Source: Massalongia carnosa (lineage: Eukaryota). Taken from it: DNA of 64,000 bases. Below the pieces are notes generated by a model. It did no database searches. It was not told where the DNA came from and was given only the letters and a program-made list of their open reading frames with translations. Within the stretch, counting starts at the first letter, position 1. Every line of letters starts with the position of its first letter. Location of the stretch: contig OZ287069.1 of NCBI GenBank assembly GCA_965645245.1, forward strand, positions 682,001 through 746,000. Reading direction: 5' to 3'. The position numbers were made by a program, and so were the translations under genes. This document shows, one piece after another, positions 1 to 64,000 of this stretch.

Positions 1-933
1 GGGCCAGGTGCTCAGAGCAATCTCCGTTTCAGCGCATTGATGACGAGCCGCTGGCTTTCGTTCGGTCGAGTTTTATTTAGCCCCGCCCACATGGAGATTC
101 AGAGTAACCGGCATGATCGTGTGCTTGTCCTTGATGGACTTGGCAATGATGATTGGTCGTTTTACTGCGCGCTGACATATCCCGATGCCACGGTGTACAA
201 TCTCAGTCCTTTCCAAGGCACAAGCGATAACCCCATGAGGAAACAGGAGATTGGCGGGTACCAGTCCCCATCGAATCATCGCCAGATCTATCATACTAGT
301 ATCGCACATCCTTTTCCGTTTCCAAAGGGATTCTTCACAGCTGTCGTCTTTCGTTTCCCTGTCGCCAGTTCGGAAGGCGCGTCCTACAATGCCATCTCGG
401 AGTGCAAACGAGTGCTACGCCCTGGTGGCTACTTGGAGATGAGCATCCTAGACCTTGACATGGTGAATATGGGCAATCGCGCTCGGCGAGCTGTTCGGGA
501 GTTGAAGCTTAGGATGCAAAGTGCGGACCCCGATGTATCGTTGAAGCCGGCATCGGATAACATACAGAAGATGCTTGGACGTCGAGGATTTGAGAATCTC
601 AATCGGTGTATTGTCAACGTGCCAATTGCCGGCCATATTTCCGACTCTCGCGCCGCATCGTTTGACGAGAAAGACCTGTCTTTAGGAGACATGCTGAAAG
701 ATTCTTCACGGCAAGGTGACGAGGGTGTCTCGAAGATGGTCGCCAAAGTTGGCCGGTGGTGGTATACCAGATGCTACGAGATGGGTGTTCTTCCCCACGG
801 CGACATGGAACAAAGTATCTGGGCGGATAGAGCTCTGGTAAGAGAATGCGAGAAACGAGAAACAGGGCTCAAGCTCTTGATCTGCTTTGCGCAGAAACCC
901 TCAGCGCCCAAACGGAGGACCGTATCTGTGTGA
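1..933 (+). CDS. C-terminal part of a fungal SAM-dependent methyltransferase-like (Methyltransf_11-type) protein; 5' end outside window
   Basis: VLVLDGLGNDDWSFYCA, PFPFPKGFFTAVVFRFP and ECKRVLRPGGYLEMSILD are class I MTase-like motifs; frame is open from the window edge; stop TGA ends at 933. Confidence 0.8.
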   Translation, partial: GPGAQSNLRFSALMTSRWLSFGRVLFSPAHMEIQSNRHDRVLVLDGLGNDDWSFYCALTYPDATVYNLSPFQGTSDNPMRKQEIGGYQSPSNHRQIYHTSIAHPFPFPKGFFTAVVFRFPVASSEGASYNAISECKRVLRPGGYLEMSILDLDMVNMGNRARRAVRELKLRMQSADPDVSLKPASDNIQKMLGRRGFENLNRCIVNVPIAGHISDSRAASFDEKDLSLGDMLKDSSRQGDEGVSKMVAKVGRWWYTRCYEMGVLPHGDMEQSIWADRALVRECEKRETGLKLLICFAQKPSAPKRRTVSV

Positions 934-3900
934 ACGGATCGAAAAGCCTAACGAGAACGAAAAACCCAACGACAGAAAACATTTTTTTGAAAATATATGA
1001 AGCATAGCGAGCGCCGTACTTTTGGCGTTTTTTGGGGGGGGGGGGGGGGGTATTTATCGATCCAGCGTTTCCAAGCGTGGCATTTTTCTGCGCCTATTTC
1101 TCTTCTCATATCTGACATACTACGACGCATTTACGAAAAGATTACTGGCGCGAGCCACGTATGACTGTTATGAATGAATCTTTTCACGATCCACGAATCT
1201 AACGGAGGCACATCTGGTTAATGGGCTGCTGAATTGCTTTTACACGCTGCAATGGGGAAAGGAAAGATCAACAGGCTTGGGGAGGGGAGAAGGATGCTGT
1301 GATGTTGTATGTGGATATTGCATGCATGTCTACGCTTCTGATGGAGACGGGGGGTGTACTTTTACGACAGACTGTTTTTTCTGGGGTTCCTTATCTATGT
1401 AGGAATCTATCTACATATCTACCTATCAACTGTGTGTTATTGTTGTTGTTGTCGTCGTTGTATTTAAATCCCAACCCGGATCGCAAAGTCGAATGATCCT
1501 ACGTAGACATGTACCACGCGGCGGCGCCTCACTAACTGGGGCTGCTTCCTCCCGACAAGAAAAACGAAACACTACAGCGGGCCCTTTTCTTGCTTTGGCT
1601 TTTTGGGCCTTCTCCACGCCGGCGCCAGCACCTGGTCGAAAGCCGATTCCCCTTTGTCCCCTTTTCCTGTTTCCCCCTTCCTCCTCCCTTTTCCGCTCTC
1701 CTCCGGCTCATGGCCCCAATATCATCAACAGCAGTAACAACAAACAGCTCTTGAATGAAATGAACTGAAATCAAATCTCAAAAATAAAATAAATACCCCC
1801 CCCACCCATTTACCTGAACTTACATACCCTAATCTGCTTTACCCCCTTTCGGCGAATACATACCCTACCCGAACCTTGTCAAAAAAACCCAAAAAAAACA
1901 GACAACACTAATCCGAAATAGTTGGCTAGATTCGCCCCTTGCTGGCTCGCTCGCTGACTGGTTGGTTGGGTTGGGTATATATAACATGCCCAACTATGTT
2001 CGCGGAAATATTACGTGTGTACTCGTGGTAGATATATAATAGGTATGTATGTAGTTTAGGGAGATAGGTAGGTGGGTAAGGTAGCAATTCCATTTCCCTC
2101 CCCTCCCCTTCCCCCCAATAGATAGCCATGAAAGTACGCTTGTAATTACCTATGCTATATTATTTATTCGACCCACCCACCCACTCACTCTCCTCCGACG
2201 ATAAAGAATGAGAAGAAGAGAAGAGAAATTCGGGCAACCAAAAATAAAAGTCCTTCAGTTCTTCTTTACATATCTTTACCCATCATGTCCATCCTCGCCG
2301 GTTCCAACGGGTCTGCGAAACCCTTTGGCGTTTTTGTGTGTGTGTGTAGGTGTGCGGGGGAGCCTTCCCCCCCCCTTCCTGAGTTCGCTGCACTTCGCGG
2401 TTGGGTACGAGAAGGGCTCGGAAGGGTGATGGTAGATGGAGAAGAAGAAGGAAAAATGGAAAAGGAGGTCATCGAGGGGAGAGATGGAAGATCGTTTGGG
2501 GTTGAGAATGGATAATTGGTAGATTTTTTTTAGGAGGGGGGGTGGGGGTGGGGGGAGGCGTGAGGGCGTTAGAGTGGTTATGGAGCAAGCCCCAAGGGGG
2601 TGGGGAATAATTGATGGGAGGGAAATCATGGAGGCTGTATGAAACGGAGGGTTTGACGCGTTATGAAAGGAGGAGTGGTTGATGGAAGGAAAGCAAGGCC
2701 TAGAAATTGCGCTGCAGTCGCGCTGTACAGCTCAACGACCGTGATTGGAACTGCAGCTTTTCCTGGAACCCAAAGCGGTTTAAAGTATCCTACAAATACA
2801 TTGAAACTGGTCTAACTGACGAACTTGCAGGTCGTGGCTGGCGGGGTGGTGTTTGCTCCAGCTTTGTCTGTCATGGTCCATGTTGCACAGGCCATAAGGG
2901 GTGCCTTCTTGCGTGGTCAGGACATGAAAAGGATCGTTGCTGTTGCTGCTCTCGACCAAAGCGACTGGGATTTGGTACAGAGCCAAGTCGGCGTGGAAGT
3001 GGCCTATGGGGCCATCGCACCGTGATAGCATCGTGGCCTCAGAAATCTTGGTAGCTGGGTTCACGAAGTTGGGGAGACTCTGCATACTAAACTATCACAT
3101 GAACGCCATGTGGATATATACGTTAGCAAGTCTACATCTTACTCCCGCTGGTCGTCGTTGGGTGCTTCATCATCGATGAATCGATATACGTATGATGAGC
3201 CCGTCGCAGGTGAAGGCCAATCCCGTGTTGACGAACAGAAGAGGAACAAACAGACTCCTGTTAAATTTCATCACTGCGAATGATCTGAAGGTGACCGGAT
3301 ATGATAAAAGAATACATTGCGCTGTTTTGTATATTGTGGATATGTCAAACACCCTTTCAAACCGTAACATCTGGTCGTTTTGGTCGACCTATCCGCTGGG
3401 CGTTGTTATGAGGTTGGAGGGACGGAATAGTGATATTTATGAGCCGTGTTCATAGAAACCGCTGTCCGCCCGTTTCGTACGCCCTTCGCGGAGTTGAGGG
3501 TGGAACGTTAGACGGGCCCACCATGGGCCAACTCGATGGAACTCTAGGCAAGCAATAGAGGAAGAGGGTTCCAAGAGGATTGACGATCGTGCAGCAACCC
3601 CAAACGGCCAACTAAGTTAGGCACGAATACTTCTTCCAGAGAGAAGCTGCGCGAAGCCTACAACTACAGCATTAACGTGACCAGCAGTGGCAATCGCTTT
3701 CCAGCAATGCCAACAACTACTTACTAGAGAACTTTCTAACTTCCCGACATACCTTGATTAAAAGGATTTTGGTCATTCAAATACCTTTGCTACAATGATA
3801 CCAACTACCCTTGAAAACGGGACCAAAATCAGGGCGATGATGATGAAAGAAGCACAACCATTTCTAGACAAAAGGCGAAATCTCCCCGCAAAATAGGCGA

Positions 3901-4008
3901 CAATCTGCCCACTCAGTGCCGCTCCAAAACATCAAAGTCCACCCTCATCAGGAAATATTTCACATCCCATATTGAAATCTCAAGACGACTTCGTTGAACA
4001 TTTTCACC

Positions 4009-5577
<1,569 letters not shown>

Positions 5578-5885
5578 TGAAACGAGATTGGGACTAGGAA
5601 AGGGAAAGGGATTTTCGTGATTTAAATGGATGCTGGTAGGGGACATTTTTGGTTTATGGAGTCTGATAAGTTGCGAGCCCAGAGTTTTTTGTACATATTA
5701 TATGCAAAGTGTTGTCATTGTGGACCAGCGGTGAGGTAGCCAGTAACGGACAGAACCCGAATACGTAATCTCTATTGCGAGCTCTGAGAGAGCAAAAGGA
5801 TGGCATCCGGGGCTAACTTTGGAAGCTGCGAGATACGAGTTTTGAAGCGGTACCTACCTCACGTTTCCCCTCGCAGGTCAGTCCG

Positions 5886-6934
5886 TTAATCGAACTCGAT
5901 GCGTTTCCCCCGGAACAAGTACCCCCCCGCAAACCTCCCTAAAAAATAGCCCATATACGCCCCCGTAACAATCGTCACAGGCCATTTCTGCCACTCTCGA
6001 TCCCTATGATGTATCGTCAGCCTGGATCCACTTCCCGACGCGCTGCTTGTCAGTCCCGCTAGGTAGCCAGCTCTCCAATGCAAAAGCGACAACAAATGCC
6101 ACTTTTACCCCCTTTCCCCCTTCAAAAAACGACAACGAACAACACAAAACACCCCCAACGTACCAATCCAAAGGTATCGGAACAGCCCCCAACCAAGCCC
6201 CCAGCATAGTCCCCACCGTGCCCCCCCATACCTCATCGAACGGCAAACTGGCGCCGGAGATCTCCCGCCAGATTTTCGCGTTGACGCCATAGACGTAGAA
6301 GAGCGGGAGCGCGGCCAGGATGGCCATGTGCGTGGCGCAGAAGAGGTTGTGCAAGAAGTGAGTGGTGAAGGGCGCGCCGAAGAGGATGAGGATGATGTTG
6401 AGGACGGGAGAGGCGAGGAGTAGGGTTAGAAGGAGGGAGAGGAGCGTGGGCTGGATAGGGAAGACAGGGGAGATTGAGGGTTAGCAGCATGCTTTTTACG
6501 CTGTAATTCGGAAGAACAGATTCTATCCACGGAACTAGAGAGATACTACGTACAATAATCTTCGCGCTGAGATGTGCATTCTGCTTTGGGGGACTCGGTC
6601 TTTTCCGCGCGCCAATGGCCTTCGGGGCTTTTAAGGGCGGATTGGGAGGATTGCAGGTGCTCCCGCTGCTGCCGGATGCAGGGAGACAGGTTACGACGTA
6701 GGCGAGCTGGAGGGCTGCCAGCGGGAGAAGGGTATTCTGAAGGGTGGGAACCGGGTCCGCGACGAGGGCGGGAAAGGCGAGGCCGTAGAGTGTGAGGATG
6801 AGGACTGGGTGGATATAGGTGTAGAGGCGTGCTGCATCGGTCGGGAGGAGGGGGATGGGTTGGGAGGTGGGGATTAGTTTTCGCGAAGGGGGGCCGGTGG
6901 TGGTGGTGGTGGTGGTAGCCGCTGGGGGGGGCAT
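5886..6934 (-). CDS. GPI11: GPI anchor biosynthesis protein Gpi11/PIG-F (multi-exon)
   Basis: [58 protein letters not shown] is the PIG-F signature; ATG at 6934. Confidence 0.9.
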
Positions 6935-8777
6935 GATGGGGGTTTGGTGGTTAGGGCTGTGACTGTGCACGAAGGTGATACAGTATTTAGTGTAGGCTAG
7001 TCGGATGTGGGACTTGTTTGAGGAGCAAGTTGCCAATTACCGTTGATTTGTCAGGGGCTTCGTTTTGACTGTTTGCAAATAGCAATTGATGTCAATGTCA
7101 CCGTCCATGTCACTCTATAAGTATATTTACTGTGTTGGGCAGCGAATCGAAGTGTACATATATGGAGTATGCTCTGCATGAAATCCACTTTTAGAGATTT
7201 CACGTTATTTTTTTTTCCTGTCCCATCATGTGCACCTTATCATATAGAAGACTGCTGTAGCAAGATCTGATGTGAAGCCAGCAAGTTCCTATGCGTTAGT
7301 CCATCCTTTAACACCTTAACCGCTTCGTCTTAATGCATTTCTTTAGCTTCTGATGCTGTGATGGGAAGACCGAAGACTTCTTTGTTGGGACTATAATTGA
7401 CCTCACAATGATTATAGCGCTCATTGCACTAGGAATCGTTCGTTTTCGACTATCAATCAGGCATGATAAAGTGCAATCATGAGAGAAACGTTCACAAAAG
7501 GGTCTTTTTATTGCATCAGCAGTCAGCAAGAACCAACGCGAATGTACAAAGTTCTCTAGCTCTTTAAGAGGGTTGCCCAGATAAAATGGGTGTTAGATGA
7601 AATTTTTGCATCGTTCTAGAAACACAGCAAGGTTAATTCTAGGTTTTCCACCTTATTCTAATACTCGGTCCAGTGTAGTGTATACTTTCACACACTATCA
7701 AAAAGAAGCCATTCTGGCTCTCAGACTAAGCGCTTTCGAGATAATAGAAGACCGCAGTACAGAGTATAATAGCCCAAGTGGCTTTTCTGCTGCCCGAAGG
7801 AGTTCTCAAAAAACGGGATGCCAGCCCCAACAGAAAGACTATAGTGTGGGATAGCGAGATTGTACCTATCACGCTTCCAACGAGGTGGGGTTGGTCGGCA
7901 GGATTTCGGGGCCAGCCAGCATCATACTAAAAATATGTAGATCACATGGTAGCGTTATCGGTCTGTTGTTGAAGCAGCGTTTTCCTTTTTGTGTGGCAGA
8001 GAAAAAATTTTTTGTAGAGAGGATAGTACTGTTTTATGTAGTTCGTATCTTGCCACATCGGATCTTGCTCCATACCTAGTTACTTCCTCCCTGAATTCAT
8101 TGTACAGCGACCTTATTCTATAAGCCATATCCTTAACCGCTATCAGAAAACCCCTATGTTTGTCTAGAACACCGTTTATATCATCAACAATAAGTAATAA
8201 CAAATAGAGTAGGTGGTAGAGTAGCTAGCAGGTGGAGTAAGCGCTGGATAAAAACGCTAAAGGCTATGAACAGGATATGCAAATTGCTTCGATTATGGTC
8301 TTAAGTCATCTCATCCATCAATTGATGATGTGATGAGTTGAATTTATCAAAATGAAAACGAAAGTTGCATCCCATGCGCCGGCTTCCCGGCAGTTATATG
8401 TCCAGGCTTCGTATGGACGGCAATGCCTCGAAACAAGATCTGATGAAACACAAACTCTCAAGCGTGGAAGTATACCCATCACCATAGTGGTAATCCCTCA
8501 AACTGCGAGAGTTTCGGTGGCGACAATGACTGAACCATTAATGAAAATTAATGTACCCATCGTGACTGTCAAAGGGCAGGATCTCGATATTTGGAAGCTA
8601 AGGGTTTGGATGAATCATTATTTATTTGTGGCGTAAAAGCAGAAGATAGAATTGACTGATTAAGATGTATCCCTTCCCGATGCGTCGCATTCTGCTAACG
8701 TTGCCTGTGTGCAGTGGGTATCCGTTTCGGATCTGAGCATGCTGGCGTTGTCAAAGTCCTCTACTATTCCCCCCTGA

Positions 8778-10070
8778 ACAATCTTGAAAACATGGGTTTT
8801 TTGCATGAAGGGTGCAGGAGAGCCAACCAAGATAATCAGACCAATCAAATCAATGGATTTTAGTATTTGGTAGGTCCGCCCTTCTGCTTCAATGACGGCC
8901 GCACATCTATACCACCAGCTATTTACAAGTCCTTCAATGAAATCATCAGGCACGGCCTCCCATGCCTCCCAAATGATGATTCTTAATCGATTCAAAGGCA
9001 TGTTGACCACGTCCCATCTGACCTTCCAATATCGCTCCTGAATCCAATTTTTCATCCAATTCCATACAGGCTTAATGAGATTCAAATCAGGAGAATAAGG
9101 AGGTCATTTGTGAGTACAATTCCCCTTCTTTGCAAATTTCTCGCTGTCAATTTGGATCAATGAGACGAAGCATTGTCCTGCATGTACGTCAATTCAGAAT
9201 GTGCTTTCATCAGAGCTTGAATGCCAAGCAAAATGAATTGATCATATTTGACTGAATCAATACTCCCCCATTCTTTTTCTCAAAAGACAGCTGAACCCTT
9301 TCTTCTCTGATATATCCTTTCATGAAACATCCATGCAGAAAATTTGCTGTACTTTTGTTAAACGTTTGATTCTGCATATCTGTCAGAGTCATCTTCTTTG
9401 ACCGTGACGTACGATGTGATATGTGCTCCTTCATTCGCTCAAACTTCGTCAGAAAATATCTGATTATATACCCGTTCGCGCGACCAGATGATTGCTTCCT
9501 GAGCGAATTGAAGACGAAGATTTTCCACACGTGAATCGTTCGATAAGCCTTCTTTTTTGCTCGTACGACGACAATTATCAAGCTGACGAAAGGCTGTTTT
9601 CATGACTTTTTCTTTCGTTCTTTTCAAATTCAACTCGGGAACGCGCTCTGGAATATGCCTCCATGATATTCGCGAATGAGAAAGCGATAGATAAATGAAG
9701 CCATCTTTTCAAAGAATTTTCGCTGAGGCGTACGCAAGCAAAGGCTTCCTTCTAGTCTTGTGCTTTTGTGAAATCATGCGTGCGTATGAAATTTGACCTC
9801 GAGTGACATTTAATTTACTTTGAATTTCGGTGTAGGGAACTTTGAATAAAAGAGCTATTTGAGTACCTAATCGTTAATCACGAGACGTTGAATTATTGTA
9901 TTCTTTTCGAGAAGATGACTCTATTGCGACGATAAACTGAATGCGACGGAAGCAACTACTGTACGAAATTCACATTTATTGAAAATCAGCCTCGGTTCGA
10001 GAAGATTCCACTGATTTGATTGGTCTGATTACCCTGCACCCCCATGCAAAAAACCAATGTTTTCAAGTTG
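8778..10070 (-). mobile_element. Degenerate Tc1/mariner-superfamily DNA transposon with imperfect TIRs and a broken DDE_3 transposase
   Basis: Left end CTTGAAAACATGGGTTTTTTGCATG..GGTGCAGG..TAATCAGACCAATCAAATCA matches the reverse complement of about 10009-10070; TA follows at 10071-72. Transposase remnants QDNASSH*, PPYSPDLNLIKPVWNWMK and LVNSWWYRCAAVIEAEG carry stops and frameshifts. Confidence 0.85.
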
Positions 10071-10695
10071 TAAACGAAGGGGTTCCCGAACTGCCACGTT
10101 TGTTCCCGCTCTTTAGATGCGACTAAGCGAGTATCCCAACAATCCATCAATCCATGGATCCCGGCATGCCCGGCATATCTCGACCGGGAAGCTGGGGTTC
10201 ACTAACCCTAAATCCAAGGATCGATTCCAGATTTGCATCTTCTTCTAGCCTGCCGTGGCCCTTGCAGGAAGTGGCCGCGACTTAACCCTAAACAGGTATC
10301 GATTTATTAGGAGGGACAAAGGCTGAAAAAGCCTAACTTGCCAGACCATGCGCCTAGATTCACATTACGCTCACGTCACGGTCTTGTTGCGGAATCGGAA
10401 AGATCCTGCTTACGTTCACTTAGGTAATTAACGCCTAAATTGCTGACGCCTTATATACAGCCAACACCTTTCTGTCTGCTGCTTACAACCTATCATCCTA
10501 TCTACCAACCTCATTTTGCCATGCCTACCAACTCTGTCCTCGACCTCATTTGCCTTTAAATTAGGATTAGTGACTCTATCTCTTCAGTTCTTACAGTGCT
10601 TTCCCAACGGCTACTCAGAGCATCGACATCCATATCCCTCCTTATCAACAGGTCGCCACTCCGTCTACGCCAAAGCAGCTTCTCCTCAAAAAATT

Positions 10696-11279
10696 ATGCG
10701 CTCCTCAAGATCTCCGTCTGACGCCTCTGTGCGCTCAATAACGGAAGAAGCCGAGAGCTACCATATATTTGTAAAGCTCCTCTCTGGAGAAAGTAATGCC
10801 TCCTTTCTTCCAATAAGTTTTCCCTTAAGCTCCCAGTCTAATCCGTTTCGCTAGTGATCCCCTTGTCTATACCCTCTTCAACTACTATAACCACACTACG
10901 CCAACTCCTTTCCCTACGTACCACCCTTCCACCCTCTTCTCTTCGCCTAGTCCACGCCGGCAAACACCTCACCACTGCTTCTGCTTTGACATCGACCCTC
11001 TCCTCGCTTAACATTCCTTCATCATCTACCATCGACATTACCCTTCCCATCCGTGGAGGCATGCCTCCAAAGAAGATTCGATGTACCCACAAAGATTGCA
11101 AAGAGCCCGCGCAGCGCATCGTCGGCGACTGCAGTTTTTGTAGCGGGCACTACTGCGGAAAACATCGCATGCTAGAAGACCACAAATGTAGTGGATTAGA
11201 AAATTGCAAAAAGGAGAGCTACGAGCGAAACGCAGATAAACTGAATAGCGAGAGAACGATGGTTGTGAAGGGAATATAG
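10696..11279 (+). CDS. N-terminal ubiquitin-like domain plus C-terminal AN1-type zinc finger protein
   Basis: Exon 10696-10792, intron 10793-10854. YHIFVKLLSGEMIPL...TLRQLL...LRLVHAGKHL...IDITLPIRGG (Ub fold) is followed by MPPKKIRC-x4-C...CSFCSGHYCGKHRMLEDHKC (AN1). Confidence 0.85.
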
Positions 11280-12284
11280 AAGGAAGCTGGTCCGTCAGAA
11301 AAGGTATTGGAGGACGATGAAGGGGTTTTACTTCTCCTTTGGGCTATCTTGGTTGATTGATAATTCGAAAGGTGGAGAAGGTTGACAGGTACCTGCGGCT
11401 TGAGATTTTTTCGCGGGGTTTTGAGACTAAATCATCTGCTTACATTTAGCGGGCGTGTACCATTTATTTTCTCAGATAATTAACTTCGAATCTGATTCTC
11501 TACCTAAGAATGAATGGTTCTTATATTGTTTACGTTGATTTCTGTTCAAATTCTTTCATACAGACGTCGCCTGCTCTATTTATTATCCTTATCTCGTCTT
11601 TCGTTTCCACCGTGCGACCCAAACTTAAAATTGACTCTCACTTCCCCACTAGCTTTCCGTACTTTTCTTAGTAGACCAGAACTTTCAGCTACTCAATAAT
11701 CCCTTCCTTTGCCTTTTCCTCTTAAAGAGAAAAGAACACCAATTCTGGTAGGACGGCTACCTCTAAAGTTTGATATTAGTGCAATGAGGATTGAAGGGAA
11801 AAGGCTTTGAACACGGTACGAAATTCTGGATAACAAATCATTTGGTTGCAATCCTGACCTCCTTTGGATGGGATCGATACAGCTTACGCTCTGTCGCCGA
11901 TACATATTTAGGTCTATAATCCTTAGTCAATGGCTCTAGTGATTGCCTGTGTACCACGCCGATGGACAATGAGAGTTCAACAGTAAGTCAGGCGGAGAGC
12001 GGCAATGATATATCATGTTGCATCACGGTTCCCATATTTGAACTTACCTTCCTGCCTCTTTTGTTCTTGGCAAATTTTTGGTCTATGAGGTATGTATTAG
12101 TCATGGACTGGTACACAAACCAATCCTTGTTTACTTGTTTCGTTGTGGAAAGCTCGTAACTGAATCTTGAACAATGTTCATGATTTATACTCAGTATGCG
12201 CGCGCTCTCAAGGTTCACTTGTACAGATATTTCCAGGGTTTTTAGTTTTCTCTACCTCAACTGCGCTAAGAATGTTGATTGCAG

Positions 12285-13330
12285 GTTCAACTTCAAACAC
12301 CCAGCCCGTTATGGGTTGGCAGCATGAGTGGCATCCCGTCTTCATAATACTTACTAAAGACCAACGCAAAATACGTATTTCATTTATCCTAAGTTCTAGG
12401 TCTTGTGAAGATGTTCAATTTCCACAGGATTCTTAGCCTGGCATGTACGATGGGAGTGTCTTAAACTCGAAGGTAGTGATCGGTCATAACTTTCATGTCA
12501 ATTCTATCAGCGGAAACTACGCGAAGGGTGATTATGTTGTTGATACTTTCCATTTTACTGGTCAATATCTAGATTTCGTGCAACTTGGGCTTGCATCGGA
12601 GTCGACCACTAAAGGGTTGCGGATACTCGACGATACAACACAGATTTTTGAAAAAGAAAAAGACCCTTATCCGATCATACTTGATATCATGATGCATAAG
12701 GGCACCATCAATCTCAAGGCTTTTAGCTTGTGGTTAGATAATCAAGAAATAGGCCATCTTTGTATGGCGGTATCAATACTGCTAGGTTTAGGGTGAGTTG
12801 GCTACCATTCCTTTGTTACACATTGAATGTCCTCAATATACCCTCTTCACGGTCACTCTCATGAATATCAAGTTCTCAAATGAAGCAAAGCCGATCAAAT
12901 TGCCTTCGGGTACATTTCCTATCCCAGTAACATTGAATTCTGGAGCGCCTTCGACCAAACTTCCTGCCAGCATCGTCAACGAGATTCGCCGCGTTCTGCA
13001 AATTACTGATAGCATTTCTGGGGTTAATATCATCGATTGTAGTCTTATGCCATCCGATCTTACCTTGGATTTTACGTTTGGCACTACCGCGCAACCAGCA
13101 ATGGTAACCATTCCAGTTCCTATGTCTGCACTCTTCCGCCCACACATTGATACAAATCATCCTTCTTTGTGCGAAGTCGACATCGAGCCCAGCACTCTAG
13201 ACTTGTACACATTGGGTGACAACTTTCTCTCAAGCGCTTATGTCGTGTACGACATAACTAATAATTAAATCTCCATAGCGCCAGCAAGGAAATGGAGACG
13301 AGATAGTAATATCATTGAGATTAGTCCATC
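12285..13330 (+). pseudogene. Yapsin/pepsin-like (A1) aspartic protease pseudogene
   Basis: GTINLKAFSLWLD, LYGGINTARF (shifted frame), PVTLNSGAPST, LGDNFLSSAYVVYDITNN*ISIAPA; frameshifts near 12760-12800 and stop at 13266; both DTG/DSG catalytic motifs are degenerate. Confidence 0.8.
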
Positions 13331-14870
13331 CAGGATTTTCCAACGGCCAGTAAGCATGAATACTGACTCCTATAATTTAGAGAGCCAGGGTGAACCCGAA
13401 GCTGGAGTACTATATGATTCCATGACATCAGGTAATACCGTGAACCTAGATGATGCTGCTTCTGCGTAGGATCGAGTGTCTCCCAAATAAGTTAGCATCT
13501 GCCTAAAATATAGGGCTGGTATGGAGGCCAGTAGAGGCATCCGGCTTCGATTCGATTTCAGCCGTAACAGAATCCCCCTTTTCAGACCAACCCGACGGTT
13601 CTTATATGTAAAACACTGATAACGTAGACAACCTGTACTTTGCGTCCGTGGACATAGGATTGTTTGATTCCGCTGCCGTAAGCGATCCAAGCACGATCGC
13701 AGGAAACGATATTTTCGTAGCGACACTTGATAATGGGCTCGTTCAACTCTATCTGATGATAAAGCCTTGCTCCAGAGTAGCAACTTACTTTCTGCGCGGC
13801 GCATGAGGAGAACCCGCAGGGATGATTGAAAACAGGACAAAACAGAGAGAAGGCCATATTTTTCCAAAAGATGCCACAGCCGCCATAGTTCTTCTTAATC
13901 AAAGCTATATTTCATGTACCTTTTTATATCGCGCCACCCTCCCCTTTTCGTTCTTTTTACGACCCAGAAATATCTCCGGCATTGCCTCTTTGGAGTTGAC
14001 TATGCTATTGGATCCCATATACTTGCAAAGTATTAACTGCAGTACTTTTTTTTAGAAGGGAAGAAGGGAGAGTTTTTAGGGGTTAATGCCAATTCTTATT
14101 ATATTCTTATCGTAGCTCGCCCATGGCGTGGCTATCAGACCCCCTATTATAAGTCCACCATACGAACAGGTAGGTATATCCAAAACCTCGAAGTCACCTT
14201 CACATGTCAAACTTGCCGGAATGGATTTTACCACTGTCAAAGAGCTCCATCATCAACGAAGCATTCGCATCTACAGCGTGGAGGGTGGCAGGTTGCCTTC
14301 CTCGTCTTATGTAGGTGGACAGGTCTTAACTCCTCGCATGGATATCCGAACTAATATCATCTACTTTACCTACATACTCGTAGGTAAAGAGGGGGGGGGG
14401 GATATGAGAGGACGCAAGAAGAGTAAGAAGGGATAGAAGATAGGACTAGATAGACAGAAAGGTAACGAGGGAAGGAAGGTGTATCCGTGTACGAAAGGAG
14501 TGAAGGAAATAGAGAAATGGTGTATGGTGTATGATGTATGGAAGAGTTTCGTATGTGGGGAGATGGACGGGAAGATTAACGGAAGGATGTGGAAATTTCA
14601 GAATTTGGGGATGGAGATGGGAGTGGGGGGGATTGCTGAAAGAGAAACCAACAAAATATAGGTATGGGGGCATAGGAGATGAAAACGCGATTCAAGGCGT
14701 GTTTCTCCCTAAGGAGTGCTCTATCGGCACCTGGACCACCGTAATATGCACTTTACATACACCTCTAAAACCCAAGTTTCTAATGCTGCGTTTCGAAACG
14801 TGTTTTCATCGCCACGGGAAAATCCAAGCTCGGAAAACGGATGCCGGGAAAAAATGGTTACCTGTTCTGG

Positions 14871-16142
14871 CTAATGCTTCTCGCCTCGTCGAGTTTTTTT
14901 GTAGCAGATGCCTCCCCGATACGGATACTTCCACCGAAAGATAGCGCCGAAGATCATAACCATCATGTTCAGCCACAGAACGAGAAAGATCTGATTTCGA
15001 CCCATGACGATTTTCCGCTTCCCTTGCTCCCACCCATCGCACACCTCGAGGAAGCGGGTCGGATCATCGGTGATGACGCCGTCTAGCTCGTACTTGATGC
15101 TCCACCGCATCATGTTCTCCTCATTCACGGTCCAGCCGAACAGGGGCCTCCCTCGGGCTCGGGCGTCACGCAGGAATCGGCGGCCAATGGGACCGATGAG
15201 CATTTTCTGCAGCATGTTGAAGGAAACGTTGGGGATGGCAAAGAATTGGCGGGCGTAGGAGATTGAGAAGCCGATGTGGGTTATGGGGAAGGTGGGGACA
15301 TAGATCGCGCACAAGGGGATGTATTTAGCCTTGATATGTTAGTGGAGGAGGCGTTAAACCGTTGGGTTTCTTCGCTTACAGCCCAACAGCCAAGCACTAT
15401 ACGATGATTCCATGGCTTAGATGGGTGGGGGGCAGCTTGCTCGATGGTACTCGCGATCAATCTCATTACATCGTCGGCGTCGTTATCGATCTATGGGGTT
15501 AGCTCATATGATCATGAAAAGGTCGACGCCGGTATACCTTTATATCCAAAAGTACCCAAATATCCTGCAGACCGGGAGAAGCTAAGTATTCCAAGAGATC
15601 CGTCAATCGAGGCATTGGCACATGCGGTGTTTTAAGTGTTCGTTGTTGACTGAGATATTGCCAATCGCAGTCAATTATTTTTTGATCTTTGCCAAAACAC
15701 CGTTTGAGCGTTGCATCCTATTGGAGATACTGGTCAGGGCCGAATTTTCATTCTGCTGATATCCTCGACTCACATGAGACAACACCACCACCCCGTCTTT
15801 TGACAAATGAATATCTGTTTCTATTGCATGCGCTCCCGCTTTTACCGCTCCGGCAAATGCATCCATGGTGTTCTCGGGGTATTTCGCCCTGAATCCTCTA
15901 TGCGCGATGGTCTGTGGAAACCTGTACCCATTTTTTTTCTGCTTTGCAAAAGTCCAATCTGCTTAACACTGATCATTAGCGTTCTCCTACCCGTGGTTAC
16001 GAAAAGGTTACATACATGGTTTTAAAGCTACATTATCGTCGAGTAACGGAGCCTCCGCAAGAGCGTCATAGACATCGGGTGCCAGCAGAAATGGTGGTGC
16101 CACCTTATGCAGAAACGGTTGTAATGATTTCCCAGAAGCCAT
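14871..16142 (-). CDS. PGC1: Glycerophosphodiester phosphodiesterase (GDPD), Pgc1-like, multi-exon with C-terminal membrane anchor
   Basis: [18 protein letters not shown]...[25 protein letters not shown]-like region, [26 protein letters not shown] and a hydrophobic C-terminus; start ATG 16142 inferred. Confidence 0.85.
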
Positions 16143-17168
16143 TACTGATTTACAACAATGTGGCGTTGCCGATTATTGGTATAATAGCCTACGTCGTCCT
16201 CGTTCATAAGAGTCTTAAATCTCATTCATCCAAGAATGCCACCAATCTGAGGATGGAGCCTGCTAAAACCTCTTCAAAAAAGTTTCCGAGCTACAGAAAT
16301 ATATGCGTTGCAGAAGATTAATATTTAACAGTCCCGCGCCGTGGAGAAGGTCTATATGTAGTAGAGTTTAAAATGCTGCTCAGCCATATGTTTGCTATGC
16401 CCACTGAAGTCATAGCGCTGACGCTTTCGCGTGATGTAGCGAATCGGATGGCGCGCATGCTTGCAGTCCGGTCCAAAAAGGTCATCTGCGGTGAGGCATG
16501 TCTCGAAAGGGAGTAGGCATCCCGTATGGCTGATGTTAGTTCGTGGATCTTGGCTGGGACTAACTAGAAATGCTAAAAGCCGGTGCATTTATGACGGGTC
16601 GGCGCTGTTCTGAGGCACTTCAAGTTTTGGAAGTGCGCCAAAGGTGAATATTTTGATCAAACGTGTTGTGTTGCCTTGATCCCCTCCAATATGATTCACT
16701 CTTGATGCATGCTAGCTGTCGCAGAATATGATACGTGCGTTTTCTTCCTAGTCGATTGATGCTAGTTGCGCATACCGAGTACAGAGTATTGGGGACTGTA
16801 AAGAGTAAGGAGTACAGAGTAGCCTTGTAGCAACATGGCGAGTGGCTTCGTTAGCAAGAGCTAGATAAGGCTTAGCGTTGATGTTAAGCCTAAAGAGGCT
16901 AGAAGGTAACTACTAGCTGAAATAAAGAAATACAACCTCCGTGTTTGAGGCGGAGGAATCCACATGGAAAACACCTTAGAATGCTTGAATTGTTCTCGGC
17001 ATCATGCGCATCTATGGCGTCTGACCCACAAGCAGTCTAAACTCGCGTATCAATCAATCTCTATGATTGGATGAATCTGGGTATTACTCATCGTCTTGTT
17101 GATCGCGGTCTTGGTGGCTTGACGGGCCACTCAAGTTCGCAACCAGAGCTTTCCCCAATATATCCATC

Positions 17169-18368
17169 ATGCCATCAGGCAGCAAGAATAAGGTGCATGC
17201 GAACAGCAAAAAGGAAACCCGCAAACCGGTGAAAGGGAAACAGAACTCAGTTGCCTCTTTGAACGGTGTGAAAGCGTGGAGCAAAGATAGTCTAAGCCAA
17301 GTTCCCGTGGAACTTCAACAACCGCTTTTGGATATCTTCAAGAGAGCCTTTTCAGGAAACTTCAATGACGATCTTACGGGTTTGATTCAAGAGGTTAAGC
17401 AGAACCTTTTCCATCGGGATTTTTACAACGCATTCGACAAGGAAACTTCCCTAGAGGCCTACGCAATAAGGTGGAGTCCTAGCAGAGCTCTCGTCTATCT
17501 AAATATTTTGTGCAACCTGCCAGACCTAGTTTCTAATCTTACATCTTTCTATATAGCAGGTAATGCAGGATCTCAGCAGTCTGTCGAGTTTCAAGAAGAT
17601 GCATCCATCAAGCAACAACCCAGTGTTCAGATTGTGTGCCTGGGAGGAGGCGCAGGCGGTGAACTCGTGGCTTTGGCAGGATGCCTCAAGCTCTTGAGTA
17701 CTAATATTCTCAAGGATCCTTTGCCAGGGCTTCCAGAGAACCATGCGTCAATAAAACTCAATATAACGGTCATTGACATTGCAGATTGGTCAGGCATCAT
17801 GGATAAGCTTTATACTTGCATCACCACCAATCCTCCAATTTCGAGGTATGCTTCCACTACGGCGCAGCTTGCCAACAAACCGTTGGTCAACCCCAATGAA
17901 TATGAAGTGCGTTTTCTAAAACAGGATATTTTGGACATGGATGAAGAGAAAATGAAGGCAGCGCTTCTAAATGCAAGGCTGGTTACCTTAATGTTTACCC
18001 TGAATGAACTTTACAACGCTTCAGTGAGCGCAACGACCCAACTGCTATTATCCATGACCTCAGTTCTGTGTTCGGGCTCGCTTGTACTTGTTGTGGATAG
18101 CCCTGGTAGTTACTCTATCGTCAAACTCAACAAACATAATCGTAATGATGATTCGTCAGCGCAGAACAAGTATCCTATGCAATGGCTCCTCGATCATACC
18201 TTATTAGAAACAGCTGCTACCCGTGGAAGCAAAACCAATGTTCAAGAAAAGAAATGGGAGAAGCTTTGCTCGCACAATTCGACTTGGTTTAGGCTTCCAG
18301 TTGGTCTCAAATATCCGATTAGTCTAGAGGACGTGAGATATCAAGTCCATTTGTACAGGCGATTATGA
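17169..18368 (+). CDS. BMT6: 25S rRNA (uridine-N3)-methyltransferase Bmt6-like (Methyltransf_34)
   Basis: AYAIRWSPSRAL, VCLGGGAGGELVALA, TLMFTLNELY, LVVDSPGSYS, YPMQWLLDHTLL, YPISLEDVRYQ; intronless 399 aa. Confidence 0.85.
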   Translation: MPSGSKNKVHANSKKETRKPVKGKQNSVASLNGVKAWSKDSLSQVPVELQQPLLDIFKRAFSGNFNDDLTGLIQEVKQNLFHRDFYNAFDKETSLEAYAIRWSPSRALVYLNILCNLPDLVSNLTSFYIAGNAGSQQSVEFQEDASIKQQPSVQIVCLGGGAGGELVALAGCLKLLSTNILKDPLPGLPENHASIKLNITVIDIADWSGIMDKLYTCITTNPPISRYASTTAQLANKPLVNPNEYEVRFLKQDILDMDEEKMKAALLNARLVTLMFTLNELYNASVSATTQLLLSMTSVLCSGSLVLVVDSPGSYSIVKLNKHNRNDDSSAQNKYPMQWLLDHTLLETAATRGSKTNVQEKKWEKLCSHNSTWFRLPVGLKYPISLEDVRYQVHLYRRL

Positions 18369-19552
18369 TAAACATCACCATCTCGGGTTCAGGGGCACGT
18401 TTCTTCCATCATAAATGGTAGACGAGCGACCTAAAAGCTAACTCGAGCTGGAAAAGTTCCGAGTTGGATACGTTAGTCATTCGTTAGCCTCAGACAATAC
18501 ACACGAGACATAATTCTGACGGTTGAAACGCGAACAGTCTGGATCTTGGTCTCCGAAACAAAACACAATCTGGCTTTACTCTCCCCATGGATTACCACAC
18601 TGTCGTATGACGCCGAGCTACCTCCTGACATCAGGCATGACTTTCGCCCTCATCCCTCTATTGAAAGCACTCCCATCGCTCCTGGAGCATCCTCGTTCCT
18701 GCCCCAAGGGCCGAGTTAGTATGTTCTTCAGAGAAAACTATCCGTGAAACCGGAATCACATGGTAGCCAGGCGTTCCTCCAAGCAGGGTTCCAATCCCCT
18801 AACCATCTCAGCAATAATGCTGAACGGGAAGTCGGCGGATCTGCCGTGATCAATCTGGATCTCGCTATTACAGATTGTGAGAGATATCTAGCCGTAAAGA
18901 AAAGCGTCCGAGGAGAGTATATATACACACCCCTATAAGTAAGGCAGAAACCCCCAGCGTCGGGCTGACAGTTAAGGATGGAGATGGGTATGTTTCCGCA
19001 AGGGTCCAGCGGACATCATGCCGAAGTTTGAACCCCGAGCTGGGGCGCTTATCTAGTACGCAACATCGCCGATGCATGAGCAGCCGAAAAAGACTGGCTT
19101 AAAAAGAGCCCGCTATGCATAGCCGCGGTAGAGAGAAACTTGAAGAGCTGCGGGTGGAGGCTGAATTCGTGTGAAGCGCTGAAACATCTACCCATCTGTG
19201 CCGAGAATTGGATTGATGGAGACTGAAGGGAGTTGTGGGGAAATTGTGGTGATCCCTGGACGGGGGAGGCCGAAGGGGAGGCCGAAGTTAAGTTGGCGAA
19301 ATAATTTATTCTGTAAAGCTGGTTTAAAAGTAACGATTCATGGTCGAATTTCGCGTGTGGTTAATGCTAATTTGGTAATCATGCGGAGAAAGGGGGACGA
19401 GGATAGGGGTTAGTAGACCGTCCATAACAGGACTAATTAACGCGGATGTTTTCTGGGCAACGTTGGGCATGTATACCGCTAACTAACTTAACATATCACC
19501 ATCCCGCCTCAACCCCCAATAATCCAATGCAACCTTACCTTTTCTTCATCCA

Positions 19553-20553
19553 TCACGCTCCATTCTCTTCCTCCAAAATCCCAAACTGCCCCTGCCCACT
19601 TGCAGGCCCCTCCTGCCTCGGCCCCGCCCCGCCTGCCGCAGCCACAGTCTGCCGCTGTAATGCCCCTTCTGCGGCCCGGCCCGGATCCTCCTCCGTGCCA
19701 ATCTCACCGGTGAAACTTACGTTAGGGGCCTCGTCCGGGTCGAACCCGCCTTCGGTGAGATTCTTCCCCTTGGGTTTCCCCCCGATGGCTGGGTCGGAGA
19801 CAACGTTGGCAATGTAGCTGGGAGCGGTGGAGGCGGATGTGTTCTGATCAGGTTTGTCCTGGGCGGTGGTGCTTTGCTCGGAGGTTCCGCGGAAGATGGC
19901 GCCAGGGGCGGCGCTGGTGGTGGTGTTCCCAGCGCTCGGGCTTTCGCTCGAGGTTCCACCTGAAAGGCTCTTTTCGGCGCTAGTACTACTCAAATTATCG
20001 GATTCTGCGCTCCGCGATTTGGTGTCCCCCTTGCCAGAGGACAAAAGCTCTTGCTTGGCCTTGGTAGGGCCGCCATAGTACCCTTCCGCGGTATGTGTGC
20101 CGGGGAATTCACCCTGCCCGCCGGCGCCCTCGGGATACTTCACCCCCGCGGGGCCTTTCTTCTGCTCATCGGATCTTTCTTCCTGCCACGCGACCTTTGC
20201 TTCGCGCTCCGCCGCATCGGGGGCGGGCGCGAGGGTGGTAGCGCTGGAGAATTCGGTGTTGACTAGGTTCTCGGGCGGGGAGGCAAGTTTTACGTTCGGG
20301 TTTTGACTGAAGGCACCGCTTGAGCGGGTTGATTCTCCAGCGAGAGAGTCGGATGCTACGGCGCCGGGCGCTTCATGCTTGGGGTTTTGGTACGCGGCGG
20401 GGTCGGTTGTGTTCTGGTAAGCTTTCGGTGAGCCGATAGTTTTAAAGGATTCTAGTTGTTGAGTTGATCTAATGAGGAGTCGGTGGAGGCACAGGAGAAT
20501 TAGCTTACCTTTGTGCCCTGAGTAGAACCAACGGGGGTTCCCTGCGAATCCAT
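19553..20553 (-). CDS. Conserved fungal hydrophilic Gly/Ser/Thr-rich hypothetical protein
   Basis: ATG 20553 MDSQGTPVGSTQGTK, intron about 20508-20414, then GAVASDSLAGES...KYPEGAGGQ...KPKGKNLTEGGFD...GEIGTEEDPGRAAE, motifs I recognise from Pezizomycotina hypotheticals. Confidence 0.75.
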
Positions 20554-20991
20554 GATGAGAGGGTTATTGGGGTGTATAGGGTATGGAAGCTGTATTCTTC
20601 TGCGAATGCTGGACAGAATGCCGATTTCTGGGGTTGATCAGAACGGTGAGGTGATGGAAATGTAAATGGGCTAAATTGGACCAATGCAAAGGAAAGGATC
20701 GTCTCATCGGAATAGGGCATGAGGGCATGATGTCATGGCCCCGCTCTGCACTTGAAGATGCCATACCCCTTTATCCCTCCGCTCTTCAAGTACTCGAATA
20801 TGTAAGGTCACACTCGAGGCCTCCGACCTTATCATCTAGGATTCAAACTCTTTCAATCCCGAGAGACATTGGCTCTACCAACCACGATTTAATCCCTTCC
20901 TGCCCTTAAATCAAGCCCTCATCAAATCCTTCCCAATTATCTTCAATCCACCTCCGTCCATCAGTCCCTCCTTACTCCTTGCCTAGTCCAA

Positions 20992-21262
20992 TTACTCCAC
21001 CGCTTCCTTCGGAACCCCCTTGGTCCCCACTTTCGCATCCAGAGCCGTGTTCGTCTTCTATTCATCTCCATCGACCCTCACGCTGCTCTCCCCCGTCGCC
21101 GGCTCTTGTAGCCCGGCCTCGCTGCCATTGCCATAGGATACATCACTCTCTACACTGCCGGAGCCGACGCCAGTATTTCTAGCGTCGACGGAGTTCCAGT
21201 CCGAGGGCACAGGCGGGTCCTCGGGGAAGGGTAGCTGCGCTTTGCGCTCATCGATAGTTCGG
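20992..21262 (-). pseudogene. Small conserved hydrophilic fungal protein with an in-frame TAG (truncated or pseudogene); 5' exon uncertain
   Basis: Frame not in the ORF track: IDERKAQLPFPEDPPVPSDWNSVDARNTGVGSG...GLQEPATGESSVRVDGDE*KTNTALDAKVG...; TAG at 21060-21058. Confidence 0.55.
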
Positions 21263-22192
21263 CTTCGGATTTAGTCATCATTTTCGGTCTGGGAAGTGGC
21301 TGGTGGCTGGTGAGCAAGGGATTTGGGAGGTGAGGTTGAAACGAGGGATCTTTGGATTGGAAGTTCGGATTGTGTGCTGACAATTGAGATTTTTGGGAAT
21401 TCCGGTATGGGATAGGTGATATATGGAGTGATTTGTTTAATTGCTAATGAATGAAAGAATTGAGAAAGGGTGGGGAAGGCGATACATGGACATTTGCGCA
21501 TGTTCTGACGTTTTGCCTATCTCTATTCCACGATTACGACTTGTCCATCTATCGTTGGAGGAGACATAAGTTTGACGACTCCAAAGATTTGAGTATTTCA
21601 GATGCTACTGATGTAAGGTTTTGGGCCTGCATTCTGTATGTCTTCTACATATTTGCGTGTCGGTAACAGCTTCAGCGTTCATTCAGTCTTTGCTGAAGAG
21701 CGTCCTTAATGGCTCACCATCGTGACTCTGCACTTTCGTTTTCACAAACAAAAATCGACGGACGTTTATGTACTCTTCGTTATTTTTTTAGATTCGGATA
21801 TGATGCTATCCGTATTGACGAGTATCCTTATCTCATATCTCTTTTCTTGACAGTTTTACTTCATCCACGCCCATGCGGATTACCGAAGAAAGGCTGCAAA
21901 GCGGGTTTTGGTTCTTTACGTATTATCAACCGTTTCAACTGACGCATCACGGCTCAATAACTCCGGGGGGGAGGGACGAGGGGTATACGGACCTATCTTC
22001 CAGCTGCACAACATAATGTCAGCTCAAGCAGTTATACCGGCCGCAGAGGTAAATGAAGCCAAAATTGATACTTCAATTCGTCTGTTCTTTTCATCTATGC
22101 TACTTGCTTTTTCGTCTTCAGAAAAAAGCAATCGCCTACAACGTACTCTGTCCGCACCTGTTTTCCTAATCCAAATTTGCAATCCATCAGCC

Positions 22193-23348
22193 ATGCCATC
22201 TACTCTCCAACTTCTCTACGCCTGTCTCTTAGTGGTTGTTGCTAGATCATCTCCGAAATATTCGACTGGAACTGAACCTAGCCAAGGGGAAGGAGAAACC
22301 TGGTCCACCGATAAGGGAATCAATGCAGCCGATTCATCAGGAACAGGATTTTGGCCAATCGCTGAAGGAGCCCCATCCTCTGATTTTACAAGTGTAGCAA
22401 ATTTGGGAAGTGCTGATATAGGAAATTATCCAGACCACCTAAATAATTTGAATGACCCAATAGGGCCAAACAAACTAGACGAATTAGGCTATGCAGAAAC
22501 AGTTCTTTCTCCTTTAGTCATAGGTCCGGTCGCCTCATCCTGGGACGAGGAATCCAAAAATGGTGATGGCTGTAAGCTGGATAACGAAATGCGAAAAAGG
22601 CTCAACACACAACCGGGTTCCGGGGGTCTCGTCTGTCCTGCATCAACCCAAGAGACCGACGAGCGTCCTCAACGCGAGGAAAATTTACTAGAACCTCAGC
22701 CGGAGAACCACTATGAAGAGAAACCAGAACTCAGAGTGGTGAACCCTTGGATCCTAGGATATGATTCCGAAGAAAGAATATGCCAACCAACCAAGCATAC
22801 TTTCTGCTGCTTCGGCCCCGTTGACCTACCTCGGTTCGTGCAAAACTGCTTTTATTGTACGTCACGCCCGCTCTGGATGAACCTTAGTCTGACTTGAGAC
22901 ATAGACGATCCTAACCTTCTCCAATGCCTCGATATATTAAATCTCTACTGCTGTAGGGCGTCAGACGTAAGCCCTATGTTTTTCTATCTCTCCAAGAGCG
23001 GATGAGTGACAACCGAACCCAACCCCCCACCCCCAAAAACCTACCGATTGACTGGGCGATTGGATTTAGTTCTCCCAAATAGCGAGGTCACGGCTGAGAA
23101 TGAAGAAAAATTCCGGGCTGGGGAGGATTTGCACCTATCTCTTCCCGTTGAAACCGGCGGACTAATGAATAAACGAGAACCTATCAACTGGAGGGAGTTG
23201 TGGTGGTAAGAGGATGGAATTTGGCAAGTTAGGAGGCTCTAGGGTGTGCTGATTCGCAGCAGGGTTAGGGAGATATCCAGACCGTTTCACGGATGGATGT
23301 GGTGCTGCCCGAAAGGACGAGAATGCTGGAGATAATCGAGCAGCCTAA
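22193..23348 (+). CDS. Secreted protein with acidic spacer and Cys-rich C-terminus; 3' exons uncertain
   Basis: Signal peptide MPSTLQLLYACLLVVVARS; C-x6-CC-x12-C followed by a spliced exon YDPNLLQCLDILNLYCC (intron about 22858-22903, next donor GTAAGC about 22967). Confidence 0.55.
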
Positions 23349-24015
23349 GCCTCCTTCCAAAAGAAAAAAAAAAGCTAATAGAAGTTAGCTAGCCCAAGGT
23401 ACGAATGTCAAACTCATACCCCGAACTCGTCGGAAATAATACCGCAGACGAAAGGTCAAGCAAAGCGTGAGATCTTCCTACCCGACCTTCCCTCCCCCCA
23501 ACCACCCTTGGTAGCTGTACACCTCTCCCCCCCCCAACTCTCCCGGCTCCATGATATAAATAGGTACGTGACTAGGAAGGGATCCACAGACCTCCAAAAA
23601 CACAGGATTTGTATCCAGGAGTAATTAGGGAGAAATGGGAAGTATTTAGGCATGAAGGAACCCGAACATCGAACCTTTTTGATTGAATTTTCTTGTTTTT
23701 TCGTTTTTCGTTGGCGGAAGTAAGATAGATCGATAAGATCCTCTCCGCTCATGCTGTGCGGAGCCTAGCTTTGGAGGGTATCTCGATTTGCAAATAAAGT
23801 TCCTATAGAAGAATGACTACTTCTTTGCGAAAGTCAGCGCCCAAGGTCGGAGATTGGCCATGACAATAACCTCCGAGGGGCCGGGGGAGTAAGAGCATCT
23901 TACCAACTTTCCGTTTTTTTTTTGGTGAAAAAATATCTCCCACAAAAATAATCCATATGAGAAACGCCCTCTAGAATCCGCCCCCTCCTTCCCCCCAAAC
24001 CACAACCTAGCACTC

Positions 24016-25011
24016 TTACACCCTAACATCCCTCGCCGCCTTTCCAACAACCTTGACCAACTCCCGAAACACCTCCGCGAACTCCTCTTCCCCCCCTTCT
24101 TCCCCAGCCCCAGCCCCAGCCCCAGCCCCAGCCTCCGCCCTCTTCTTCGCCCCCTGTGGACCCCTCGCAGCGCTGACCATGACCACACTGGTCGGCCGCT
24201 TCGTGCTGCCCGCCGCGCCCAGCTCCGCGCGCGAGGGCACAAAAATGTAGGGCACCCCGTGGTCCTCGCATAGCACGGGGATGTGCGAGATGACGTCCAT
24301 GGGCGAGATGTCGGCCGCAAGGACTACCACGCCGTAAGGAGCATTAATGGTGGAGGAGGGGGCGGTGGCGGCGGTGGCGGAGGAGGATTTGCGCAAGGAT
24401 TTGACGACTTCTTTGACGCCGCGCTTGAGGGATTTGTGTTTGGCCGCTGTATCCGAGGGGACCCGGGGTGGGGGGGTTAGTCGCTTTACTATTTCTTATC
24501 GGAGGTTTCAAGGTTGAGGAAGGGAACCCGGGGGGAAAGAGATACCTTTCCGGACGCTTTTAAGGACTTTTTTCTGCGCTTTTTCGTCTGCCAGCGGGTG
24601 TGCGAACGGTACTAGGGCGCCTAGCAGCGGCGCGGTTTTGGCTTTTTTCGTCTCCGCCGCGCCGTTTTCTTTGCTCACGGCTACGTTTCCTGGCGCAGGG
24701 CCCTCTAGGGTGTTGAGAAGGGTGGTCGTAATGTCCATGTTGTTATCCAAGATGGGGGCGGGGACGGCACCGTTTTCTTTACTCTCGGGTACAATTCCCG
24801 GGGCGAGACGGTCCACTGAATTCTGGAGCGTGACCGTAACATCTGTGTCGTCTGCGGCGGCGGTTGCGCCGGCAGTCACAGGCTTCTCCTTCATGTCCTT
24901 TTTATCCTTTTTACTTTTTTTGTGCACGCCATCTTTTTCGGAACGTTTTTCTTTCTTGGCATGTTTCTCCCGCCTGCGCTCATCCTTGTCAGCACTCTTC
25001 TCCTTTGCCAT
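24016..25011 (-). CDS. NHP2: H/ACA snoRNP subunit Nhp2 (L7Ae family)
   Basis: LVPFAHPLADEKAQKKVLKSVRK, intron 24545-24447, AAKHKSLKRGVKEVVKSLRK...VVLAADISPMDVISHIPVLCEDHGVPYIFVPSRAELGAAGSTKRPTSVV. Confidence 0.92.
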
Positions 25012-25405
25012 TGTAGGAGAACTAGGGGAGAAGAGTGAAGAAGGCGCTGTGGAGGGGATCGATGGGGATTTGGGTTCTGGACCAAAGAGAGTTGCGCAAA
25101 TTTACGCGACCTTCAAATGATAGGGCAGTCAGCCCTATAGGGCTATTTTGGCACATCTTTTATCCATCATGGTATAAAGGTTCAAGAATTTGATAGATAT
25201 AATAATTTAGTGATTTCATAACTGTTTTCTATTAGATGCAGTCCCAAGGAGTCATGAGATCTGATATACATAAGCTGTTTTCCTCCTTAAGTCTACAAAA
25301 AATTGAATTTTAGCACCCTGCGTATTCTGGTCCACCAATCGTTCCGAGATATGTCAGTGCTTACAATGACGCCTGTTCCAACAAAGAAGATTCCGAAAGC
25401 ATGTG

Positions 25406-26048
25406 TTAACCCCGGACTGGTCCGCCTTGCGTAGCTTCCGCAGCAGCTTCGGCGTCGTGCAACCTGCCAGCCTTGGAATTGTAATAATGATTCCTATTTC
25501 CATGATCAGCATCTCCCCAAGACGTATAAACGTTCTACAGTCTCCGTTCGAATCACGTACTTCTCAATAGCCCAATCCACCGCCAGATATGCTAGAGCGA
25601 ATGGTGGTATCACGTACAGCGCCTGAGCTCTGAATCTTCGCCAAGTATTGAATACTGCAGCATGGGCGGTGCCGGCAAGAGGTCGTTGCCGGTTGGCTGA
25701 GATGGCATAGGTTATTATGCCTTTTTGTGTTTGAGATCCTACCCAGCAGTCAATCAGCCCTCCGAATCACATCTTTCCTAGGCGCTTTGTCCCATTGGTA
25801 CGTTGTATAAAACGTTCTGGAGTAGCATCGTAGAAAGGACTGATAGTTCTGCTCCTAAAGGAAAGTACCTAGATTGCCCCAGCCTCCCAGGTAGCTAGAG
25901 ATATATCGTTAGTACATGTTCAAGAGCTATTGTAATGAGTGGCGATAAAGTTATGGATCCCCTCATAGCACCAGGGCGGATGAAATCAAGTTTGGAACTT
26001 CACTCACTGTCCATGCTTGGTATCAAGCGGTTCGCTTCCACCACCCAT
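25406..26048 (-). CDS. QCR8: Cytochrome b-c1 complex subunit 8 (4 short exons; absent from ORF track)
   Basis: Hand-spliced MGGGSEPLDTKHGHYLGGWGNLGSQTQKGIITYAISANRQRPLAGTAHAAVFNTWRRFRAQALYVIPPFALAYLAVDWAIEKNHYYNSKAGR; canonical GT-AG introns. Confidence 0.9.
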
Positions 26049-26366
26049 AATGGCTAGCTAAAAGTTTGGAAAAGAAAAGGAGAGCGGGTCTTCCTAGAGA
26101 AGGTTAATGTATGATCTTTGATTGAGTGGTGAGTTTGAATCGTGGAAAGGGAATTCGGAGCAGGCACATTCTTGCGCTAGAGTAGTTTTAGCTAACTAGG
26201 TTTAGTTAGCCCGCGTTCGAGCTTGACTTAAGAAAAGCTACGAAAAATCATAAAGCTTTGCTCTTTCCCTTCCAGGCGTCTCATTCCAATCTAGTTGCTC
26301 AGTGATACTTGAGCTATATCTCAAGGCCGTTGCATTATCTCCTGGACTGATCTTAAAATCCTCGAA
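26049..26366. promoter_or_regulatory. Probable bidirectional promoter between QCR8 and PHB1
   Basis: Only about 318 nt between the divergent ATGs. Confidence 0.55.
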
Positions 26367-27329
26367 ATGGCGAACGTTCTCGGCGCAGTCTACAAATATG
26401 CGGTTCCAATCGCCATTGGCTTCTCCTTCGCTCAAGCCTCCATCTACGACGTCAAAGGCGGCACACGCGCTGTAATCTTCGATCGTCTCTCCGGAGTCAA
26501 AGATACCGTGGTGAACGAAGGCACTCATTTCCTTATTCCTTGGCTGCAGAAATCCATCATCTACGACGTCCGCACAAAGCCCCGCAATATCTCCACCACG
26601 ACGGGAAGTAAAGATTTGCAAATGGTCAGCCTGACGCTGCGTGTACTACATAGACCAGAAGTCAAGCAACTGCCTAAAATCTATCAGGTAAGAATAATTA
26701 CCCGGCTTCCGAATCTCGGCTCCCCGTAGTCTTGCCCAAACCTCGATTCCCCCTTTCCTCCTCCGTCTATCAAAAACCCCACCGCTTTTAACCGCTTCCC
26801 CATCTAGTCTCTTGGGCTCGATTATGACGAGCGTGTTCTCCCCTCCATCGGCAATGAAGTCCTCAAATCCATTGTCGCCCAATTCGATGCAGCCGAACTA
26901 ATCACACAGCGAGAATCCGTCTCGGCCCGGATCCGCACCGACCTTCTAAAGCGCGCCTCGGAGTTCAACATCGCGCTTGAAGACGTCTCGATTACGCACA
27001 TGACTTTCGGCAAGGAGTTCACACGCGCGGTGGAGCAGAAGCAGATCGCGCAACAGGACGCCGAGCGCTCGCGCTTTATCGTCGAGAAGGCCGAGCAGGA
27101 GCGCCAGGCCAACGTCATCCGCGCCGAAGGTGAGGCCGAGAGTGCCGACATTATCAGTAAAGCTGTGGCGAAGGCGGGAGATGGGCTGTTGATGATTCGG
27201 CGCATCGAGGCGACCAGGGATATCGCGCAGACGCTGGCGGGGAATCCGAACGTGACGTATTTGCCTGGTGGTGGGGAGGGAAAGGATGGGGGGAAAGGGA
27301 CTGGGCTGTTGTTAGGGCTAAGGTCTTGA
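26367..27329 (+). CDS. PHB1: Prohibitin 1
   Basis: [19 protein letters not shown]...[21 protein letters not shown], intron about 26688-26807, [16 protein letters not shown]...[17 protein letters not shown]. Confidence 0.95.
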
Positions 27330-28802
27330 GCTGATAGGTGGGTAGGTTGGTAGGTAAGCGGTTTTGTACAAGTGCCTGGAGGCTTCAAGTGCCCCCCTAA
27401 AAAGAACCAAAGAACTGTAGCATAGCAAGCGTCATATTCTCTCCAATGCAGAAATCCTCTCCATCCCACACCCTCTGTCCTCCCCCCTTTTGCTCTCACC
27501 CCTACTACATACTACGTACTACATACTACATACTCATAACCTTCCCCCTAGCCCCTTCGGGACCAAAAAAAGAAGAGAAACTTGTCCCCCCCTGACCCCA
27601 TCCCTTCCACGTCGTATGTCATTATCACAGCCCCTTCTCCAACTCGACCGTTTGGGGAGTTCTGTTTCCCTTTCCCTAGCTAGGATCCGGGGGTATTGCC
27701 CGTAGGAGAGGAGAGGATGGGATGGGACAGGGTAGGAGGAATTGATAGATAGATAGACCCGAAAGAGGAAAGGACCGGATGGGATCAGGTATGAGGTTGG
27801 GAGGGGAGGGTTTGTGGATGGGGAGTGGAGTCGGGATGGCAGTGAGGGAGGGAGAGAGGGGGCGTAGTGTAGGTAGATAGGTAGGTAGGTAGGTATATGG
27901 ACGGAAGTACGTAAAGTGAAGAAAGGACGAATAGGAGCGGGTTTGAAGATCTGACCTTCATATCCATCCATCCATTCGCTCGCCATGTCGAGCGAGACTT
28001 TGGACTACTCCCGAGAGGTAGAGAGAAGAAAGCCGCATCTTTCAAAAAAATTTGCTTTCTCCATAATTTGTATCGTGTCGCCTCGGTCAGTTTAGCCGGA
28101 TGCTTTCCCCTGGACGCAAGATACCTGCCTAATCGCTATCCCTCCTCCAGCCGCCTTGGGTGCCCTGCCTGCCTACCGACCTACCTATGTAGGTAGGTAC
28201 TTAGGTAGTATATCTAGCACCCGCTTGACACACGCAGAAAAAAACGCCAATCCCCGAAAATGCCCTGCCTCCGGACCTCCTAACTGGAAATAATCTTTCG
28301 TTTCCATGCTGATGTACTGTAACGCAAAGGCGGACAATAACGCCATTAATTTTTTGTTGGCTCAAGGGTATCGTCGCAACCAAGTCAATAAATCCCGCAC
28401 CTCCTACCGAACGGTAAAAACGCGGCGGCCGAATGATGTATACAACACCTAGGAAAATGGAAGTTTTCTGGTGGGAAAATACGCCTTGGCTGCTGAAAAC
28501 TGATCCTTCCTCCCCATGAAAAATTGCTGAAATGTTTGACTTGTGGTATGCTTTGGTTGGCTATTGAATAGCGCTAGTGGTGTTGAAACGAGAGCTGGAA
28601 AAGGGATGCTTTGGGGATGTGACACTGTACGCCGGTCGTGAGAATATTATTATGCACGCCGTGAAGCAATGTCGAAGAGTTGTTGCTGTGTCGACGACAA
28701 TATAAATTACTGCGACTGCTCGGGGCTCTTCTTGCCTGCCTGGAACGGTCATGAATTCCCCAAACCTCTAACCGCAGACAAGATGCGCCTGTGAAAGATC
28801 AT

Positions 28803-29822
28803 TCAATCCTCCCAGATGGTCTCCAAATCCAGATCACCTCTCATTTCCGCCCCGCACACACTCCACCTCTTTCGTTTGTCTCTCATGATCCCACCTCGAC
28901 TCATCGCATCCTGGCTTCCTCTACGCCGCATAGCTTCTTCTCCTTCCATTTCATTCTCATTGTCGACAGCCGCTTTCAGCTTGGCAATATTTTCAGCTTC
29001 GAGTTCCGCGTCTGGTGAGTCCGGAATAGTTTCAAGAGAAGAGATGCTCGGTGAGCGTGAACGGAACGATGTAGGCGTAGATGGAATAGATGACGACGAG
29101 AAGGAATAGTTCGATGGGTATGGTTCGTTGAATTGAACAGCCGAGAGGGATGGAGAAGAAGTACTGGTTCGGAGAATAGCGGTTGGCGTGTGGGGTCGAA
29201 CCACAATTTGTGAGACCTGATAGAGAGGGGACGAGGGACGCCGACGCACCCGCGGGAAGGTGTTATGCATAGACAGTGCTGGAGAAACTGGAACACCGTC
29301 ACCATCCGTAACCACTTTTGGCGTTATTTCCAGCGCCGAGTTCTCGGAGATCGTTTCCCCAATGTCCACTTGACCTTCAAAGCTTAGGTACGTCTCGTCC
29401 GAAAATCTCCGCAAGGGGCTGCGGCGTCGACCTGAAGGGCCAAGCGGACTCGAGGGTCGACTGAACGTTGTGATCGTCAAAAGACTCCCACTGGTGTCAG
29501 GGCCAGGGGATGAATGTGCACGAGTCATTTGTGGTGCCGATAATGAACTGGCTGATGACCTTGATCTTAGATGGGTCTTTGCAAAGGGAGAGCGGTTACG
29601 AGGGCGAAATGGCAACGTATGTGTGAAACTTGCGGAGGAAGCAGAAAGAGAGCTCAGCGCCTCTGGCGCTGTAACTCGTCGGGGTACCTCGGGACGAGAC
29701 TGATGTATGACGGGCTTGTAAGTAATTATTGCAAGAGCATCAACCTCTTCTGAAGTCGGCGGGTTCATTGTCGATGGAGGTGACTCAGGAACGCGTGGTA
29801 CCATGATGGAGAATGGATGCAA
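28803..29822 (-). CDS. Conserved Ser/Pro-rich fungal hypothetical protein
   Basis: 339-aa ORF ending in the conserved tail RSRSPSISSLETIPDSPDAE...DKRKRWSVCGAE.RGDLDLETIWED; true start may be 29804. Confidence 0.75.
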   Translation of the reverse strand: MHPFSIMVPRVPESPPSTMNPPTSEEVDALAIITYKPVIHQSRPEVPRRVTAPEALSSLSASSASFTHTLPFRPRNRSPFAKTHLRSRSSASSLSAPQMTRAHSSPGPDTSGSLLTITTFSRPSSPLGPSGRRRSPLRRFSDETYLSFEGQVDIGETISENSALEITPKVVTDGDGVPVSPALSMHNTFPRVRRRPSSPLYQVSQIVVRPHTPTAILRTSTSSPSLSAVQFNEPYPSNYSFSSSSIPSTPTSFRSRSPSISSLETIPDSPDAELEAENIAKLKAAVDNENEMEGEEAMRRRGSQDAMSRGGIMRDKRKRWSVCGAEMRGDLDLETIWED

Positions 29823-30527
29823 GGCGCGGGAAAAGCTTTAAATTATCATGATAGTTGAGGTGATAGATGGTGATTGAGCAAAACGAAGGTGTAAACAAAC
29901 CTATGGTGGATGAAAGGTCTTGTGATGCTGCGAGTGTTGAGAGTGTGGGGTGGTCTTGTCTCATTATGCAGGGCGTCACGCTCGAATCTCGGAGATGTGC
30001 CGTCATTTAGCGTCATCTACGAGTCAGGGGAAGAATCAACAACATATTTTCTGCAGTATAGTTTCTTAGTAAACTATTTAATACAATTTTCGACAAACTC
30101 AACTATTTAACCTTTTTTATCTGTCTGTGACGAAGCGAGATAACGAGTAAAGTTCTATCGTTGAGTTTATCACAAAATTTCGAACAATTTCATATATAGA
30201 TCTTTATATGTATAATATGCGTTATCTGACTGCGTACAATTGCCGCAAACAGATATCTTTTGGTTTTTACTGAGAAGACAAGTCTTTTGAACCAAACAAG
30301 ATTTTTCCGAAGCCGCCGACCAATCGAACCCAGGGGATTTGTGGAAGCCACGTTTCTTTCAGTGAATACTATGATTAGTGTTTCTGTTGAAAGTCTTTAA
30401 CATCAAGGTTGACCCGTTACACAATCCAAAACTCCACATAAAATTTCCTAACCCTTGCGCTGGCGTACTTTTTATATCATCCAGCTCGTTATGGGTTTCG
30501 AATTTTGTGATCAGAAAAGGGCGTGGC

Positions 30528-30980
30528 TTATATATCTTTAGGTCGATCGTAAGGGACACATGAATACCAGCTAGATGGTTTGCTTCCGGAACGACATATA
30601 ATATATTCAGGATTGCTTTTTGGGCCGTTCCAAAAGAGGTTGCCTTTCACGCAGATCCCTGACAATGGCACGCATAGCCAGCACTTTCCATCGCAGTATG
30701 CTTGAAGGAATCTATTGTAGTGACCTTTTGGGAACGAACCACCTAGATACGGGAGATATTCATCACCAAGCTCCGCGGACTCGAGGATGGGTGGCTTTGG
30801 TAAAACATCAGAGAAATTTTGATCGGTGGATAACTCGTCAGCGGCATTGGTAGCGACTGGATCAGACAAACAGCCGCTTTCGAAAAGATTGCAGTCATTT
30901 GTTCTGGCTCTGAGGGGTTGAATTGGGGTTGCCCAAACTGCTGTTAAGGACATAATTGAAACCGGGAACCAGATGCGCAT
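30528..30980 (-). CDS. Small secreted cysteine-rich protein (effector-like)
   Basis: Signal peptide MRIWFPVSIMSLTAVWATP; 150 aa with 8 Cys. Confidence 0.6.
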   Translation of the reverse strand: MRIWFPVSIMSLTAVWATPIQPLRARTNDCNLFESGCLSDPVATNAADELSTDQNFSDVLPKPPILESAELGDEYLPYLGGSFPKGHYNRFLQAYCDGKCWLCVPLSGICVKGNLFWNGPKSNPEYIICRSGSKPSSWYSCVPYDRPKDI

Positions 30981-31718
30981 GTTTTCGATGTTGAAATAAA
31001 AGCGGCTAAATCCAAACTTTCGCGAAGTTGCAAGAAGACTTCAATCTTCAATGGATATAGTCAGGGACAACAAGAAAGTTTCGTATATCTTGTGAACTGG
31101 ATGGGGAAACTTAGTGAATAAGAGAAGGCGGAGGGAGGTTATCTCAAGCTTGCTTAAGGTTAGGTATCTTTGCTCTCGAACTTGAACTTGCTTGAAAGTT
31201 TGTTCAATATCAGACTTGTATGTTTCATTAACGCAAAGTTTATCAGAATTTGTCAAAGTTTGTCAAATTTTGCGCGTTTTTCTTGTCCTTTTGAGAGCTG
31301 TTCCTGAAACAAACTCAGACCTGTCGGTCAGTTTCTTCTGCATTTCTTCTGCACAACCCGTTCGAGTCAAAACATGTCCCCTTGCTCCCGCCTCCTCTGC
31401 CTGGATTGGACGAGCCTGATCCTCGAGTCGGAAGCGTCGTATTTTTCGAAAGATGTAAACCAGGTACGCAAACCCATGTGGTTTCTCATGCCATTTCATA
31501 CTCCACATCTAGTTTACTATTTTCTACATAGAGGGATTTTTCTCTTTTAACACACTCTCCTCTCTGGCAAAGAAACTTTAATAATATTCTAATCCAGGAT
31601 TAATATCTATTCCATTAGTCATACAGCGTTTTGGAGGAGCGGAACTTGCGACTCCACCTGCAATACTAGGAAATGGGTTATGTCAGATTGAAGCACTAAA
31701 GCTATAATTCATTTGCCC

Positions 31719-31878
31719 CAGTACCTCGACGTGCATGGCTCTACAAGTCGGCTAAGCCCCTCATAGCTAGCGTCATAGCTGACTAACATCTGTGCGATCG
31801 CACGTGCCGCCCGTAGTAGTAGTCAGCTAAAGGGCCGCTAACCCGAGGGGCTTAGCCGCCACGCACGTCGAGGTACTG
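31719..31878. mobile_element. 160-nt foldback element (MITE-like) or structured RNA
   Basis: Perfect terminal inverted repeat CAGTACCTCGACGTGC, plus nested pairs CGGCTAAGCCCCTC/GAGGGGCTTAGCCG and TAGCTGACTA/TAGTCAGCTA. Confidence 0.6.
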
Positions 31879-32374
31879 AGTCAATAACTCATATAGCATG
31901 GATCGCCATTGTTTGCTTTCCGCCGCAGGTTTGTGACGTTAGGAAACCATCCTGAAACCTATCCGCGAAAGTTACTCGAGGAGCTCTGGCTAATTCAGGA
32001 TTTGTATGGCCAAATATGTTCTCTTCCCCTCCGGCCGTCAAGAGACGTGGCTTGAGGCATGACGCACTACAGGGTCTTCCTGTGGCTCGGACGGCTATGC
32101 ACCGGATTATCCTCATAATATCGAAGGCAGGGGAAGCCCACAAATCCTCTAATGCACAAAATTCCTAGCCTCATTAATGACAATGGACTACCGCTCTGAG
32201 ATTGTTAGCTGACTTAGTTCGCAGGCGATTTATGAATCAATAAACGGAGGTTGGAATTTAGAGCTTTTGCTATTTACTATGATTCTATGCATCTCACTTC
32301 ATTACATGAACTTTCGGATAAAAGCTGCCTCGAAAGCCGAACCGAACCCAATCCATCATCAGCTGCCTCCCGTT

Positions 32375-33607
32375 TTTAAAGCAAAAAGCGAAAAAGACCC
32401 ACATCAGAGTAACGATTATGACTTAGGCTGGCACCCCGCGGGCGACACTGTGGTCCCACCCCCAGGCCTAACACTAGCCTGTGATCCTGTCCCATAAGCC
32501 CCACCTGGCGCAGGTGAGGCTGTTGCCGGTGGGGATCCTTCACCACTTAAGGCGGAAGCCACGACCGCATCGCTGCTTTCACCAATTTTTTTTGGTTTGG
32601 GGTCAAAGGTTTTTCCTGCTTGCTGTACTTAGCGGCCTCTACCTGCACGGCTTTAGCTTGGGCTAGTGTCGGTTTCGATGCCGTTGATGAAGATGCTGCT
32701 GTTGGCGCATTGCCTGTTGCCGTTGCTTTTGGCGTTCCTGCTGATTAAGTGCTTTCCGATGATGGTTGTTTTGAATCTTCTCCGCTTGATGCTACTGTAT
32801 CCGAAGATGCTCTTTCCGAGGTTGAACCATCCGCGGTTGAACCTTCCGATGTTGCTGTATCTGACGATGCCCCGTTCGGTTTATTTTCCTCCGCCGTTGT
32901 CCCACCTAATGATGTCCCTTCTAGGTGGGGGCCACCTGCTGATTGAGGGGATGAGGTCGCACCTCCCAAAGTCGCTTCTGTATAGCCCGCCGGAGTTAAA
33001 CATGTAGGTTCTCCTGCTAAGAGCTTGCAGTCTTTATCAAGGCCCCTGATACATCACTAGCCTTGTTGCTCATTCCTCGAATAATAAAACTACATACGGG
33101 TTTAATATTTCGAGCGTGGCGGTACTATATCCCTTCAATCGGCTTTCTAGTTTTTCTGCTATAGGCGCAAAAGTATCTCCAACTACCGCTGAACAAGCTC
33201 CAGATAGCTGCGGAAGGCACAGTTTCTCTCCGGAAATAAGATCGTCGCACGTGGGAGGTATGCTATTTGCTCCAACAAAGTCCCTGGTTGAGACCTTCAC
33301 TTTCTGTGAGATAGTCACGCAGGTGTCCTTGTCGACCACAGTGTAGATTACACCCCCATTACATGAGCTGCTAGCTCCTACCTCCTACTGTGGCATCGCC
33401 CGATCAGGTAGGCGATGCATTTAGGGTGGAATCTCCGGAACCAGTTTCTGATGATTCTGGGGTTCCGCCTGTTCTGTACGTGGCTATGCCAGTATCTTTG
33501 CTGCTATCACCAGTTACGCCAGCTGTGTCTTGAGGGAATGGGGCTGCATGAGTTTGTAAAACCAGGTGCAAGCCGAGACAGAGTACAGTGAGAAAACGAA
33601 CGGCCAT
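32375..33607 (-). pseudogene. Secreted LysM-domain effector pseudogene (two LysM-like repeats plus Ser/Thr/Ala tail)
   Basis: Signal peptide MAVRFLTVLCLGLHLVLQTHAAP; YTVVDKDTCVTISQK..VS...GAN...CDDLISGEKLCLP and VVGDTFAPIA...LEILNP-GLDKDCKLLAGEPTCL; stops at 33404 and 32745, frameshift near 33355. Confidence 0.75.
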
Positions 33608-34448
33608 GACGAAGAAAATTTGCGGGATAGACGAAGAGAAATTCGTTCAAATTGTCAAAGGCGGCTTATGCAGGCTTTTCAAGAAAATATATAAAAAAAA
33701 GCTTTCTTACGCGTGTTCCGTTGGCCGTTCCGCCTTAGTAATGCGCAACACCCAAGTCCGATGGTCGTCGTTTCAAAATTCGATTCTCGCAAGGCCCAGA
33801 AACTTCGCTTCCCCCCGTCGCGGAACCATTGAGAGATACTGCCAGGGTTCCTGCCTTTTAGGAGGCGGCTCGGCTCCCGCTTTTGTTTCCGGCTTGAGAA
33901 AAGATTGTTTTGTCCCAGCTATGAGATCGAGATTAGGACAGAAATAAAAAGTAAGTAAATGCCCCCAAGACTTTTTCTGCGTAAATTAAAAAATACAACG
34001 CGCAGCTTATGGGGGGTTTTATCGGTGCACAGGTAAGTTATTAAAAAGCGAACACCTGTACCACAGCAGCACCAGAGCAGCGGTTGCCAGCGCGGAATAT
34101 TACTTCCATGCCGCACGGGTCTTTTGCCAGCGGGAAGGGGTAGCTTGAAGAACAGATGAACTCCGCCGCAAAGTAAGAAAAGTTTCACCCTTAGCTATCC
34201 GTACTCCGTACTTCGTATGTGATCATCGCTTGATTTCGATTACGTACACTTCTCTCCTATTGAATCAGTTGAGCGGCTTGGTGCGATGAATCGCTTCTTG
34301 TTCGACCCCCAATGTAACGCATTTCATTCTGACGAACCTGGCTAAAAGTTAAAAAAATGCAAAAACCAAGCTTCTAATATATACTAGCCCAAGACCTTGG
34401 TTGTATTCATGGTGAAATTTGATACAAACTCCACGTCGCTGCAGCGCT

Positions 34449-37201
34449 TCAATTATACTTCATTGCAATCCTTTCGGCATGATTAATTCTCTCGATAGTC
34501 GCCTTCAGTTCTGCTCGCTGACGTATTAGCAACTCTTCTTCAACGGCGATTCTCCTCAGCTCTTCATCAGTGAGTTCGGCGACATAAATAGGAGAGAAGA
34601 TCAACATTGGCCCCTGTGCATCATTTAAATACTGCTCCACAACGATTTGAATTGCGAACTCGATGAAGTCGTTACGGGCGATCTCATAATAGGCTTTGAG
34701 AGTATCGTGTATCGCATCCTCGAGATTCTGGGAGTTACTAATATGTAGCTCGGCAACGAGCGATGCAGTGTCTCGCATATCTATGGTAAATTCTGTACCA
34801 GGGCTATCAGGCAGTACCTCCAACAGATTTGATGTTGAAGGCGTTTTGGATAACCTGTATCGCTCCACTGCTCCCTGAAAACGAAGTAATCTTGCCTCTC
34901 TAACTTTTTGCTCAAACGCGGGATTACTTGTATGCAAATGCCCTGAGAGCACTTGTTTAAGTCGTTGAGAAAGCTGTTCGAGCCCACGTGTTCTTCCTTT
35001 TTCGTTAGCAGCTTGTATCACAGATGTGATTTGAGCCCTTGTTTCCTTGTCGCCAACTATGGTTCCTAGCATTTTTCCATAGCCGTGAGAGTAGATACCG
35101 TAATTCTTTCAAAATACAGCTTGCTTAGATCTTTCCAACCACTGGCTTGCTTGTGGGAAAGAACGGGCAAGACATCTGGATTTAACGTGCCCTGAAGCTC
35201 GGTACCCCGGCTTGCTTTCACTTCAGCTGTTATCCAGTTGTATATATTATCCGAACCCCAAACGGGGAAGGATGGCGGAAGATCTCTGGCTAAAAGAAGT
35301 TTCGGCGAAAATAATGGCTGAGTCATTGCTGGAGCAGTTGCAGAGACTAACTGAAGCTTTTTCTGTTCCTCACGATACTTACTTAGTCTCAACTCTTCAT
35401 GTGAATAATTCCGATAACTAGGATGACAAGAAATGCTTTGAGATTGTATATTGCAACCAGTCTCTAATTCCTTCTCGGAGTACGGTTCCAAGGAAGTATC
35501 TTTACTCCAAGGAAAGGGGGCACCTACGACCTGACTTTCTTTGGTAAAATGTGACTCCGGATATTTGGTTCCGCTAAAGAGACCACCATGATTGCTTTTG
35601 CTGGGGGTGGCTGACGCAGCATTTGTGAAATTGAATGTCTGTTCTATAGTCCGACTTTTCTTTGGGTTGTTACAATCAATAGATGGTCTTTCTAGAAATG
35701 GAAGGTGGTGCCCGTGCATATTCATATCACGGACGAATGCATCATTAGTATCACGAACCAGCATTCTTATTTTCATGTCGTTGGCTCCGATGTAGTGGTA
35801 AAGGCCACGGAGAGAATTTGAAACCATGGAGTGAAGCTGCTGCGCTATCTTCGTCAGGTAAGCACGCTTCTGGTCCAAAGTCTCTCGAGGCATGCCAAGG
35901 GACTTCAGTTGCGCCTTAGCAAAGTCTCGCCGGGTTCGAATGGTGGCAAGTATTGTAGGAAAGATCTCCTGGATATGTTTGCACAAAAGACCTACAAGAT
36001 GTGTTTGGAGGGCTTCAGTCCCCCGACGACTTTTGGAGATTCGACTCCAAGGTTCGTTATTGAAGAATGCTTCTTCCCGTCTCTGGTGCTCTATTGAGTC
36101 GAGCTTTGCTTCAACTTCTGTTGGAGTACGATTGCGAACAACAAACCAACCGTGCTTAAGATGCTTCTCCTTGTTCTGTGCCAGCTCTATAACCTATAGA
36201 GTCTTTAATCATCAATATTCCCAAGTACGCCGCATCGCTTACCTGGTTCTGATGCTGCGCGACATCGCATTTAGTGATAACTCCTACAGTCCGTTTACCA
36301 TCTGGATCCTGTTTAGATGCCATATCGAACGCTGCTTGATTTGCTAGATCGTTTGTACCGCACGCTACGCAACTTCAGATAAACTGTTATTGTTCTGCTT
36401 TCTTCTTGTTATGTTAAGCCACTTACACAATGATACTCTGTTTTGGTGCCATGAACGACGAGACCATACTTAGTACACCATATTTTTCCGCGACTTTTAG
36501 TCCCTTGGTAAGCGATTGAAAGACACCTGGAACATCTAGAATGCTGAAATGGTATCTCGATGGCCCGGATATCTCTATTCTCAGAACATCGTCGGAAAAA
36601 TTAACGTTTGTGTTGATTGAGTGCGAAGCCATGCCATTAGGCTGCTGTGGGATGCCCGCTCCAATACACATGAGATTTGCAGCCTGCATTAGTTGTTATA
36701 GAAAGGCAAAGAGAGATCATGTTAAAGGAAGCGTTTATTTCCTCTATCGCAGCTTTGAACTGTGCTGCTGTAATATTAGGAGTACTACGGCTGAACTGAG
36801 CGTATCGCTCCCGGCGATCTTCAGGAGGACGTTCTGTGTGAAAACGACTGATTTCCGTAAGCTCGATGGATATCTTCGTGATTTCTGCTTCATTCGGTGT
36901 ACGACGAGAGACGATTCGCGTAGAAAATCGGATACAGAGCCGATCAGCCACTGGAAATGGGATATTTGTCAGGCTTTGCAGCAAGGATGATTTCCCAACC
37001 GAGTGGTCGCCGACAAGAACAAGCTAAGTAGGTGTGTCAGTCGAGACTGCACTTAAAATCATAAGCTGCAGAAACATTTCTCACATCTGGTAAATCAAGA
37101 TCGCGGCCAGCACCCAAGCTCTGCAGCTTATCAATAGCTTCGAAGAGTCACTGGCTCTCCTCGGTATGAAAGATGTCATCGTTGAGTAGCGGACGCTCCA
37201 T
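34449..37201 (-). pseudogene. Accessory dynamin-like (Mx/Vps1-superfamily) GTPase, apparently disrupted
   Basis: G1 LVGDHSVGKSSLL, LCIRF, G3 LDVPG, G4 ITKCD, HGWFVVRNR, SRGTELQG.LNP and GED AYYEIARNDFIE; TGA at codon 18 (37150-37148), AT instead of GT donor at about 36738, frameshift at about 35070. Confidence 0.85.
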
Positions 37202-37799
37202 GCTGGCGAAAGACTCCCTCGGTTTGTAGTAGAAATCACTTCAGCGATTGTTCCTAACAAGAAAGCCCAATGGGCTCTGTTATCTGTAATAAAAATTATA
37301 TTGTAAAGAAAATCCAGCGCTTCAACCCCCCAAGCGCCGAGTAAATTTCAGCTAGAGAGGTCGATAATTGGCTGCAGGCTTCCGCGCCCATGCAATAATA
37401 TCCTTACCAGGAGATAAGAAGATGTACGATGTAGCGTGAAATTTGATGGGCGAAATTCGAGGGGGCACGGATTTGTTTAGGCAAATGGTGGCATAGTGAT
37501 GGATCAATCGTATTTCCATCACCCACAGTTTAAAGTATCAAACATCAATTCAAATACCGTATTGATTGACATACAAGACCGGTCTTATGAAAGGATGATC
37601 AATACAATAATCTTTTTGAACGGGGTTTTATATGTTGGAGTTTAAAAAGTAAGTATCTAGAATTTCATGAAGAGAAAAAATCCAGTCAAGAAGAAAATAC
37701 GAGACCACGCATCAAATTTGACCGCTAGGTATATAAATTTTCTTTGATCTCTCCTTCCCCGGAACCCCGAGCGGAGCTCGGGGCTCCGGGTGCGGTCCA

Positions 37800-38480
37800 T
37801 CGGATTTACGGTCGCACGGTTAGTGTGCTAGTCTTCCTTTTTTTGACATCAAGAGGTCCAATATGATCTGCTGATCTCCCCCAATCTCGACTGTTCGCAA
37901 AGACAAAGATGGCTTCGATCTCCAGCTCGCTAAATTTTCGCGCTCACGAATGATCTTGTTCCTCCTGCGTAAATTTGCGAAATGGCGTTGTGTGCTTATT
38001 GTCTTTTGTTATATCACCTGGGGTAACGACGTTTTTGAATCTATAACCTTCAGGAACTTGACAACAATTCTCGCCTTCGCGACCAACAACTAGTACGGTA
38101 CCATAAATCTCGTCCATCTCTCGCATCGGTGGGTGACCACATATGAACTGGCCTGGAGAGATTTCCATCCAAGCTGCCTGCTAAGGTCCAGACATCTTTC
38201 CTCTTTAGTTTTGCCGCCTCCATTTGTGAAATAGATGTAAGGTCTGCGAGTATCAGTGACAAACTTATCAAGAATGGAGCTCCAACTTAAACCTTGAAAC
38301 CGTATTCGTTATTTCTCTTAAGAACCTTCATAAACTTGTATGGGCTTCCCACCCCATATCAACACACCATCGATATTGAAGGCAAACGCATGACTCAATC
38401 ACAGCCGTTTCCGGATGAGTAGACGGTGTGCTTTGAGTAGCCTCAGCAGCACTGGTAGAATTCAGACAATGTTTAGCCAT
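37800..38480 (-). pseudogene. HAD-superfamily IIA (CECR5-like) hydrolase fragment
   Basis: AFAFNIDGVLIWGGKPI (DxDG motif with D to N), ISPGQFICGHPPMREM, GTVLVVG, VVTPGDI, AIFVFANSRDWGDQQIILDLLMSK; stops, frameshifts and 3' truncation. Confidence 0.8.
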
Positions 38481-40944
38481 ACCAAGGCTCGCGGCCGTCT
38501 CATGGGCATCGCTAGGCCTACATAAATAGTCTGGCGGCACAACAGTAGATATTCCAACAAACATTTCGAGGGTAGCCGTTGCGGAAGAGAGACGATACAC
38601 CCCCGGCCGTACGAACCGGGGTGGAAGCAGTTGTACATTTATTATCATAATTCTAACAGGAATAGATCACTAGGAAGAGGATTTTGAATTTAGTTCTAGA
38701 GCTTAACTATATGTAAAGTGAAACAAAGCTTTGGATACGGATGCCTAATCCCTCTAGGGATAGAGTGGCGAACAATAAAATCAAGAGTGACCTGAACGAT
38801 GAAGCATGGACTTGAGGGGTCTTGTACAATGCAGAACCAGGTTAGAAGGATCCTATCGGTATTAGAGGGCTGGGAGTGATCACTTTAAAGAAACCTTTGT
38901 TAATGCTTGATCTCGCAGAGCTCGGGGAACAAGTAAATGAATCAGTAATATGATTAGGATAATTGGCATATTGGCCGCAAATACCTGTATCAAGCTCAGG
39001 TTGACCGTGTCTTGTGAAGTCACACTATCAACGACAACCTATTATTAAGAGATTCCAGTAGCCGTTTGGAAGATGAGTCATTTGATAACTAGACCCCGAT
39101 CGAAGGCAAAATTCTCTGGCGGTTTATTTTCTCATTGGCACGTGAGCAGGATGTGACTACTATAACGCTTCCTTTACATCAACGTAACTAATGAGGAGTG
39201 TATCAATAAGCTTAGATTAGCATGCATATTGAGCAAACCTAACTAACTACCTATGAGCTTTGAGATGCCGTTTTAGACCCGTCTACAGAGTACTCTGTAA
39301 TGGCATCAGCCACTGACCAAGTGAAGCGGGAGCGAGGATTGATGCGATGGGTCTTGAAAAACCCTGCCTCCAAATTCCCCATGTCAGTAGTATGCAGTAT
39401 TTTTATTTAGAAGAAAATATATACTCTAAGAACGGTTCTTTCACAAATAATTACCCCATCTCAAACCATGGCACCTAAGGCTGTGAGCTGTATAATCATG
39501 TTTAACGTATCTGACTGCCCTCTTCCAGAAACTCATCTAACTCTGCCGTAGGCCCTGCTGCGTCTGATTATAATGATCCTCTTCCTATATCATTCAAAAA
39601 GTCTGTCTTTTGATACACCCCCTAATTTCTATTCGTCAACTTTACCTAAATTGATTTTGATTTGTCGCTCTTGAACTTACTAGGGATGGGAAACTAAATG
39701 AGAGAAATTTTTGATAAGGTAGAAAACCACATGGAAATCACCTCAAACCACGGCGATTTCAAGCATAAAAGCTCCTTCAAGAGGAAGTCTTGAAATATCC
39801 GTATATCTGAGTAGCTCGCTTCAAGGACGTAAGCCTCATTGTTTGAAAATAAATAAAATTCTATAAAACATTCTTAAAAAAAGTATTGGAGCCTCGCTAG
39901 CCCGACGCAAACGTCACACACGAATAAAAAATCACCGCGAGGAAAATTAAAGAAACAGAGGAAAGTCCTAGCAAAATCAAATCGCAACTCCATCTATAGC
40001 ATAAGCAGCCCCACTCAACAAACAAAAAATCAAGATGCACGAATATCTAGCAAAAGTAGAGAATGCCCTGACTACCTAAATAGGCACGGAAAAAATCGAA
40101 CTCGCCGATTTCCTCCACAAACGCCGAGTATGTTCATGTGACTGACACAAACAAACCCCCAAGTATGTGATCATATCATGTATTGCAAACTAATCAACAA
40201 TAGACAACTAATGTTTCGCTCGGCGAACACGAACAACTATCGTTTACTAACCGAATTATCGAGAAAAGTCAAAGTACTAACCTCTTGCTTAATGCAATCA
40301 GAAACACTGATACAAATCTCACTGACAGCTCTGTTATTGTATCAACAACAACACCTTTTCTTTCTTTCCTCTGTCTTCGATCTTACTATCCTAACGCCTT
40401 GATAGACTCGAACCATTCGTAGGAAAATCGCCAGGATTCAGCGAAACACATGGTTTTTCATGTACTATAGACAGGTAGAATCAGCCCGTATGAGCCGGCC
40501 TTAGGCCAGTATCACACCAGAGTAAGAATACATCATCGTCATCATCATTCTTCGAAGTATAGCAGAGTTAAGAGTAGTATAGGTGATGCCGTCAGCCTTC
40601 TAGTAACAACTGTTCCTTTTTGTAGTGAGTGTTCTGTTTGTAAAATAGCTGTGACAACTGTTCATACCTAGGCGCCCCCCATATTCCAACCCTATGGCAA
40701 GTAGCTAGTCGCCGAAGCATTTTCAGCCTGAAAGTGGCCTAGCACGAAGTCTTCATTATCAGTGTCAATAACGGTGATGTGCGGAAATGATCTCCCCGCA
40801 TACAAAAATAACTGTGTTCATGGAAGGCGAGGTAAGCCTAATGATTACAAAGCTTGTTGTATTTCCAGGATCGGCTTCAACACGCTTCCTATCGTACAAA
40901 CTATTTTGTTGCTTCTAGATAACCAATCTCGATCCTCCATCACA

Positions 40945-41358
40945 TCATCTACCAGGTAACTGTCCAGACATGGCAGTATTTTGCTCTTGGAATCGTTGAC
41001 CTAATCTCTCGGATCCTTTAAGGTTCTTATCCACACACCGCATCACGCAACCTTCTTCCTTCGAGTGGAGAGATTTTGTTGTAAAATCGTTTACGCAGTC
41101 GTCAAAGCATTTCTGAACTAACTTGGAGTACATCTGCCAAAGAATTTACTTTCAGTGCCACGATCAAAGGAATATAAGAAATAACTCGACCACAATCAAG
41201 AAGATCAAGAGATCACTCACAGTCATAAATTCTTTCATCTGCTTCTTTTCCATTCTGGTCTGCAGCTCCCGCTGCTCTGACGGGTTGAGTCTATGCCAAA
41301 ATTACTTAGCCAACGAACCCTGGGACAAATGCAAAGAACAGGAATCATACCCATCCAT
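40945..41358 (-). CDS. TIM9: Mitochondrial small Tim chaperone Tim9 (3 exons)
   Basis: [48 protein letters not shown]...CVMRCVDK twin CX3C motif. Confidence 0.93.
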
Positions 41359-42491
41359 CTTTGTGCTTGAATATTTTAAAAGAGGGCAGATTTATCTGGA
41401 ATTTCTCCGAGCTAATGGTTCTTGTATCTCCGTCGACAAACAGGTTGATCCTTGAACGACAGCAAGTGTTCTGGGTCTTGCAGCAACACCTGAGGTGGTG
41501 CATAGGTTTTCCGGCATTATGATTGATCCGGCCGGTAGTTCTTCTAGGATGCATGCGCATAACCGAAGAGCGCTAAACCCATATAAGGCTTGTAGGCATA
41601 TGATCAGCCTTGTCCCTGCCATCCTTCCCTCGTCAATCTTTATTTCTGGATGAGATTTGCTACGTTTGCTACACACCTATCTAAATAAGAGCTTTGAAAC
41701 TGCAGCCTTGCGATACATTCAAAGCAACTCTGTCTTCTTTGCAAAGTTACTTCTACAGAATAGACAAATCAGACTATTGTACGACTTTGCAGTCAGCTGT
41801 GAGTGCCTGCAGCATTGTGGGGCCAAGCACAACAGACTGGGAGGGTCGAGGTCAACTTTCATTCAACCTTTCAACCTTCGCACAACCCACCCTGCGACCT
41901 TCCTTTGCAAAACTTCCTCCACGCTAGGCACACGTTTATTCTTGTTTTCTTTAACCAATAATATCATAATCAGATGCACATTCCTTCGTCGCAATAGCCT
42001 AACTACAGAGTTGGTAGAGTCGCTCGGAGGTGTCCACTCAGCAGGACGCATGGACAGTTGATCATTTCGGTGTCCAGCCTGGACGTTCGGTATTTAATTC
42101 AGCAGTATTTCAATTTTGGCTGCAGGGCCCGCATTAGGTGCAACGGTGCGCCTACATCTGTAAGGCAGGGTTCGTCCAGGACAGCGGCGCGTCCATCACC
42201 GCGAAGCAAAGTTTCAGTGTCCAGAGTTCATCGTCGCAACCAGAAACTCAGGATCAAGCGCCCAATTCTAACCAAAGATTCAAATATCACATCTTCTCAA
42301 CGCTTCACTGCTCCTTGGACAGTTTTGGGTGGAGATCTGATGCTTCAGAAAGGACTCAACGTTGGCTATCAACCAATTTGAGTTTCGATTTCTATTTCGG
42401 GAAACCTCACAGTTGATGATCTTCCAATTCCCACTTAAGTCGCCAACCGCCCAGCTTTGAGACTTATCTCAATCTTGCTTGCCAAACCAAA

Positions 42492-45375
42492 ATGGCGACG
42501 GGTAACATCCCCACCTCTGCGCCTTCAGAAATTGTAACATCAGCCCCAACCAAGCGCGATCTTACCACCTGGTGGAAAGGCTTTATCATGAAATCAAAGA
42601 AAGAAGGTGATAAGGGTAACAATTCCCCCTTTCTCTTGTTGTCTTGAACTGTTTGCGTAACTCCATTTACATTGTTTTAATGAAGCAACTTAGCTCGAGG
42701 TTTGCTCCGGGCAGTTTTACCATGAATAAGCTTTTATTTTGTGAAGTGGGATAGTATCTCCTGTGCATGAGGAAGGGAAACTTTCTTCAAATTTTCTATT
42801 CACCTGGGAAACTCCTGTACTACACCTTCCTAATAAATCTTGTACCACATTTTATTGCTTCCATAGTTTTCTATTCTAAGGGCGCTTACTCTATCAAAGC
42901 ACCAATAGATCCTTCCGTATTGTACATTTTCGACTTGCTAACTTTTGCCTAAAAGCTGTAGAAACTCCGAGTGGAATTTTTGGCGTTTCTCTTCAAGTCA
43001 GTATCAAGTATGCGAATGTTGCAATTTCTCTTACGAATGAGCACGGAGAGAGTTTCATCTACGGGTATGTGCCTATTGTCGTTGCCAAATGTGGGGTGTT
43101 CCTGAAAGAAAAAGGTAACTTCTTTCTGAAACCAAACTGTTATTGATTTTTAGCTCACTGGCTGGTTTTTGCTTTAGCAACCGATGTTGAGGGAATTTTC
43201 CGACTCAATGGGTCTGCCAAAAGGATCAAGGAGCTCCAAGCAATTTTTGACTCCCCAGACCGCTACGGAAAAGGCCTTGATTGGACGGGCTATACTGTTC
43301 ATGACGCAGCTAACATTTTAAGGCGGTATTTGAATCAGCTTCCTCAACCTATCGTCCCTTTAGATTTCTATGAGCGATGTCGCGAGCCCCTTAGAAGTCA
43401 TCAGGCGCAAGCCGCCGGGAACCTGGAAGCGCAAGCGCAAGATGCTGGAGATTTCGATCAGAGTGCAGCGATAGCTACCTATCAGCGGCTGATTACAGAA
43501 CTTCCTCCCCTTAATCGACAACTGCTGTTATACATTCTTGACCTTTTGGCAGTCTTTGCCTCCAAATCTGATCTCAACCGCATGAACTCAGCAAATCTTG
43601 CTGCAATCTTTCAGCCTGGAATGCTATCACACCCCTCTCATGATATGAAACCACATGAGTACCGGCTCAGTCAAGATGTACTTATCTTTTTGATTGAAAA
43701 CCAGGATAGCTTCCTGATTGGAATGAATGGTACCGCCGCCGATGAGAAAACCGTAAAAGAAGTACAGAGTGGCATACCACCGCCCAGGCAATCCCATTCA
43801 CCTTCAACTCCTAGGAATTCTCCAGCTGGACTTGGTAGGTCTGCTTCAAATGCAAGTGCTGGAGCAGATAGCCTTCGTAGGTTTGGTGGCATCCGAAGGA
43901 ACGTGTCTGTTTCTTCCAAGAACTCTAAGACGTCGATGAATGTTCCAAGCCCTGTTTCGCCATCGCCAGGAAGTCCTTATTTAGGTAATGCAGGTAACGG
44001 TGTTAGTGTTCAAAGAAGCAACACATTACCATCCAAGAAGTCGCCTGGGATTCCTCCATCGCGATTCAGTAGGCCAACGGAGTCGCCAACTTCAACACCT
44101 TCTACCCTTGCTGCTGGAAATTACGTTACCTCAAAAACCCGTGCATCATCTCCCGGGTCCAAACTGGCTCAGATTACAGTGGAAGGTACTTCGGCTTCTA
44201 CCACGTCTTCCGTAACCCCTGTTGTCGAAAACTCTTCCACCCTAGCGACAGTGGAGGAAGCTATGTTAAACAATCCAGGCAAAGAGCAACCTGTATCAAT
44301 TGAGAGACTCAGTTTGCAACCGCCTCAACTAGGCTTAGGAAGTCAGATATCTCTTGTAACACCAACCAGAGAACGCAAAGTATCAAATATATTCTCGAAG
44401 TCGCCAACGGCCGAAGAGGAATTCAGGGAGATACGTCAGCCAAAAAAGCTGAGAAAAAGACGCTTGCCTGATAGCTCTAATCCCAGCGCCCAGAGCTCGA
44501 CCCAATCACTAGCTGGTGTTCCAGATTCTCCAATAACACAACCTTTCTACACACCTCTGCCTACTCCTAGTGCTGCTGCGCAAACGAGTTATGATATTGT
44601 AGCCTTGGCAGCACCAACTTTCTCAAATACAGACGCCACCCCTGTTTCAGAAACGCCGCCTTATGTTGGAGAAGGAGCTCGGGAGGTTCATGGTGAACAT
44701 CCAGCAAATCAACAAGCTACCAACACGGGCCCTTCGCAAAAGCTTTCAAAGTCTCCTACTATGTCAGTACGATCACGAGCTTCCATCACTGATCTTTCCG
44801 AAGCTTTTTCTGAGCTCGACCACACGGACGACTCAGTCACGAATAATGGACAAGAGAAGAAGAAACGTCGTTGGAGACTATCGTCATCTGCTCGACAAAA
44901 TAACGACAATCGTGCCACCCTTTCAGCCTCATCTCAGCTTGGGACAAATCCGATTGCGGAAAATAGCAGCACTTCGATAGGCAGCTCGAGTAAACCCGGA
45001 AAATCTGTAAAACGATATTCGCAGCAGCAGGTCTTCAATCAATCCGCACCATTGCACCATCTGTCTTTAAGCAATGGTTCTCCACCATCGAAAGACAAGG
45101 AACTTACCAAGAAAGATGTCGCGCCAGAGAATACAGAAAAGAAAGGACCAATTGGCTGGTTCAAGGCAAAAGTGGCTCAAGCCAAAGAGGAGAGGAAAGA
45201 ACGTGAGGCTGAAAAGGAGAGAGCAAAGAGTCCTCCCCGCAACGACACTGATCATTATGAAAGTAAGCAAAGCCTATCTGCGGTTGCCCAAGAAACATCT
45301 CAGCGCGGGCGGTCAGCTGGCTCTGCAGAGAACGAAAGCCGGCCCACCACAACATCACACGACAGCTTAAGTTGA
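42492..45375 (+). CDS. SAC7: Rho GTPase-activating protein, Sac7/Bag7-like
   Basis: RDLTTWWKGF exon; GIFGVSLQVSIKYANVAISL...YGYVPIVVAKCGVFLKEK-ATDVEGIFRLNGSAKRIKELQ...LNRMNSANLAAIFQPG; long Ser/Pro-rich tail. Confidence 0.9.
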
Positions 45376-46266
45376 TACGCAAGGTTAGCGAAAATCCAGC
45401 TGAAGCTTGGGCAATCGTCTCAATTTCTTTCTAATCAAGAAAGCATGACAAGATTCTTTGCTGTGTTTTTACTCTTTTTTCTCACCCGCTTTTGTGCTCA
45501 TGACTCCATGTTTTGAATCACCATCAGATGAATGCCACACAAAGGGAAAGGAAGGTGCAATCGGGTATGGGCGCGACGTGGTTCAGATACCCCGGATTTT
45601 CTAAGGGAACCACGGAGCTATAGTCATGTAATATTGAGGGCGGGGCCCTCTGGCAGGTGGCTTCTTCTTTTGTCATGATGGGAGAGGTAATCTCGACGGT
45701 GGGATTTTAATTGTTGTTTCAGTATTCCGCTCGCATTTGGTGGGTTGGAGGGATTTCGAATGAATGTGTGTAAACTTGTCAATATCCAGATAAAGGATCG
45801 GGTTAATCAATGACGTTACTTCCTTGAAGAGCTTAGGATAGATAACATGACACGTTGAATCATTCTCATTCTTAAAGTCTCGGAAGAATCCACTTGATCC
45901 AACTCTTCGTCTGGACGGGAAGAGCCATCGTAAATCTACATCAGTTCTGCCTCTATGAAAAGTTACAGGATCTTACATGTGGTTGGGTAGGAGAGGAAGT
46001 AAATCAGAGCTAGGTACTAATTCACAGCAAAGTAAATACACAACAGATTGAGGAATATTTTTAGGGAGAAAGGTAGTATATGTACCGTAACTTAAGATGG
46101 GTAACTAGTACACGTCATAAAAACTTCAACTCGAGCCCAATCAAAGAATTTTAAGGTTGGGTATTAGTCATGTGACTCATGAACTAACGGAAGAGATTAC
46201 GTGCGCATCATAAACCGTTGTGTTTTTTTAGTTAATTTCATGATTTTTTGAACTTCAATAATTAAA

Positions 46267-46510
46267 TCAATAATCTGCCATTTTGCCTTCATCATCAATC
46301 ACTGCTTGCAAACTTTTAGGCATTAAATCACAATGATTTTTGGTGGGGGGAAAATTTTGGTGTAAATTTAATTTTGTCACCTGCGTGGTTTTACATTATC
46401 TAAGGTTCAATTGTATCTCAATTGCTTCATTTAATAACCTGTTATTTTGCCTTCACCGTCTATTACTGCTCGGAGACGATCAGGCATTGTCGCTATTTTC
46501 TCATTGATAA
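46267..46510 (-). mobile_element. Two tandem Tc1/mariner transposase C-terminal remnants
   Basis: INEKIATMPDRLRAVIDGEGKITGY* (46510-46431) and LMPKSLQAVIDDEGKMADY* (46330-46267) match the SMPxRxxAVIxxxG C-terminus; AT-rich context. Confidence 0.65.
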
Positions 46511-47106
46511 GTCTCTGTGGAAACAAGACTCCATCCTTCGTAAATCAGTTCCTTGATGGTGACATCCTCGCAATAAGGATATTTACGAAGATGTTGTTTT
46601 GAAGACGGCCAGCAGTCCTTAATAGAAGCTAAACCAAAAGATGAAGGGCAATTTAAGTAGTGATTTAAATGACAGATTCGTTGCGTAAGAAAGCATAGCC
46701 TTGTTCGCGCGAAACATTGAAAGTTCGAAAAACATCCTCTTTATAATAAGGAATTCCATTCTTTCGCAAGCTTCGAAAGCATCCTGATAACAGGAGTAGC
46801 ATAATGCTTTTTTCGCTCACGAGTATCAAATGTGGGAGTTCTAGATGTTGATTGAATAATTGTTGTTGAGGGTGGATGGTGGCGTAGATATTTTGGTGTG
46901 TGATTTTTTTTTGTCAACCTCGTGGCTGGTTTGACAACCCTCATCAGGAATAAAGATCTTCCGCCTGCAGTTTGAGCGGGTGAGCGCGTGATTGCCAAAT
47001 CATCAGCGAGAAGGGATATGGTGCTTGGATGTAAAAATAGCTCGTATCGATGGTTCGTCCCCGTGACTAGGAAAAGCAAGAAAAAAGACCAATACACCTA
47101 CACCTA

Positions 47107-48458
47107 ACGTAATTCACCTGTATTCGGAACACCCGCTTATTCGGAACTAACAAAACCACGATACTTACTTTCAACCATTATCTCTTCTACAACTTATTGA
47201 AGAAAACCCTAAAACTGATTTAATAAGGTAAAGGGTATTATAATGATTATAATAGCTGATTATGGATAAATTACGCCGCTGAAATGGCTTCTTCCCGGCA
47301 GTTTCGAGTTACAAATCGGGATTGCTTACTACCTTGAAAGACGAGGTTAGAACGTTTAAAATAGGCAGTTAAGGTTGAGAAGGCAGAAGGGTCGTAATCT
47401 ATTACGCAAGCTGCTTGAGTTCATGCGGTACCGAAAACAACATTGTATCACAGGATAAACAGTCGCCAGGACCATGTATCGTACGTTACTTCAAAGCAGA
47501 GGTTAACGCCCGAGGAGGAGGGATCTCTTCAGAGCTACTCTAGAGCTACTAGACTCCGCCTTTGACAAAATATCAGCTAAGCCTTATACGGACGATGACA
47601 CTCTTATTCAAACGCGTTATCTTTCAGGCCAAATATCACCAATATCAGGAAACAGTACAAGTCTCAGACTAAGCTTACTCTTCTACAAAAAACCCTTAAA
47701 GCAGCTAGGCTTGCTATGACTGACCGTATTGTCTTGAATCGTACTAATACGGAGCTTTTAGCAGCCAATACACGAGAAAAACAACGAGCTCAACGTACGG
47801 GCACTCAATACGACGTTCAAGGGGCTCGCGTATTGAGTTTAGAAGATGTGGAGAAAAGAAGACAACTAGCTGAAAATAAGAAAAAGGAGAAAGAGGCTGG
47901 ATCAAAGGTAAGGAAAGAAAAACAGAACGATCGACTATTTTTCAGGTATCTAAAGACCTAATGCGATTTGAACCCGACCTAATATTCGTGCATGATCTTG
48001 TAACATCTTGATCTTTACTTAAAAATAAGAAACGAGACGATTCTATCTTTCAAAACGCTTTTCACGACCTTATTCAGATTACACCTTATATTTTTAAGGA
48101 GACAGTTGAGGGTAACCTAGGGTTTAAAAAAACTGCTCGAAATAAAGGAAAAGGTATACCAAGAAAGAAAAATATCACTAGGTTGGTACAAGGTGATGTG
48201 AAAATAGTAGGAAAGGGGGAGAAGTAGGAAGTTTTAGAGGTTCGGGTTAGCTCGCGCGGTCGTGTCATCTGTAACACTCGTAAAATTTAGCTCTACAAGC
48301 TTATGCTAGCTATATATATTCACTAGAACCTGTTCATCAATTCCCGAGTACATGTGCTAGAAATTTTGCGGATGCGGCGGTGATAAAAAATTACGAAGGA
48401 TGGTATCAAATTTGTTAGTTCCGAATAAGCGGGTGTTCCGAATAGCGGTGAATTACGT
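47107..48458 (+). mobile_element. Internally deleted Fot1/pogo-type DNA transposon
   Basis: TA target duplication on both sides; about 48-nt TIRs ACGTAATTCACC..TATTCGGAACACCCGCTTATTCGGAACTAACAAA with 2 mismatches; HTH remnant SITQAA*VHAVPKTTLYHRIN...QRLTPEEE and a C-terminal coiled coil, DDE core missing. Confidence 0.92.
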
Positions 48459-49012
48459 TACTAGTAGTTACGTGAGGTGATTTATGCTGCTATGCGAGAT
48501 TAAGGTACGATGGCTCTGGTACCCTGTACCCGTGGGTATGTAGTGCTACCGTCTGTCAATGATAAAAGCTCTTCGAAACCAAGAATCCCTTTGCATGATT
48601 TTCTTGTCTCCATTTCCTAAAAAGTTTGTCAAATTAGCTCTGTAACTATGGCTAGTTATTAATCTATCTTTGTCACGGACAAGTCATTGTCAAACTTGGT
48701 CAACGCGCTAAGTGCTGCTTCTTCATCGCACTCGCTTCGGGTTCAGCGCCTCCTGTCAATCAGGCCATTCACTACGCCAACGCCGCTTGGCTCCAGGTGT
48801 GAAAAGTAAGAACCTGATTCATGCAAGTTGTTCCCCATTCCAACACTATTCTTGGCTTCTCAAGCTGGATACCTATTGCAACTTTAACGCGGCTCACACA
48901 GAGCTCTTTTGGTTCTTGCTTGGACCTGTGTTAGGTCTATCGACTAACATTGTTTCTCCCGCCTTAGTTATCCGTCTTTCATTAAACATCAAACACCATT
49001 ACAACGTTCCTC

Positions 49013-50041
49013 ATGATGCTCACCAAACGCGTCTTCGTATCTATCCCTCTGTTCCTTTCGCTCCTTCCATCTTTTGGTTTGTCGGAACCTGCAAACCCTG
49101 CCTTACAAGAGAGGGAAGCGGTGCCAGATGTAGAGGCATTTCAGCAGCTGCTTGACCAGGCTGAGCCGGCTTCTCTTCATGCCATGCTTCACGACTACTC
49201 TCCAAAGAAGTTCAAACATGGGATGTTCAGAGAAGATCGAAGTGCAGTGCAGGCCATACACCGGGACAATCCACCCCTGGCAGCTAGCATCGTCAGCTTG
49301 GCCAAGCGTCAGGGCAGCAACAATGGGACAAGCCTCACTCCTACACCGGCCGTGGTCCCCTCTCCCACTACTAGCTTTGTTGACAGCCTTAACCCATCAG
49401 CGTCGAACCCTAATCAAATCAGCAATACCGAACGTGTGACTCCCCTTCCGCAAGGTGGAACTGAGACGGGTACAGTTGTGACTGCAACTACCCTGGCTTC
49501 GGATTCGAGCAGCCCGGCTTCCACGACAGTTTCAGCGAGTTCCCAGCAACCTACAATCACCGATGCTTCGAGTGCACCCTCCGCCCAGCAATCAAGTATA
49601 TCCACCGCCGCGGAAACCTCATCCCCCTCTGCTGGCTCAGTGTTCACAACCACCAATTCTTTTGGCGTCATTATAGTCACCACAGTGGGCGGTAGCTTCA
49701 AGACAGTTGGGTCGGTGTCCCCGTCCACCTCAGCCACCCAGGCTGAGACTACCGTTCCCTCCAATGTCCCAGCAAAATCCACATTACCCTCCCGAACAAG
49801 TGCTATTGTACGTACGAGCACGCTCCCAAATGGTAGCAAGTCGGTTGTTACGGCCATCACCGTTGTGGGTGGTGGCGAAGTGGAAGGCTCAACACCGACA
49901 GGAAGTGCGGGTGTCGATAAAAGTGCCACAGGAACTGGAAAACCAAGTTTGCAGACTAATTTGGGCTCGAAGTCTGGTAGCACATTGAAAGAGATGCTGT
50001 GTGCTCTGGGAGGGGCGGTTTGGATAGCGATCTTAATGTGA
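49013..50041 (+). CDS. Secreted Ser/Thr-rich, probably GPI-anchored cell-wall protein
   Basis: Signal peptide, N-domain PKKFKHGMF.EDRSAVQAIH..NPPLA, Kex2-like AKRQ site, S/T-rich stalk, PSLQT plus hydrophobic C-terminus. Confidence 0.8.
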   Translation: MMLTKRVFVSIPLFLSLLPSFGLSEPANPALQEREAVPDVEAFQQLLDQAEPASLHAMLHDYSPKKFKHGMFREDRSAVQAIHRDNPPLAASIVSLAKRQGSNNGTSLTPTPAVVPSPTTSFVDSLNPSASNPNQISNTERVTPLPQGGTETGTVVTATTLASDSSSPASTTVSASSQQPTITDASSAPSAQQSSISTAAETSSPSAGSVFTTTNSFGVIIVTTVGGSFKTVGSVSPSTSATQAETTVPSNVPAKSTLPSRTSAIVRTSTLPNGSKSVVTAITVVGGGEVEGSTPTGSAGVDKSATGTGKPSLQTNLGSKSGSTLKEMLCALGGAVWIAILM

Positions 50042-50669
50042 AGATTGGCCAACGTCTGCAGCAACAATATCAAATATGGACATGCTAGGAGGCATTAGTA
50101 ACCATGGCTCGGGCTTTCCTGTACCTCTTCTAGAAAGAAATAGTGGGAGGTCTTTTGAAGATGGCGAAGGGATGAAAAAGAGTGACTACCACATGATGCC
50201 AGGAACCTGCTTTAAGGTAAAAAATTGTTTTTGGAGCGTTTTTGAAACTAGAAAACAAGAGAGGAATGTGGCGAGGGGTCATGTTGGAACAGGTTCGGAA
50301 TGTACCGAGGTTTCTACTTTGATTTTCATATATAGCAGAATAGCGAGCTAATAATGGACATCTATGAATCATTCTAACATTGATGTAACCACTGGTTTTT
50401 TTATAAACGCTTGCTATCAGGTCTATTATTTAGGTATCTACTGCATTACTTCTTACCTGGAAAGGACACAAGTTGGGATTTTTCCACGGGAAGATTTCGC
50501 CCTTTCACATATGACGTTGGTGAATGACTTCCCCCTTCGTGCGGAGTAGAACACTCCTGATTTTAAGACCGAGAGCCTACGCTCAAACGAAGATGCATAC
50601 CTTCTTTATATCGTCTCTTAATCAAATTACCTAAACCATAGTACAAGTAACTTCTCCGACGCTCCTACG

Positions 50670-52242
50670 ATGGACGAGTTTACAGCGGATACCTTTGTGA
50701 ATCGGGACGAGCCCATCCCAGCCATCTCTGTCTTAGGCAACGATGGTACACCATCTGATTCGGAGAGCAAACGCGAGAGACTGAGAAAGAACCTTTCAAG
50801 CTCGAAGCTTAAGGAAAAGCTTCAACATGTTGGGGCGGGCAAGACTGACTCGGGATCCTCCATACAGGACCGCCTATTCGCCAAGTGAGCAATGTCACGC
50901 CTGATGATATCATGGGAACTGAAACCCTTCGTAGACTTCTACAGCAGGTCATTCCTAACGAAGACATCACAGAGGTCTTGGAAACCCCAGATAAGCGATC
51001 TTCCAAGTATCTTGGCCGTCCTAGTTTCAGCCTTCCCCTCATGACCAATAACTTCAGGCGTTTCAATGCAAGGTAGTCTCTTGATATGCCATTATAAATT
51101 CGTCTATTGACGTCTATGGCAGGATTGGAGTGGTTTTTATATATCAGAACCGTTTGATACGCCTGCTATCTTGGAAAACCCCTTCACATACTCTCTCCCT
51201 ACTCGCAGTAGCGACGTTTGTCTGCCTAGACCCTTTCTTGCTTGCTGTTGTCCCAATCGTTGTAGCTCTGCTTTTCATTATGGTCCCAGCCTTTCTTGTC
51301 CGTCATCCACCGCCTCCATCCTTCGTTTCGCACACACCGTCATACTCGATAAACGGACCTCCCCTGGCGCCTCCTCGGATGATCAAGCCAGCTTCAGAGA
51401 CGTCAAAAGATTTCTTCCGCAACATGCGGGATCTGCAGAACAGTATGGATGATTTTAGCATCATTCACGATGCGATCTTGAAAGCCGTCACTCCGCTCAC
51501 AAATTTTTCGAATGAGCCCCTCTCCTCCACCTTGTTCCTCTTCATGTTCGCTGCAGCATGCATGCTCTTTATCTCGTCCCATCTCCTTCCTTGGCGATTT
51601 GTAAGTCTTATCCTCTGCTGGTCGGCCATCGTTCTGGGTCACCCGAAGGTTCATAATCTCCTCGTGGCAAATCGCGAAGAGCATCTGAAGCCGCGTGAGC
51701 GTGCGGCACAAAGCTGGCTGGAGAGTTGGATATCACAAGACATCATCCTCGACGCCCCAGCAGAGACGAGGGAAGTTGAAATATTCGAGCTACAGCGCCG
51801 AAAGGGCGGGCGCAACGGAGAATGGGAGCCGTGGATCTTCAGCCCCTCGCCTTACGATCCGTTATCACCTCAACGGATCTCTGGCGATCGACCGAAAGGG
51901 GCTACATTCTTCGAAGATGTTGAGCCACCTGGCGGGTGGGAATGGGGAGAGAAGAAGTGGATGCTGGATCTCGGGAGCAAGGAGTGGGTCGAGGAGCGGA
52001 TGGTGCAAGGGGTCGAGGTGGAGATTGAAGGGGAAAGGTGGGTGGTAGATCTAGTGCCCGAAAGAGCCGTGGACGATGCCGGCAATGAAGGGGCTTATGG
52101 AAAGGGCAAGGAGCAAAAACGGGACCGGGAAGAGGGCAATAGCGTCAGCGTACCTGGAGATTGGAGACGACGGCGATGGATCCGAACGGTGCGGCGAAAG
52201 GTTCTTGGTCGGCGAGAGGCGACGCCGTCCAAGAGCGAATAG
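50670..52242 (+). CDS. PEX29: Peroxisomal integral membrane peroxin, Pex24/28/29 family (dysferlin-like C-terminus)
   Basis: SIQDRLFAK, RPSFSLPLMTNNFRRFNAR-IG, SKDFFRNMRDLQNSMDDFS, REVEIFELQ, GDWRRRRWIRTVRRK; 2 introns. Confidence 0.85.
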
Positions 52243-52306
52243 AAAGGGAAACAAATATCAATCAATAAGCGAGTTTATGAACGAATTCCGTAGAGTTTTT
52301 CATTTC

Positions 52307-53127
52307 CTATAAACTCCGCGCCGTGCCCGCCGTTCCATCCGCAACGGCCCTACCCCCACCATCCCTCCACCGCTTCACCCTCCGTCTCAAATCACCCTCC
52401 GTCTGCTGCCCCGGATTCAACCGTCGATCCCTCACCATCCCCCTAAAATCATCCCCCCACCTCCCCACTAACCTCGCAATCCACTCCTCCTCCCGTCGGC
52501 TCTGCATCCTCGGCCTCTTCTGCCCGCCCCCCGCCCGCGCCGCAGCTTCCAACTCCGCCACTATCCCCTCCCCCTTCCCTTCCGTAAGTGTTCCCGCTCT
52601 CCAGTCCACCGGGTCCGCCTTCTCCTCGGAGCCATCCACCGCGTTTAGTAAATCGTTCAGTGGGTTCGGCGCACCGGTGGACAAGGATGGTGGCGGCGAG
52701 GGGTGAATCACGCTTGTGATAGCGCCGGTTTTGGGATGGCGAACTATGCGCGCGGTGCTAGGGAAGAGGGTTTTGATGGTAGGGGCTTGCGGGGTTATGG
52801 AGAGGGGATCTTTCCTTATGGGGGTGGCCGCGCTGGGGCTAGGTTCAGTGCCGCCGGCGTGGGCGTTGAGCTTGGAGGTTAGGCCTAGGCGGGCGTAGTT
52901 TTGGGAGAGGGTTTGGGAGGCGACCCTGGTTGGTTTGGAGGTTTGAGGAGGTGAAGAAGGCGAGTTTTTGGAATGGGGGAAAGGAGTGGGAGGGGAGGGA
53001 GATTTTGGACTCACCAGTTGGCAGCGACGATGGGGTTGCTGCGGACGTTGACACGTTTAGATCTTGGTTTTTGATGTACTTTAGGAAGGGAGGATCTGTT
53101 CTTCTTTTTCTGCAGCACACGACCCAT
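52307..53127 (-). CDS. NOP16: Nucleolar protein 16
   Basis: MGRVLQKKKNRSS...NPIVAANW, intron, TLSQNYARLGLTSKLN...QSRREEEWIARLVGRWGDDFRGMVRDRRLNPGQQTEGDLRRR. Confidence 0.9.
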
Positions 53128-53311
53128 GATGGTATTTTTCCTGCTTCAGGAATGCGGTGGATTGTGGGAAAGATACCTCGTAGCTTGGTGGCGTTTTAGG
53201 GCTGCAGTAGTTAGTTCGGACTGCTTCTCACTAGTAGTTACCCCTTGGCGCGCCTTGCGGATGAACACACGACACGTTGCTTTACGCTTCCTTCTCCGCT
53301 ACCAAGGCAAC
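53128..53311. promoter_or_regulatory. Probable bidirectional promoter between NOP16 and YKE4
   Basis: Only about 184 nt between the divergent ATGs. Confidence 0.55.
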
Positions 53312-55256
53312 ATGGCACGAAGTCGCACACGATGGCATCCGCCGTGGCTGTACCTGCTCGTTGTATCGATAGCACTGATTGTGCAACATGTTGCCGCTAA
53401 AAAAGAACCCATCGTTGATGTAGCACGTATGAGTGTGCTCGAAATTGAGGATGCCCTTCAGGTATGTATAACATGCCCGCTTCCATTTCCGCTTTAAAGG
53501 TGTCAGGGAAGTGAGGATATGGTTCCAATTGACCGGTTCTAGCAATGCCCACTTATTCGGGATCTGAATCGTCATCGTGCAGCATCGAATCCCCAAACCT
53601 CAGGGCTTACGTCCCAGGTTTTCGCGTTTCTGTTTCCGGGAAGCCCGGCTATCAACGCGCTTCTAGCAACCTTGTATATCTCCGGACCACCCAGTCAGTC
53701 AGGTCCCTTCTTGTTTGTTTAACGATGACTTTACTGTAGGAACTGATCGACCTGTAGACTTTCTTCTCGCGCTATGTCCCCCCAACATCGACCCTTCCTC
53801 GCTCTCCGTCATGGTTGCGTTCGCCGTCGGGGGTCTGCTAGGAGACACTATCTTCCACCTTCTCCCTGAGATCTTTCTTGGCGAGGCCTCGCCTGAGGAA
53901 GCGCGCTTTGTTCTCGTGGAGCCGAATAAGAATCTTCTCCTTGGAGTCGCAATCTTGTTGGGATTTGTGACTTTTGTCGCCATGGATAAAGGGCTGCGGA
54001 TCGCAACAGGCGGTGAAGGCGGGCACGAGCATAGCCACGGCAAGAAGAGCGAAGTCTTGGAGCCAGAAAAAGACGCGGCTACCAGCGCAAAGACCAGTGG
54101 GGCCACCTCCGACCTCTCAACAAACACTCTCAAGTCCCGAAAGCCCGGCAGTTCTTCCGCCACCACGAAAATCCCACCTCCCCCATCAAAAATCCTTCAG
54201 GAAATCCTTGCTCATGAAGAACCCTTGCGCTCCGAGCGCTGGCTCCGCGCTGTGGTGGAAGAAGACGCCAGCAGCGACATCACTCAAATTGTCCTTTGGC
54301 AAGCTTACCAGTCGCACCTCAAAACAGGCCTCCTTCCCGCGTCCAACTTCATCAAAAATATCATCGGCATCTTCCCCAGCGCCGAAGCTCAAACAATCGG
54401 CACCCCCGAGGGCAAGGGGGGAAGTGGGACTAAATATATCATAAAGGGCATTCGACCACGCTTCTACTCCTCAACCCCATCGGTTCCCTCTTCTCCGCCC
54501 ATTTCTACTCCAGGGAACCCTTCTCCCTCAATTCGCCTATCCGCTTACCTAAACCTCATCGCCGACTTCACCCACAACATAACCGACGGCCTTGCGCTCG
54601 CCTCCTCCTTCCACGCCTCCCCGACCCTGGGGGCCACTACGGCCGTCGCCGTCTTCTTCCACGAAATCCCTCACGAAGTCGGCGATTTCGCCCTCTTGAT
54701 CCAATCCGGCTTCTCCAAGCGCCGGGCCATGGGCGCGCAGTTCGTGACAGCGCTGGGCGCGTTTCTGGGCACGGGCTTGGGCATCGCGGTGCAGAGTTTT
54801 GGAGGTGGAGGTGGAGGTGGAGATGGGGATGGGGAAATGAGGGCGTGGAAAGGGTTGGCGGGCACGGGGCTCGGGTGGGGGGATCTGTTGCTGCCGTTTA
54901 CGGCGGGGACGTTCTTGTATGTCGGCACTGTGGCCGTCATCCCGGAACTGTTGGAGACGGGCCCGGATAGGAGGCACGAGGTGAGAAAGACGGCGAAGCA
55001 GTTCGTTGCCATGGCTTTGGGGGCGGGGATTATGCTGGGGTGAGTCATCAGTCCAATTCTGTCTTGTGTGTTTTTTGTATCCTTCCAACTCCCCCCATTC
55101 CCTTACCCCTCCCGCTCTCAACCCCCTTTATCCCCTGCCTACCTGCCTGCCTGCTTGCGAGTCCCTGTGACATCCACGCAAGCAAGTAAACAATGAATAA
55201 TCTCAATACTAACATCCGCAATCCTTGGCCCTCACAACAGGATCTCCTGGTCATAA
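53312..55256 (+). CDS. YKE4: ER ZIP-family zinc transporter (Yke4/ZIP7-like) with an inserted winged-helix-like domain
   Basis: Signal peptide; LATLYISGPPNFLL, MVAFAVGGLLGDTIFHLLPE, GHEHSHG, YLNLIADFTHNITDGLA, FFHEIPHEVGDFALL, PFTAGTFLYVGTV; last exon GISWS* ends at 55256. Confidence 0.92.
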
Positions 55257-56444
55257 CAGGGACGCGGGGGTGCTGCTTTTATCTCTGCAGTCTGTTTTCG
55301 GTGCAGATCTCTCCATCGACCTACCTACCTATCTTCCTTCCTTCCTCGCTCGAGCGGGCGGGCGGGATCGTCTGTTTACGATCCGATAACCACCGCTTTT
55401 CCCTCCAAGCCCGAACCTCGGGTATGGAAAACCTGCGGGGAAAGGGGGAGGAAGAGACCGCTCGGTGCTATGTAGTAGAACATGTATCCTAGATACATAC
55501 ATACATACATACCTGCACGGCTCATGCTATTTAAAAAAAAACCAAAAAAAATCAAAAAAGAAGAAAAAACAAAGAATGGCGCATTTACATACAGGCACGA
55601 GGTGAACCCCCTTTTATTTTCCCCCAAACCCCATCCTTTCTTTCCATCCTCTTTCTGTCTACATCCAGACAGCAGATCAGATCCAACCAAACTAGTCGGT
55701 TAAAGTATCGTCCCACTCCTCCATCTCCACAGATATCTCCACCACAGAATCTCCACCCCTCCTTCTCCTATGTTTTTCTTTCTTTCCTGTTCTCATTTTA
55801 AAATAAATTTAAAGTTTTTCTCCATCTCTTCGCCCTGTCTCCCTCCTTCTGCTATCTTTCCCCCCTTTTCTCCCTTTCGTTGGTGGGGGGGAAATGATGG
55901 AAAAGTGTCAACGAACACATATAGACTTATACATACACACGTAGCTGCCTGCGCCCCTCCAATTTTCTCAATTCTTCAATTCTTCAACCCTAAATACCTA
56001 GGAATCCCTGGCCTTCTGCCCCCGTGCTGTGAAATTTCGAACAGAACTAATTTTGCTCAAGCTCGGCGGATCGAATAGCCATGTTATGTGTGCGAGTTTC
56101 CATGTGAGTTTCCATGCCTTGGTAGAGTTACCTAACTGAACGAGGGAAGGATGGGAGGGGAAATGTCACTTGGCTGCAAGACGAAAATCACGCCTACGAA
56201 GAGGAGAGAAGGTCTCAAAATAGCAGAAAAGCTGGCTTTGTTCGGAATAAATCATCCCGAAGAACAGCGAATGCTCAAAAAGCCCAACTACCAGACTTTT
56301 CCAAAGCAAGACGCATCGACTTCAAATTCCTTTTCCTCCGAAGGCTTACCTCAAAGCACCGCATCAAGACCCGATCGGGTGCTGACGAGTGCAACAACAA
56401 GAAAAATGCTGCCCTAGAGGATTCCTGGTCTACCGAATGGGGTC

Positions 56445-57687
56445 CTACATGAACGAATTTACCAAAGCCAACATTCCCCCACCAAAAAATAACCCGCTTG
56501 CTCCGGTGGCGCGGTTGGCGTTTGAAAATGGGGCAATCGCTGGGCTTGTCGACTTTAGCGGTCTCACCCCAGTCCCGGCTGGCGTGCTTGCGAGTGATGT
56601 GGTATTGTACCTGAGAGAACCACGGATATCGTTGCCTTTCTTCAAAGGAGGATTGTCGATGTTAGCGTTATCGACAATGATAGGGACCACGGGAGTTTCT
56701 ACGGGACCGTAAGAGACTGGCGATTCATGGTTGGGAGAGACTGGGGCAGATGTGAAAATGCGCGCGAATGGATCAAGGCTGGCATGAAGAACGCCACTGC
56801 TATTGTAAGCGCTAGAGAATTCGGGTACGATACTGGTAGGAGTAATAGAAGCCCGAGTTCCCGGAATGGCGATCTTAGTGCCGGCGATGTACGATGTGTA
56901 ACCAAGCGGAACAACAGGTATGATACTGCTTGTGGACTGTGCGCTGAGGTTGCCGGTGGGCTGCGTGTTGACCACGGACGTACTGATGTTTTTGACAGGC
57001 TGAGTACCGAGCAGAGATACGGTAATATTACCCGTGGAAAGGGTGGTGGCGCTTGAGGATGTCGCCGTGGTAGCAAGGGAGGGAATTGGGAAAGGGCTGC
57101 CATGGGCAGGGTAGACAATTCCATTGAAGGTACAAGCAGCGTCACCGGCGATAGGTGAAGATTGATAACCTGGAGGTCTTTTTGTCAGCTCATTGGAAAA
57201 CTGAGAGCGTATGTTCGCCTCCAGACAATCGAAACCCTTGGGGTCTCGACGGAAAGCTACAGGTGAAAGAGAAACAAGCTTACATGGTGCGAATGTTTTT
57301 ACCCCAACAGGCGGGATACCGGCAAGACTGCAGCAACTGTTAGCGGGCAGTTCAACATGTAGGTCCATGTGACGGCTAACTTGTCATTGCAATTCCCTGG
57401 CTGACCTACGATCCCATTGCAACGGATGATGATGTTGGTGGCCAAAGAATCACCTGCGCAGAAAGCGAGGGGGAAAGCGCCTTTTGGAGGAGAACAGACG
57501 AAGGTGTTAGTAGTAGGATCGCTGTTGAGATAGGATCAGCGGTGAGCCAGGCGTATGGATTCGAGACGAGGCAATAGGTGAAAGCAGCAGTTGGAGGTGG
57601 AGGGAGGAAAGCAACTCACAAGACAGCCTGCGCGCCTACCAGTGCGGCAGAGGTGGACAGGATGGAAGCAAGAGTGAAGAGCTTCAT
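56445..57687 (-). CDS. Secreted Cys-rich N-domain plus Ser/Thr-rich, probably GPI-anchored protein (4 exons)
   Basis: MKLFTLASILSTSAALVGAQA signal; FCAGDSLATNIIIRC..GQPGNCNDNLAG...CYQSS..GDAAC; hydrophobic GPI-type tail. Confidence 0.8.
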
Positions 57688-58055
57688 CTTGCGATGAAAC
57701 GAGCGACCAAATCAGATGGGGATGATCTTGTGGGTAGCTACTTAGTTGAAGATGCTGATGGTGGATGAGAGCAGTCAACTCCACAAGGTATGAGGTATTA
57801 TTGATGCTGATGTTGATAAACGAATGTGTGGAAAGTGATGGTGTAAGATGTGAGTGTGTGGAATGGTGAATAGTGAATGGTGAATGTTTTGGGATTGAGA
57901 AACGAGTGTTGCAATGACGTTGAGGGGCATTTTAAGTACGTTCCACCTATGAGGTGCCATAAAGGATGATGAACGGAGATAACAGGGATAATTGATGATG
58001 CGGTTTTGTTTTGACGCGAGCAAGTCATGGGCGAAAGCAAAGGGCAACGGAGGGG

Positions 58056-58230
58056 GCAACGAGCAACAAATAGCGAGCAACAAGCAACGAGCAACAACGA
58101 GCAACGAGCAACAAATAGCGAGCAACAAGCAACGAGCAACAACGAGCAACGAGCAACAAATAGCGAGCAACAAGCAACGAGCAACAACGAGCAACGAGCA
58201 ACCGGCAACCGGCAACCGGCAACCGGCAAA
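58056..58230. repeat. Compound minisatellite: 3 x 45-nt unit built from GCAACRA heptamers, then (GCAACCG)4
   Basis: Unit GCAACGAGCAACAAATAGCGAGCAACAAGCAACGAGCAACAACGA repeated three times. Confidence 0.9.
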
Positions 58231-59461
58231 GGGCACTAGCGAAGCGGACTAAGGGCTTTTTATCCGCATCTTAGGGCCTGAGGGAATCTGACGGATACAT
58301 ACGGAAAGATACAAAGTACAAAGGCACAGGGTACGATCAGATACCTCGGGTAGCTAGGTCACTAATCTACCTACAGAGAGAGTACTTTGGTCTGGATGAG
58401 CACAACGGACAATGAATAAAGAGTTTCGGCTTCTTCCCATCGCCCTCCAGAAGGGAATCAAGGGAAAACCTTTCTTTCAGGGACAGAGTACTGACTGACC
58501 ACGTTCCTAGAATACGTTGGTTTCTCTGCCGGTGCCTAGCCAGGCGATACGCAATGCCACATGCAGGGTTGAATGCCTCGCAGGACGATTGGTGTGGGAA
58601 GATGCATTAAAGCCCTTTGCGCATGAGATGACACTGCTAATAAGATATCGCTATGAGATCGAATTGAATGTGTAGAACCTCATGCGTGAAATACTGCTGA
58701 AATCGATGAAACGGGCCGGGATTTGCATTCTCCCTCTTTGACCTTCGGGTATCATGGCTTCATGACGATATCGTCCAATGAGCCTACAATATGAAATGAA
58801 CCCGATAGGCTAAAGGAGCGCATACATCCGCGGCGTAATGAATGCAAAAACAGCAAAAAAACTAAAAGAAAATAGCCGTTCTAAACCATTCTCCAAAAAT
58901 GAGTTCATACCTCACCAGATGCCTCTGGAGATGGACCATCTAGGGCGAGCACGAGAGCGTGACATGGGTTACTGACCTGGCCAGAATCTGTACTCGGACC
59001 ACGCAGTTGACGTTCGGGTAATGTGTGGTTCAAACGTTACGGGGGCGTGGGGTTTCATGTGACGCTACCCCGGCGGAAAACACGGAAGGGGACATGGAAG
59101 CGGGAGACAGCAAGTGGGAGTCTCCTCAAATAAGTAGATACCACACCAGAGCGCTCGGCATTGATGGGACGGTAGTATGGAAAATTTAACACAATCTTCT
59201 CTCCCAAGAAGCTAACGGAGCGGCCTGGCAAAAACTGTCATCGCTAAACTTGATGTCTACCTGGTGGTGTGAGGGTATAATGGCGCATCCGCCGACAAAA
59301 AAGAGAGGAAGCACGCCATACAATACGGTCATGAACGGGTGCCAAAGCCAGCCCCCCCCCCCCCCCCCCCCAAAAGGGTATGCTTATAAATTACCTCCCC
59401 AACACCGACGCTACGTCCCATATATCTACCCCATAACCGACAAGCAGATATGCTCCGAGCA

Positions 59462-62400
59462 TCAATGTGACCTCTGCTTCCGTAGCGCTCGTCAGTTGTG
59501 GACTCGACTTGCGCCTTAGTCGGTGCATCTGGCGCTCACCAGGCTTGCAGCTGCCGCTGCCATGGCCATATCCGATTTCCCGCTGGGTATTCTGGAAGTG
59601 ACTCTTGGGAGCGCCGATGCCACGACGCCATTCCCGTTAAGCGCTCGTTTGACTCCAGCGCTACTTTGTAAGCCGTTGACGGTTGAATGCCGCTTGGGTG
59701 GCGCAATTGACTTGTTCGGCGAATGGCTTGGCATATCGCGGTTTCTGACCGCCGTACCCTTCTTGAAGCTTGTCACTGGTGGTTCGGGCAAAGGACGCAT
59801 CCCAGCAGGGGTTTGCATGGAGTTGTAGCGTTTGACAGGCGAACTCACGGCTGTTGAGAGATGTGGACGAAGCGGGCGGGCTGCAGACTTGGTGCCAGTG
59901 ATAAATTCGTGGCGGGCGGCTTCATCAGGTTTGAGGCGACGGTCAGGGTCCCATCGGAGGCACCGAGTAATAAAGTCAAGGAAGGCTTCATCTTCACATT
60001 TCAACACCTGTTGAAGAGATTTGGAGCTAGGCCGCCGTCTTTTACCCTTTGACGAGACAGTCAGGCGGGGTTTTCCCAGCGAGTCGAAAAAGAGTTTTTT
60101 GCGAGTACTTTTTTCAATAAGATGTTTTTCTGGCGGTCCAAAGACTTCCATTATGCACGCCAATTGCTCCTGTTCGTTTTCTCCTGGGAAGATGGGATAC
60201 CCGGTCAAGAGCTCGGCTAGAATACAGCCCAAGCTCCACATATCAATTGGCATACCGTAAGTCATACCGAGAATGACCTCTGGAGAACGGTAGAACCGCG
60301 ATTGAATGTAAGTGTAAACCTTCTCGTTTTCAAGGCAGCTCGATCCAAAATCAATGACCTTAATTTCGGAATGAGCAGGATGGGCAAGTAAGATGTTCTC
60401 AGGCTTTAAGTCACAGTGGATAACCTTATGGCTCCTTAAGAGCACAAGGCTACTTAGCAGCTGCTTGGCGAATCGTCGTATTAGCTTCAGCGAGAACCCA
60501 CGGAAATCATGGCTTTTAATAAATTCGTATAGGTTCATGCCAAGCAGCTCGGTAGATATGCATAGGTGTCCTCGGAAATAGAAACTTTGGGTGAAATTGA
60601 CCATGCTGTGTTTATTATGAGGATCCTGAAAGAATATAGTCAGTACATTATTCATAGATTATAAGATTAGACTAGAAATACCCATTCTCGAAGTTTTTTG
60701 AGAATGTCAACCTCCACAAGCGCTTGTTGGTGGAACCTCTTCGTGTTTCGGATGATTTTGATAGCCACCAAGCCGCCTGTCTTGTGATCCACACATCGTA
60801 CAACCTGACCAAAGCTTCCTTTCCCAAGAATGTCAACTATTTCATAACGGTAAAATAAGTGATCGCCATTCACAATGTTATAATCTCCACGTTCGTCATC
60901 ATAGCCAAAATTAGCTGTGTCTGTAGTAAGATCACCAACATGCTTCTTTGCATCATGTTTTCCGCAAAAATATATGTCCTTGTAATCTACAATTTCACCG
61001 CGCTCGAAAATGTTGAGATGCGCCATACGTATGGCGTGATTGGAAGAAACTCGTTCTTTTGCGGTTGCCCTTCTACGCAAGGCATCCATCTCTTTAGCTG
61101 CACTTTCGGTGTCTTTCCGTTTCAGCGCGAGTCTCTTCATCTCCTCCTCAGCTAAAAGGTCATCACGGTCTAATTGCAAATCCATGGTCTTAGCTTCGCG
61201 CAGAAAGTCTTTTAGACTCAACGAGTTGGACAGCGAGCCACCTTCGAAGACGGACCTGGCCGTCCTGTTTTTTTTGAAGCCCGATGTGGGCTCAGGATAT
61301 GCTGATTCCTTTTTTGGGCTGCCGTCTGCACCCCAGGTGTTACTTCGAGTTCTTTCATGATGAACGCTAATGTTAGGGTTTGAAGTCTTTCTTGGGGTAT
61401 TGGGTAATTTAGTTTTTTGTGTTGGGCTGGGGCTTGGTATGAGGGGACCGTTCCAGGTAGCTGATGCGGGCAATCTAGGCGGAGGCATATGGTCGTGCTT
61501 TGGGGGTTTGGGAGGCAAATCCGCATCACATTCCGCAATTAATTGGGTCTTGGAAGCGCTCCGCTTGCGCGTTAGGCTCAACTTACGCCGCAGTGAACTT
61601 CCTATCGAAGGCGTACTGCGTTCAATAGGGCTTTGGTTCTCCAAGCTCGAAGCATCATCATTTGATACTTTAACTTGCCTTTGCGCTCGAGGACCCGTCA
61701 GCCTCGACGGCTTAACGTCTAGACCTGCATCAACAATATTTGGCTCCTCGCCGCTTTTCCGAAGGTAGCCAAATTCTGCGCTAATTTTAGGTAGCGAAGA
61801 CGAGACAAAAGGAGACATGGCTTTGCGGCTGGTATTATTAACCGGTTGATCCTGTGAGGATGGCACAATAGAGCTTGAACTGCTTGGAGTACGGTGAGAA
61901 TATGCTTCGGCTCGAATCAAGTGGGTTGAGCTGCTGGTTGGTCTCAGCGCCGTCCTAGGTGTCGGGTCTTCCTCCCGAGCACTTCTCAAAAAGAAGCTTG
62001 CCTTGGACGCAGTCATAGGGGTGCTCGGGGTTCGTGTTGCGCCGAGCTTTGGAGGCGGAGTGAGATTCCCCAAGTTCATCAAACTTGGGCCGTCATATAA
62101 CGCAGCAATTTTTGCAGCTGTCGGGGTGCTGAGAGGGAGAAGATTCAATGGCGGCAACCGCAAAGGCTGTAAGGTTCTTCGACTATTATTTATCCCTCCA
62201 CTTGTTTTTCTGTCAACTCCAGAAGTAGCTCCAAGCGTATCGCCTCTCCTTTGCCGGGTTTCTCGATTGGATTTTGCAACGTTGATCTCGACGGAGTGAG
62301 TGGATACCCCATCAGCTGTAGAACTGCTTGCCTGACTAGTATTATCAAATGGCAAGCTCGATTTTCGGACTGAGAAGAAAGACTGATCAAACTCTCCCTT

Positions 62401-64000
62401 TGGCGATTCATACGCTTTGGGGATTGCTGGAACCGGAGGCACTTCTTCTTCTCCGCCACCAGAACCATTTTCGCCCCAAATTTTCGGGGTAGGCAATCTC
62501 GAGGTTGAGATGTTTTGTGAAATGCGTAAGGGCCCCATTGATGCTAGGAAAGAACTATAACTCGTGCTCGACGAATTTGAGATACCCGAGCTGTAGGACT
62601 TTCGATTGGCTTCTGGCGTGGTTCGAGAGGATGATGGGGTGATACTTTTCCGACGAAACGAGGATGGTGAGCGAGCTGAAGACTGTGCTACTAAGCAAGA
62701 TTGTTCTGGCTGTGGCGTAGATGGTGTAAAGGGTATTGGTGGTGGGTTTGGCATAACTGACATTCTCTTCATTCTACGGGCATCAGTAGGACTAATCGTT
62801 CGAGCGCCTAAACCTGTAGCATGAGCAGTCCCGGGCATGATAGATAACCTTTTTGCAGATGACGGAGTATTTGTGCGACGGCCCGTCGATCTTCCAGCTG
62901 ATCGAGTGGCGCTGACTGTCGGTGAGTTTGTATGATCAGAATTGCTAGAAGGCGTTGATAGAAAATCTTGCACTAGCCTTGGAGGTGGCTGGAAGGACTT
63001 GGTTCTCTTATCCCGAAGAGCCTCTGGTCTTCGAACCACTTCTATCGGGGTCCCATTTTGGATGCCAGAAGGCTCTCCAATGGACATATTTTCTGGTGGA
63101 TAGATCAGGGCGCAAGCACCTGTGTTACTCTCTTGCGCAAGGCTTGGACGTTGTTTTTGAGGCCCTTGATAGGAAAATTCTGATGTTAATATCCCTGGAC
63201 CAATGGACTTCCGAGGAGGCCTACCGATAGCTTCGTTTGTGACATTTGCTGCCGGAAAATGACTTTTCCGCCTTGCCTTTGTAGATATCGGTGGTCCCAT
63301 GTTGATTAAGGTCCCTGCTGGCTTAGACAATTGACTGGTATCACTATCTTGGCGTCGTACCAGCGAATTAGCACGGCTGATACGGCATCCAGGATCTAAC
63401 GGCTCTGTTCTCTTCACCGAAATGCTTATATTTGACCTATCATCGGACACCCTTTTTCGCGGCATGATAACCCCCCCACCCCCTAGCGCAGGAAACGAGC
63501 TTAGATCAGTCTCGTCAGAATCCAGGCTGTTGTGGAAATCATCAAATCGCAACGCTGGAGCGAAATCAAAGGAATCTGTATTTTTCGTTCCCTCGTGGTT
63601 ACCGGTGAGCGCCAAAGATGCAAAGCTAAACCTTGAAGTATCATTGATTGATGTTTGCCTCGGACGCGAGTCCTTAGGGACATTGGGTGCAAACGACCGT
63701 TGGGACGTCTGGGAACTCGAGAGCCTATCGTCGAATGGGCTGCGTTAGATAAAAGCCTTCTACAAGTTCGGTTCACCTTGGTTAAGAATGCTGTGACGTA
63801 CCGCTTCGAAGGAGAATTTTGTGATGAGCCGAGCCCTGGCGGTACCTTTTGATCTCTTGTTGACTGCCTCCTTCGATTACGAGAATTCGACCGTATGTCA
63901 ACCGCAGATTTTGTCAAAGGAGCGATATCTGGCCGGGGTAGAGATATTGCCCCATCGAATGTACTTTTCTGAAACCTCTTGGGCGGCCGAGCTTCACCTA
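59462..64000 (-). CDS. pom1: Class 2 DYRK dual-specificity kinase, Pom1-like; 5' end outside window
   Basis: DH box NFGYDDERGDY, LGKGSFGQV, IHCDLKPEN, DFGSSC, YTYIQSRFYRSPE; introns at about 63800-63726 and 60681-60627, plus a probable terminal intron ending RSH* at 59462. Confidence 0.9.

Follow-up and report, generated by a model that had tools for sequence, protein, structure and literature searches.

A decayed Mx-like dynamin gene of Massalongia carnosa and a Nup98-like GLEBS module in the stalk of its fungal relatives

Background

Mx proteins are the classic antiviral GTPases, and the use of nuclear-pore components by one of them, MX2 (MxB), is a current question. MxB and MxA are interferon-induced human proteins built of a G domain, a bundle-signalling element and a helical stalk. 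The GTPase family considered here has the same three parts; it is fungal, and fungi have, to our knowledge, no interferon system. Neither do we know of any function of fungal Mx-like proteins. MX2 has been reported to form condensates with FG nucleoporins that act as decoys of the pore; according to the same source, it carries neither FG repeats nor a GLEBS itself and recruits the nucleoporins via its disordered N-terminus (10.1101/2023.06.22.545931). In the fungal GTPases, by contrast, a nucleoporin-like module is built into a loop of the stalk. Ascomycota and other fungi possess Mx-like dynamins, which were described as MxF together with the dynamic turnover of their genes (Langley et al., PNAS 2025, PMC11789081). 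Our family is most likely part of this group. The main text of the MxF paper (PMC11789081) does not contain the words nucleoporin, Nup98, disordered or lichen, and the insert is not described there.

The other close system is represented by nucleoporins of the Nup98/Nup116/Nup145N type. Judged by alignment, the GTPases share with them a GLEBS motif over 51 columns, both glutamates that contact Rae1 and FG/GLFG repeats on both sides of the motif. In Nup98 these glutamates, E201 and E202, make salt bridges with Rae1 (PMC3783196). The protein that hosts the motif is a GTPase in one case and a nucleoporin in the other, and the residue following RL also differs, being S, N, R, K or T in the GTPases, E in human Nup98 and Q in the fungal nucleoporin P0210. 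We found no description of an FG/GLEBS module in a dynamin-like GTPase in the literature. If the architecture holds, this would be the first GLEBS that we could find outside nucleoporins and checkpoint kinases.

The stretch of DNA analysed here, referred to as the window, comprises 64,000 nucleotides of Massalongia carnosa (contig OZ287069.1, positions 682,001 to 746,000).

Structure and decay of the GTPase gene

The window contains a single collinear copy of the gene, with the following features:

34449..37201, minus strand: decayed Mx-like dynamin GTPase gene, found by tblastn with four homologues as queries
37201-37085, 37023-36739, 36683-36427, 36372-36243 and 36193-34452, minus strand: exons
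34449-34451, minus strand: stop codon
37148..37150, minus strand: in-frame TGA at codon 18, opposite R of SQRLFEAID in the homologue P0018
36737..36738, minus strand: donor of intron 2, AT in place of GT; the 55-nt intron starts ATAAAC
35058..35077, minus strand: frameshift of one base following ..STLTAMEKC in the stalk, placed by the gap sizes of homologues

The position of intron 2 is given by its flanks, since the end of exon 2 (..AAIEE) and the start of exon 3 (AANLMC) are collinear with ..DAVD|RAKELMG of P0018. At the frameshift, the gap amounts to 4 residues in P0018 versus 11 nt in the window, and to 9 residues in P0022 versus 26 nt. The minus-strand frame is open from 36193 to 35066 (375 codons).

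All three lesions recur in independent sequencing runs. The TGA was found in X3 and X4, the two runs (each from a different study) that cover the site; the letters of the AT donor are identical in X3, X4 and X5, which come from three studies, and none of the three runs has an indel against the window in the frameshift region. X4 thus carries all three lesions and X5 both of those that its contigs cover. Between the window and X4 there are 12 nonsynonymous and 3 synonymous changes. In all strains sampled the copy is dead. It has neither an uninterrupted frame nor intact splice sites. Its nonsense codon, the missing donor and the frameshift of 1 nt, all of which recur in independent runs, are three disabling lesions, and the window gene is a pseudogene.

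Two other explanations of these irregularities were considered. Repeat-induced point mutation is not favoured as cause of the lesions, given two transitions outside CpA context and even GC content along the gene. A short intron near 35100 that would explain the change of frame was rejected, as no GT..AG pair would restore the frame, and the window is collinear with the homologues but falls short by 1 nt. The neighbours of the gene within the window are ordinary housekeeping genes.

Relation to Mx proteins

In the window, Dynamin_M reaches 83 bits on the long exon, the exon with the P-loop (LVLVGDHSVGKSS) gives 23.4 bits for Dynamin_N, which is below the cut-off for that exon alone, and GED gives 13.9 bits. 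In full-length homologues, Dynamin_N reaches as much as 90 bits, Dynamin_M 114 and GED 30.9. Dynamin_N with its P-loop, Dynamin_M and the GED or C-terminal helix are all found, which makes the family a member of the dynamin superfamily. When P0018 is compared with PDB sequences, Mx2 ranks first (5uot, E=1.2e-30), followed by Mx1, dynamin-1 and then Vps1 and Drp1. The three best Foldseek matches of its model are MxB 5uot (E=5.9e-19), MxB 4whj and MxA 5gtm. The family therefore resembles Mx more than it does dynamin, Vps1 or Drp1, and the comparison with animal MxB drawn in the preliminary description was apt by both sequence and fold.

The loop that carries the insert interrupts the first stalk helix about 12 residues ahead of an RG.EL.G loop, which aligns to YRGKELLGF of MxB, a match that is not significant alone. 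We take these loops to be L1 and L2, presumably placed at that end of the Mx stalk which faces the target.

The family is found in lichen-forming and allied ascomycetes. In a FastTree phylogeny of 143 rows, made with insert columns dropped, all 43 GLEBS-bearing rows fall inside one group of 48 rows. Support is 100 for the core clade and only 80 for the group holding all GLEBS rows. The GLEBS state changes at least 5 times on the tree, versus 37 times in shuffles, and the motif was lost in nested lineages. Insert lengths from hmmalign are unreliable for distant relatives, whose C-terminal parts were left unaligned. Pyrenodesmia sp. 2 possesses two paralogues, P0023 and P0045.

The stalk insert of the window

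The insert of the window copy comprises the following parts:

35246..35695, minus strand: 150-aa insert in the stalk loop, delimited by MAFFT alignment of the window and 62 homologues
35360..35491, minus strand: GLEBS-like motif, insert residues 66-109, by BLASTP to P0210 and hhalign to the profile A1
35570..35587, minus strand: degenerate GLFG-type repeat GGLFSG, aligned to GGLFGS of P0018
35627..35635, minus strand: FNF tripeptide in the translation

The preliminary description placed an insert of about 145 residues between MHGHHLPF and IYNWI..EVKASRGTEL, and this proved right. The insert is in frame and open, and it is flanked by a helix ending ..MHGHHLPF and by a short helix, IYNWITAEV, which precedes the RGTELQG loop. 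FNF, GGLFSG and the GLEBS-like sequence LEPYSEKELETGCNIQSQSISCHPSYRNYSHEELRLSKY (35375-35491, translated from the minus strand) are all present, FNF having no conserved counterpart in the MAFFT alignment with 62 homologues.

Its assignment to GLEBS is based on comparison at several levels. In a Pfam scan, Nup98_GLEBS (PF21240) is the only family matched by the insert, at E=0.081 and 13.4 bits against a cut-off of 27, and the sole match in a PDB sequence search is human Nup98, over its GLEBS, at E=8. BLASTP against residues 189-233 of P0210 gives 42% identity over 45 residues (E=5e-9 for this single comparison). P0210 is a bona fide fungal nucleoporin of the Nup98 type and the matched stretch coincides with its Pfam-annotated GLEBS. 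Finally, hhalign of the insert to the A1 profile, built from the inserts of 38 relatives, gives a probability of 97.3% and E=2e-11. The likeness to GLEBS thus exceeds chance. EELRL is retained in the window, its EE corresponding to E201/E202 of Nup98; two conserved GLEBS positions depart from the family, with K in place of D and E in place of the terminal Q.

That a dynamin-like GTPase bears a Nup98 GLEBS-type module in its stalk, as proposed from the letters of the window, is hence supported by the comparisons with P0210 and A1. The Pfam profile named as its test was answered in part: similarity at profile level is significant, and the curated cut-off is not reached. The suggested FG-like segment likewise holds in part. 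GGLFSG has its counterpart in P0018 and the relatives have real FG repeats, but the window insert contains no FG dipeptide (median 5 in the 62 homologues) and 22% of its residues are charged, so that it lacks the multiple FG/GLFG in a low-charge disordered region that characterize an FG-repeat domain (PF13634).

The module in intact homologues

Intact homologues combining dynamin and GLEBS, the existence of which was left to be checked, occur in many genomes. Of 62 homologues, 52 have FG/GLFG repeats, then GLEBS, then FG repeats again in this stalk loop, and the motif [EDG]E[LIVQ]RL is found in the inserts of 52/62. Among the 10 that miss it, at least 5 resemble gene models splicing it out. 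Three or more FG dipeptides are present in 54/62 inserts (median 5), and insert length ranges from 113 to 531 aa. Nucleoporin_FG is matched in 11/61 homologues, two of them over the curated cut-off, at 41.1 bits.

Nup98_GLEBS is matched at E<=0.01 by 9/61 homologues and its gathering cut-off of 27 bits is reached by none of the 61 (best 24.0); of two true nucleoporins, P0211 scores 30.0 bits and P0210 26.2, also below 27. A more sensitive comparison was made with A1, from which the window sequence and nucleoporins were left out. Against 177,635 PDB sequences, Nup98 GLEBS chains are the top 8 of 10 matches (3mmy_B at E=1.2e-5), and the best match other than Nup98 has E=0.44. P0210 aligns to A1 over 51 columns, on its Pfam GLEBS, with a probability of 97.5% and E=5e-12. 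Within A1, E36 is invariant and E35 retained in at least 90%, and this pair aligns to E201/E202 of Nup98.

Among 5.8 billion proteins, the insert of P0061 has 5 matches at E<=10, three of them family members and two Nup98-type nucleoporins with autopeptidase domain; the two nucleoporins, as best matches beyond the family, score weakly (E=0.071 and 1.1), the motif of the GTPases being family-specific. The A1 profile finds no nucleoporin at E<=10 in the same 5.8 billion; its 25 matches are 23 proteins with Dynamin_M and 2 without a Pfam domain. An ESM Atlas search with the P0011 insert gave top scores of 0.80, which are leads only, and no nucleoporin signal. The autopeptidase domain Nucleoporin2 (PF04096) is present in P0210 and P0211 (150 bits) and, at E<=0.01, in none of the 61 homologues, in which respect the GTPases differ from Nup98-type nucleoporins. 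Taken on its sequence, the stalk insert is a module that shares homology with the N-terminal part of nucleoporins of the Nup98/Nup116 type.

GLEBS motifs of Bub1 and BubR1 bind Bub3, and a GLEBS-type motif can take Bub3 instead of Rae1. The motif of the GTPases might accordingly bind Bub3, or nothing at all, as an inherited short linear motif without a Gle2 function in a disordered loop; in the AlphaFold2 model of P0018, residues 443-638, equivalent to the insert, are indeed mostly disordered between helices 414-432 and 641-652. We regard this as very unlikely. No Bub1 or Mad3 chain appears at E<=1 among the PDB matches of A1, only Nup98, and the Bub1/Mad3 families are absent from Pfam matches at E<=0.01 in the 61 homologues. 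Further, GLFG repeats stand on either side of the motif, as they do in Nup98, and SFEELRLS is identical in L003 and L027 in spite of 6 synonymous codon differences, which shows that selection acts on the protein.

A possible optional intron around GLEBS

One more feature of the window concerns the borders of the motif:

35363..35527, minus strand: putative in-frame optional intron (exitron) over GLEBS, proposed from the window letters and family signals

The window has a donor-like GTAGGT at 35522-35527 and CTAAG within ..RLS..; the acceptor position of the family reads GAG here (35369-35371), and the next CAG lies at 35363-35365. Corresponding signals are widespread among 53 family sequences. 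The donor columns read V followed by R, G, S or C in 50 of them, the terminal Q is found in 48, and a codon starting with A is available for the residue following RL in all 53. At the DNA level, the donor site is GTAGGT or GTACGT in each of 4 distinct genes. The family thus shows splice-like signals at both ends of a segment whose length is divisible by three, a framing in which it differs from Nup98-type nucleoporins. In two lineages, a non-coding intron occupies the site: the segment of L001/L018 is 139 nt long and frameshifted, so that the frame is kept only through splicing, and the L013 group has an ordinary 56-nt intron at the place of GLEBS.

Because of the conserved splice-like borders and the two lineages with only a non-coding intron at the site, the GLEBS piece may be an in-frame, optionally spliced cassette. 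If this reading is true, isoforms with and without GLEBS would follow, and a protein-interaction motif would stand under splice control.

A simpler view would be that the piece is nothing but an intron, never translated, its GLEBS likeness being a fading relic. The conserved splice-like signals, the exact excision of V..Q in five gene models and the non-coding introns just mentioned all speak for it, and yet it appears highly improbable. A never-translated intron would not retain V..Q open over 47-60 codons in 46/53 sequences, residues invariant across fungal classes, changes at conserved residues that are synonymous, and the profile match to the true nucleoporin P0210 (E=5e-12). A segment that is intronic had been named as a finding that would refute the module. 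GLEBS is clearly selected as protein; what stands of the concern are the splice-like borders and the introns of two related lineages, both of which the optional cassette would accommodate.

Discussion

We suggest that the window harbors a dead copy of a family of Mx-like GTPases whose Nup98-type stalk module works at the nuclear pore or as its decoy, a reading that we hold, as a whole, to be somewhat better than an even guess. The intact GTPases would oligomerize through their stalks, as Mx proteins do, and many copies of the module would be displayed at the target-facing end of the stalk. Firstly, GLEBS might recruit Gle2/Rae1 via its two conserved glutamates. Secondly, the cohesive FG repeats could partition into the FG phase of the nuclear pore or mimic it. 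Through recruitment and partitioning together, the protein would thus act at the nuclear pore or serve as its decoy. The most plausible targets would be elements that dock on GLFG nucleoporins, for example particles of LTR retrotransposons, or viruses. Gag3 of the retrotransposon Ty3 is bound by the FG region of Nup116 (PMC5918913).

There is another way in which the same module could serve defence. In plant NLR immune receptors with integrated decoys, part of a host target protein has been joined to a protein of defence; the concept is shared with what follows, the protein class differs, and there is no sequence relation, making it an analogy only. The GLEBS-Gle2 unit might be a bait for viral or parasitic attackers of the Rae1-Nup98 export complex, whose engagement triggers assembly of the GTPase, and the module would then not be meant for localisation. 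We know of no fungal virus or effector targeting Gle2-Nup98, and a bait needs no long FG tails, while inserts reach up to 531 aa. In favor of such a guard, several viral proteins bind the complex of Rae1 with Nup98 GLEBS (4owr, 7vpg and 7byf are among the PDB matches of A1), and Rae1 is described as a target of several viral proteins (PMC3783196). Turnover of the gene points in the same direction, with a pseudogene in the window, two paralogues in Pyrenodesmia sp. 2 (P0023, P0045) and the dynamic turnover reported for fungal MxF genes (PMC11789081). On balance, the guard is unlikely.

The module could also serve only to anchor a membrane-remodelling GTPase at pores or the nuclear envelope, outside any defence. 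The same FG and GLEBS evidence that underlies our preferred reading would suit such a housekeeping dynamin, as would the ordinary housekeeping genes next to the window copy. Nevertheless, the family is Mx-like, not Vps1- or Dnm1-like, the insert varies in length between 113 and 531 aa, GLEBS is lost in nested lineages and the window copy is dead in every strain sampled. These points argue against an essential conserved role and make a housekeeping function decidedly unlikely.

Returning to the action at the pore or as its decoy, we can tentatively put forward a more specific version, in which we place clearly less trust. Lichen-forming fungi and their allies may possess a restriction GTPase of Mx type with a built-in nuclear-pore decoy, its polymerising stalk presenting GLFG repeats like those of Nup98 and a splice-switchable, Gle2-binding hairpin. 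Such a protein would trap particles of retrotransposons or viruses in need of GLFG nucleoporins, or stop Gle2-dependent export. If true, this would be a fungal, genetically hard-wired counterpart of human MX2 with its recruitment of nucleoporins.

For the window itself the result is modest, because its copy is a pseudogene. The clade with the FG-GLEBS-FG arrangement would, on the other hand, make the function of fungal Mx proteins accessible to tests of Gle2 binding, localisation to pores or condensates and restriction of retroelements. It would also allow the notion of Mx proteins as decoys of the nuclear pore to be examined in an independent natural experiment.

A nucleoporin-like insert in the stalk of an Mx-like GTPase

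In the window, tblastn of four homologues outlines a single gene for an Mx-like dynamin GTPase, whose stalk loop carries a long insert:

34449-37201, minus strand: Mx-like dynamin GTPase gene, five exons
35246-35695, minus strand: insert, 150 aa relative to homologues, between MHGHHLPF and IYNWI

The preliminary description had put about 145 aa between these two blocks, and the translation bears this out, together with the FNF, GGLFSG and LEPYSEKE...SHEELRLSKY elements. Its reading of the insert as a Nup98-type GLEBS (Gle2/Rae1-binding motif) held only in part against the Pfam profile: GLEBS is the sole family touching the insert, but the match (E=0.081, 13.4 bits) stays below the cut-off of 27. 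The only PDB sequence match is human Nup98, over its GLEBS (E=8). By themselves, these Pfam and PDB matches are only suggestive. The insert also aligns with the Nup98-type nucleoporin P0210 at the same GLEBS place (BLASTP, E=5e-9, 42% identity over 45 residues), and with A1, a profile of relatives' motifs, at E=2e-11.

A search with the long exon yielded 62 longer homologues of 29-56% identity, the named ones all being lichen-forming ascomycetes, e.g. Variospora, Stereocaulon, Lepraria, Cladonia and Peltula. By sequence, the homologue P0018 matches, in order of closeness, human Mx2, Mx1 and dynamin-1, and the fold of its AlphaFold2 model (mean pLDDT 70.8) is closest to MxB and MxA. The 1314-aa gene model P0041 (Haloplaca sp. 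1) also has short-chain dehydrogenase and KR domains (precomputed Pfam); this fusion is probably a merged gene model.

The insert occupies the same place in 62/62 homologues, with lengths of 113-531 aa; it is poor in charged residues (median 15%) and rich in S, T, G, N, Q, P and A. Intact relatives combining dynamin with GLEBS, which the preliminary description had left to be sought, are many: the motif [EDG]E[LIVQ]RL is present in 52 of the 62, within a consensus F..(x)..FQSI....PY..FSFEELRL.DY.Q. At least three FG dipeptides (median 5), chiefly C-terminal to the motif, occur in 54/62. Among 61 homologues, Pfam Nup98_GLEBS is matched by 9 at E<=0.01 (best 24.0 bits, none at cut-off) and Nucleoporin_FG by 11, two of them above cut-off at 41.1 bits.

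In the P0018 model the insert (443-638) is disordered except for 512-521 and 538-559 (pLDDT 46-67), with EELRLSDYLQ forming a helix. It is flanked by helix 414-432 and by a short helix, 641-652, running into a RGTELQG loop that aligns with YRGKELLGF of MxB, a stretch not significant by itself. By the loop names of the MxA and MxB structures, this loop would be L2, at the target-facing tip of the stalk, and the insert site L1.

Identity of the GLEBS motif

Profile A1 was built from the motifs of 38 relatives, with neither nucleoporin nor window sequence among them. Run against every sequence of the PDB, it gives 10 matches, the best 8 being Nup98 GLEBS chains (E=1.2e-5 to 6.4e-3), including those of the Rae1 complexes 3mmy, 4owr, 7vpg and 7byf; the next matches are noise (E=0.44). 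Bub3 binding would be another reading of such a motif; A1 matched no Bub1/Mad3 PDB chain at E<=1, and no Bub1/Mad3 Pfam family was found at E<=0.01 in 61 homologues. When the insert of the homologue P0061 was compared with 5.8 billion proteins, only five matches had E<=10, three being family members and two true Nup98-type nucleoporins with GLEBS, FG and autopeptidase domains, P0210 (E=0.071) and P0211 (E=1.1). A1 itself retrieved no nucleoporin at E<=10 from the 5.8 billion, which counts against the GLEBS reading. An hhalign comparison of P0210 with A1 spans 51 columns, which cover the Pfam GLEBS of P0210, with a probability of 97.5% and E=5e-12. It also counts against this reading that the Pfam GLEBS cut-off is reached by no family member, although the true nucleoporin P0210 falls short of it too, at 26.2 bits.

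FG/GLFG, GLEBS and FG follow one another in Nup98/Nup116, and the Pfam layout of P0210 is consistent with this same order, as in the relatives' inserts. Alignment of A1 to a Nup98 PDB chain equates the EE of EELRL with E201/E202, of which one position is invariant in A1 and the other kept in at least 90%. In Nup98 these glutamates are conserved salt-bridge partners of Rae1/Gle2 arginines (PMC3783196). The analysis establishes that, in one clade of fungi, a stalk loop of an Mx-like GTPase contains a GLEBS of Nup98 type with FG repeats on either side.

A putative optional intron around the GLEBS

Five homologues, each compared with a relative that keeps it, are missing precisely a V-to-Q piece (Q of DY.Q; 51-54 aa), the identity of the remaining loop ranging from near-complete to about half; evidently, gene predictors cut it out as an in-frame intron in these five models. 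In an alignment of 53 motifs, 50 have at the donor columns a V and then one of R, G, S and C, the four residues with NGT codons, so the donor DNA would read GTNNGT. In 53/53 the residue after RL is one that has an A-initial codon (S, N, R, K or T), hence a branch-site-like CTNA, and the final Q (CAG) is present in 48/53. The donor signal fits in 4/4 distinct genes with DNA (slash, boundary of the piece):

Window: GTC/GTAGGT ... CTAAGT
L003 group: CAA/GTAGGT ... CTAAGC ... CTTCAG/
L027: AAA/GTACGT ... CTGAGC ... GTGCAG/
L001: TCT/GTAGGT ... CTAAGT ... CTTCAG/

The window keeps the donor-like GTAGGT unchanged (35522-35527); where the family has its acceptor, it reads GAG, with a CAG six bases beyond. 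In the related metagenome gene L001 (5609-5747), and in L018 over the same segment, the GLEBS piece is 139 nt and frameshifted, still giving ..LQSISSSERYKNQSHEELRLSDYLQ in another frame. Its retention leads to a stop, and the frame is preserved only by splicing from GTAGGT to CAG, which joins ..GGFGNLS/AQSKTS..; the rest of this gene has stops solely at usual intron sites. In five further contigs (L013:5662-5717; also L012, L014, L015 and L026), AAA/GTACGT opens an intron of ordinary type and 56 nt, GTACGT..ACTAAT..AAG, at the very site at which the GLEBS cassette of other relatives starts. GLEBS is absent in this group, the loop having one GGLFA.

A pure intron is a rival reading of the piece, and an intronic segment was named in the preliminary description as fatal to its claim. 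Splice-like signals do surround the piece, but SFEELRLS is held across six synonymous codon differences between L003 and L027, and the piece is selected as protein too. The simplest reading would be an in-frame intron, sometimes retained, yielding isoforms with and without GLEBS.

Decay of the window copy and its neighborhood

The open frame 35066-36193 (minus strand) comprises 375 codons, and the gene carries three lesions:

Codon 18, minus strand: TGA, arginine in the relative P0018
Intron-2 donor, minus strand: AT for GT, both flanking exons still collinear with relatives
35058-35077, minus strand: one-base deficit, frame shift

A second sample from the same study (X3) has contigs that match the window letter for letter; the run X1 may itself be the source of the window and does not count as independent. 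One contig from a different study, of a lichen metagenome (X4), covers the whole stretch with 19 substitutions, none at lesion sites, and no indel; contigs of a third study (X5) agree at the donor and frameshift sites, the TGA site lying outside their coverage. Because they recur in this way, the lesions are not assembly errors. The 15 coding differences from X4 are 12 nonsynonymous and 3 synonymous, a ratio as expected of neutral decay. The window copy is therefore a pseudogene, a dead member of the GLEBS-bearing Mx-like family.

Other features of the window are:

32400-33050, both strands: overlapping frames rich in Ser/Pro/Thr, AT skew to -0.39, no Pfam match in the one frame tested
33073-33384, minus strand: small LysM frame (29.1 bits), directly downstream of the pseudogene
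about 33404-33646: possible signal-peptide-like exon
59519-60658, minus strand: kinase frame 2, continuing the kinase domain of frame 1
60670-63744, minus strand: kinase frame 1, 1025 aa, kinase domain starting at its end

The LysM product looks like a secreted LysM protein. The two kinase frames are predicted to be one large gene split by an intron; its long N-terminal region has no family match.

Spread and origin

The full-length family profile matched 10,595 of 1.84 billion representative proteins. Among the best 150 of these, scored by local A1 search (E<1e-3), GLEBS is present in 41, of which 38 lie within the first 65. Further named bearers are Sarea resinae (Sareomycetes), Sarcosagium campestre and Peltula (Lichinomycetes). 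The nearest members without GLEBS belong to Leotiomycetes and Pezizomycetes, their loops being 57-77 aa, charged, proline-rich and devoid of FG. In a FastTree phylogeny of 143 rows (insert columns dropped, rows <480 aa excluded), all 43 GLEBS rows fall in one 48-row group (support 80), with a 43-row core clade (support 100) that includes the window copy. At minimum, 5 changes of GLEBS state are needed, versus 37 in shuffles. With its root unplaced, the tree fits a single gain of GLEBS followed by losses. P0091 (Trichoglossum hirsutum) has WSFEEMRLVDY in its stalk loop, yet lies outside the GLEBS group; the motif resembles half a GLEBS, the loop has no Pfam GLEBS match at E<=0.1, and the motif may be of older origin or a match by chance.

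Possible function

The main text of Langley et al. (PMC11789081), where fungal Mx-like proteins are named MxF, contains no occurrence of nucleoporin, Nup98, disordered or lichen. Among open-access papers and preprints, we found no published account of dynamins or Mx proteins with a GLEBS or FG module; description elsewhere is possible. We infer that the GLEBS would bind Gle2/Rae1, the FG repeats would partition into the pore's FG phase or mimic it, and the oligomerising GTPase would thus act at nuclear pores or as a pore decoy. Such action is made plausible by published results: the FG region of yeast Nup116, a GLEBS-bearing GLFG nucleoporin, binds Ty3 Gag3 (PMC5918913), and GLEBS overexpression mislocalises Rae1 and stops poly(A) RNA export (PMC3783196). 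The same module might instead bait factors directed against Rae1-Nup98, or be a housekeeping pore anchor. For the window locus itself, the finding carries little functional weight.

Follow-up and report, generated by a model that had tools for sequence, protein, structure and literature searches.

The window, that is the whole 64,000-nucleotide stretch of Massalongia carnosa DNA that was analysed, contains a ZIP transporter gene of the Yke4/ZIP7-like type at positions 53312–55256 on the plus strand. The gene consists of four exons, with GT and AG present at the exon borders of the gene model. The joined product of 532 amino acids matches the junctions ISGPPNFLLALCPP and IMLGISWS* of the full-length orthologues P0003 and P0022. 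The open reading frame 53667–55043 underlies exon 3, in which the loop between transmembrane helices (TM) 3 and 4 holds an insert. The features of the gene are the following:

53312..53461, plus strand: exon 1, with the start codon and a signal-like N-terminus (fitted gene model)
53543..53693, plus strand: exon 2, QCPLIRDLN...ATLYISGPP, containing TM1 (fitted gene model and full-length orthologues)
53758..55039, plus strand: exon 3, TM2–TM8 and the entire loop with the insert, in a single unbroken frame
54021..54041, plus strand: His box GHEHSHG at the start of the TM3–TM4 loop (read directly)
54042..54158, plus strand: left linker, poorly conserved and predicted to be disordered
54159..54464, plus strand: segment homologous to the Rsc9 RFX domain, residues ~134–235 of the exon-3 product (BLASTP, phmmer, gap in insert-free homologues)
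54186..54458, plus strand: predicted folded RFX-type winged helix, helix-helix-strand-helix-helix-hairpin wing (AF2, Foldseek, VIA-align)
54465..54527, plus strand: right linker, Ser/Pro-rich and poorly conserved
54528..54578, plus strand: start of TM4 with the metal-site motif SIRLSAYLNLIADFTHN (read directly; near-invariant in 121 orthologues)
54660..54689, plus strand: TM5 motif HEIPHEVGDF, intact (invariant in 121 orthologues)
55241..55256, plus strand: exon 4, the final residues ISWS and the stop codon; the C-terminus is the same in P0003 and P0022

The exon-3 product scores 190.1 bits against the Pfam ZIP model PF02535 (cut-off 35.1, E 7.7e-56, residues 10–426), which places it in the ZIP (SLC39) family, and the transmembrane helices listed from its AF2 model follow an eight-helix layout. 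The LIV-1/ZIP7-Yke4 subgroup, which we take to be defined by a metalloprotease-like HEXPHEXGD in TM5 and an H-N..D-G metal site in TM4, is matched on both counts; the TM4 site reads directly as DFTHNITDG at 54561–54587. A first-pass annotation, made from the DNA alone, had described the TM4 and TM5 motifs as intact, and both are present. The three histidines H89, H91 and H93 of the His box are at least 90% conserved among the 121 orthologues. Yke4 of S. cerevisiae, ZIP7 (SLC39A7), Catsup and IAR1 are ER-resident ZIPs of the LIV-1 type, and the window protein has the Pfam ZIP domain, the eight helices, the His box after TM3, the TM4 DFTHN..DG and the TM5 HEIPHEVGDF in common with them. The source databases label insert-free homologues with 65–84% identity to the Blastenia protein as YKE4, KE4 or zinc transporter 7, names that are annotations. 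Taken by its sequence, the gene appears to encode a Yke4/ZIP7-type zinc transporter of a lichen-forming lecanoromycete. In known Yke4/ZIP7 members the TM3–TM4 loop is short or of low complexity and rich in His and Ser, whereas the window protein is predicted to have a folded domain of about 90 residues there, between two linkers.

The captured segment comprises about 100 in-frame codons between the GHEHSHG box after TM3 and the start of TM4, and positions 54165–54476 translate to TKIPPPPSKILQEILAHEEPLRSERWLRAVVEEDASSDITQIVLWQAYQSHLKTGLLPASNFIKNIIGIFPSAEAQTIGTPEGKGGSGTKYIIKGIRPRFYSST. The open frame and the residues quoted in the first-pass annotation, which had placed an insert in frame in this loop, were found as described. 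A phmmer search with 104 amino acids against all PDB sequences returned three matches: residues 374–472 of 23cp_R, a 763-amino-acid “putative chromatin structure-remodeling complex protein” (E 3.7e-14), residues 375–477 of S. cerevisiae Rsc9 (6k15_M, E 6.9e-12), and RFX5 (E 0.0024). The DNA-binding domain (DBD) of RFX1 gave no sequence match in this search at E values up to 10. In a BLASTP comparison with L008, a complete Rsc9 orthologue of metagenomic origin, residues 127–241 aligned with 59 of 121 positions identical (49%, E 1e-27). The Pfam RFX model PF02257 scored the insert at 14.1 bits (E 0.075), below its cut-off of 27, and Rsc9 orthologues likewise stay under this cut-off (26.6 bits for L010, 17.4 bits for L021, and nothing for L001 and L008). 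The PDB search, the identity with L008 and the trees described below agree on homology of the segment to Rsc9, and on these comparisons the similarity is real and far above chance. The RSC9 product is an ARID2-like subunit of the RSC chromatin remodeller. We regard the window protein as a transporter holding one Rsc9 domain and not as a member of the Rsc9 family, because ZIP and the insert are what it contains, and Pfam found no ARID, no armadillo repeats and no C2H2 finger in it. A tblastn search of the 64-kb window with the insert returned the insert itself as the sole match.

In a protein atlas, the cluster nearest to the insert is an RFX DNA-binding-domain cluster (score 0.90), which we take as a lead only. 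UniRef names the Letharia lupina protein “RFX-type winged-helix domain-containing protein”. A full-text literature search returned no paper on a fusion of a ZIP transporter with the Rsc9 RFX domain.

The segment is bordered by stretches of a different character. Mean pairwise identity is 0.55 in the insert, 0.34 in the left and 0.25 in the right linker, and 0.83–0.94 in the cores. Predicted pLDDT is below 50 at residues 85–132 (left linker) and 239–251 (right linker) of the exon-3 product, and the left linker has a dN/dS of 0.25 in relatives. When modelled alone, the insert reached a pLDDT of 88.7, and in the model of the whole exon-3 product the winged-helix domain reached 95–97; this latter model is poor overall (pLDDT 65.5, pTM 0.38) and is silent on contacts between the domain and the transporter. 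Foldseek with the insert model retrieved RFX5 (E 3.7e-5) and the RFX1 DBD (E 8.8e-4), and nothing else below E 0.001. VIA-align superposed the model on RFX5 with Z 12.2 (rmsd 2.1 over 81 residues) and on the RFX1 DBD with Z 10.1 (rmsd 1.5 over 73 residues), the next-best chain having Z 7.1. The models thus show with high confidence that the insert would fold as an RFX-type winged helix. Together with the phmmer matches, these Z scores bear out the first-pass reading of the insert as an Rsc9-type RFX winged helix.

Two groups of proteins with this fold can be compared with the insert. The DNA-binding domains of RFX1–8 and of fungal Rfx1 (PF02257) have the same fold, but their sequence similarity is weak and the basic run ahead of their wing is lost in the insert; in the phmmer alignment, ARRLGGRG of RFX5 corresponds to QTIGTPEG. 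The RFX domains of Rsc9 in yeast RSC and of ARID2 in human PBAF are clear sequence homologues, sharing the fold core EP.R, WL, Q, W.AY, I, A.AQ and the II.G..PR hairpin. According to structural reports, the winged helix of Rsc9 is itself a module flexibly attached to a larger body, as it would be in the transporter. The winged helix alone was copied, and the host is a membrane protein instead of a nuclear complex.

The domain was found in 80 kept metagenome loci. At 76 of these it belongs to a non-ZIP gene, and the remaining four are ZIP-RFX genes located on other contigs of the same assemblies. The two non-ZIP ORFs that were checked, L001 and L008, gave E values of 1.6e-123 (L001) and 6.5e-130 (L008) against 23cp_R and of about 1e-30 against yeast Rsc9, and they align with 23cp_R over some 600 residues, as Rsc9 orthologues. 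A Pfam scan of eight non-ZIP ORFs found an ARID domain in L035, L068 and L071. A careful domain tree was built from 32 of the 121 inserts and 48 of 51 Rsc9 rows, with L046, L063 and L077 dropped as long branches; L052, L053, L061, L064, L079 and L080, which have an intron or stops in the domain, were left out of the domain trees, and identical sequences were collapsed. In this tree one branch separates the 35 other fungal Rsc9 rows from all the rest (support 90/94), so that the ZIP inserts group with 11 Rsc9 rows, the L001–L023 group. Twenty-nine of the 32 inserts form one clade (100/100), and the other three, P0034, P0068 and P0113, which are on a long branch, fall among Rsc9 rows. An AU test on a single clade of inserts did not reject a single capture (p 0.336). 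These trees point to one old intragenomic capture from the RSC9 lineage of the fungus itself. The descent of the domain from an RSC9 gene, which had been proposed at first sight, is upheld by the identity with L008, the matches of L001 and L008 and the domain trees. On this evidence, about 100 codons for the RSC9 RFX winged helix were copied into the coding sequence of the TM3–TM4 loop in a fungus ancestral to Peltigerales and Lecanorales at least, and the full RSC9 persists in the same assemblies.

The insert occurs at the same place in all of the 120 closest homologues, with 31–60% identity, and the named carriers among them are lichens of the Peltigerales and Lecanorales. It was present in two of 150 cluster representatives and in none of 116 further Yke4 homologues; aligned with insert-free proteins, the segment stands out as a clean gap. 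By the lineages looked up, the insert-free set of 116 includes Blastenia with its allied genera, Lasallia, Agyrium, Stictis and Icmadophila, and also members of other classes of ascomycetes. The capture, as far as this distribution tells, is old and common to lichen fungi of the Peltigerales and Lecanorales, extending beyond this one genome. A gain followed by later loss was compared with a simple gain in a ZIP-core tree of 48 of the 121 insert-bearing rows, 21 rows of the Blastenia group, four other Lecanoromycetes and 11 outgroups, in which the relevant nodes form a polytomy. The tree with all 48 insert-bearing rows together was 3.25 log-likelihood units better (p-AU 0.61), and because this constrained tree was not rejected, the gene tree allows a single gain with the group of Blastenia outside. 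In published multi-locus trees, Teloschistales are closer to Lecanorales than Peltigerales are, which would imply that the insert was lost. The first-pass annotation had also suggested that loosely similar motifs on both sides of the insert may be an insertion footprint. This did not hold up: the second motif matches the first with three mismatches, and 224 such matches occur in the window where shuffles led us to expect 186, which is chance level. With a capture that is old and clade-wide, no footprint is to be expected.

The insert has a dN/dS of 0.063–0.069 at dS 0.76, compared with 0.06–0.08 in the N-terminal core, 0.035 in the C-terminal part and 0.14–0.25 in the linkers, values taken from three related metagenome loci, that is from two non-independent comparisons. 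They show that purifying selection acts on the insert as strongly as on the transporter core. Residues E154, R157, Q176, Y183 and G230 are invariant in the 121 orthologues. With the threshold for conservation set at 80%, ZIP inserts and Rsc9 have 19 conserved positions in common; 18 are conserved in Rsc9 only (T40, Q46, F62, N65, V66 and S67 among them) and seven in ZIP inserts only. The ZIP copies keep the fold core and the basic hairpin K-F/Y-I-I-K-G-V/I-R-P-R, and the helix AAEFIKNVS, near-invariant in Rsc9, is relaxed in most of them. The median net charge is -1 in the 121 inserts (range -6 to +5) and +1 in 51 Rsc9 domains. The domain has probably shifted away from its ancestral function in Rsc9, and the near-neutral charge and relaxed helix argue mildly against an unchanged role in DNA binding.

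By analogy with known transporters, we lean towards the view that the captured winged helix acts as a flexibly tethered docking or regulatory module in the cytosol, shifted from its role in Rsc9. PMC7949119 assigns the CK2 switch of ZIP7, as well as zinc binding and sorting motifs, to the cytosolic TM3–TM4 loop and describes ZIPs as homodimers. By homology with LIV-1/ZIP7 transporters, this loop would face the cytosol as a regulatory element, so the domain would be displayed through flexible tethers on the cytosolic face of the ER and the outer nuclear membrane. Since ZIPs are homodimers, each transporter may carry two copies of it. The domain might bind a macromolecular partner, either a protein or a nucleic acid without sequence specificity, and this binding could control the activity, position or turnover of the transporter. 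It would thereby add a folded element to a loop that in ZIP7 and ZIP4 is regulated by phosphorylation, zinc binding and sorting signals.

DNA binding would be as compatible with the basic hairpin as docking is. A second reading, which we consider possible though rather unlikely, is that the domain keeps the presumed DNA contact of the Rsc9/ARID2 RFX as a membrane-tethered binder of DNA or chromatin, and that it either ties a transporter of the nuclear envelope to chromatin or is cleaved under some zinc or ER-stress condition and moves to the nucleus, as other membrane-bound regulators of transcription do. DNA-bound RFX domains have the same fold, the hairpin, equivalent to the RFX wing, is the motif kept best in ZIP inserts and Rsc9 alike, and the long disordered linkers on either side would permit reach or cleavage. 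Published work proposes that the ARID2/Rsc9 RFX belongs to a flexible part of PBAF and RSC that interacts with DNA. However, it puts forward contact with extranucleosomal DNA as a proposal and not as a demonstrated property, the net charge of the inserts is mostly near zero or negative, the helix strictly conserved in Rsc9 is relaxed in most of them, and the basic run found before the wing of RFX5 is replaced.

More speculative, and in our judgement improbable, is that the winged helix of the transporter has kept the ability to recognise what the Rsc9 RFX binds, be it extranucleosomal DNA or an RSC partner, and serves as a decoy or signal that depends on zinc. Whether anchored at the ER or nuclear envelope or set free when the linkers are cut, it would then report the zinc status of the ER to chromatin remodelling. 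If true, this would be a direct link from metal to chromatin that arose in lichen-forming Lecanoromycetidae. SREBP, Spt23/Mga2 and ATF6 are membrane-tethered transcription regulators that are freed by proteolysis. They resemble the window protein in presenting a fold of the nucleic-acid-binding type on the cytosolic face of the ER, but their DNA-binding part is terminal and released by one cut, whereas the domain described here lies within a polytopic transporter, so that two cuts would be needed.

We think it very unlikely that the insert lies outside the working protein, either as an exonic intron removed from the mRNA or as a passenger that is tolerated but has no function. The domain is enclosed by two in-frame GT...AG pairs in the window (54097 or 54151 to 54513), a consensus GTGAGT donor occurs in the left linker of the relatives L069 and L075, and a whole order, Blastenia and its relatives, lives without the insert. 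Yet the two candidate donors in the window, GTGGGG and GTTCTT, are non-consensus, and the gene models of six named species, made by different annotators, retain the insert. A comparison with L069 and L075 revealed no conserved exitron signal, since a consensus donor is absent from the window and from L076. No joints were seen in contigs of four runs, which are of unknown kind. It is conservation and dN/dS that argue that the mature mRNA contains the insert; the low dN/dS and the invariant core residues indicate selection on the encoded protein, against the neutral evolution that had been named as a way for the first reading to fail. Contigs of 9.6 kb from three independent runs, possibly of the source sample itself, cover 53250–55300 with zero differences, and in a second study a contig of 222 bases runs across the left junction (54028–54249). 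The four metagenome ZIP-RFX loci share the architecture, three of them with a neighbouring Pex24 gene. A chimera or misjoin of a ZIP gene and RSC9 in one assembly is refuted by these spanning contigs, by the identical architecture in 120 of 120 homologues from many sources and by the four metagenome loci, and its likelihood is negligible.

To our knowledge, the TM3–TM4 loop of the ZIPs studied so far is an unstructured stretch rich in His and Ser. A whole clade of lichen fungi carries in this loop a domain taken from a chromatin remodeller that is predicted to fold and has been kept under strong selection. The gene offers a natural example of domain insertion into a polytopic transporter for which the donor gene is identified. 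Furthermore, an RFX module that is placed outside its megadalton complex may serve as a handle on the ligands of the little-understood RFX domain of Rsc9 and ARID2, and the insert itself may be used as a clade marker for part of the Lecanoromycetidae.

The transporter gene has two upstream neighbours in the window, and the three genes are arranged as follows:

51085-52242, + strand: Pex24p-type peroxisomal membrane peroxin, read as a single open frame (Pfam E 3e-75)
52307-53056, - strand: ribosome biogenesis protein Nop16, read as a single open frame (Pfam E 9.2e-43)
53312-53461, 53543-53693, 53758-55039 and 55241-55256, + strand: the four exons of the ZIP gene in a GT/AG-bordered model (532 aa)

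The junctions of the ZIP gene model (ISGPPN/FLLALCPP and IMLG/ISWS) agree with full-length orthologues. The open frame described by the first-pass annotation is present as a single long ORF (53667-55043, + strand), and translation from 53760 leads from GHEHSHG through a Ser/Thr-rich stretch into the residues quoted there, followed by SIRLSAYLNLIADFTHN and HEIPHEVGDF. The exon-3 product matches the Pfam ZIP family (PF02535, E 7.7e-56), and its AF2 model has helices at residues 12-39 and 55-82, then the loop, then 256-286, 288-315, 320-348, 373-398 and 404-426. Since TM1 is encoded in exon 2, the insert (54159-54464) is located between the third and fourth membrane helices, the position originally proposed. 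A run encoding GGGGGGGDGDGE (54793-54840), handled as a repeat when reads were aligned, falls in the loop that precedes the final two membrane helices; this loop varies across orthologues (mean identity 0.46).

The insert folds as an RFX-type winged helix that descends from Rsc9; it is tethered in the TM3-TM4 loop by two linkers predicted to be disordered and is under purifying selection. When the 104 residues encoded by 54165-54476 were compared with all PDB chains, three distinct sequences matched: 23cp_R, a 763-aa 'putative chromatin structure-remodeling complex protein' of Rsc9 type (E 3.7e-14, residues 374-472), Rsc9 of S. cerevisiae (E 6.9e-12, residues 375-477) and RFX5 (E 0.0024). The Pfam RFX model gave a weak match, 14.1 bits against a cut-off of 27. 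Structure prediction for the insert by itself, based on 121 aligned sequences, reached pLDDT 88.7 and gives the order helix, helix, strand, helix, helix, beta hairpin. Only two Foldseek matches in the PDB fell below E 0.2, RFX5 (E 3.7e-5, target TM 0.80) and the DNA-binding domain of RFX1 (E 8.8e-4, TM 0.80), and a structural search against representatives ranked the same two highest (Z 12.2 and 10.1; next chain 7.1). The likeness to Rsc9 proposed at first pass is upheld by sequence matches to Rsc9 itself, and the RFX fold by structural matches to RFX5 and RFX1. When the exon-3 product is modelled as a whole, confidence is highest in the domain (pLDDT 95-97), and its flanks, residues 85-132 and 239-251, fall below 50; the transporter core is modelled moderately (overall pTM 0.38), and the model is uninformative on contacts between domain and core.

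The domain has a mean pairwise identity of 0.55 among 121 orthologues, compared with 0.34 and 0.25 for its linkers and 0.83-0.94 for the membrane cores. Residues E154, R157, Q176, Y183 and G230 (exon-3 numbering) never vary, and conservation reaches 90% or more at P155, W161, W180, A182, I198, A208 and P233. For the three taxa compared (metagenome loci L069 or L075 versus L076), dN/dS on 83 domain codons is 0.063-0.069 at dS 0.76, which speaks against the neutral evolution considered at first pass; the N-terminal core gives 0.06-0.08, the C-terminal part is lower at 0.035 and the linkers are higher at 0.14-0.25.

Scanning metagenome contigs with an alignment built from the inserts alone recovered 80 loci, 76 of which encode the domain in a non-ZIP gene. 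For L001 and L008, the long ORF aligns with 23cp_R along ~600 residues (E 1.6e-123 and 6.5e-130, respectively) and with yeast Rsc9 (E about 1e-30), and an ARID domain is also found in L035, L068 and L071; these genes are RSC9 orthologues. Rsc9 and ZIP-RFX loci are located on separate contigs within the same assemblies, showing that an intact RSC9 coexists with the copy. The L071 Rsc9 domain is identical to the matched stretch of 23cp_R over the aligned part, so that metagenome contains the organism behind this solved structure or a very near relative. The insert of the window is 49% identical to L008 (59/121), the likeness beginning at about residue 134 (ATTKI) and ending directly after GIRPR. 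The copied segment comprises the winged helix with its N-terminal helix and nothing more. Similar flanking sequences, previously proposed as a possible insertion footprint, are attributable to chance. An apparent intron breaks the RFX coding region right after EPERS..W in six fungal RSC9 loci (L052, L053, L061, L064, L079 and L080), where straight translation runs into stops or additional residues; the RSC9 genes closest to the insert are continuous at this point.

A quick tree built from 172 domain rows puts the ZIP inserts on one side of a branch with support 76. In a more careful tree, with 80 rows, the Rsc9 of other fungi (35 rows) splits off on one side of a branch (90/94; 91% of bootstrap trees), which leaves the inserts together with 11 Rsc9 rows from the group L001-L023. 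One clade (100/100) holds 29 of the 32 inserts. Those of the homologues P0034, P0068 and P0113 form a long branch (0.65-0.85 changes per column) placed with weak support among Rsc9 rows, which could reflect rapid divergence or a second, separate capture; in the core tree the three transporters group together as a distinct clade (98). A single clade of all inserts is not rejected by the AU test (p 0.336). We read this as a single capture event, with the lineage's own RSC9 as donor; two captures are a less likely alternative.

At the 80% level, ZIP inserts and Rsc9 domains share 19 kept positions, mostly in the fold core and the hairpin K-F/Y-I-I-K-G-V/I-R-P-R; another 18 are conserved in Rsc9 alone, clustering in T40-Q46 and helix F62-S67, and 7 in the inserts alone. 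This suggests that function has changed between the two contexts. Inserts have a median net charge of -1 and Rsc9 domains one of +1, and neither set resembles a strongly basic DNA binder. The literature consulted tentatively assigns the RFX domain of Rsc9/ARID2 to a part of RSC/PBAF described as the flexible 'tail' or DNA-interaction density. The passages of PMC7949119 on LIV-1 ZIPs describe the TM3-TM4 loop as cytosolic and zinc-binding, with sorting motifs and, in ZIP7, CK2 sites that open the transporter; they also describe homodimers of ZIPs, ZIP7 among them. Yeast Yke4 is referred to in PMC5666860 as the ER homologue of ZIP7. The domain would be displayed to the cytosol at the ER and the outer nuclear membrane, two per dimer, and may act there as a docking or regulatory module. 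Given the conservation shift, the near-neutral charge and the tentative placement in RSC/PBAF, we lean somewhat towards this role, and consider DNA or chromatin binding by the transporter-borne domain, or its release, rather doubtful.

Six organism-named carriers, all lichen fungi, were found among the best 120 homologues. Pseudocyphellaria is a member of the Peltigerales, and Psora and Bacidia are members of the Lecanorales, as are Letharia, Alectoria and Lecanora. Among 150 representatives of transporter-related 50%-identity clusters, the insert occurs in two, the carriers' own cluster and a fragment. A search seeded with the insert-free protein of Blastenia crenularia (Teloschistales) listed 120 proteins, four of them known carriers; the insert profile had no match at E up to 10 in the other 116, which align with a clean gap exactly at the domain site. 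These include 23 records of Blastenia and other Teloschistaceae genera, together with Lasallia (Umbilicariomycetidae), Agyrium (Ostropomycetidae), Stictis, Icmadophila and many Dothideomycetes, Eurotiomycetes and Leotiomycetes. A gene-calling habit is an unlikely cause of the absence in the Blastenia group, as Psora testacea keeps the insert under a locus tag of the same style, suggesting the same annotation project. No insert-free copy from a carrier genus was among the 120 matches listed, which weakly suggests that the insert-bearing gene may be the sole YKE4 orthologue there. The Blastenia group may have lost the domain or may have branched off before its gain; the relevant branching is a polytomy in the transporter-core tree, and a version of that tree with the carriers united passes the AU test (p-AU 0.61).

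Removal of the insert by splicing, or an artefact, carries little weight, with no conserved splice signals found around the domain; against misassembly, 53250-55300 is covered with no difference by contigs from three runs, all belonging to a study that may be the source of the window, a 222-base contig from a run of another study crosses the left junction, an insert match lies at the corresponding place in 120/120 best homologues of the exon-3 product (31-60% identity, E 1.8e-13 or better), and metagenome loci L069, L072, L075 and L076 have the same architecture.

In L069, L072 and L075, a Pex24 gene (about 1-912, - strand) is located directly upstream of the transporter on the opposite strand, an orientation differing from the window, and, unlike in the window, no Nop16 match lies between them. 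This points to a probable local rearrangement between lineages. Just downstream of the transporter stop codon, 55495-55575 comprises a (TACA)n microsatellite and then an A-rich tract, presumably in the 3' untranslated or intergenic region. Further on, a 312-aa ORF rich in Ser, Thr and Pro (56445-57383, - strand) matched no Pfam family at E 0.01.

Public protein records already show the ZIP plus insert architecture, and the Letharia protein has from one source the automatic name 'RFX-type winged-helix domain-containing'. Full-text searches covering few subscription journals found no paper on Yke4 together with RFX, on a winged-helix zinc transporter in lichens, or on RFX in Lecanoromycetes. We rate the gene as a ZIP7/Yke4-type transporter into which a domain from an identified donor was inserted, the insertion being lineage-specific and under selection.
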